Below are positions 1-64,000 of a stretch of 64,000 nt of DNA, one piece after another. Location of the stretch: contig NC_057748.1 of assembly GCF_004010195.1 (NCBI RefSeq), forward strand, positions 4,509,237 through 4,573,236, read 5' to 3'. The position numbers and the translations under genes are program-made. Below the pieces are notes generated by a model, which saw nothing but the letters and a program-made list of their open reading frames with translations, did not search any database and was not told the DNA's origin. Origin of the DNA: Chiloscyllium plagiosum. Taxonomy: Eukaryota. Each line of letters opens with the position of its first letter. Positions within the stretch are counted from its first letter, which is position 1.

Positions 1-523
1 CCCTGTTTGTGATTGAAGAAACGTTTCAGTTCCCAATAACCAGACCAAAAATTGGTAAGAACTGTAAACATTCTCTATATTTAAAAAAAAATGTTTGAGG
101 AAAAAAACTTTTTAGTGGTATTAAAATCAGAGGTTGCTGCCTAATGAGGGTGGTGTGTGTGGTACTGATCAGGAGGAAATGGAATGGGGGAATAGGGGTT
201 CATGAAGGAGATAAGCTCTCAGCTGGATTTGGGGGACCTGGAGAATAGGAGGAATAGGACTTGATGCCTTGCTCTACAGACCAATATAAATTTGTTGGGC
301 TGAATGGCCTGATTTCATGCCACCAATTGCTTGGTAGTACAGAGCTTAAACATTACTGTCAAAGCAGTCGCAGGTGGGCTCCTAGCTTAAAAGGTCCATC
401 ATATGAGGTGAGCCACCATTCTGGGCTAACTAAAAGGGTGACCTGTAAGACATTTGTGTTACTGTAGCTATTTATGGTTTGCGTGAATATGACTAATGTC
501 ACTAGAGACGGGAAGGATCACAC

Positions 524-741
524 TAGGCAAAAGTGAGGACCGCAGATAATGGAGATTGGAGTCGAGAGTGTGGTGCTGGAAAAGCACAGCAGGTCAGGCA
601 GCATCTGAGGAGCAGGAAAATCAACATTTCGGGCAAAATCCCTTCTTCAGGAATCATCAGCCTCTTTTCCTGATGAAGGGCTTTTGCCCCAAGCCTTGGT
701 TTTCCTGCTCCTGGGATGCTGCCTGACCTGTGCTTTTCCAG
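524..741. mobile_element. Palindromic Penelope-derived non-autonomous element (degenerate)
   Basis: Inverted arms (ctggaaaagcacagcaggtcaggcagcatc ... gatgctgcctgacctgtgcttttccag) around the core cctgatgaagggcttttgccc; same family as 2571 and 9480. Confidence 0.7.
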
Positions 742-1199
742 GATAAGGTCTTACTCCCACAGGTTCCATCTTTTTTCTAATCCAGTCCCAGTGATGTTAC
801 CACAGGTGGCTGGTGCCTGACTACACTTGATGAAATATTAACCCTTTCAGATCCATAGTTTTTCATCTCCCTTTCATTACCACTGAAACATTTGAAAACC
901 AATTTTCCACTTTTCCCTTTCTAAAGTTTTTTTTTGTGTGTCTCAGTCCTAATAAAAATTGCTACCTTTGTGAGCCTTTTAGCAATAATTTAATATTAGT
1001 GTGCTGTAAGGACACTAATATCCTGTGCTTACTGATACTGCTGCCAATGGGAACTGCTTCTCTCTATTGATTCCATCTGAACTCTTGTAAATGGTGAATG
1101 TTGCTTTGATTAAGCACAGACTTATATTTATGAATTTCCACCAGTTCTAGTTTTTTTTTTAAATGAATTAAACCAACAAATTGCTCACATAATAAGAGA

Positions 1200-1400
1200 A
1201 GTAATAGCCTGATGGTATTCTCGCTGGAATGTGAAGTAAGAGACCCAAGTGATATTCTGGCCATCTGGGTTCCAATCCTGCCCCAGCCAATGGTGGGAAC
1301 TTGAACTCAAACAAACAAATCTGGCATTTAGAGTCTCGTGATGACCATAAATCTGTTGTCAATTGTCAGGAAAAACCCATCTCGTTCACTGATGTCCTTA
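1200..1400 (+). mobile_element. Diverged tRNA-derived SINE fragment
   Basis: B-box-like ggttccaatcc followed by a body resembling the 5110-5440 element; family assignment from recall. Confidence 0.4.
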
Positions 1401-1759
1401 AGTGTCGATGGTATATTCAGGGCTGAGATAGAGAGGCAGGTTTTTAATGGTTATGAGGAAAAGGCAGGAAAGTGAAGTTGAGGAATATCAGATCAGCCAT
1501 CGTCTCATTGACTGGTGGAGATTAGATGGGTTGAATGGCCTACTTCAGTTCCTATGTCTTACAGTTTAATGTTCTCGAAAGCGAGGCAGCTAGTTGGGAT
1601 CCAGTTCTGTTTTATTTTCTCATTTCTTTATGCTAATCCTGTTCCATATTCTCTGGATGATTTTAAAAATGTGGGAATGAAGACTTTAATTCTTTCATCT
1701 TAAATCCTAAAGTTCAGGTCCTTTTCCAGCCCTTTCTTATCCCAGTATAAAAGTAGATA

Positions 1760-1860
1760 CTGGCCACTCGGCTGTTTCCTTTCTTCCTGCTGGTGGAAAT
1801 TGAATAAAGATTTGTACACTTTGTGTCTTTCACTGTGTCTCACACCTGCACACACACAAC
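1760..1860 (+). mobile_element. 3' end of Tx1-like LINE
   Basis: tggtggaaattgaataaagatttgtacactttgtgtctttcactgtg matches the reverse complement of the Tx1-like 3' UTR at 44765-44845. Confidence 0.7.
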
Positions 1861-2570
1861 ATGGGTGCTGGGGAAAATATAAGCTCTACTGCAGTTAGAT
1901 GGTAAAGAGGGGAAAATATATAAACAGGAGATTTAGAGTCTCCTCAGTTTAGGGCACTGACTCTGTGCTGCCTGGTGCCACAGTCAGAAAAAAAAACTAT
2001 ATATAAAAGTAGATTCAATGACAGGCAGCATTTGGGGTTTCATCCTTCTAGCATCTCCTTTTTCATTTGAAATGAAGTACTCTTTGTTAGTCGTGTTTAG
2101 TTCCTTCCCATGCAGGTGGAAGCTGCCTTTTTAAGACTGAGCTAGTTCCAGGCAGACAGTTGGACAGGGACAGGAGCAAAATACTGCTTGGATGCTGAAA
2201 CTCTTAAATGCAGCAATTGCTCTAGAAACTCAGCAGATCTGGGCAGCATCTGTGGAGAGAGAAACCGAGTTAATATTTCACATTTAGTTTAATTTTTTTT
2301 TCGATTGGTGTAACGTTTGAGCAAGAGCACTGACGAGCCTCTAAGAAAGAGAGAGAAAGTTTACTCCTGTTTTCCCAGTGTTTAAGTACTTAAAGGTTTC
2401 CAATGAAAGATTTGCTCCCTTATCGGGTGTGAGCAAAGGAGGTGAAGGGACTGACTGTAACGTTGGAGCTGGCCATTGAGGGAAAATAGATAGGAGAAAG
2501 GGGAGTAAGGACTTATAAAGAGTCACAGGTATCGAGTAATACAGATCAGAAACAGACCCTTCCAGAATAT

Positions 2571-2787
2571 TGGATCAGTGGTGCTGGAAGAGCACAGCAA
2601 TTCAGGCAGCATCCGAAAAGCTTCAAAATCGACGTTTCGGGCAAAAGCCCTTCATCAGGAAGGTGAAGGGCTTTTGCCCGAAATGTCGATTTCGAAGCTC
2701 CTTGGATGCTGCCTGAATTGCTGTGCTCTTCCAGCACCACTGATCCAGAATCTGGTGTCCAGCATTTGCAGTCATTGTTTTTACCTT
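2571..2787. mobile_element. Palindromic Penelope-derived element with hammerhead-like core
   Basis: Near-perfect inverted repeat of ~90-bp arms (tggatcagtggtgctggaagagcacagcaattcaggcagcatcc ... reverse complement); minus-strand CTGATGA-A-GGGC-TTTT-GCCC-GAAACGTC at 2631-2658. Confidence 0.8.
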
Positions 2788-3249
2788 CCAGAATATGCCC
2801 CAGGGGCCTGTCGGGGCTGGGTCATTAGTGTACTCAAGGCTGAGGTAGGCAGGTTTTCAATCAGGAGAGGTGTCTAGGGTTATGAGGAAAAGGTAGGAAG
2901 TGGAGTCACGAGGTCTAGACCAGGTGAGGACAGCAAATTCCTTTCCCCCCAAGAGCTGAATGGGTTTTTATGAAATTGTTAGGGTCACCAGCGCTGGTAG
3001 CTTTATAATGCCAGATTTTAATCATTGAATTTAAATTCCATGAGTTGCTTCATGAGAACTGGCACAGAAGGGTTAGGCTGAAAGGGTATATCCTATGAAC
3101 AACTGCACCTCTGGCAGTGCAGCATTCCCACAGTGATGTGCCGGAGTATCTGCTTATATTCTCAATTCCTTTACATGGGACTTGAGTCCACAACCTTCTA
3201 TAAGAGAACTACCCACCGAGATCCAGCTCGCTGGCTGACCCACTTTCAT

Positions 3250-3565
3250 AGGATTGTTGCAGTGTGGATGCAGGCCATTCAGCTCAATGAGTCCACTTCA
3301 GCCCTCTGAAGAGCATCCTACCCAGGCCCACTGACCCATCCCTGTAACTCTGCATGGCTAACCCACCGAGCCTGCACATCCCTGGGCATGATGGGGCATT
3401 TAGCTTGGCCAATTCACCCTAACCTGCACCTCTTTGGACTGCGGGGGGGTACCCATGCAGACACGGGGAGAACATGCCATTCCACACAGTTAACAGAAGC
3501 TGGAATTGAGCCTGGATCTCTGGTGCTATGAGATAGCAGTGCTAACCACTGAGCCACCGTACCCA
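3250..3565 (-). mobile_element. HE1/V-SINE-type tRNA-derived SINE, diverged
   Basis: Reverse complement of ggtggctcagtggttagcactgct...ctccccgtgtctgc...gccaagctaaatgccc. Confidence 0.8.
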
Positions 3566-3824
3566 TGCTGAAGAACAAAAGAACTAGCAATAGGCCATTC
3601 AACCCCTCAAGCCTGTTCTCCATAAGAGGCGAATTAAGAGCCTGGGAAATAAATGCGTGAACGTGGTTCATTTTGTTTCAATCCACAGTTTAGTCCTTAT
3701 CAGCCATTGCAATCCTCGGCAATTCAGTCCAGATTAATAAGAATGTGTCTGATCCAGAGCTCTGGAGGCAATTTGCTGCCAGGCTGCACTAAGATTAGAC
3801 AGAGCAAGTTCAGTCGCTGAGACA

Positions 3825-4335
3825 GCATAGACTCATTGAGATGTACAGAACGGAAACAGACCTTTCAGTCTGACTCGTTCGTGCTGACCAGATATCCTAA
3901 ATTAATCCAGTCCCTTTTGTCAGCACCTGGCCCATATCTCTCCAATCCCTTCCTATTAATATACCCATCCAGATGCCTTTAAATGTTGCAATTGTACCAG
4001 CCTCCACCACTTTTTCAGGCAGCTCATTTCATGCACGCATCACCCTCTACCTGGAAAAGTTCTCCCTTAGGTCCCTTTTAAATCTTTTCTCTCTCACCTT
4101 AAACCTATGCCCTCTGGATTTGGACTCTCCCACCCCAGGGAAAAGACCTTGGCTATTCACCTTAGCCATGCCCCTCATGATTTTATAAACTTCTGCAAGG
4201 TCACCCCTCAGACTCCAATGATCCAGGGAAAATAGCTCCAACCTCTCCCTATAGCACAAACCCTTCAACCTCAACAACATCCTTAAATCTTTTCTGAACC
4301 TTTTCAGGTTTCACAGTATCCTTCCTACAGCAGAT
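3825..4335 (-). mobile_element. CR1 LINE 3' fragment
   Basis: Minus-strand peptide LRGDLAEVYKIMRG...SRGHRFKVR...FKRDLR (CR1 RT C-terminus) plus the CR1 3' tail. Confidence 0.9.
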
Positions 4336-4697
4336 GCTGAAATATGTCTGAGGTAAGGTATGGCACGAACGCAGAGATCACCAGGAGAGAGTTACACTCA
4401 CTGTACTTTATACCAAAGTTTCAATGCAGCTACTGTCTGGGCCTTTTGGATTGGCCTCTGTAAGCATTCCAGGATTTCCTCCTGCTGGGTGATCCCAAGT
4501 GAAGGTATATATTGGTTAATGTTACAAAGTTCTCGCAAAACAGGTCCTAATCCTGTCAAGATAGTGTGGGAATTTTAATTCAGTTGGAGTCATAAGAGTT
4601 ATACAGCACAGAAACAGACCTTTTGGTCCAACTCATCCATGCCGACCAGATATCCTAAATTAATCTAGTCCCCTTTGCCAGCATTTGGCCCATATCT

Positions 4698-5015
4698 TAG
4701 AATTAGATTAGATTACTTACAGAGTGGAAACAGGCCCTTCGGCCCAACAAGTCCACACCGACCCGCCGAAGCGCAACCCACCCATACCCCTACATTTACC
4801 CCTTTAACCTAACTCTATGGGCAATTTAGCATGGCTAATTCACCTGACCTGCATATCTTTGGACTGTGGGAGGAAACTGGAGCACCCGGAGGAAACCCAC
4901 GCAGACACGGGGAGAATGTGCAAACTCCACACAGTCAGTCGCCTGAGTCGGGAAATGAACCCGGGTCTCTGGCGCTGTGAGGCAGCAGTGCTAACCACTG
5001 TGCCACCATGCTGCC
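4698..5015 (-). mobile_element. Young HE1-type SINE inserted in a CR1 tail (CR1 4585-5040)
   Basis: Full SINE body with (tagat)n tail, nearly identical to the copies at 26495, 27260 and 43150. Confidence 0.9.
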
Positions 5016-5109
5016 TGGTAAACCCTTCCTATTCACGTAGTTTCTTTTGAATCTGGGCGTCTTTGAAAAAGACTGATGACAGTGAAAATTTTCACAAGCT
5101 CTGGGAGTC

Positions 5110-5440
5110 TTGGTGGCGCTGTGCTAATGTCACTGGGACTGGGAACCTAGAAGTCCCGGTTAACAATCCCTCGGTGCAGGTTTGAGTCCCACCTCAGCAG
5201 CTGCTGGGGTTCAAATTCAATCTTAATGATTGGAAACTGTTGTCAGTAAGCTGTTGGGTGGGGAGATGGTGTGCAGGTGTGGGAGAAATTATCACCGATT
5301 GTTGCAAAAACCAATGTGGCTCACTATTGCTCTTCAAGCAGGGAAACCTGCCATTCTTACCCAGTCTGGTTTACATATGCCTCCAGACTCAGCAACACGG
5401 TTGACTCTTCATTACCCTCTGAAATGGCCATGCAAGTTGC
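5110..5440 (+). mobile_element. Diverged tRNA-derived SINE
   Basis: A/B-box-like gtggcgctgtg...ggtttgagtccc, then a body ending ccagactc...gttgactct...ccctctgaaatggcc. Confidence 0.5.
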
Positions 5441-5559
5441 TCGATTTGAGGGTGATTCAGGGTCAACTGCAAACGAGGTGGCGGAGCGGGAGGACCCTTC
5501 AGACAGAACTCGTCCACTCCTTTTCTTTATTTCTCTCTCTCCCTTTTCTTTTGTGTTTT

Positions 5560-5757
5560 TAGAACATAGAACATAGAAGAATACAGCGCAGTACAGGCCC
5601 TTTGGCCCTCGATGTTGCGCCGATCCAAGCCCACCTAACCTATACTAACCCACTATCCTCCATATACCTATCCAATGCCCGCTTAAATGCCCATAAAGAG
5701 GGAGAGTCCACCACTGAGAGGGAGAGTCCACCACTGAGAGGGAGAGTCCACCACTGA
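5560..5757 (-). mobile_element. CR1 3' end with a 20-bp unit repeated three times at the truncation point
   Basis: (tagaaca)n tail, peptide FKRALDRYM; gagggagagtccaccactga x3 at ~5698-5757. Confidence 0.75.
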
Positions 5758-7007
5758 CTTTCTTGCCTTCGTCTCTCTTCTTCTCTTGACCACAGACTCT
5801 GGGTGTGGGATTCAATGCAGACCCAGCGAGGTGGACTCTCAGCCCAATGTGGTGGTCTCTCCGTGACCCAGCGTGGTCTCAACGTGGACTTCTGGTCTCA
5901 AGGTGACTCCTCGCAGTGCGATCCCACTGTGGCTAAGCACTTAGGAAAGACTGTAATGTTTGAACTTTCAGCTTTATTTCTTTATTTTCTGCTTAAAACT
6001 TAGAAGGTCTGCAATGTGTAACTTTTAACCTTACTTTGTATGTATTACACTCTACTATAATTAATGCAGTGTTTAACTTTTAACTTTATTCTTTTTACCT
6101 TGTCCTTATGATTCTGTACCTAGGTACTTGTACCTGTGATGGTGCCTTGTGTGGTAACACTTTTCATTCGACACTGTATTTGAGTATTCATGACAATGAA
6201 TTTAAAATCATGTCAAATGGTGCCCCTGTCCTGTGAAAGAGTGAAGTATGTATGAATTTTGAACTGTGGTCACTGTTATAATGCAGAGCTCACAGTGACC
6301 CATTCACACACAGCCGAGAAGCTAAAGTCTCTTCCAAAATCTCTTTCTTCTTTCCACTTATCTTTCCTCCAACCCCAGCCACTTTACTCACCTGTCCTAT
6401 TATTTCTCTTTAAGTTTTAAGTAGTTTGTCTGATTTTGTAGCTGTTCTGTGCCTTGGGCTGCGTTAAAGCATTGAAACTACTGGACCAATGCAGTTGGGC
6501 AAACCTTTTTATCTTCCCATACTCTTTCGCTCAGTTCCCAATGAGGAAGAACCTTCTAGCACTTCTTTTGTGGGGTTCCACTGGTGACTGTTTTGTTCTG
6601 GATTCCATGATGATGTCCCATACTTTCTAAGCAACTTGTTCAGAGATGTGATTACAGTCCCCAGCAGCAGGTGAACCTGTGTTTCCTGGCTCAGTGATAG
6701 AGGCACTACCACTGCACCACAAGAGCCCTGAAATATTTTTCATCGGTCTGTTCAAAAGTCTTGTTCCAGGTGAGACTTGAGCTCAGGTCTTTAAGGTCAG
6801 AGGTTCCACAGCACCACAAGAGCGTTTGGAATTCTGACTTCACTCTTGATTTGAGCCTCCATTGGATGGTGAAGCAGATTTGATGGGGTGAATGGCCAAT
6901 TTCTGCATCTATGTCTTATGGTAATGTCCGCCAACTGCCCAATGTTTGAACTGTTGACAATGGGGAAATTCCAAGGACAATGACCAAGTAACTGACTACA
7001 TGATGTA

Positions 7008-7051
7008 TTTCTTTCTCTCTTTCTCTCTCTCTCTCACACACACACACACAC
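7008..7051. repeat. (CT)n(CA)n microsatellite
   Basis: Directly visible. Confidence 0.9.
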
Positions 7052-7738
7052 TGATTCCAATTGGATCAGAGTGGATCCTTTAACACTTGAGGTAGAAAAA
7101 TCAGATTTAGGTCCTTTTGAAAGAACAGTCTTAGCCAAGTCCGAATGGGAGCACCATCCCAGCGATCAATCTGTGGTTGTTAATCCCTTAGGATTCAGTG
7201 GGAGGTCCCAGGAATTGAAAATTAATTCCCATGTGCAAAACCCAGGGGCAAAAAAAATAGTGTCAGTAAGCGTTTTCTTTTTAATATGTTTGTTTGCAAT
7301 TTCCAAAATTATCAGGCATTGGGAAAAGGCTGTTTGAATGACAATGAAGAATTTCCCAATTAGGGAATGGGGAATCTGTTTGTCCTCTAGTTGGCAAGAG
7401 TTGGTAACCATGGTGAGAATACCGGTGTGTGCAATAGCCCACGGCAGGTCGTGAGAATGTGTCCAACCAGGGTTGAACACTCTTGATGTGGCTCAGCCTC
7501 AGTGGGTGACACTTGGCTCAGGGGGTGGTGGGGAGTGGGAGCTCCCGATGATATCCTGTAGGCCGAGGCTTCATAGTTGAGCCAGGTGAGGCTAAATGTG
7601 GCCTTGGTCCTGCAGTTTTTGGCTCCCTTTGTATCTCTAGATTGACTGCAGCTGTAAAACGTCTGTGTTTGATTGATGTAAAGAAAGCAGATGTCACTGG
7701 GTAGCTATCAGATCAGTTCCATTCACCTATAAGGCAAT

Positions 7739-7754
7739 CGTTGCCATGGCAACG
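7739..7754. promoter_or_regulatory. Perfect palindromic RFX X-box
   Basis: CGTTGCCATGGCAACG matches the X-box consensus GTNRCC-N0-3-RGYAAC on both strands; lies in apparently non-repetitive DNA. Confidence 0.6.
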
Positions 7755-7934
7755 TGTCTCAGGAGACACTCGAGCTCTGCAGTGTTCAGCTTGTGGAACA
7801 CGGCTGCTTTGTTTCACTGAAATGTATGTAGAGTACACACAAAAACAGTGAAACCTATTTCATCCACTCAGGGGAAGAGGTATTCAGAACAAGGGAGTGC
7901 AACCTTATTGAATCCAAATTCTGTCATCTACCAA

Positions 7935-8375
7935 GGGAGAGACTGAACAAGCTGGGGCTGTTTTCCCTGGAGCGTCGGTGGCTGCGGGGTGACCTTATAG
8001 AAGTTTACAAAATTATGAGGGGCATGGATAGGATAAATAGACAAAGTCTTTTCCCTGGGGTGAGGGAGTCCAGAACTAGAGGGCATAGGTTTAGGGTGAG
8101 AGGGGAAAGATATAAAAGAGACCTAAGGGGCAACATTTTCACGCAGAGGATGGTACGGGTATGGAGTGAGCTGCCAGAAGATGTGGTGGAGGTTAGTACA
8201 TTTGAAACATTTAAGAGGCATTTGGTTGGGTATATGAGTAGGAAGGGTTTGGAGGGATATGGATCGGGTGCTGGCAGGTGGGACTAGATTGGGTTGGGAT
8301 ATCTGGTCGGCATGGACGGGTTGGACCGAAGGGTCTGTTTCCATGCTGTACATCTCAATGACTCTATGACTCTAT
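7935..8375 (+). mobile_element. CR1 LINE 3' fragment
   Basis: ORF 8015-8287 (RTRGHRFRVRGERYKRDLRGNIFTQRMV...W..LP) with the atgactct tail. Confidence 0.9.
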
Positions 8376-9074
8376 TAACAGTCCAGCAATAATACCACTA
8401 GGCCACCACCTCTCCATATGCCCTTTGTTCCAATGATTTGATTTCCATAAAGAGATCTCCCCATATCATGTTGTCCCCAATCTTTATCAAACTCTGATGC
8501 CTCCATTCATCCGAGTTCCCCCTCCAGCACTTTAAGGCCCACCTCACTGAGCCTCGCCTGTACTTTATAGTCTTCGACCCGCAGCCACGAAAGTTCTCTA
8601 TGAACCTTCTCACCCCTCCTTCAAAAACCTACTATGCTTCTCATCAGCTTCCCCTTCTCCAGGTTAGCCCAACCCACTCATTTTCTGTGGGAGGCATAAT
8701 ATTAAATTGTCCACTTGCAATACTCTCCCTCCTACAGTAGATGTCAGCGTTGGCTCACTGGAATTGGCGCAGCAGCCTCTGTCTTTAAGACTCTCCAGAG
8801 ATTTGAGCCTGCAATCCGACTACGGATTCAGGCTGGGATTGAAGGGCGTGGTGTAGCCTTGATTAGAGATAATTCCCCCACTCTACCCTGCCTGTTTATT
8901 TTCCTTACATCCCTGTCTAACTTCCTTTCAAAATCATTCATCTCCATTTCTAATGACCTTTTGGGAACATTCCTGGTCAGTATGTTCCTGCTGTGGAGAA
9001 ATATTTTCACTTCCATACCTCCACTAATCTCATGCCAAAAATCTTAATTCTGTGACGCCAAGTCAGAAAATCCC

Positions 9075-9395
9075 TACAGAGCAGGAAGAGGCCACTCAGC
9101 CCATCAAGTCTGCACCAACTGTGTGAACAGCATCCCACCCAGACTTGGCTCCCTGCTGTATCCTTGTAACCCTTGGCTAACCCACCTAGCCTGCACATCT
9201 CTGAACACTATGGGCAATTTCCCATGGCTAATCCATTTAACCTGCACAACTTTGGATTGTGGAAGGAAACCAGAGCACCCGGACGAAACCCACACAGACA
9301 CAGGGTCACTCTACGCAGACAGTCGCCCGAGGCTGGAATTGAGTCCAGGTCCCTGGCACTGTGAGACAGCAGTGCTAACCACTGAGCCATCAGCC
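9075..9395 (-). mobile_element. HE1-type SINE, diverged
   Basis: Homologous to the 4698 copy. Confidence 0.85.
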
Positions 9396-9479
9396 AACGG
9401 GAGCATGTTCCACTTATAGACCTTAACCATTGTCTGCCATCATTGTGTTCACCTCGTTCTCCACCTTTACTCCAGAGAG

Positions 9480-9722
9480 ACTAGGAGAAAGTGAGGACTG
9501 CAGATGCTGGAGTACCAGAATAGAAAAATGTGGTGCTGGAAAAACACAGCAGGTCAGGCAGCATCCGAGGAGCAGGAGAATCGACGTTTCGGGCATAAGC
9601 CCTTCTTCAGGATGGCCTTCTGAAGCAGATTCCTGCAGAAGGACTTATGCCCGAAACGTCGATTCTCCTGCTCCTCGGATGCTGCCTGGCCTGCTGTGTT
9701 TTTCCAGCAACACATTTTTCAA
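9480..9722. mobile_element. Palindromic Penelope-derived element with hammerhead-like core
   Basis: Inverted arms; minus-strand atc-CTGAAGA-A-GGGC-TTAT-GCCC-GAAACGTC-gat at 9580-9613. Confidence 0.8.
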
Positions 9723-9967
9723 CCCTTCACTCCAGAGAGAACCTAAAGCCAGAGCCAAATGCCAGGAAGATCAGCAACTGAGGGGCATTGATCATGGGAG
9801 GGCATTGAGGAACAGGTCATTGAGGGGCATTTAACAAGGAGGCATTGAGCTGAGAGCATCGAGCAGGAAGGCATGTCAAGATTGGGAAGGGGGTATCAAC
9901 AGAGGGGAATTGATCACTGGGTGGGCACTAAGAGGGTCGGGGGGCATCAACTAGAGGGGGCATTATT

Positions 9968-10567
9968 ATAAAAGCAAATTACTGCAGATGCTGGAATCTG
10001 AAACCAAAAGAGAAAATGCTAGAAAATCTCAGCAAGTCTGGCAGCATCTGTAAGGAGAGAAAAGAGCTGACGTTTCGAGTCTAACTGACCCTTTGTCAAA
10101 GCTAAACAAGGGGAGAAATAGGGAGGTATTTATACGAGGCTGAGAGAAGGTGAGTCGTGGCTCCAGAAGCAAAGGTAGCAATAAAGAGGTGACAATGACA
10201 GTGCAGAGAGAGATTAGGAGCTGTGAATGACCAAGGCTGAAGCCAGTGTTGTGTGACAAAATATGTGGGGGATGGGTGAAGCAGAGGCAAAATGGAAAAC
10301 AGGGGAGAAGGGTAGCAAAGGGGGAAGAGGAGAGGAAAAAGGTGACGAGAGAGTGGGGAGTGAGAGAAAGAGAGACAATCCAAGAAATAAGAGGTACAGA
10401 ACAGTGAAAGGTAAATAAAATAAATGAAATAAAATTACGGAGCAGAATGAAAACAGAGGGGTCGAGATGGGATAATCATCTGAAGTTGTTGAATTCAATG
10501 TTGAGACCGGCAGGCTGTAATGGGCCTAGTCGGAAGATGAGATGCTGTTCCTCCAGTTGCGTTGAGC
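9968..10567 (-). mobile_element. Penelope-like retroelement 3' fragment (GIY-YIG C-terminus plus 3' UTR)
   Basis: Minus-strand translation ending at the stop at 10476-10478 reads LEEQHLIFRLGPLQPAGLNIEFNNFR*, the end of a PLE GIY-YIG domain; downstream are a pyrimidine-rich tract and a degenerate hammerhead-like hairpin ending GAAACGTC. Confidence 0.85.
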
Positions 10568-12519
10568 ATTATTATAGAAGGATTGCAAGGTATTGAGCCA
10601 CAGACACCCAGCAGAGGGACATTGATCCCGGTCTCCTGGTCCACCAAGTCGGGGTGGGAAGGAACAGCTGGGGACAGGATTTTAGGGTTGTTTGGAAATA
10701 GCATGGGAGAATCGAAACTGCCACAGAAATAATTGTAGACTCACACCGACCCTCACACACCCGCACACACGCACAGACAGACACACACACACACATCCAC
10801 CCCCCTCACATACTTCCACTCTCTACCAATCACGCTCACATTCACTGTCATTAACACAGACACTCTCTCATGGTCAGTTCCCCACATGGTCTATCCCTTT
10901 AAGTAACTGACAGACACAAATTATTACAACAAATAAACTTATTCTGTATTGCTTTGTACAATTATAAACTGGAAGAGGACAGACCACACAAACAGTGGGT
11001 TGGGGTCGGATGTGGTTGGCATCAGGCACTTCTGGTTGTATTGATGGTTGGTGGGTGTGAAGCGACATCTCTCGCCTTCCGAATCGATTTCCGCCAAGAA
11101 AATATCAGAATCAGAAAGTACAAAAATTAAATCATTCTTACATTCAATCACATGGGCCATTGGCCTGTGTCACATGGCGGTGGATTTTGGGGAAATGAGC
11201 ATGCTCATTACAGTTGGGGCAATGACCCTTGGCAATGTCTCTTGGTCTCTTCAATCCTTTCTGTGATGCACTCAATCAGATATAGTCCCTAAAACCCTAA
11301 CAGCTCGCTGCAGTGTGAAGGAAGGTTGCCATGGAGATTTTCAATGTGGATCCTGAGCGTGTGGGATCTTTCTGCCCTCACCCAAGCCGAGGGGGATCCC
11401 AGGGTAACAGACCTTTCATTTCCCACGGCCTGCTGCAGGTGGACTCCAGACCGATCCAGTACCAACGCAGTGCCAGTGCTGTGCAGTCCAGTGCAGTGCC
11501 AGTGTGGTTCCTGTGCAGTGCAGTGGAGTCCAATCCAGTGCCACTTAACAGCCTGAGCTGTATTAGGTGCCAGTGAGGGCACAATACAGAGATAGTTGGG
11601 GGGCACGGGGACAGGAGATTGAGGGGACAGTGGATAGACAGTGAGAGGACAGGGAGTGGGGTGACAATGAGGGGCCGGTGAGGGCTGGTTTGGAAATGTA
11701 AAACCAACTTTTGTGAATCTTTCTCACAATGCATCCAAGGTTTTGGGAATGACCTCCCTGAGCCCCTTCCCCACACTGGAGGAGGCCATTCCCACTGGAG
11801 CTGCATGCCCACTCTCTCCAGAGCCTGTCAGTTCGTCCCAATGTGCCCACTCTATCCTTGCACGCTGCAGGTTTAATTTCTCTCAAGTACCCATTCCGTT
11901 TCCTTTTTTTGAAATCTTCATTGCCCCCACTTCCACCTCACCTGTACTTAGTGAGTTCCTGATCATTACTCACTGGACAATAAAGTTCTTCCTTACTGTT
12001 ACAATGTATCTCATGCCCAAAACCTCCGATCTTTGTGGGGCTGATTCACGTTAAAGTTACTGACACTTATCTTTGTTACCAAAACATATATCAGCCGCAG
12101 CACCACTGAAATCCCCACGATGTATGAAACAGTCTCACTTTTTAATATGAAGGGGCTGCTCAGGATGGTGGCCTTCCCTAAACCCTCTTCCTTCATCACG
12201 ATCTTCAGACTTTCCAACATCCACCTCCAACCTCAGGCCTACCCTGTCTACCCTCCTGGTCATTTGAGGGAACTGCTGCCTGACTGTGGGTGAGGGAGCC
12301 TACTTTGGGGGTGCACGTTTGCCTGGAGCCTCTGCTATACACAGCTAGGCTGTTCACAGATTCTGTGGTCCTAGTAAAGTGACATAAAGTGCTATTGTGA
12401 ACATCAATAAGCTGCTTCCCCTGTGAGGATACAGCTGGAACCACTCCAGCACAAACTCTTTCTCAACAAAACATTGGAACATGCCAAATAGAAATGTAGA
12501 TATCTACAGAATGCATGGG

Positions 12520-13920
12520 CACAGAGACAGAGGGGTCACAGAGAGACAGAGGAGGACACAGAGAGACAGAGAGGGACACAGAGAGACAGGGCGATACACG
12601 CGGAAACAATGGGATATACAGCGATTGTGGAACACATAGAGGGATTGTAAGATACACAGACACTTTGGGAATCTCAGGGAGATCATGAGGGGCACAGGGG
12701 CAGGAGGGTGAAGGGACAGTGGAGAGACAGTGAGGGGTAATAGTAGGATACACAGGGAGACAGTGTGAAACACAGGGAGATAATGGGATTCACAGGGCGA
12801 TAGTGGGATGCACAGAAAGACAGTGGGATGACAGAGAGACAGTGGGATACACAGATACACATGAGATGCGCAGAGAGACAATGGGATACAGAGAGAGACA
12901 GTGGGGTTCACAGGGAGATAGTGGGATTTGCAGAGAAATAGTGAGATGCACAGAGAGACAGTGGGATGCGCGATGAGGCAGTGGGACACACAGAGACAGT
13001 GAGGTACACAGGGAGATAGTGAAATGCACAGAGATACAGTAAGATACAGAGATACAGTGGGATACACAGAGATACAGTGGGATGCACGATGAGGCAGTGG
13101 GACACACAGAGACAGTGAGGTACACAGGGAGATGGTGGGATGCACAGAGATACAATAAGATACAGAGATACAGTGGGATACACAGAGAAAGGGGGATACA
13201 CAGAGAGACAGTTGGGTGCACAGAGAGTCAGTGGGATACACAGACACAGTGGGATACACAGAGAGACAGTGGGATACAGAGACGGGGGATGCTCAGAGAG
13301 TTGGATGCACAGAGACAGTGGGATACACAGAGAATCAGTGGGATGCAGGTACACAGAGGCATAGTGGGATACATAGGCACAGTGGGATACACAGAGACAG
13401 GGGGATACACAGACACAGTGGGATACACAGAGAGACATTGGGATATACAGAGACAGTGGGATACACAGAGACAGGGGGATGCACAGAGAGTCAGTTGGAT
13501 GCACAGAGAGTCAGTGGGATACAGAGACGGGGGATGCACAGAGATAGTGGGATATACCGAGACAGTGGGATACACAGATATACAGTGGGATACTCAGAAC
13601 AGTGGGATATACAAAGACAGTGGGATACACAGAGATACAGTGGGATACTCAGAACAGTGGGATATACAAAGACAGTGGGATACACAGAGATACAGTGGGA
13701 TACTCAGAACAGTGGGATATACAAAGACAGTGGGATACACAGAGAGTCAGTGGGATACAGAGACAGTGGGATACACAGAGACAGTGGAATATACAGAGAC
13801 AGTGGGATACACAGGGATACAGTGGGATACACAGAGACAGTGGAATATACAGAGACAGTGGGATACACAGAGATACAGCGGGATACACAGAGACAGTGGA
13901 ATACCGAGGGAGATAGATAC
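12520..13920. repeat. Minisatellite, ~16-20-bp unit (cacagagacagtgggata)n
   Basis: Dozens of tandem degenerate copies; these account for the low-complexity ORFs. Confidence 0.95.
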
Positions 13921-14175
13921 CCAGGGATGCAAGGTGGATTCTCAACTTCGAAAAAGAGGCACTTCAACATGGAGGTACACACAGTGATATGGATCAATGA
14001 TGCACGAGTGATTACAAAAGATTCTTGGTCCATTGGTGAGACTGGATTCATTTCAGCCACAGCCTTTGAGGTACCCCAGAGTGAGGGGTGTAGAATAAAG
14101 GCAATTATACAGTTCGAGGCATATCCCATCACAGCACCATAGCAACACGGCAGCAAGGAAGGGTGTTGTGACTAA

Positions 14176-14319
14176 CTAAATGAGCCGTGAGTCTGTAGCA
14201 TGGATGGCACTAACATTCTCATAGATAAGGTCCTGCTGATTCTCGTAAATGGCTTCTTCAGGCTCTCCCTTCTGTTGGATCGTATCCAACATGCACTGAT
14301 GCAGGAAGATGTACTGAAG
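14176..14319 (-). CDS. PTPRH: Terminal coding exon of an R3-subtype receptor protein tyrosine phosphatase (PTPRH/SAP-1-like)
   Basis: Polypyrimidine tract and AG (tttatttgctgctccttag) followed by phase-0 LQYIFLHQCMLDTIQQKGEPEEAIYENQQDLIYENVSAIHATDSRLI*. It has the QYxFLHQC end of the PTP domain and tandem YEN motifs, as recalled for human PTPRH (QYVFLHQC...LIYENVAAI). PTPRJ-like identity is not excluded. Confidence 0.85.
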   Translation of the reverse strand, partial: LQYIFLHQCMLDTIQQKGEPEEAIYENQQDLIYENVSAIHATDSRLI

Positions 14320-14419
14320 CTAAGGAGCAGCAAATAAAAAACAGAGATGAAAAGATTATACTCCTCACAATAGCACAAAAACATTTACATTCAAAGTAAA
14401 TCTTGTGGTTATTCAAATG

Positions 14420-14585
14420 GGTCAGAAGTCAGATGACACTCGGTTATAGTTCAACAGGTTTATTTGCAATCACATGCGTTCAGAGCGGTATTCCTTCGTC
14501 AGGTGAAGTGAAATTGTTGAACTATAACCTGGTGTCATGTGACATCTGACTTTGTCCACCCAAGTCTAAAACCAGCACCTCTACG
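14420..14585. mobile_element. Small palindromic Penelope-related element, degenerate
   Basis: Inverted arms gtcagatgacac..ggttatagttcaaca / tgttgaactataacc..gtgtcat..ctgac; minus-strand CTGACGAAGG core. Confidence 0.55.
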
Positions 14586-14599
14586 TTATTGAAATAAGG

Positions 14600-14869
14600 A
14601 CACAGAGTAGGTAAAGCACAGGGTTAGATACAGCGTAAAGCTCACTCTACACCAATCCCATAAACCCTCCCAGGTTAGGGACAGCAAAGGGTTAGATACA
14701 GAGCAAACCTCCCTCTACACTGTCTCCATCAAACACTTCTAGGACAGGAACAGCACAGGGTCAGAGAGTAAAACTCCCTCTATACTGTACCCCCCTATCG
14801 AACACTCCCAGGACAATAAAGTATGGGGTTAGATACAAAGTAAAGCCTCCTCCACAATGTCCCCATCAA
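14600..14869. repeat. ~65-bp satellite running into the gap
   Basis: About four copies of gggttagatacagagtaaagctccctctacactgtccccatcaaacactcccaggaca. Confidence 0.85.
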
Positions 14870-15369
14870 NNNNNNNNNNNNNNNNNNNNNNNNNNNNNNN
14901 NNNNNNNNNNNNNNNNNNNNNNNNNNNNNNNNNNNNNNNNNNNNNNNNNNNNNNNNNNNNNNNNNNNNNNNNNNNNNNNNNNNNNNNNNNNNNNNNNNNN
15001 NNNNNNNNNNNNNNNNNNNNNNNNNNNNNNNNNNNNNNNNNNNNNNNNNNNNNNNNNNNNNNNNNNNNNNNNNNNNNNNNNNNNNNNNNNNNNNNNNNNN
15101 NNNNNNNNNNNNNNNNNNNNNNNNNNNNNNNNNNNNNNNNNNNNNNNNNNNNNNNNNNNNNNNNNNNNNNNNNNNNNNNNNNNNNNNNNNNNNNNNNNNN
15201 NNNNNNNNNNNNNNNNNNNNNNNNNNNNNNNNNNNNNNNNNNNNNNNNNNNNNNNNNNNNNNNNNNNNNNNNNNNNNNNNNNNNNNNNNNNNNNNNNNNN
15301 NNNNNNNNNNNNNNNNNNNNNNNNNNNNNNNNNNNNNNNNNNNNNNNNNNNNNNNNNNNNNNNNNNNNN
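14870..15369. other. Assembly gap (exactly 500 N)
   Basis: N run; the round size suggests a scaffolding join of unknown true length. Confidence 0.95.
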
Positions 15370-15769
15370 TTCAGATCAGGACTAATATTAAATTAGTTCC
15401 TTTGCTTTGTATTTTTACATCTGTTCACTCCATTTCTGTCCACTTGTCTGAATAATTTCATTTTGATCATTAGTTTTGATGACACAGCAGAAGATGTCAC
15501 CATTTATAAAACACTGTGCATTCTCTTTTCTGGTCAGAAGTGGATAACCTTATACTTCCCCTCACTGTCCTGTATCTGCCAGTCTTGCCCATTGCATTAA
15601 ACTTTGCAACATTCTGCTCTCATGGTAATGTGTCACCTGATGTAGAGTCATCATTTTATTGATGGCCCTTCATTCCTTCATCTAGAACATTGATAAATCT
15701 CATGAAAAGTGGTGTTTCCCAGTGCCTCTCCTTGGGGGAAAAAAGCAATCTGATCTTGCTTGTTTTTAA

Positions 15770-16275
15770 ATGCACTCATGGGACGAGGGTGCTGTTGGCT
15801 GGGCCAGCATTTATTGCCCATTCTTAATTACCCTTGTGAAGATGGTGGTGGTGATGATTTGCCTTCTTGAATTTCTGCTGTTGTCCATCTGATGGAGGTA
15901 GACCCACAATCCTGTTAGGGAGACCCACAATCCTGTTAGGGAGAGAATCCAGGATTTTGACTCAGCAACAGGGGAAAAGAACAGTGACGTAATTCCAAAT
16001 CAAAATGGTGAGTGGCTCAGAGAGGAACTTGCAGGGGGTGGAGTTCCCATGTATCTTTGCTCTTGTTCTTCTAGATGGAAGTGGTCATGGTGTTGGAATG
16101 TACTGTCTAAAGGCCCTTTGGTGAATTCCTACAGCATTTGGTAGATGGTACACCTTGCAGTTGCTAAGTATCAGTGGGCGGAAGGGATAAATGTTGGTGG
16201 CTATTGTGCCAATCAAGTGGGCTGCTTTGAACTGGAGGGTGTCAAGATCCTGGAGTGTTGTTGGCACACTCCCCA
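15770..16275 (-). mobile_element. Old LINE 3' fragment duplicated with each ferritin unit (also ~24225, ~31640, ~45595, ~52960, ~60340)
   Basis: Minus-strand RT C-terminal-like peptide PTTLQDLDTLQFKAAHLIG recurs at the homologous position of the units. Confidence 0.7.
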
Positions 16276-18069
16276 TTATCCTGACTGACAACCCCTCCCC
16301 TAAACCAATTCCCCACCCACATTCTGCATTTTCATTTCCCCCAGTGATCATGTGTGATTCCCTATCAATGAAATCATTAAGGTGGCAGCTTTGGCTGTTC
16401 ACAAACTGAAAACTTCCATCCTCCACATTAAAGGGTCAGCATAAATCAAGATGCACACAGGGAACCACCACCTCCAAACATAACCAAATCCATGGTAGCA
16501 TTATTACTTGGAGCGTCAGTTCTAATATCAATATTCAGAGTCAGTTCTAATATCAACATTCCAGCCTACAAAATGAACTATTTCAGGTTTGCACACTGGG
16601 AGATTGGAAAAGAACATTCCACTTGGATTGTGCTTTAAATTTACATACACTGCATTTCCAATCCCAGTAGTACCAAATAGGTGTAAAGTACCAAAGCTTA
16701 AATTTGTACTTGTGCAGAAGAATAACATCTTACATGGGAAATATTATCTTCCCCACCCACCCAAAGAAAGGTACCTACCCCATTTATCTCAGTTTGATTA
16801 AAAGCCGTAATCAAATAGAGGTACTTTGTGTCCCCCTTATTCTATCGTGGGATATGAGCATCCCAAGCAAGATCAACATTAGTCAGCCATTAGATTTTCC
16901 TTGCACTAAGAAATTGCCACATGGCCCTGCATATGACTGCATGTACAGGGCAGACTATATCAAAGGCGAGCTGATTTCCTGCAAGTTTACAAAAATTGGA
17001 ACAGATTGCTGCAAATACTACTTGGGTCCTATAGGTTTATTAGCACCAGCTGCCCTCCATATGAGGGGCCTCTGGATTACTAGAGCAGCAAGGGAATTGC
17101 TACACTTTTCCCACATGGGTTAAGGTAGGCACTGCTGCATTTCCTGATATAGATCTTAGTTAGGAGCCAAGCAGACTAGAGACACTGATGCTAATCAAAA
17201 GCAGTATCCTTATTCTCCACTATGGAACATGGATACAAGAGAAACTGTTTCTCAGCTTGGGAAACTGCTGTAGAGCAATCAAGTATTGTGTATCCAAGAA
17301 CAGTTGAAGGTAGAGTACTGTATAAGATATTCAACTTTTATATTCTTGGAAAGGGGTAGTTTTACATGATTTAAATCATAACCTAAGCAATAAAACAAAT
17401 TGCTGGAAAACAGTCTGGTCTGACAACATCTGTTGTAAGAAAGTAATTATATTTCAAGTCTAGTGACTCTTAACTGATTTCACTCCAGATGCTTCCAAAC
17501 CCAAGTTTTCCTTCCTGATTTCCAGGAACTGGTTTTTGGCTTCTTTATAAAAATCCCAAAGCATTGTTTTCAAGCATTAAAACAAATTGCTGAGGTTATT
17601 TAGTAGATGTAAAACTATCCCTTTACAAGAATATAAAAGTTGAATATCTTATACAGTACTCTACCTTTGACTGCTCTTGGATACACAATACTTGATTGCT
17701 CTACAGTTTCCCAAGCTGAGAAACAGTTCCTCTTATCCAGTTGCATCAGTTGATTAGATTGGGAGGAGATTTCAATCAAACTATTGACTAGAGGATGTTG
17801 CTGCAAAATACCCTGTGAGCACAGGCAGATAGTGAGCATTGCTTACAAGCCAAAAAGCTTAAGCAGTTGTGGAATTTCCAATATGAGAATGCTCACATAC
17901 CCAAATCCCCATCCACAGACCAGAATAAAACGGAGCAAATTACTGGGACAAGCATTGAAACAAGGTGGAGAAAAAAAAGGATTTAATGATCAGATGTTAA
18001 ACAGCAAAAACCCAAGAATCAAATGAAGCTAAGAAATTACACAGTACTCAGTTCCATGGTGAACACTAT

Positions 18070-18075
18070 TTTAAT
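18070..18075 (-). terminator. ATTAAA polyadenylation signal of ferritin A
   Basis: ~80 nt past the stop; conserved in A, B, D, E, F and G and absent in pseudogene C. Confidence 0.65.
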
Positions 18076-18154
18076 TTTGTGCAGAGCACAACCAAAGTCA
18101 TCCACTAGAATGAAGTCACCATGTCCAACAAATGGAGTTGTTGTTGAATCCCAC

Positions 18155-21337
<3,183 letters not shown>

Positions 21338-21389
21338 CTTTACTATTCCTGCTCACTATCACCAGATAACTCCAAGCCTCCCTCAAGCT

Positions 21390-21625
21390 CTTGTATTTAC
21401 CCTGCTGGGACACCCTGCACTTAACCAGGGAGAGGTAGCAACAATGATGATTGACAATCTCTAACAGCCAATCAGGAATCACCCATGAATGTACACCCCA
21501 ATGAGAGAGAGGGGGTGGGTGTGTGAACCAGAGCTGATCAGAGGTGTAGATTAGAGTCAGGTCTGGATGATTATTCTGTGATTGGAACAGCAGGAGGTCA
21601 CTCAGCAGCATCTCAATCAGGTCAC
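21390..21625 (-). promoter_or_regulatory. Proximal promoter of ferritin A (TATA-like, CCAAT boxes, ARE-like motif)
   Basis: TAAATA at 21394-21399, cagCCAATcagg at 21468-21472, TGCTGAGTGAC at 21597-21607; all conserved upstream of C, D, E and F. Confidence 0.65.
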
Positions 21626-22799
21626 GGTGAGTTTGTGTCCTTTTAAAAGAAATAGATTTGGATGAGGAAAGGTTTTCAAGTTTTCTTTTAAATAAAGTTT
21701 GTTGTGACCAACTGAAAGAGGGTCTCAATGAAGAAAGAGAATCAGTTTTGTTGGAAATGGGAGAGAAAGGTGGGAGACTAGAGCTTGGACAAGTCAATTG
21801 TAATAAGAGCAGATTGGACAGAGACTGGAAAATGTTTCAGAATAGGGGTGTGGAGTAGGTCATAGTCTACTGACACTGGGTAAGCTGCTTAGGACTGAGA
21901 TGAGGAGAAAGGTCTTCACCCAGAGAGTGGGGAGCCTGTGGCATTCTCTGTCACAGAAAGTTGTTGAGGCCAAATATTGAATGTTTTGAAGAAGGAGTTA
22001 GATATAGCTTTCAGAGCTAAAGGGATCAAAGTTTATGGGGAGGGTGGGGAAGATGGTACCGAATTAGATGATCAGCCATAATCATATGGAAGGGTGAACA
22101 GCTGACTCCTATTCCTTTTTTCTCTAATTCTGTTTCAATAAACTGGGTAGTAAGGGTCTTGTGGCACAGGGGTAGTAACCCTTTATCTGGGCCAGCAGGT
22201 TTTTGTACAAGACCCTACCTGCTCCAGAGGTGTCTGACAACATCTCTGTCAGGTTCATAAGGAAACAACCAGAGCTGTTGCAGGCACAATGGACTGAATG
22301 GCCACATCCTGTGCCATAACAATTCTGTGATTCTGTGGATGATCTGCATCTGAACAGCGTTTCCCTGCCTCTACCTCCTGACTGACCTTTCTGTGGATTG
22401 TCCCCTCGCTGTGATGGAGAGCCTCGAGTGTCCTGTTGAGTCTGAGAGCGATACCTCAAGAGGTTTCCATCTCCTGACAGGACCACCCAGGATGGTAAGG
22501 TCAGAGGGGAGGATCCTGATAAAGTGCAATGGAAATCAAATCCTCAACGGCCATCTGTCCAGGCAGAAGGTGTTTGTGTGCTATCCACGAGGGTGGGTAA
22601 AGGCTACAGCAGGAGGGAGATCACAAATCGACATTTCCTTGCCACTTGAGCTGTATCTACCTTCTGTAAAGGATTGTGTCTGTGCTGATGTACAACAGCA
22701 TTCCCATGTTAAATGATGCTCTGTACACATTGTCTACCTCGAGGATTCTAACCCCCTCCACAAACACATTGACTTTCCAGGGTGGACAGTCGGAGGATT

Positions 22800-23580
22800 T
22801 TACAGAAGGAGGCCATTCAGCCCTCCCCCATGTCTGTACTCACTCCTAAAAGAGCTACCCAGCTAGTCCCAATCTCCACCCTATCTCCATAGCCCTCTAA
22901 CTGCATCCCTTTCAAGTACCTATCCAACTCTCTGTTGAAACCTCCTATGGAATCCACCTCCCCTACTCTCCTAGGCAGCGCATTCCAAATCCTAGCAACT
23001 GTCCGAGTTAAGACTTTTCTCTTCACCTCACTGAGCTCTCTTGCTGACTAATTGTGACCCCTATAAACTGGCATACCAACTGGTGAAAGCAGAACATCCT
23101 CCTTTATCATGTCAAAATTGCTCATAATTTTGAACACCTCAATAAGGTCACCTCTTAATCTTCTCTGCTCCAAGGAGAATAAGCCCAATTCCTTTAATCT
23201 TTGCTTGTATCTAAAATCCCTCACTTCTAGTATCATTCTCATAAATCTCTTTTGCACTCTCTCCAGGGCGTTAATATCATTCATGATTCATGAATAAGAT
23301 GTCCAGAACTGAACACAAAACTGCAAATGTGGTCTGACCAATGGTTTGTAAAAGTGTGGCATCATTCCCCTGCTTCGATGCCTCTCTTTTTAAAAATGTA
23401 AGGATCCTATAAGCCGCCTTAATGATTGACTGACTGTTTCATCTTCCCTGGCCACCTTCAGAGAATCATTTACTTGAACCCGAATGTCCCTCTGCCCCTG
23501 TACTCCCCTCAGAGTTGTTCCATTTGAACCTGCATTGACTCTCATACCAAATGCATTACATCACATTTCTCTGCATTGAG
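22800..23580 (-). mobile_element. CR1 LINE fragment upstream of A (shared with unit B)
   Basis: ALERVQKRF...LFSLEQRRLRGDLIEVFKIM and RIWNALP peptides. Confidence 0.9.
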
Positions 23581-26025
23581 ATTTGGAAATGATTGTCAAC
23601 ATCAAATCTTGCCCTGTAAAAATGTAATAATATTAGTTTTCAAATCTTCAATTGGTTTTGTGTGCATTCATTATCCTTCCTGTGAAAAAGCTGTGTTCCT
23701 AACATTATCCTGGACAGTTTAGTTCTAATGTGAAGATTCTAATCCCATTCCACATCCTCAGTTCTATTTGACCCATTGGGAAACAGTTCCCTTCTATCTA
23801 CTCGGTCAAATCTACTAACCCTCCTAAAAATTTCCATTACACTCATCCCTTAACTTTCTACCCTGGGGAATGTAGACAAACTGTTGATGCCATTTAACCA
23901 GCTCTTTATCTCTGAGTTCATTCAGATAAGCTAGGATGTCCCATCAGCCACAGCAGAAGATGTCACCATTTATAAAACAGTGAATTGTCTTTCTTGGTCA
24001 GAAGTGAATAACTTTACACTGCCCCTCAGTGTCCTGTATCTGCCAGTCTTGCCCATTCCATTAAAGTTTAGCATGAGTAGAATCTTGCAATGTACCACCT
24101 GATGGAGAGTCGTCATTTTATTGATGACCCTTCATTCCTTCATCTAGAACATTGATAAATCTCATGAACACTTGTTTCCCAGTGCCTCTCCTTGGGGAAA
24201 GCAATCAGATCTTGCTAATTTTTAATGCACTCGCAGGATGAGGGTGCTGTTGGCTGGGCCAGCATTTATTGCCCATCCTTAATTACCCTTGTCAAGGTGG
24301 TGGTGGTGATTTGTTGCTGTTGTCCATTTGGTGGAGGTAAATCCTATTAGGAAGAGAATCCAGGATTTTGACTCAGCAACAGTGAAGAACAGTGACATAA
24401 TTCCAAGTCAAAATGGCGAGTTACTCAAACTTGCAGGGGATGGATTTACCATGGATCTGCAGCCCTTGTCCTTCTAGCTGGAAGTGGTCATGATGTTGAA
24501 ATGTTATCTAAGGAGCTTTGGTCAATTTCTACAGCATTTGGTAGAGGGTACACCTTGCAGTTGCTAAGTGTCAGTGGGTAGAGGGAATGAATGTTGGTGG
24601 TTATTGTGCCACTCAAGTGGGCTGCTTTGAACTGGAGGGTGTCAAGATCCTTGAGTGTTAGCACATTATCCTGACAGACACCCCCTTCCCTAAATTCTCT
24701 ACGCACATTTAGCATTTCCATTTTCCCCCTGTGATCATGTGATCCCCTGTCAATGACTTAATTAAAGATGGCTCCTTTGGCTTTTCAAACTGAAGTGGAA
24801 CATCCATCCTCCAAATTAAAGGATCAGCACAAATCAAGAGAACATAACCAAATCCATAGATAGCCTTATCACTTGGAGCATCAGTTCTAATATCAACATT
24901 GAGCCTGGTCAAGCCTGCAAAATGGACTGTTTGCACACTGGGAGATTAAATTTACATGCACTGCTCAGGCCAAAGTACATGTGCATTTTCAATCCCATCA
25001 ATATTGAACTGGTGTAAAGCACCAGAGCTTAAATTTGTATTAGACTTCTGCAGAACATTTTACATGGGAAATATTGTCTTAACCCTCAGGCAAAACCCCT
25101 GCCCCATTTATCTCAGTTTAAGCTGAGAATGAACAGTGCAGCCTTCAGAAGATCTTAGACCAGTCATTAACTGAGTTACTTGATATCCCCCATATTCTGA
25201 AGATCAGCTGTGAGCATCAGTATTAATCATCCAATGGATTTTCCTTGATCCATGACATTGCCAGATTGGCCTGTTTGACTCTACAACCTATGTAGACTAT
25301 ATTCAAAAAGGAGAGCTGATTTCCAGTAAGTTAGAAGGAAAAAGTGGAACAGAATCCTGCAAATGCTACTTGGGTTCTAGAGCTTTCTTTGCACCAGCTG
25401 CCCTCCATGCGAGGCCTCTGGATTGCTAGAGCAGTAAAAAAATAGGAATTGCTACATTTGTCCCACATGGGTTAAGATAGGCACTGTTATATTTCCTCAT
25501 GTAGAAGATAATTAGCCTAGTGGAGTAGAGACACTGATACTAATCAAAAGCAGAATCTTCATTCTCCAGCATAGAACGTGGGAGGAGAGAAACCATTTCC
25601 CAGCTTGGGAACACCACCATTATAGTAATAAAGCATTGCTTACCCAAGAACAGTCAAGAATAGTGAAGATTATGAGCAAGATATTTAACTTTCATTCTTG
25701 TAAAGGGGGTCATGTTACATGATCCACTAAGTCAGTCTAAGCATTACGACAAATTGCTGGAAAACACTGACAGCAGCTGTTAAGAAATTTAAAGTATTTC
25801 AAGTCCAGTGAGTGTTCTTAACTGACTCCACTCCAGATTCTGCCAAACTAATTTCCCAGTTGTTTGTCTGATTTCCAGCAGCTAGTGGTTTTTTACTATT
25901 TTAAAAATACCTCTAGGAATTGCTCAGAGTACACCAGTTTTATCAAACATTAGATTGAAATCCATTCCCAATCAAGCTATTGCTGCAAAATAGTTCCCGT
26001 GAGCACTGCTTGCAAGCAAAAAAGC

Positions 26026-27151
26026 TTAAACAGTTGTGGAATTTCCAGTTATGAGAGTTGCTCGCTCAAAATCTCTCCCCACAGAATAAAACACTGAGCA
26101 GGTTACTGGGACAAGAATTGAAACAAGGTTGAAAGAAAAGGATTTAATAATCAGATATTGAACAGCTAAAACCCAAGAACCAAATGAAACTAAATAGTTA
26201 TACAGTTCCATGGTGAACATTATTTTAATTTTGTGCAGAGCACAACCAAAGTCATCCACTAGAATGAAGTCACCATGTCCAACATATGGAGTTGTTGAGA
26301 GCCTGTCAAACAGGTACTCTCCCAGGCCATTCTCAGGGGCTCCCAGTCTCTTCAGGTTGGTGTTGTGATCTCCCAGCTTCTTGATCATCTTCACTTGCTC
26401 ATCCAAGTAGTGCCTCTCCAGGAAGTCACCCAGCTGGAAGAGGAGACAAAGATTAGCCTCAAGGAACAAACCATGCACTTGAATGTGACATCCCGGGCGG
26501 CACGGTGGGCGGCATTGTGGGCGGCACGGTGGCACAGTGGTTAGCACTGCTGCCTCGCAGCGCTAGAGACCCGGGTTCAATTCCCGACTCAGGCGACTGA
26601 CTGTGTGGAGTTTGCACGTTCTCCCCGTGTCTGCGTGGGTTTCCTCCGGGTGCTCCGGTTTCCTCCCACAGTCCAAAGATGTGCAGGGTCAGGTGAATTG
26701 GCCATACTAAATTGCCCGTAGTGTTAGGTAATGGGTAAATATAAGGGAATGCGTGGGTTTCGCTTCGGCGGGTCGGTGTGGACTTGTTGGGCCGAAGGGC
26801 CTGTTTCCACACTGTAATGTAATCTAATCTAATCTAATCTAATCCCATTACAGACATGACCATCACCACCATATTATGGTGTGGGAAAGGTACAATCGGG
26901 GGTGCCTGTTGAAATGTTTATGCTTTCAGCCTGCAGGAGGCAGGTAGATAATTGGATTATACCCCCAGAGAGTACACAAACAGATCATTTCCTTCCAGGT
27001 TTGAGAGAAAAAGCTAGAAACTCACATGAGGGTCCGTGTGGCCAGAGGAGAGTTTGTGCAGATCCAGCAGACTCTGGTTCACATCCTTCTCCATCTGCAG
27101 AGCTCTCTGCATTGCCTCCAGACCATTGCCCCACTCATCCTGCTCTGGCTT
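26026..27151 (-). pseudogene. Ferritin copy B, truncated pseudogene (exons 3-4 only, stop codon lost)
   Basis: Exon 3 is 27151-27026 and exon 4 starts at 26433. A ~19-bp deletion near 26298 removes the TGA, so the frame reads through to 26026. C>G (LGDF) and I>N changes. Exons 1-2 and the promoter are absent. Confidence 0.9.
26495..26845 (+). mobile_element. Young HE1-type SINE in intron 3 of B
   Basis: Full body, triplicated 5' gggcggcacggt, (aatct)n tail. Confidence 0.9.
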
Positions 27152-27259
27152 CTGGAGCAAGGGGAGTCAGGAGAGAAAAAAAACAGCTCATCTCAGACAG
27201 GTGGATCACAGGCTACATCAGATCAGGTCATTATTCCACCAAGCATTGCAAGAGTTGGA

Positions 27260-27574
27260 TTTAGATTAGATTAGATTAGATTAGATTACAGTGTGGAAAC
27301 AGGCCCTTCGGCCCAACAAGTCCACTCCGACCCGCCGAAGCGAAACCCACCCATACCCCTACATTTACCCCTTACCTAACACTACGGGCAATTTAGTATG
27401 GCCAATTCACCTGACCCTGCACATCTTTGGACTGTGGGAGGAAACCGGAGCACCCGGAGGAAACCCACGCAGACACGGGGAGAACGTACAAACTCCACAC
27501 AGTCAGTCGCCTGAGGCGGGAATTGAACCCGGGTCTCTGGTGCTGTGAGGCAGCAGTGCTAACCACTGTGCCAC
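27260..27574 (-). mobile_element. Young HE1-type SINE at the deletion breakpoint of B
   Basis: (attag)n tail and full body; left flank is intron 2, right flank is sequence upstream of the promoter. Confidence 0.9.
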
Positions 27575-28579
27575 TTGTTACCTATTACAAGTCAATTGTA
27601 ATAGGAGCAGATTGGACAGAGACTGGAAAATGTTTCAGAATAGGGGTGTGGAGTAGGTCATAGTCTACTGACACTGGGTAAGCTGCTTAGGACTGAGAAG
27701 AGGAGAAAGGTCTTCACCCAGAGAGTGGGGAGCTGGTGGAATTCTCTGCCACAGAAAGTGGTTGAAGCCAAAACATTGAATGTTTTCAAGAAGGAGTTAG
27801 ATCAAAGGGCATGGGGAAGGCATAGGAAGATGGTACTGAGTTAGATGATCAGCCACAATCATATGCCCTGGCAGAGCAGGCCTGAAGGGCTGAATGGCCT
27901 CCTCCTCTTCATTCTTTCTATAATTCTAAGTTTCAAACCTGGTGCAGTGGGGTGTCCTATGGTCCAGGAAGTCTAGGTGTAAGACCCTACCTGCTCCAGA
28001 GGTGTCTGATAACATCTCTGGACAGGTTCATTAGGAAACAACCAGAGCTGTTGCAGGCCCAATGGACCGAATGGCCTCCTCCTGTGCCATAACAATTCTG
28101 TGATTCTGTGGATGATCTGCATCTGAACAGTGTTTCCCTGCCTCTATCTCCTGACTGACCTTTCTGTGGATTGTCACCTCGCTGTGATGGAGAGCCTCGA
28201 GTGTCCCGTTGAGTCTGATAGCGATACCTCAAGAGGTTTCCACTTCCTGGCAGGACCACCCAGGATAGTAAGGTCAGAGGGGAGGATCCTGATAAAGTGC
28301 AATGCAAATCAAATCCTAAACGGCCATCCATCCAGGCAGAAGGTATTTGTGTGCATTCTACGACGGTGGGTAAAGGCTACATCAGGAGGGAGATCCCCAG
28401 TCAACATTTCCTTGCCAGTTGAGCTGGATCTACCTTCTGTAAAGGATTGTGTCTGTGCTGATGGACAACAGCATTCCCATGCTAAACGATACTCTGTACA
28501 TGCTGTCTACCTGGAGGATTCCAACCCCCTCCCCAAACACATTGACTTTCCAGGGTGGACAGTCAGAGGATTTTACAGA

Positions 28580-30730
28580 AGGAGGCCATTCAGCCCTCCC
28601 CCATGTACTCACTCCTAAAAGAGCTACCCATCGAGTCCCACTCTCCAGCCCTATCTCCATAGCCTTCTAACTTCATCCCTTTCAAGTATATATCCAGCTC
28701 TCTTTTGAAACCTCCTATGGAATCCACCTCCCCCACTCTCCCATGCAGCGCATTCCAAATCCTAGCAACTCTCTGAGTAAAGAAGTTTCTCCTCATCTCA
28801 CTCTGAGCTCTTTGCTGACTATTTGTGACCTCCTCGTTACTGACATACCAACATCCTCCTTTACCCAGTCAAAATTGAGTCACACTTTTGAACAATTCAA
28901 TGTGGTGATAGAACACTGGGTAAACACAGAATAATCTTTCAGAGCTCAAATGTCCTATCTATTTTCAAAGCACTCACCCATCGATCAAAATGAATATGTT
29001 TAATCCTTTCGAACACAACATAAGTCTGAGCTAGTTCCTTCTTTATGTTTCTGAACTGCTGTCTATATGCTTCTGGTATCAATTCATAAGCACTTAAATT
29101 AGCCTATTTAACCTTTTCATAATCTCTTGACACCTCATATGACAGCATGGCAAATACCTCACTAGCTCTGCCTACCAATTTAGTCTGACCTAGAATTACC
29201 CATAAATATTTGGACCACTCCATCTGCCTAGCCAATTTTTTCAAATGAAATAAAGAAGGCTTCAACGTCTTTCTCATCAAAATGTGGCAGCATTTTGACA
29301 TATTTATATATATCACTACCATTCCTTTTAATCTCCATCCTGTTAACTTGACTTTGTTGACTAAGTCGCAATTTCTCAAGTTCAAATTCTCTCTCTCTCT
29401 CTTTGCTCAGCCAAGAACCTTTCCCCTCTCTCTTTTTTTCTCTCTCACCTCTCCATCTTTCTCCCCTCTGTTTTTCCTTTTCTCTCTCCCTCTCTGTTTA
29501 TTTTCTAACTCCATTTTCCTCAATTGTAATTTAACTTTTTCTCCCTCTACTGCACTTGTCTGAGTAGCTCCCTTACATTTTCAGCTTTATGTTTGTCCTT
29601 GGTTAAACCCAAATCTAACTTACTTGCTAATTTTAAAAGTATGACCTTTTTCTTTCCTTCTAAACTTGGCTAATCTGAGAATCACCTTCAAATCCCAGAA
29701 CCTTTTCAGCAATTTTAAGAGCCATTTCTCTCACTTTTAATTTAATCAACCACAAGTCACTGAAATTTAACAAGTTGTCTCACTTGAGTTTTATTTAAAG
29801 ATCTAGGACACTAACCTGCAAGTGTTTAAATCTGCTGGGATTTTTCGTACCCGCAAATCTATTCAAATATGACTAAACCAATTCAAATGATGGACACGAG
29901 CCCCCAAACTGTTACGACACGGGGTAAACTCTCCTGCTTAATTTAAAGCCAGCAACACAAAAAATTTATCCTGTGCAGCCGTTTGTTACCAGCTAGGACT
30001 TGGCAGTTCTCCTCTCAACTGTTCAATTTCCCCTGGTCTTATACCCTAGAGCATTGGATTGTGTCATTGGCTTTTAAGATTGTCAATATACTCAATTCAA
30101 ACTTTATTGGAAATTGGTATTTTTTTCAGGGTATAATTTAAACTGATTAGCCAAATTCAGATTTGTTTTTGTCTCCAGGCAATGAACTAATCAAGTTGTT
30201 TGACCCAGTGTTACATTGTTGCCATATTGAGAACACTTGGTGCTGTGTCCAGTAGTTGTGTTGCTTTTAACTCTCTTAAAGGTACACCCACATCTTCATA
30301 ACAAAGATCACCTCTTAATCTTCTCTGCTCCGAGGAGAATAAGCCGAATTTCTTTAATCTTTCCTTGTATCTAAAAACCCTCATTCCTAGTATCATTCTC
30401 GAAAATATCTTTTTCACTTTCTCCAGGGCTTTATTATCCTTCCTTGAATTAAGGTGTTCAGAACTGAACATAATACTGAAATGTGGTCTGACCAATGATT
30501 TGTAGAGGTGTAGCATCATTCCCCTGCTGCTATGCCTCACTTTAAAAACATAAGGATCCTGTAAGCCACCTTAACGACTATTTTATCTTCCCTGGCCATC
30601 GTCAGAGAATCATGTACTTGAACTCAAAGGTTTCTCTGCCACTGTACTCCCCTCAGAGCTGTTCCGTTGAGCCTGCATTGTCTGTCCGACCAAATGCATT
30701 ACATTGCATTTCCCTGTATTGAGAGTCGGA
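28580..30730 (-). mobile_element. CR1 fragment homologous to 22800-23580, interrupted by a Gypsy insertion
   Basis: Matches the unit-A CR1 on both sides of 28902-30303 (..caat | aag.tcacctcttaatc..). Confidence 0.85.
28902..30303 (-). mobile_element. Truncated Gmr1-like Ty3/Gypsy LTR retrotransposon (5' LTR, PBS, degenerate gag)
   Basis: LTR 29910-30303 bounded by tgttacga...tcataaca; tRNA-Pro-like PBS TGGGGGCTCGT at 29896-29906; gag ATG at 29725 with frameshifted LPHFDEKDVEAFF...W..LW..QTKLVGRA...DYEKVK...AYELIPEAYRQQFR. Confidence 0.85.
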
Positions 30731-31694
30731 AATGATTACCAACATTAAATCTTGCCCTGTAAAAATGTAGTACTATTAGTTACCAAATCCTCAATTGGGC
30801 TTGTGTGTATGTGTGGGTGTACCATGCACATTTGTATTTTTGTGTGCTTGCGCCTGTGTGTATGTTTGCATGTATGTGCATCCACTATCCTTCCTGCGAA
30901 GAAGCCGTTCCTAACATTATCCAGAACAGTTTAGTTCTAATGTGAAGACTATAATCCCATTCCACATCCTCAATTCTATTTGACCAATTGAGAAGAAACA
31001 GTTCCCCTCCATCTACTCTGTCAAATCCATTAATCCTCATAAAAACTTCAATTACACTCATCCCTTAACCTTCTACCCTGGGGAATGTGGGCAAACTATT
31101 GATGTCATTTAACCAGCTCTTTATCTCTGAGTTCATTGAGAAATTTGGGGCTGCACCATCTCTGCCTGAACTGAGCACTCCAGATGTGGTGGAACCAGAA
31201 TTTGACACTTTTACAAAGAACCTCCATCCAGAGGGATTTGAACCTCTTTGAGATTAGGACTAATATTAAATTAGTTCCTTTGCTTTATGTTTTTACATCT
31301 GTTCACTACACTTCTGTCCAATTGTCTGAATAATTTCATTTTGATCATTAGTTTTGATGACACAGCAGAAGATGTCACCATTTATAAAACACTGTGAATT
31401 GTCTTTCTTGGTCAGAAGTGGATCACTTTACACTTCCCCTCAGTGTCCTGTATCTGCCAGATTTGCCCATTCCATTAAACTTTGCAACATTCTGCTCTCA
31501 TGGTAATGTGTCACCTGATGTAGAGTCATCATTTTATTGATGGCCCTTCATTCCTTCATCTATAACATTGATAAATCTGATGAAAAGTTGTTTCCCAGTG
31601 CCTCTCCTTGGGGAAAGTAATCAGATCTTGCTATTTTATAATGTACTTACAAGATGAGAGTGCTGTTGGCTGGGCCAGCATTTATTCCCCTTCC

Positions 31695-31970
31695 CCAATG
31701 GCTCAGTGGTTAGCACTGCTGCCTCACAGCACCAGAGTGCCAAGTTCAATTCCAGCCTTGGGCGACTCTGTGTGGAGTTTGCACATTCTCCCTGTGTCTG
31801 CGTGGGTTTCCTCCCACGTTCCAAAGATGTGCAGGTCAGGTGAATTGGCTATGCTAAATTGTCCATAGTTGTTAGGTGCATTAGTCAGAATGGATGTGGG
31901 TTATTCTTCAAAGGGTTGGTGTGGACTTGTTGAGCTAAAGGGCCTGTTTCCACACGGTAGATAATCTAAT
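31695..31970 (+). mobile_element. Diverged HE1-type SINE (same site as the 53005 copy)
   Basis: SINE body inserted just after gggccagcatttatt in the old LINE. Confidence 0.85.
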
Positions 31971-33984
31971 CTTAATTATCCTTGTCAAGGTGGTGATATT
32001 TGCCTTCTTGGGAGGTAGACCCACAATCCTGTTTGGGAGGAATCCAGAATTTTGACTCAGCAACAGGGGAAGAACAGTGATATATGCCCAAGTCAAAATG
32101 GTGAGTGGCTTAAAGAGGAACTTGCAAGGGGTAGAGTTTTCATGTATTTTTGCCCTTGTCCTTTTAGATGGGAGTGGTCATGGGTTTGGAACATGTTGTC
32201 TGAGGAGCTTTGGTGAATTCATACGACATTTGGTAGATGGTACACCTTGCAGTTGCTAAATGTCAGTGGGGGAAGGAATGAATGTTGGTAGCTATTGTGC
32301 CAATCAAATGGGCTGCTTTGAACTGGAGGGTGTTAAGTTCCTTGAATGTTGTTGGCACCCTCCCCATTATCCTGACTTGAACACCCCCTGCCCAAGCCAA
32401 TTCCCCACCAACATCTCTCCCCCGTGATCATGTCAATGACATCATTAAGGTGGCAGCTTTGGCTTTTCACAAACTGACGCTGAGAATGTCCATCCTCCAA
32501 ATTAAAGGGTCTGCACAAATCAAGATGCATGCTGGGAAACACCACCTCTGAACTAATGTATATAACCAAATCCATAATAGCCTTATCACAGGGAGCATCA
32601 GTTCCAACATCAATATTCAGAGCCTGGTCAAGTCTGCAAAATGGACCAACTCAGTTTGCACACTGGGGAAGATTGGAAAAGAACATTTAGCCTAGCAATG
32701 CGTGCAAATTTAAAGCATGTGCAGTTTCAATCCCAATAGTATTGGGGAGATGTAAACTACCAAAGCTTACATTTGTATGAGACTTCTATAGAAGAACACT
32801 TACATGGGACATATTGTCTTTTCCCACCAAAGACAAGCACCTAAGCCATTTATTTCCATTCAAACAGAGAAAGATGAATAGTGCAGACTTAAGATAGCTG
32901 TGCAGTCATTAACCAAGTTACTTTGTGCCCCACTTATTCTATTGTGGGCTGTGAGCATCCCAAGCAAGCTCAGTCCTCATCACCCATTAGATTTCCCTTG
33001 AACTGCAATGCCACAGTGTCTGCACTATATTATTAAAATAAACCTGATTTCATGTAAAATTAAAAAGAAAAAAATTTGGAACAGATTCTTGTAAATGCTA
33101 CTCTGGTCCTATAGCTTTGTTTGCATCAGCTGCCCTCAGTACATGAAGCCTCTGGATTGCTCTAGTAAAAAAGGGAATTGCTACAATTGTCCCACATAGG
33201 TTAAGGTAGGTACTTTTGCATTTCCTCATGCAGATCATTGTTATTAGCCAAGCAGACTAGAGATACTGATGCCAGTCAAAAGCAGACTCTTTATTCTCCA
33301 GCATGGAATGTGGATGAGAGAAACCATTTCCCCACATTGGGAAAACAATCACATAGCATTCAAGTACCCCTTACTGTTCTTGGCTAAGTGATAATTGTAA
33401 AACTATCCACTAAATCAGAATCTAAACATTAAAATAAATTGCTAGAAAACATTCAGGTCTGACAATATTGATTGTACAAAAGTAAATATTTCCAGGCCAG
33501 TGACTGTTCTTAACCAATTTCACTCCACAGATGCTGCCAAACCCAAGTTTTTCTTCCTGATTTCCAGCAGCCAGTGTTTTTTGCTTCAATTTTAAAAACA
33601 TCTAAGCATTAGTCAGAGAGTACACCAGTTGTGTGTCAAGCATTCAGATTTCAAACTATTGATTAGAGGCTGTTGCTGCAAATTTGTTCCAGTAAGTACT
33701 GCTTACAAGCCAAAAAGCTAAGCAGTTGTGGAATTTCCAATTAGGAGTGTGGCTCACTTACACCAAAAGTCACTCCACACAGCAGAATAAAAACACTGAG
33801 CAAATTACTGGGACAAAAAGGTTGAGAGAAAAGGATTTAATGATCAGATGTTAAACATCAAAAACCCAAGCAGCAAATGAAGCTAAGAAATCACAGAGTA
33901 CTCAGTTCCATGGTGAACACTTCATGTTGTGCAGAGCACAACATGAAGTCACCATGTCCAACAAATGGAGTTGTTGAATCCTGC

Positions 33985-36495
33985 TCAGCGTGAGCCTGTC
34001 AAACAGGTACTCTCCCAGGCCATTCTCAGGGGCTCCGTCTCTTCAGGTTGGTGATGTGATCTCCCAGCTTCTTGATCATCTTCACTTGCTCATCCAAGTA
34101 GTGCCTCTCCAGGAAGTCACACAGATGGAAGAGGAGACAAAGATTAGCCTCAAGGAACAAACAATGCAACTGAAAGTGATGTCTATTACAGATGTGACAA
34201 TCTCCACCACCTTGTGGAGGGGGAGGGGTGCACTCTGGGATGTCTTTTGAAAGGCTGATGGTTTTCAGCCTGGAGGAGGCAGGTAGATGGTAATTGGAAT
34301 CTCCCCCCAGAGAGTACACAAACAGATCATTTCCTACCAAATGTTTAAGAGAAAAAATGAGAAACTCACATGAGGGTCCATGTGGCCAGAGGAGAGTTTG
34401 TGCAGATCCAGCAGACTCTGGTTCACATCCTTCTCCATCTGCAGAGCTCCCTGCATTGCCTCCAGACCATTGCCCCACTCATCCTGCTCTGGCTTCTGGA
34501 GGGAGGGAAGTCAGGAGAGAAAAACCAGCTCATCTCAGACAGGTGAATCACAGGCTACATCTGGTCAGTTCATTATTCCGAATCTTTGTAGGAGTTAGAT
34601 TTCAGGCCAATTGTTTTACTGACTCCTTTAGATTTCACCATTCCCAGAGCTTAAGAAATTTTAGAAGCATACCATACTGTGAAAGCACATGTTTAAAAGA
34701 TACTATAATCCAAATGTATCTAAAAATATGCACCAGTGGTGATAATTCCTTGCTGTACTGTTCTATCCCTTTGGATCCTCTTGACCAGCCCATTAGAAAC
34801 ATCTTGGAGATGCTACTACCTTCCACCCCTGTGGATTCTCTCATTCTTACCACAGTAGAGGGGCATTGGAATTGACATCTCTGAGGTTATATAGTTGATC
34901 ATTCTTACATGCAAATGATTCTCTCCATCCAGTATTCTGGATCATCCCAATTGCCTGTTGCTGTTTCACAAGTGCAAAATAGTCTCCAATTCAATGCATT
35001 GCTCACCAATACAATCTCCAATTCATATAGCATTTATTCAGTCTTGAGGCTCAACAGATTGGAGTGATACCAGTTAATTTGAGTTCACAAAACACATCTT
35101 CAGTTTACAGAAGCCAACCTTGACATCCTGCAGGAGGACCCTGCCTCCACATTTATTCTGGAATTCATCAGTTTCTCTGTGTTCCCATTCTTCATGGGAC
35201 TGCTCCCTAAAAGAACTCAGCAAAGTGACACAGGGCAACATCATCCCGGTCAAAGTAAGAGGAGGACTGAAAGTGGAGATAAAGTTGGAAGAAAACATTA
35301 CTTTCATCCTTGGCACACAGTGACCCATCCCACCATTTCAATTCCCTTCCAATTAACTGAAGTTAGTGACAAAAGCAGAAAGTCATCTGTCAATTGTGGT
35401 CTAAATAGCAGTCATTTTGACCTCCCAGAATGAAGATCTAAAAACCAACTGCAACCCCTGACTTGTATCTGAAGGAGGCAGTGTGCTAGTGTGGCAGAGT
35501 GTACTGTGAAGGTCCCTGTTGGGGACAACCATTAGACATCCCTGCACTGCAGGTTAGAAATGTTCTTGCTCAGTGCTGGTAGTTAGTGAGATCATTGACC
35601 AACTGAAACATAGGACACGAACATGTTGACCAACAGGCAGAAATCTCAGTCAGTACCTCATTGCCAACCTCACCCACCTGAGTAACCACACTGTCCTACT
35701 ATTTGGTCTGCACAGAGTCTTGACTATGCTATTTTTAGATAATTCACATTTCAAGTGAAAAAAAATGCCATTTAACCATCTTTCCTCACATTTAGCAAAT
35801 AAACACTTCATCTTCAACAAGTGAAGACAACAGCTTGTTTATTTAGGCAACTTTTAAAATCAATTTGGTTTGGAGAAAGTTTTTTTGAGAAAGATTAGTT
35901 ATAGAATCAGTCAGGGATGTATAGCACAGAAACAAACCCTTCAGTCCAACTCATCTATACTATCCAGATATCCCAACCCAATCTAGTCCCTGGCCCATAT
36001 CCCTCCAAACCCTTCCTACACAGATACCCATCCAGATGGATTTTAAATGTTGCCATTATACTAGCCTCCACTTCCTCTGATAGCTCATTCCATAAACATT
36101 ACTATCCTGAGGGGAAAGTTGCCCCTTAGGTCCCATATCTTTCCCCTCTCACCCTAAACCTATGTCTGTTCATTCTGGGCTTCCATACCAGAGGGAAAAG
36201 GCTTTGTCAATTTATCCTATCTATGCCCCTCATGGTTTATAAGCCTCTGGAGGTCACCCCTCAGCCTCCAACACTCGAGGGAAAACAGCCCCAGCCTGTT
36301 CAGCCTTTCCCAATAGCTCAAATCCTCCAATCCTGGCAACATCCTTGGAAGTCTATAAATATAAAATAGAACCTTCAAGACCACAAACCTCACCATGGAG
36401 AGGTAAACATAGGAAGAATAAAGCTCCATGTTGATCTGCTTGTTAACAACATCCTCACAGTCCTTGTGGTAGTTCTGACACACTTGGGAGGCCAT
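33985..36495 (-). pseudogene. Ferritin copy C, four-exon pseudogene
   Basis: Exons 36495-36394, 35266-35119, 34495-34370 and 34124-~33985. Several frameshifting indels in exon 2, exon-4 acceptor AG>AT (34125-34126), small deletions in exon 4, polyA signal lost. Confidence 0.9.
35900..36352 (-). mobile_element. CR1 3' fragment in intron 1 of C (same site as in F)
   Basis: [27 protein letters not shown] peptide plus the CR1 tail. Confidence 0.85.
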
Positions 36496-38029
36496 CTTCA
36501 CTATTCCTGCTCACTATCACCCAGACAACTCCAGACCAAAGCCTCTCTTCCCCAAGCTCTTGTATTTATCCTCCAGGGAGAGGCATCACCAACGATGATT
36601 GACAATTCCTGACAGCCAATCAGGAATTGCCCATGAACATAGGCCCCAATGAGAGAGAAGGGGGGGGGGGTGGCGGTGTTAACCAGAGCTGATGATGAGA
36701 GTCAAGTCTAGATGATTACTCAGTGATTGGAACAGCAGGAGGTCACTCAGCAGCATCTCAATCAGGTCATGGTAAGTTTGCGTCCTTTTAGAAGAAATAG
36801 ATTTGGATGAGGAAAGGTTTTCAAGTTTTCTTTTAAAATTAAGCTCATTGTGACCAACTGAAAGAGGGGCTCAATGAAGAAGGGGAGTCAGTTTCTCAGC
36901 CTGTTGTGTTGGAAATGGAAGAAAAAGGTGGGAGATTGGTGGTAGGACAAGGCAATTGTAACAGGAGCAGAGACTGGAAAATGTTGCCAATGACTGGGTG
37001 GTGGAGAATCGGTGGGTGGGGCGGAGTGGGTGTCATAGTCTACTGACACTGGGTAAGCTGTTTAGGACTGAGATGAGGAGAAAGGTCTTCACCCAGAGAG
37101 TGGGGAGCTTGTGGAATTCTCTGCCACAGAAAGTGGTTGAAGCCAAAACATTGAATGTTTTCAAGAAGGAGTTAGATATAGCTCTTAGGGCTAAAGGGAT
37201 CAAAGGGCATGGGGAAGGCATAGGAAGCTGGTACTGAGTTAGATGATCAACCACAATCATATGCCGTGGCAGAGCAGGCCTGAATGGCTGAATGGCCTCC
37301 TCCTCTTCATTCTTTCTATAATTCTAAGTTTCAAAACTGGTGCAGTGGGGTGTCCTGTGGTCCAGGAAGTCTAGGTATAAGACCCTACCTGCTCCAGAGG
37401 TATCTGATAACATCTCTGGACAGGTTCATTAGGAAACAACCAGAGCTGTTGCAGGCCCAATAGACCGAATGGCCTCCTCCTGTGCCATAACAATTCTGTG
37501 ATTCTGTGGTTGATCTGCATCTGAACAGCGTTTCCCTGCCTCTGCCTCCTGACTGACCTTTCTGTGGATTGTCATCTCGTTGTGGTGGAGAGCCTCGAGT
37601 GTCCCATTGATTCTGAGAGCGATACCTCAAGAGGTTTCCACCTCCTGACAGGGCCACCCAGGATGGTAATGTCAGAGGGGAGGATCCTGATAAAGAGAAA
37701 TGGAAATCAAATCCTCAAAGGCCATCCATCCAGGCAGAAGATATTTCTTTGCTAACCACGGGGGTGGGTAAAGGCTACAGCAGGAGGGAGATCACAAATC
37801 GACATTTCCTTGCCACTTGAGCTGGCTCTACCTTCTGTGAAGCACCGTGTCTGTGTTGTGAGCTGTGTGTTTGTGTGCTTGTGTATATGTGTGTGCATTC
37901 ACTATCCTTCCTGTGAAGAAGCCATTCCGAACATTATCCTGGACAGTTTAGTTCTAATGTGAAGATTCTCATCCCATTCCACATCCTCAGTTCTAGTTGA
38001 CCCATTGAGAATAAACAGTTCCCCTCTAT

Positions 38030-38112
38030 CTATTTTATTTTTCTTGCGCAAACCCTCAAGTGGCCAGTGACAAACACTGCCCTTCACATCAAAGGGCAAG
38101 CACACCTGTTTT
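38030..38112 (-). mobile_element. Tx1-like LINE 3' end running into the gap (38113-38925)
   Basis: gtggccagtgacaaacactgcccttcacatcaaagggca matches 44837-44876. Confidence 0.7.
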
Positions 38113-40641
38113 NNNNNNNNNNNNNNNNNNNNNNNNNNNNNNNNNNNNNNNNNNNNNNNNNNNNNNNNNNNNNNNNNNNNNNNNNNNNNNNNNNNNNNNN
38201 NNNNNNNNNNNNNNNNNNNNNNNNNNNNNNNNNNNNNNNNNNNNNNNNNNNNNNNNNNNNNNNNNNNNNNNNNNNNNNNNNNNNNNNNNNNNNNNNNNNN
38301 NNNNNNNNNNNNNNNNNNNNNNNNNNNNNNNNNNNNNNNNNNNNNNNNNNNNNNNNNNNNNNNNNNNNNNNNNNNNNNNNNNNNNNNNNNNNNNNNNNNN
38401 NNNNNNNNNNNNNNNNNNNNNNNNNNNNNNNNNNNNNNNNNNNNNNNNNNNNNNNNNNNNNNNNNNNNNNNNNNNNNNNNNNNNNNNNNNNNNNNNNNNN
38501 NNNNNNNNNNNNNNNNNNNNNNNNNNNNNNNNNNNNNNNNNNNNNNNNNNNNNNNNNNNNNNNNNNNNNNNNNNNNNNNNNNNNNNNNNNNNNNNNNNNN
38601 NNNNNNNNNNNNNNNNNNNNNNNNNNNNNNNNNNNNNNNNNNNNNNNNNNNNNNNNNNNNNNNNNNNNNNNNNNNNNNNNNNNNNNNNNNNNNNNNNNNN
38701 NNNNNNNNNNNNNNNNNNNNNNNNNNNNNNNNNNNNNNNNNNNNNNNNNNNNNNNNNNNNNNNNNNNNNNNNNNNNNNNNNNNNNNNNNNNNNNNNNNNN
38801 NNNNNNNNNNNNNNNNNNNNNNNNNNNNNNNNNNNNNNNNNNNNNNNNNNNNNNNNNNNNNNNNNNNNNNNNNNNNNNNNNNNNNNNNNNNNNNNNNNNN
38901 NNNNNNNNNNNNNNNNNNNNNNNNNTGTACACTCCCCATTATAAAGACTGACAGCCCCTCTCCCAAGCCAATTCCCCATCAATGATGATGATGAAATTCC
39001 CTGTCACTGAAATCATGAAGGTGGCTGCTTTGGCTTTTCACAAACTGAAGCTGATACCATCCATCCTCCAAATTAGAACATTCAAGCACAAATCAAAATG
39101 CACACAGGGAACCACCACCCCCTGAGAACTGATGAACATAACCAAATCCATAGATAGCCTTATCACTTGGAGCATCAGTTCTAATATCAATCATCACTCA
39201 GAGCCTGGTCAAGCCTGCAAAATGGACACTCAGTTTGCACACTGGGAGATTGGAAAAGAACATTTGACCTAGCAGTGCGTGCAAATTTAAAGCACATTAT
39301 TACTATTGGGATAGAAAATGCATAAAGTGTAAAGCACCAAAGCTTACATTTGTAGCAGACATTTACAGAATACCATTGTAAATGGGAAACACTGTCTCCC
39401 CAGCCCCCAAAGACAAGCATCTGCCCCATATATCTCCATTCAATGAGAAAAATGAACGGCGTAGCTATATGATGATTGAGCAGCCATAACCAAGTTATTT
39501 AGTGACCCCCTGATTCTATCATGGGCTGTGAATATGACATGCCAATCAGTACTAGTCAAGAAATTTTCCAAGAAATATGTCAATGCCACCATGACCTATA
39601 TATGACTCCACAATCCATGCGGAGTGCAATCGAAGGAGAGCTGATTTCATGTAAGTTAAAGGAAAGAAAATTGGAACAAAATCCTGCAAATGCTAGTCTG
39701 GTCCTATAGCTGCCTTCAGTATTTGACACCCCTGGATTGCAAGAGCAGTAAAAAGGGAATTGCTATATGTCCCACATGGGTTAAGGTAGGCACTGTTGCA
39801 TTTCCTCACAGGATAGTTATTAGCCAATTAGAGTAGAAATACTGATGCCAATCAAAAGCAGAATCTTCATTCTCCAGCATGGAACGTGGAGAAGAGAAAC
39901 CATTTCCCAGCTTGAGAAACCACCATATAGCAATCAAGTATAGCTTATCCAAGAACACAGTCAAATGTCGTGTACCTCCAAGCAAGATATTCAACCTTTA
40001 TATTCTTGCAAAAGGAGTAATTTGAGATGATTGGCTAAATCAGAATCTAAACATCAAACCAAATTGCTGGAAAACAGTATCTATTGCAAGAAAATTAATA
40101 TTTCAGATCTAGCAACTGTTCTCAACTGATTTCACACCACACATATTGCCAAACCCACGTTATCCCAGCAGGTCTTCCTGATTTGCAGCAGCCAGTTTTT
40201 TTGCTTCAGTTTTAAAAAAGTTGAAAGAATTGCTCAGAGTATAGCAGTTGTGTCAAACATTTAGACTGGGATTAGATTTCAAACTATTGACTAGAGGCTG
40301 TTGCATGTTCCAGTGAGCACAGGCAGTTAGTGAGTATTCATTACAAGGAAAAAACTTAAGCTGTTGTGGAATTTCCAATTATGAGAATTGCTCTCAGTCC
40401 AAAAAGTCCCTCTACACAGCTGAATAAAACAGAACAAATTATTGGGACAAGCATTGAAACAAGGTTGAGAAAAAAGGATTTAATAATCAGATATTAAACA
40501 GCAAAAACCCAAGAACCCAATGAAACTAAATAGTTATACAGTTCCATGGTGAACACTATTTTAATTTTGTGCAAAGCACAACCAAAGTCATCCACTAGAA
40601 TGAAGTCACCATGTCCAACAAATGGAGTTGTTGAATCCCAC

Positions 40642-42925
<2,284 letters not shown>

Positions 42926-43150
42926 CTTCACTATTCCTGCTCACTATCACCCAGACAACTCCAGACCTGAACCGCTCTCCCATGAGCTCTTGTATTTATC
43001 CCCCAGGGAACATCCAGGGATAGGTATCACCAATGATGATTGACAATTCCTGACAGCCAATCAGGAATCCCCCGTGAACATAGGCCCCAATGAGAGAGTG
43101 GGGATGTGTTAACTAGAGCTGATTAGAGGTGTAGATTAGAATCAGGTCTG

Positions 43151-43470
43151 ATTAGATTAGATTAGATTAGATTAGATTACTTACAGTGTGGAAACAGGCC
43201 CTTCGGCCCAACAAGTCCACACCGACCCGCCGAAGCGTAACCCACCCATACCCCTACATTTACCCCTTTACCTAACACTACGGGCAATTTAGCATGGCCA
43301 ATTCACCTGACTTGCACATCTTTGGAGTGTGGGAGGAAACCGGAGCACCCGGAGGAAACCCACGCAGACACGGGGAGAACGTGCAAACTCCACACAGTCA
43401 GTCGCCTGAGGCGGGAATTGAACCCGGGTCTCTGGCGCTGCGAGGCAGCAGTGCTAACCACTGTGCCACC
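43151..43470 (-). mobile_element. Young HE1-type SINE inserted in the promoter of D
   Basis: Interrupts gtcaggtctg|...gtgattggaacagc, which is contiguous in A, E and F. Confidence 0.9.
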
Positions 43471-44480
43471 TTAGTGATTGGAACAGCAGGAGGTCACTCA
43501 GCAGAATCTCAATCAGATCACTGTGAGTTTGTGTCCTTTTAAAAGAAATAGGTTTGAATTAGGAAAGGTTTTCAAGTTTTCTTTTAAAATAAAGTTTGTT
43601 GTGACCAACTGAAAGAGGGGCTCAATGAAGAAGGGGAGTCACCTTCTCAGCCTTTTGTGTTGGAAATGGGAGATTGGCGCTAGGACAAGGCAATTGTAAC
43701 AGGAGCAGATGGGGCAGAGACTGGAACGCTGTTCTCAATGGTGGGGAATCCAGAATCAGGGGGGCCACAATCTCGTGACACGGGGTAAACTGTTTAGGAC
43801 TGAGATGAGGAGAAAGGTCTTCACTCTGACTGTGGGGAGCCTTTGGGATTCTTTGCCACAGAAAACATCGAGACTAAAACATTGAATGTTTTCAAGAAGG
43901 AGTTCGGTACAGCTCTTAGGGCTAAAGGGATCAAAGTTTATGAGGATGGAGTGGGAGATGGTACTGAGTTAGATGATCAGCTTCAATCACATGGAATGGT
44001 GGAGCAGCCCTGAAGGGCTGAATGGCCGACTCCCATTCCTTTTTTTTCTCTCTCATTCTATGTTTTAATAACCTGTTTAGTAAGAGTCTTGTGGCACAGG
44101 GGTAGTGTCCCTTTGTCTGGGCCAGGAGGTCTCTGTACAAGACCCTACCTGCTCCAGAGGTGTCTGATAACATCTCTGGACAGGTTCATNNNNNNNNNNN
44201 NNNNNNNNNNNNNNNNNNNNNNNNNNNNNNNNNNNNNNNNNNNNNNNNNNNNNNNNNNNNNNNNNNNNNNNNNNNNNNNNNNNNNNNNNNNNNNNNNNNN
44301 NNNNNNNNNNNNNNNNNNNNNNNNNNNNNNNNNNNNNNNNNNNNNNNNNNNNNNNNNNNNNNNNNNNNNNNNNNNNNNNNNNNNNNNNNNNNNNNNNNNN
44401 NNNNNNNNNNNNNNNNNNNNNNNNNNNNNNNNNNNNNNNNNNNNNNNNNNNNNNNNNNNNNNNNNNNNNNNNNNNNNNNN

Positions 44481-45550
44481 TTCCACCACCGGGAAGATAG
44501 GAAAACACCCGGGTGGCCAGTGATAAACACTGTCCTTCACATCAAAGGGCAGTGCTGTGTGATCAAAACAGTGAAGGGGTGGGTAGGGACTAAATCAAAA
44601 TAGAGTTGGAGGGAGAAATGATGCACTCCACTCCCTGCGGCGCCCACCTCTCCCTGAACAACTCCAGGGTGTTGGTCGACGCCGCGTGCTCCTTCTCCAA
44701 GGACACCCGGGCTCTAACGTAACCGCGGAAGAGGGGCAGGCAAGTTCCCTGTTCCTTTTTTTTCTCACAGTGAAAGACACAAAGTGCATGAATCTTTATT
44801 CAAATTCCACCACCAGGAAGATTGGAAAACACCCGGGTGGCCAGTGACAAACACTGCCCTTTACATCAAAGGGCAGTGCTGTGTGATCAAAACAGTGAAG
44901 GGGAGGGTAGGGACTAGATCAAAATAGAGTTGGAGGGAGAAATGATGCACTCCACTCCCTGCGGCGCCCACCTTTCCCTGAACAACTCCAGGGTGTTGGT
45001 GGACACCGCGTGCTCCTTCTCCAAGGACAACCGGGCTCTAACGTAACCATGGAAGAGGGGCAGGCAGTCGGCCCTAACGACCCCCTCCATGGCCCGCTGC
45101 CTGGACCTGTTGATGGCCAGTTTGGCCAGGCCCAGGAGCAGGCCCACGAGGAGGTCTTCAGACCTGCCCTCCTTCCTCCGTACCGGGTGCCCAAAGATCA
45201 GGAGCGTGGGACTGAAGTGCAGCCAAAAACAGAGGAGAAGGTTTTTAAGAAAATCAAAAAGGGAGTGCAAACGCCCACACCCAATATATACATGGTCTAC
45301 GGACTCCACACCGCCACAGAACAAGCAGTTGGGCTGGAGGCCATGAACCACCGCAATCTGCGGTTGCAGGGGACTGCTGCGTGCAGCACCCTCCACCCCA
45401 GATCCCCGAGAGAAAGGGGGAGGACTCCCACGTAGAGAGCCCTCCACTGGGTTCCCCACCGTCCGGTGGCAAATGGGCACGCCAAGGCGTGTCCAGATGT
45501 GGATGAGGGAGAAGAGGTGGACGGTGTGCAGCAGCAGTCTGTACAGGGCA
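44481..45550 (-). mobile_element. Two tandem 3' fragments of a Tx1/L1-clade LINE
   Basis: ORF 44914-45480 with a zf-RVT-like motif CLFCGGVESVDHVYIGC and LGLAKLAINRSR...FRERW; AATAAA and an A tail near 44755-44800; second partial copy 44481-44745. Confidence 0.85.
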
Positions 45551-47715
45551 CTCCTTTTTACATCTTTGAAAGAAACAAAATTAAAATGCTAGGTCAGTAT
45601 TTATTGCCCATCCTTAATTACCCTTGTCAAGGTGGTGATTTATCTTTTGAATTGCTGCTGTTGTCCATTTGGTAGAGGTAGACCCATAATCGTGTTAGGT
45701 AGGGAATCCAGGATTTTGACTCAGCAACAGGGGAAGAACAGCGATATATTTCCTGAGTCAAAATGGTGAGTGGCTCAGAGACAAACGTGCAAGGGTGGAG
45801 GTGCCATGTATCTTTGCCCTCTTCCTTCTAGATGGGAGTGGTCATGGGTTTGGAACATGTTGGCAAATTCCTACAGCATTTGGTCACTGGTACACCTTGC
45901 AGTTGTTAAGTGTCAGTGGGTGGAAGGAATGAATGTTGGTGGCTATTGTGCCAATGAAGTGGGCTGCTTTGAACTGGAGGGTGTCAAGATCCTGAAGTGT
46001 TGTTTGTGCACTCCCCATTATAAAGACTGACAGCCCCTCTCCCAAGCCAATTTCCCATCAATGATCATGAAATTCCCTGTCAATGAAATCATGAAGGTGG
46101 CTGCTTTGGCTTTTCACAAACTGAAGCTGATAACATCCATCCTCCAAATTAGAACATTCAAGCCCAAATCAAAATGCACACAGGGAACCACCACCCCCTG
46201 AGAACTGATGAACATAACCAAATCCATAGATAGCCTTATCACTTGGAGCATCAGTTCTAATATCAACACAGAGCCTGGTCAAGCCTGCAAAATGGACACT
46301 CTCAGTTTGCACACTGGGAGATTGGAAAAGAACATTTGACCTAGCAGTGCGTGCAAATTTAAAGCACATTATGCATTTTCACTCCCAATAGTGTTGAAGT
46401 GTAAAGCACCGAAGCTTACATTTGTAGCGGACATTTACAGAATACCGTTTTAAATGGGAAACACTGTCTCCCCAGTCCCCAAAGACAAGCACCTGCCCCA
46501 TTTATCTCCGTTCAATCTGAGAAAAATGAACAGCGTATCCATATGATGATTGAGCAGTCATACCGAGTTTTGTAGTGATCCCCTGATTCTATCATGGGCT
46601 GGGAATATGACACACCTGATCAGTACTAGTCACCTGATAGATTTTCCGAGAAATATGTCAATGCCACAGTGATCTACATGTGACTCCACACTCCATGCAG
46701 AGTATAATCGAAGGAGAGCTAATTTCATGTAAATTAAAGGAAAAAAAATTGGAACAAAATCCTGCAAATGCTACTCGGGTCCTATAGCTTTCTTTGCTCC
46801 TCAAGGTTTGTGTGAAGATTTGTATCTCGGGTGCTCGTTGTTGTGGTTCTGTTCGCCGAGCTGGGAATTTGTGTTGCAGACGTTTCGTTCCCTGTCCACG
46901 TAGAGGATAGTTATTAGCCAATTAGATTAGAGACACTGATGCCAATCAAAAGCAGAATCTTCATTCTCCAGCATGGAAAGTGGAGAAGAGAGAAACCATT
47001 TCCAAGCTTGGGAAAGCACCATACAGCAATCAAGTATTGCTTATCCAAGAACAGTCAAATGTAGTGTACCTTCAAGCAAGATATTCAACCTTTATATTGT
47101 TGTAAAAAGGAGTAATTTTAGATGATTTAGCCATCAAACCAAAGTGCTGGAAAACAGGTCTAAACAGTATCTATTGCAAGAACTAGTTAATATTTCAGGT
47201 CTAGCAACTGATATCACACCACAGATACTGCCAAACCCAAAGTTGTCCCAGCAGGTCTTCTTCCTGATTTGCAGCAGCCAGTTTTTTTTTGCTTCAGTTT
47301 TAAAAAGTTGAAAGAATTGCTCAGTACACAAGTTGTGTCAAACATTTAGATTTCAAACTATTGACTAGAGGCTGTTGCATGTTCCAGTGAGCGCAGGCAG
47401 TTAGTGATTCCTTAAAAGCCAAAAAGCTTAAGCTGTTGTGGAATTTCCAATTATGAGAATTGCACACTTAGTCCAAAAAGTCCCTCTACATTGCCAAATA
47501 AAATTGAACAAATTATTGGGACAAGCATTGAAACAAGATTGAGAGAAAAGAATTTAATGATCAGATGTTAAACATTAAAACCCCAAGAACCAAATGAAAC
47601 TAAATAGTTACACAGTTCCATGGTGAACACTATTTTAATTTTGTGCAGAGCACAACCAAAGTCATCCACTAGCATGAAGTCACCATGTCCAACAAATGGA
47701 GTTGTTGAATCCCAC

Positions 47716-49747
<2,032 letters not shown>

Positions 49748-51859
49748 CTTCACTATTCCTGCTCACTATCACCCAGACAACTCCAGACCTGAACCTCTCA
49801 CCCATAAGTTCTTGTATTTATCTCCCAGGGAACATCCAGGGAGAGGTATCACCAATGATGATTGACAATTCCTGACAGCCAATCAGGCATCCCCCATGAA
49901 CATAGGCCCCAATGAGAGAGAGGGGATGTGTTAACCAGAACTGACCAGAGGTGTAGATTAGAGTCAGGTCTGGATGATTATTCTGTGATCGGAACAGTAG
50001 GAGGTCACTCAGCAGCATCTCAATCAGGTCACTGTGAGTTTGTGTCCTTTTGAAAGAAATAGGTTTGAATTAGGAAAGGTTTTCAAGTTTTCTTTTAAAA
50101 TAAAGTTTGTTGTGACAACTGAAAGAGGGGCTCAATGAAGAAGGGGAGTCACCATCTCAGCCTTTTGTGCTGGAAATGGGAGATAGGCGCTAGGACAAGG
50201 CAATTGTAACAGGAGCAGATGGGGCAGAGACTGGAACGCTGTTCTCAATGATGGGGAGTCCAGAATCCGGGGGGTCACAGTCTTGTGACACGGGGTAAAC
50301 TGTTTAGGACTGAGATGAGGAGAAAGGTCTTCACTCAGAGAGTGGGGAGGCTGTGGGATTCTTTGCCTCAGAAAACATTGAGACTAAAACATTGAATGTT
50401 TTTAAGAAGGAGTCAGGTACAGCTCTTAGGGCTAAAGGGATCAAAGTTTATGGGGATGGAGTGGGAGATGGTACTGAGTTAGATGATCAGCTTCAATCAC
50501 ATGGAATGGTGGAGCAGGGCTGAAGGGCTGAATGGCCGACTCCCATTCCTTTTTTTTTCTCTCATTCTATGTTTCAATAACCTGTTTAGTAAGAGTCTTA
50601 TGGCACAGGGGTGGTGTCCCTTTGTCTGGGCCAGGAGGTCTCTGTACAAGACCCAACCTGCTCCAGAGGTGTCTGATAACATCTCTGGACAGGTTCATAA
50701 GGAAACGACCAGAGCTGTTGCAGGCCCTGTCAGGAGGTGGAAACCTCTTGAGGTATCGCTCTGTGTAACTATTTAGTTTCATTGGGTTCTTGGGTTTTTG
50801 CTGTTTAATATCTGATTATTACATCCTTTTCACTCAACCTTGTTTCAATGCTTGTCCCAGTAATTTGTTCTGTTTTATTCGGCTGTGTAGAGGGATTTTT
50901 GGGACTAAGTGAGCAATTCTCATAATTGGAAATTCCACAACGGCTTAAGCTTTTTTCCTTGTAAGGAATACTCACTAACTGAAGACCCTACCTGCTCCAG
51001 AGGTGTCTGATAACATCTCTGGACAGGTTCATAAGAAACAACCAGAGCTGTTGCAGGCCCAATGGACCGAATGGCCTCCTCCTGTGCCATAACAATTCTG
51101 TGATTCTGTGGATGATCTGCATCTGAACAGCGTTTCCCTGCCTCTGTCTCCTGACTGACCTTTCTGTGGATTGGCACCTCGCTGTGATGGAGAGCCTCGA
51201 GTGTCCCGTTGATTCTGAGAGTGATACCTCAAGAGGTTTCCACCTCCTGGCAGGGCCACCCAGGACGGTAAGGTCGGAGGGGAGGATCCCGATAAAGTGC
51301 AATGCAAAACAAGTCCTCAACGGCCATCCATCCAGGCAGAAGGTATTTGTGTGCTATCTGCAGGGGTGGGTAAAGGCTACAGCAGGAGGAAGATCCCCAG
51401 TCAGCATTTCCTTGCCACTTGAGCTGTACCTACCTTCTGTCAAGGACCGTGTCTGTGCTGTGAGCTGTATTTTTGTGTTTGTGCCTGTGTGCGCGCGCAT
51501 CCACTATCCTTCCTGTGAAGCATCCATTCCTAACGTTATCCCAGAATGTTCAGTTCTAATTTGAAGACTATGATTCCATTCCACATCCTCTGTTCTATTT
51601 GACCAATTGTGAAGAAACAGTTCCCCTGTATCTTCTCTGTCAAATCCATTCATCCTCATTAAAATTTCAATTGCACTCTTTCCTTAACCTTGTACCCTGA
51701 GGATTGTGGGCAAACTGTTGATGTCATTTAACCAGCTCTTTATCTCTGAGTTCATTCTGAAATTCTGGGCTGCACCATCTCTGCCTGAACTGAGCACTCC
51801 AGATGTGGTTGAACCAGAATTTGACAATTTTACAAAGAACCTCCATCCAGAAGGATTCA

Positions 51860-52075
51860 AAATAACAAATAGAAAAAGGAAAATTTGCAGCCCAGGAACA
51901 GGCCCTCCAAGCCTGAGCCGATCCAAATCTATTGTCTAAACCTGTTGCCTGGTTCCTAAGCATATGTATTCCTCTGATCCCCACCTAATTGTGCATCTGT
52001 CCAGACGCATCTTAAATGAGTCTACTGTGCCTGCCTCTACCGCCTCTGCTGGCAACGCGTTCCAGACACCCACCA
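51860..52075 (-). mobile_element. CR1 3' end running into the gap (52076-52875)
   Basis: VGVWNALPAEAVEAGTVDSFKMRLDR peptide. Confidence 0.85.
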
Positions 52076-53004
52076 NNNNNNNNNNNNNNNNNNNNNNNNN
52101 NNNNNNNNNNNNNNNNNNNNNNNNNNNNNNNNNNNNNNNNNNNNNNNNNNNNNNNNNNNNNNNNNNNNNNNNNNNNNNNNNNNNNNNNNNNNNNNNNNNN
52201 NNNNNNNNNNNNNNNNNNNNNNNNNNNNNNNNNNNNNNNNNNNNNNNNNNNNNNNNNNNNNNNNNNNNNNNNNNNNNNNNNNNNNNNNNNNNNNNNNNNN
52301 NNNNNNNNNNNNNNNNNNNNNNNNNNNNNNNNNNNNNNNNNNNNNNNNNNNNNNNNNNNNNNNNNNNNNNNNNNNNNNNNNNNNNNNNNNNNNNNNNNNN
52401 NNNNNNNNNNNNNNNNNNNNNNNNNNNNNNNNNNNNNNNNNNNNNNNNNNNNNNNNNNNNNNNNNNNNNNNNNNNNNNNNNNNNNNNNNNNNNNNNNNNN
52501 NNNNNNNNNNNNNNNNNNNNNNNNNNNNNNNNNNNNNNNNNNNNNNNNNNNNNNNNNNNNNNNNNNNNNNNNNNNNNNNNNNNNNNNNNNNNNNNNNNNN
52601 NNNNNNNNNNNNNNNNNNNNNNNNNNNNNNNNNNNNNNNNNNNNNNNNNNNNNNNNNNNNNNNNNNNNNNNNNNNNNNNNNNNNNNNNNNNNNNNNNNNN
52701 NNNNNNNNNNNNNNNNNNNNNNNNNNNNNNNNNNNNNNNNNNNNNNNNNNNNNNNNNNNNNNNNNNNNNNNNNNNNNNNNNNNNNNNNNNNNNNNNNNNN
52801 NNNNNNNNNNNNNNNNNNNNNNNNNNNNNNNNNNNNNNNNNNNNNNNNNNNNNNNNNNNNNNNNNNNNNNNNNNNAACATTGATAAATCTCATGAAAAGC
52901 TGTTTCCCAGTGCCTCTCCTTGGGAAAAGTAATCAGATCTTGCTAATTTTTAATTCGCTCACACAATGAGGGTGCTGGTGGCTGGGTCAGCATTTATTGC
53001 CCAG

Positions 53005-53245
53005 GGCACAGTGACTAGCACTGCTGCCTCACAGCACCAGGATCCCAGGTTCGATTCCAGCCTTGGGTGACTGTCTGCGTGGGTTTCCTCCCACTTTACA
53101 AAAACGTGCAGGCCAGCTGAATTGGCTATGCTAACTTGTCCATAGTTGGGGGCATTAGTCAGAGGAGGGTGGGTTACTCTTCAGAGGGTTGGTGTGGATG
53201 TGTTGGGCCGAAGGGCCTGTTTCTATACTGTAGATCATCTAATCT
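53005..53245 (+). mobile_element. Diverged HE1-type SINE (same site as the 31695 copy)
   Basis: SINE body after cagcatttattgccc. Confidence 0.8.
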
Positions 53246-55408
53246 TAACTACCCTTGTCAAGGTGGTGGTGATGATTTGCTTTCTTGAATTGCTGCTGTT
53301 GTCTATTTGGTGGAGGTAGACCCACAATCCTGTTTGGGAGGGAATCCAGGATTTTGACTCAGTAACAGGGGAAAGAATGGTGACATAGTGCTAAGTGTCA
53401 ACGGTGAGTGGTATGAAGGGGAACTTGCAAGGGGTGGAGTTGCCATGAATTTCTGCCCTTGTCTTTCTAGATGGGAGTGGTCATGGGTTTGGAACATGTT
53501 GTCTGAGGAACTTTGGTGAATTCCTACAGCATTTGGTAGATGGTACACCTTGCAGTTGCTAAGTGGCAGTGAGTGGAAGGAATGAATGTTGGTGGCTATT
53601 GTGCCAATCAAATGGGCTGCTTTGAACTGAAGGGTGTCAAGATCCTGGAGTGGAGTGTTGTTGGCACACTCCCCAGTATCCTGACTTTGACACCCCCTGC
53701 CCAAACCAATTACCCTCCCACATTCAACATCTCTCCCCAGTGATCATGTCAATGACAGCACTAAGGTGTCAGCTTCGGCTTTTCACAAACTGACACTGAT
53801 AATGTCCATCCTCCAAATTAAATGGTCAGCACAACTCAGGATACACGCTGGGAAATACCACTTCTGAACTAGTGAATATAACCAAATCCATAATCGCCTT
53901 GTCACTTGGAGCAGCAGTTCCAATATCACCATTCAGAGCCTGGTCAAGCCTGTAAAATGGACCATCTCAATTTGCTTACTGGGAAGATTGGAAAAGAACA
54001 TTTGACCTCAGTGTATGCAAACTCAAAGCATGTGTACATTTTCAATCCCAAAATTATGGAAGAGGTGGTAAGCAAAGCTGACATTTGTGTTCGATATCAG
54101 CACAAGAATAATGTTTTAGACAGGAAAATATTGTCTTTTCTTCCCCTCCAAAGACAGGCACCTGCCCCATTAATCTCAGTTCAAGCTGAGAAAGATGAAC
54201 AGTACAGCCTTAAGATGGCTGAGCAGTCATTGACCAAGTTACTTTGTGCCCTACTTATTGTGGACTGCGAGCATCCCAAGCAGGAGCAGCATTCATCACC
54301 CATTAGATTTCCCTTGAAATCCGACTCCACACTCACTGCAGCCTATTTATGAGAGAGCTGATTTCATGTAAATTCAGAGGGAAAAAACCACATTTGGAAC
54401 AAATTACTGCAAATGCTACTTGGGTCCTATAGCTTTCTTTGCACCAGCTGCCTTCAGTATTTACTGCTCTAGCAATCCAGCACGGTCACCAAAAAAGAAA
54501 AAGGAATTGTTACAATTGTCCCACGTAGGACAAGGTAGGCTCTGTTGCATTTCCTCATGTAGAGGATAGTTAGTAGCCAAGTAGACTAGAGACACTGATG
54601 CCAAATCAAAAGCAGAATCTTATTCTCCAGCCTGGAACTTGGATAAGAGATAAACCATTTCCCAGCTTGCAAAAACCACCATATAGCAATCAAGTATCAC
54701 TTATCCAAGAACAAAAAGGTAGTGTACCTTTGAGCAAGATATTCAACTTTTATGTTCTTATAGATGATCCACTAAAATCAGAATCTAAGCATTAGAACTA
54801 ATTGCTGGAAAATACTAAAGTCTGACAATAATCAGTTACACAAGTAATTAATATTTCAGGTCCAGTGACTTAACTGACTTCACTCCACAGATGCTGTTAA
54901 ACCCAAAGTTTTCCCAGCTGTGTTTCTTCCTGATTTCCAGCAGCCAATGTTTTTGAAAATTGAAGCAAAGACCTCTAACCATTGCTCAGGAGTACACCAG
55001 TTGTGTCAATCATTCAGACTTCAAACTATTGACTAGAGTCTGTTGCTGCAAACTTGTTCCAGTGAGCACAGGCAGATAGTGAGCACTGCTTACAAGCCAA
55101 AAAACCTTCAATTCCACAACTGCTTTCCAATTATGAGAGTTGCTCACTTATTCCAAAAGTCTCTCCACAGACCAGAATAAAAACACTGAGCAAATTACTG
55201 AGATAATCATTGAAACAAGGTTGAGAGAAAAAGGATTTAAATGATCAGATGTTCAATATCAAAAACCCAAGAACTAAATGAAACTAATAAACTACACAAA
55301 ATACTCAGTTCCATGGTGAACACTATTTTAATTTTGTGCAGAGCACAACCAAAGTCATCCACTAGAATAAAGTCACCATGACCAACAAATGGAGTTCTTG
55401 AATCCCAC

Positions 55409-58249
<2,841 letters not shown>

Positions 58250-60772
58250 CTTCACTATTCCTGCTCACTATCACCAAAACAACTCCAGACCCATACCTCA
58301 CTCCTGCATGCATTTTATTTTATCCTCCAGGGAGAGGTATAACCAATGATGATTGACAATTCCTGACAGCCAATCAGGAATCACCCATGAACATAGGCCC
58401 CCAAAAAGAGAGAGGGAGTGGGTGTGTGAACCAGAGCTGATCAGAGGTGTAGATTAGAGTCAGGTCTGGATGATTATTCTGTGATTGGAACAGCAGGAGG
58501 TCACTCAGCAGCATCTCAATCAGGTCACGGTGAGTTTGTGTCCTTTTGAAAGAAATAGATTTGGATGAGGAAAGGTTTTCAAGTTTTCTTTTAAAATAAA
58601 GTTTGTTGTGACCAACTGCAACTGGGGCTCAATGAAGAAGGGGAGTCAGTTTCTCAGCCTGTTGTGTTGGAAATGGGAGAGAAAGGTGGGCAGTTTTCAA
58701 TGGTGGGGAGTTCAAAGTCGAGGGGGGGGGATGACAGTGTAGTGACACGGGATAAGCTGTTTAGGACTGAGATGAGGAGAAATGTCTTCACCCAGAGAGT
58801 GGGGAGCCTGTGGAATTCTCTGCCACAGAAAACATTGAGACTAAAACATTGAATGTATTCAAGAAGGAGTTAGGTACCGCTCTTAGGGTGAAAGGGATCA
58901 AAATGTTGGATGGAGAATGGGAAGATGGTACTGAGTTAGATGATCAGCCATAATCATATAGAATGGTGGAAGGGTGTACAGCTGACTCCCATTCCTTTTT
59001 TCTCTAATTTTATGTTTCAATAACCTGGGTAGTAAGGGTCTTGTAACACTGGGGTAGTGTGCCTCTGTCTGGGCCAGGAGGTTTGAGTGCCTGACCCTAC
59101 CTGCTCCAGAGATGTCTGATAACATCTCTGGACAGGTTCATGAGAAAACAACCGGGCTGAATGGCCTCCTCCTGTGCCATAACAATTCTGTGATTCTGTG
59201 GTTGATCTGCATCTGAACAGTGTTTCCCTGCCTATGTCTCCTGACTGACCTTTCTGTGGATTGTCACCTCGCTGTGATGGAGAGCCTCGAGTGTCCCGTT
59301 GATTCTGAGAGCAATACCTCAAGAGGTTTCCACCTCCTGGCAGGGCCACCCAGGATGGTAAGGTCAGAGGGGAGGATCCCAGTAAAGTGCAATGGAAATC
59401 AAATCCTCAACGGCCATCCATCCAGGCAGACGATATTTGTCTGCTAACCACGGGGGTGGGTAAAGGCTACAGCAGGAGGGAGATCACAAATCGACATTTC
59501 CTTGCCACTTGAGCTGGCTCTACCTTCTGTGAAGCACCGTGTCTGTGTTGTGAGCTGTATGTTTGTGTGCTTGTGTGTATGTGTGTGCATTCACTATCCT
59601 TCCTGTGAAGAAGCCATTCCGAACATTATCCTGGATAGTTTAGTTCTAATGTGAAGATTCTAATCCCATTCCACATCCTCAGTTCTAGTTGACCCATTGT
59701 GAAGAAACAGTTCCCCTCTATCTACTCTGTCAAATCCATTTATCACCATAAGCATTTCAATTACGCTCATCCCTTAACTTTGTACCCTGAGGAATGTGAG
59801 CAAACTGTTGATATCATTTAACCAGATCTTTATCTCTGAGTTCATTCAGAAAGTCTAGGTTGCACCATTAATGCCTGAACTGAGCACTCCAGATGTGGTT
59901 GAACCAGAATTTGACACTTTTACAAAGAACCTCCATCCATAGGGATTTGAACCTCTTTCACAGCAGGACTAATATTAAATTAGTTCCTTTATTTTGTGTT
60001 TTTATGTCAGTTCACTGCATTTCGATCCAATTGTCTGAATAATTTCATTTTGATCATTAGTTTTGATGACAAGCAGATGTCACCTTTTATAAAACACTGA
60101 ATTGTCTTTCTTGGTCAGACGTGGATCACTTTCCACTTCCCCTCAGTGTCCTGTATCTGCCAGTCTTGCCCATTCCATTAAACTTTGCAACATTCTGCTC
60201 TCAAGGAAATGTGCCAACTGCTGTCGAGTCATCATTTTATTGATGGCCCTTCATTGATAGCACTTACCAATCTCATGAAACGTTATGGCTCCCAGTGCCT
60301 CTCCTTGGGGAAAATAATCAGATCTTGCTATTTTTAATTCACTCCCTGGCTGAGGGTGCTGTTGGCTAGGCCAGCGTTTATTGCCCATTCTTAATTATCC
60401 TTGTCAAGGTGGTGGTGATTTATTTTTTGAATTGCTGCTGTTGGCCATGGGGTAGAGGTGGACCCACAATCGTGTTAGGTAGGGAATCCAGGATTTTGAC
60501 TCAGCACCAGAGGAAGAACAGCGATATATTTCCCAAGTCAAAAAAGGTGAGTGGCTCAGAGACAAACGTGCAAGGGTGGAGGTGCCATGTATCTTTGCCC
60601 TCTTCCTTCTAGATGGGAGTGGTCATGGGTTTGGAACATGTTGGCAAATTCCTACAGCATTTGGTCACTGGTACACCTTGCAGTTGTTAAGTGTCAGTGG
60701 GTGGAAGGAATGAATGTTGGTGGCTATTGTGCCAATGAAGTGGGGTGCTTTGAACTGGAGGGTGTCAAGATT

Positions 60773-61005
60773 CTGAAGTGTTGTTTGTACACTCCCCATT
60801 ATAAAGACTGACAGCCCCTCTCCTAGGCCAATTCCCCATCAATGATCATGAAATTCCCTATCAATGATCATGAAATTCCCTGTCAATGAAATCACTAAGG
60901 TGCTGAAGTGTTGTTTGTACACTCCCCATTATAAAGACTGACAGCCCCTCTCCTAGGCCAATTCCCCATCAATGATCATGAAATTCCCTGTCAATGAAAT
61001 CATTA
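60773..61005. repeat. Local 130-bp tandem duplication with an internal 21-bp duplication
   Basis: ctgaagtgttgtttgtacactcccc... at 60773 and 60903. Confidence 0.85.
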
Positions 61006-62632
61006 AGGTTGCTGCTTTGGCTTTTCACAAACTGAAGCTGATAACATCCATCCTCCAAATTAAAACATTCAAGCACAAAATCAAAATGCACACAGGGAAC
61101 CACCACCCCCTGAGAACTGATGAACATAACCAAATCCATAGATAGCCTTATCACTTGGAGCATCTGTTCTTATATCAATCATCACTCAGAGCCTGGTCAA
61201 GCCTGCAAAATGGACACACTCAGATTGGAAAAGAACATTTGACTTAAATTTGCACGCACTGCTAAAGCACATTACATTTCAATACTATTGGGATAGAAAA
61301 TGCATAAAGCACCAAAGTTACATTTGTAGCAGACATTTACAGAATACCATCTTAAATGGGAAACACTGTCTCCCCAGCCCCCAAAGACAAGCACCTGTCC
61401 CATTTATCTCCATTGAATCTGAGAAAAATGAACAGCATAGCCATATGCTGATTGTGCAGTCATTTAGTGACCCCCTGATTCTATCATGGGCTGTGAATAT
61501 GACACCTGATCAGTACTACTCACCTGTTAGATTTTCTGAGAAATATGTCAATGCCACCATGACCTACATGTGACTCCACACTCCATGCAGAGTGCAATCG
61601 AAGGAGAGCTGATTTCATCGAAGTTAAAAGGAAAGAAAATTGGGACAAAATCCTGCAAATGCTACTCTGGTCCTATAGCTGCCTTCAGTATTTGACACCC
61701 CTGGATTGCAAGAGCAGTAAAAAGGGAATTGCTATATAAGTCCCACATGGGTTAAGGTAGGCACTGTTGCATTTCCTCACAGGATAGTTATTAGCCAATT
61801 AGAATAGAGATACTGATGCCAATTAAAAGCAGAATCTTCATTCTCCAGCATGGAACATGGAGAAGAGAAACCATTTCCCAGCTTGAGAAACCACCATATA
61901 GCAATCAAGTATAGCTTATCCAAGAACACAGTGCAAGGTAGTGTACCTCCAAGCAAGATATTCAACCTTTATATTCTTGCAAAAGGAGTAATTTGAGATG
62001 ATTGGCTAAATCAGAATCTAAACATCTAACCAAATTGATGGAAAATAGTATCTATTGCAAGAAAATTAATATTTCAGGTCTAGCAACTGTTCTCAACTGA
62101 TTTCACACCACACCTACTGCCAAACCCACATTTTCCCAGCAGGTAGTCTTCCTGATTTGCAGCAGCCGTTTTTGGCTTCAGTTTTAAAAAAGTTGAAAGA
62201 ATTGCTCAGAGTATAGCAGTTGTGTCAAACATCTAGACTGGGATTAGATTTCAAACTATTGACTAGAGGCTGTTGCTGTAAACCTGTTCCAGTGAGCACA
62301 GGCAGTTAGTGAGTGTTCCTTACAAGGAAAAAAGCTTAAGCTGTTGTGGAATTTCCAATTATGAGAATTGCTCATTTAGTCCAAAAAATCCCTCTACGCA
62401 GCCGAATAAAACAGAACAGATTATTGGGACAAGCATTGAAACAAGGTTGAGTGAAAAGGATTTAATGATCAGATGTAAAACATCAAAATCTCAAGAACAC
62501 AATGAAACTAAGTAGTTACACAAAATACCCAGTTCCATGGTGAACACTATTTTAATTTTGTGCAGAGCACAACCAAAGTCATCCACAAGAATGAAGTCAC
62601 CATCTCCAACAAATGGAGTTCTTGAATCCCAC

Positions 62633-63910
<1,278 letters not shown>

Positions 63911-64000
63911 CTGCAAGTGGAGATAAAGTGGGAAGCAAATCTCAATCTCATTAATGGTTCAATCAGAAAGTGACCCATCCCACCATTTCAATTCACTTCC

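Follow-up and report, generated by a model that had tools for sequence, protein, structure and literature searches.

Four-exon ferritin genes arranged in tandem

The 64,000-nt stretch of Chiloscyllium plagiosum DNA that we analyzed, referred to here as the window (C39:4509237-4573236 of a 3.56-Gb genome), held the leftmost part of an array in which ferritin genes with four exons are repeated in tandem. Seven ferritin units, A to G, were found in the window, all on the minus strand, and five of them (A, D, E, F, and G) were intact four-exon genes of 173 codons (Table 1). The coding exons were 102, 147, 126, and 147 nt long, the three introns had GT-AG ends, and the exon joints were present in RNA contigs. 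Exon 2 of each intact copy matched the Pfam Ferritin family (PF00210) above the cut-off; intronless copies scored at most 137 bits.

The complete array, which we designated type I, extended over ~220 kb (C39:4.527-4.752 Mb) and held 26 first exons, with 19 intact genes, 7 broken genes, and additional partial relics. Type I counts of 28 first exons combine these 26 with 2 dispersed ones, and 20 of the 28 belonged to intact genes. A second array (type II), with 16 first exons and 12 intact genes, was located 6 Mb away at C39:10.58-10.75 Mb. Further ferritin copies, part of which were examined, lay on unplaced contigs. N made up ~7% of the array regions and accounted for 2,404 positions, in four gaps, of the window itself.

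Both arrays switched strand in the middle, at head-to-head inversion points (C39:4679081-4681239 and 10666-10671 kb). The 20 intact type I genes fell into two C-terminal classes, one of 173 aa (12/20, at both array ends) and one of 176 aa (8/20), and the longer class was the source of the RNA contig and the full-length retrocopies described below. The window also contained a minisatellite at 12500-13930 (18- to 20-bp unit, ~60 copies) and two related, near-perfect inverted repeats of ~150 bp, one in intron 1 of copy A (20955-21111; fold of -121 kcal/mol) and the other at 2588-2729. These inverted repeats are likely to be MITE-like, and they were responsible for spurious Rfam miRNA and RRE matches in the window.

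Table 1. Ferritin features of the window (window positions) and the two IREs found elsewhere in the genome
Feature	Position	Strand	Remarks
Copy A predicted poly(A) signal	18070..18075	-	ATTAAA
Copy A exon 4 to stop	18155..18301	-	173-aa protein, 7/7 ferroxidase residues
Copy A exon 3	18529..18654	-	
Copy A exon 2	19239..19385	-	Pfam Ferritin match above cut-off
Copy A exon 1, coding part	21236..21337	-	ATG 21337
Copy A predicted 5' leader	21338..21371	-	~34 nt, no IRE; start from TATA+28 spacing in retrocopies
Copy A TATA-like box	21394..21401	-	GGTAAATA, variant of the array's GATAAATA; first T 21399 = -62
Copy A proximal inverted CCAAT box	21468..21474	-	TGATTGG
Copy A distal CCAAT box	21579..21585	-	
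Copy B relic	26287..27151	-	exons 3 and 4 only; exon 4 end altered
Copy C pseudogene	33980..36495	-	frameshifts in exons 2 and 4; TATA first T 36568
Copy D intact four-exon gene	40642..42925	-	introns match spliced RNA contigs of the family
Copy D core promoter and leader	42926..43000	-	TATA 42993-43000, first T 42998; start ~42970 (TCAG); 45-nt leader without IRE
Copy E intact gene	47716..49827	-	ATG 49747; TATA first T 49820
Copy F intact gene	55409..58329	-	ATG 58249; TATA first T 58322
Copy G exons 2-4, intact	62633..63910	-	exon 1 just outside the window, C39:4574161
IRE of single-copy FTH1-like gene	C16:49756387		
IRE of single-copy ferritin (IRE neighbour)	C39:4852285		280 kb from the window

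Core promoters and a short 5' leader

On the minus strand, the ATG of each of the five first exons in the window was preceded by a TATA-like motif. The preliminary description had placed this motif ~60-75 bp upstream of the ATG in copies A, C, D, E, and F; we measured its first T at -73 in copies C to F and at -62 in copy A, and the position given for copy D (42993-42999) was correct. The hexamer TAAATA occurred on the minus strand at 0.34 per kb. Because the copies were homologous, the agreement among their TATA-like motifs does not constitute independent evidence.

Processed retrocopies served as fossil 5' ends, and 25 were examined. Fifteen were derived from type I genes, six from type II genes, four from the IRE neighbour (two of these were one duplicated insertion), and none from the FTH1-like gene on C16. 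Leader sequence was retained in 6 of the 15 type I retrocopies, three of which started at -45 from the ATG and three of which were shorter (-25, -26, and -31). The three that started at -45 (L050, L049, and L113) began at TCAG, +28 from the first T of the TATA box. In L050, TCAG was immediately preceded by a 23-bp target-site duplication plus one additional G, and this G may be a copied cap. L049 and L113 had no clear target-site duplication, and the local alignment of L049 continued to -50 via a short match in a flanking repeat. All three came from copies with the longer C terminus, not from copy A. In the case of the type II retrocopy L046, a 15-bp duplication was present and the start was near the matching position.

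A 693-nt contig from run X1 had all four exons joined and was collinear with the window to 42953. It covered 28 nt of the leader and had no additional joint. A contig does not reveal where transcription starts, and the 3' end of this one belonged to other array members. From the raw single-cell data (X16, ~2% sampled), 51 reads were recovered; the IRE neighbour was the source of most of them, and they formed no start-site pile. The bases before -45 were purine-rich and did not end in AG, and thus they are not a splice acceptor. Three retrocopies that started at the same base argued for a short leader without an upstream exon, and a family start at -45, with a 45-nt leader in copies C to F, was therefore supported. 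The leader of copy A was 11 nt shorter than that of most copies and lacked the TCAG start of the retrocopies, and its start near 21371 is a prediction only. An earlier estimate of ~30-45 nt for the 5' UTR agreed with both values, 45 nt in copies C to F and the predicted ~34 nt in copy A.

Several further observations concerned the leaders and retrocopies. An ATG at the predicted cap site of copy F (window position 58294) opened a 7-codon in-frame ORF with a stop before the main ATG; this ATG is probably too close to the cap for use. Seven of the 25 retrocopy loci (L041, L042, L046, L049, L115, L138, and L139; two of them one duplicated insertion) had the same dispersed repeat in the flank, and L041, L046, L049, and L115 were at or near the same point of this repeat, which suggests a target-site preference of the mobilising retrotransposon. 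L041 and L042 (on C19 and C35) represented an intact retrocopy of the IRE neighbour, 99.6% identical and with the same flanks twice, whose IRE was lost by 5' truncation; they are possibly a young IRE-less retrogene.

Absence of an IRE from both arrays

Rfam searches of the window gave no match at the gathering score and no IRE family among the 20 matches down to E 10. Rfam also detected no IRE when applied to the type I array in full (C39:4509237-4773236) and to 15 of the 17 10-kb stretches into which the type II array was divided. A pattern scan for a C bulge, a 5-bp stem, and a CAGWGH loop found no cap-proximal IRE in either array over their full lengths, and the window itself had zero matches. 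Nothing was detected by a relaxed scan (one mismatch) of the 3 kb upstream of copies A, C, D, E, and F or by a variant-loop scan of their leaders and first exons.

The same tools detected canonical IREs, with scores of 43.7 and 42 bits, in the two single-copy ferritin genes listed in Table 1. A genome-wide RF00037 search, in which 82 candidates were scored, returned at least two IREs; because this number is a lower bound, we used the local scans. The genome had two aconitase/IRP-like genes, on C2 and C40, and thus the IRP system is likely to be intact. The original proposals, that the array ferritins lack an IRE and that they form an amplified set without one, were borne out by this combination of negative scans and positive controls in two paralogs that retain the element.

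Several pattern matches near the arrays were rejected because of where they lay. The match at C39:4508215 was downstream of copy A, the match at C39:4805276 lay beyond a single gene, 15 kb downstream of it, and the match at window position 11784 was 6 kb downstream of copy A and had no lower stem. The relaxed-scan matches near 4 of the 44 array genes (-352 to -2226) were not conserved among copies and were upstream of the TATA box. Beside the IRE neighbour, three divergent single ferritin genes (C39:4820445-4894113, L078-L085) also had no Rfam IRE; two of them had altered ferroxidase residues, one strongly.

It is conceivable that translation of the array mRNAs is still regulated by iron, via an unseen upstream exon or a noncanonical IRP site. 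The starts of the window copies are predicted, N gaps are present, and IRP1 is able to bind some variant loops. However, the array contained no canonical IRE, and the type I leaders had no variant-loop hairpin. Leaders were C-poor and folded weakly (-0.4 to -10.5 kcal/mol), three retrocopies began at -45, and the bases before -45 do not form a splice acceptor. An upstream noncoding exon was rejected because there was no IRE for it to supply, no acceptor-like sequence before -45, and no corresponding joint in the RNA contigs. A farther start or an IRE-bearing upstream exon, which the preliminary description had named as the check on its claim, was thus looked for with scans, retrocopies, and RNA contigs and was not found. 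We consider continued iron regulation of this kind very unlikely.

CCAAT-rich, CpG-poor promoters

Nearly all array first exons (27 of 28 in type I and 16 of 16 in type II) had a TGATTGG or CCAATCA motif no more than 300 nt from the ATG, whereas it was present in one of five single genes and in neither of the two IRE genes; the frequency in the flanks was ~0.06 per 300 nt. The array promoters had 1.3-1.7 CpG per 300 nt, compared to 18 in single genes. Type I and type II promoters aligned above shuffles (z of 3.7 and 5.9; copy A was weaker, at 2.6). The IRE neighbour shared GATAAATA with the array and had a similarly spaced CTCAG that the IRE followed directly, but the likeness of its promoter to that of the array was weak against shuffles (z of 2.8 and 1.6).

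CCAAT boxes are common in many other promoters too, and therefore the CCAAT-rich promoters are only suggestive as a pointer to the oocyte. NF-Y, a CCAAT-box binder, has been described as central in oogenesis (PMC13274144). Cytoplasmic polyadenylation elements were essentially absent from the array 3' UTRs, which thus gave no support for this type of oocyte control.

Two ferritin types under purifying selection

The ferroxidase center (E24, Y31, E58, E59, H62, E104, and Q138) was complete in 19 of the 20 intact type I genes. We take Y31 to be a ferroxidase residue; the other residues follow a published list (PMC4117605). At positions 54, 57, and 61, the sites of the L-type nucleation carboxylates looked for in teleost M chains, type I had E54, H57, and E61; these residues were the same as in the FTH1-like gene on C16, which does not separate H from M chains. 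All 12 intact type II genes carried E59K and Q138E, as in an L chain; the human L chain has K62 and E141. The first of these substitutions is E62K in human H numbering, and since a Glu62-to-Lys change abolishes ferroxidase activity in FTHL17 (PMC7760355), the ferroxidase center of type II is predicted to be disabled, in the manner of L-type ferritins.

Purifying selection was significant in both arrays and was relaxed in type I. For type I, pairwise dN/dS was ~0.35 (0.35-0.5), with 46 N to 37 S variants (P = 0.0009), and the left-end sub-array gave a P value of 0.007. For type II, dN/dS was ~0.15 (P = 8e-8).

These values bear on the idea that the IRE was lost neutrally, as a by-product of birth and death in genes that make little protein, so that its absence has no regulatory meaning. 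The 7 broken genes among 26, the several partial relics, the type I dN/dS values, and the low depth of the array contigs are what a decaying family might display. However, selection acted on the proteins of both arrays, their promoter elements were kept between the arrays at a dS of 0.6, and such clusters are reported to be conserved in two distant sharks (10.1101/2024.09.09.611499). Neutral loss therefore seemed decidedly improbable.

In a tree of 36 intact proteins of this genome, which had no outgroup and from which 13 broken or incomplete models were left out, types I and II formed a group at 100/96, which the IRE neighbour joined at 96/84. The second array was thus the sister group of the first. 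When glycogen synthase and Bcl-2 family probes were used to examine synteny, none located a gene near the array. IREs have been described in sponge ferritins and in most conservative invertebrate ferritins (PMC8395497), which makes loss of the IRE in the ancestor of the arrays the simpler reading. The ferroxidase center is retained in teleost M chains, which are described as orthologous to mammalian L chains (PMC4117605); thus, the L-like changes of type II are likely to be convergent with those of the tetrapod L chain.

Expression and the likely site of action

Array-type spliced contigs were present in all three contig runs examined. These runs had no tissue label, and the RNA status of three of the four runs was a guess. 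The contigs carried the 3' ends of other array members rather than those of the window copies, and their depth was 27-792 compared to at least 25,000 for the IRE gene, although depth is a poor measure. Because array contigs occurred in several runs, expression may not be confined to the ovary.

Of the processed copies, 21 of 25 came from the arrays, which requires germline transcripts. Two of the three retrocopy searches were seeded with type I, and per gene, the IRE neighbour exceeded the array genes in retrocopies (3 independent insertions from one gene). In the Greenland shark, 155 FTL and 179 FTH1 copies have been reported in clusters shared with the white shark, and the largest FTH1/FTL cluster is described as having ovary-specific expression (10.1101/2024.09.09.611499). 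Vertebrate ovaries are described as rich in ferritin transcripts (PMC1488847). The oocyte is thus a likely site of array expression. Among the functions first suggested for the array, the oocyte role gained indirect support from the ovary expression in another shark, from the retrocopies, and from the CCAAT boxes, and the immune and oxidative-stress roles gained no support here.

A functional but somatic array, which lacks the IRE and is transcriptionally induced as an antioxidant or immune ferritin pool, would resemble fthl27 of the hadal snailfish. This gene is present in 14 tandem copies, reaches high expression in the majority of tissues, and reduces cellular ROS (PMC10746142), and the array contigs in all three unlabeled runs are in keeping with such a pool. 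The ovary-specific expression reported for the shark cluster, the germline transcripts that numerous retrocopies need, and CpG-poor promoters unlike those of the broadly expressed IRE genes argued against it, and we regard a somatic pool as unlikely.

Proposed explanation

The arrays contain intact, spliced ferritin genes with a short leader that lacks an IRE. The probable reading is that their mRNAs escape repression by IRP1 and IRP2 and that transcription and gene dose determine their output, with the oocyte as the probable site. The predicted escape follows from the known mechanism, in which IRP1 and IRP2 repress translation through an IRE in the leader. The amount of ferritin from the arrays would then depend on transcription and copy number and not on cytosolic iron.

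The following course of events would account for the observations. In one ancestor, the part of the leader with the IRE may have been lost, while the TATA/initiator core was retained and CCAAT boxes were acquired. This ancestor would then have split into a ferroxidase-active, H/M-like type (type I) and a ferroxidase-defective, L-like type (type II), both of which were amplified. The two subunits would be likely to co-assemble in the oocyte and to build iron storage before the iron arrives, at a stage when mRNAs with an IRE would remain silent because cytosolic iron is low.

More tentatively, sharks may possess a second full H/L ferritin system for the egg. This fuller proposal, to which we give somewhat less than even weight, combines a single IRE-less ancestor, L-like E62K and Q141E changes that arose independently of the tetrapod L chain, amplification of both subunit genes to dozens of copies with CCAAT-box promoters, and an oocyte heteropolymer that is loaded with iron outside IRP control.

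Comparison with known ferritin systems

Shark ferritin expansion and its ovary expression were already known, as were IRE-less ferritins in mammals (FtMt) and invertebrates. The FTH1/FTL clusters of the Greenland and great white sharks are likewise large tandem sets of H-like and L-like ferritins (10.1101/2024.09.09.611499). The main text of that preprint has no occurrence of IRE, UTR, or translational control, and orthology of its clusters to the arrays described here is inferred. A prior report of an IRE-less array ferritin in a shark or fish was not found in the literature searched, which lay mostly outside subscription journals and comprised the main texts of preprints.

Like type I, the salmon H1, H2, and M1-M3 genes have four exons and E24, E58, E59, H62, E104, and Q138, but all five are described as carrying an IRE (PMC4117605), whereas the shark arrays had none, had a 45-nt leader, and were amplified. 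Mammalian FtMt is also of the ferroxidase type, IRE-less, and IRP independent (PMC13010531). This ferritin is encoded by one retrogene that lacks introns and specifies a mitochondrial leader, whereas the shark arrays were tandem genes with three introns whose proteins had no N-terminal extension and no signal peptide, and thus they were not of the FtMt type. Mammalian FTHL17 is a germ cell ferritin that is multicopy in the mouse and has the same Glu62-to-Lys change as type II (PMC7760355); it is X-linked and spermatogonial, and type I retained the full ferroxidase center.

The yolk or atypical ferritins of Schistosoma, Lymnaea, and sponges are egg ferritins in lineages separate from the shark arrays. 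Snail yolk ferritin is secreted, unlike the shark array proteins, which lacked a signal peptide. An IRE is reported to be absent in Schistosoma. Most of the atypical ferritins of invertebrates are likewise described as lacking one (PMC8395497).

An IRE is regarded as a hallmark of the mRNAs for cytosolic ferritins in vertebrates (PMC11719527, PMC4117605), and damage to the IRE of human L-ferritin leads to unregulated ferritin and cataract (PMC11719527). Here, dozens of intron-containing ferritin genes without an IRE were found beside IRE-bearing paralogs in one genome. The missing IRE offers a regulatory explanation for the reported ovary-specific expansion of shark ferritins, and it points to a way in which iron might be supplied to eggs that are very large and rich in yolk. 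It also cautions against reading the expansion as a somatic trait for longevity or ferroptosis. The leaders of the array genes and of the IRE genes form a natural pair for testing IRP control.
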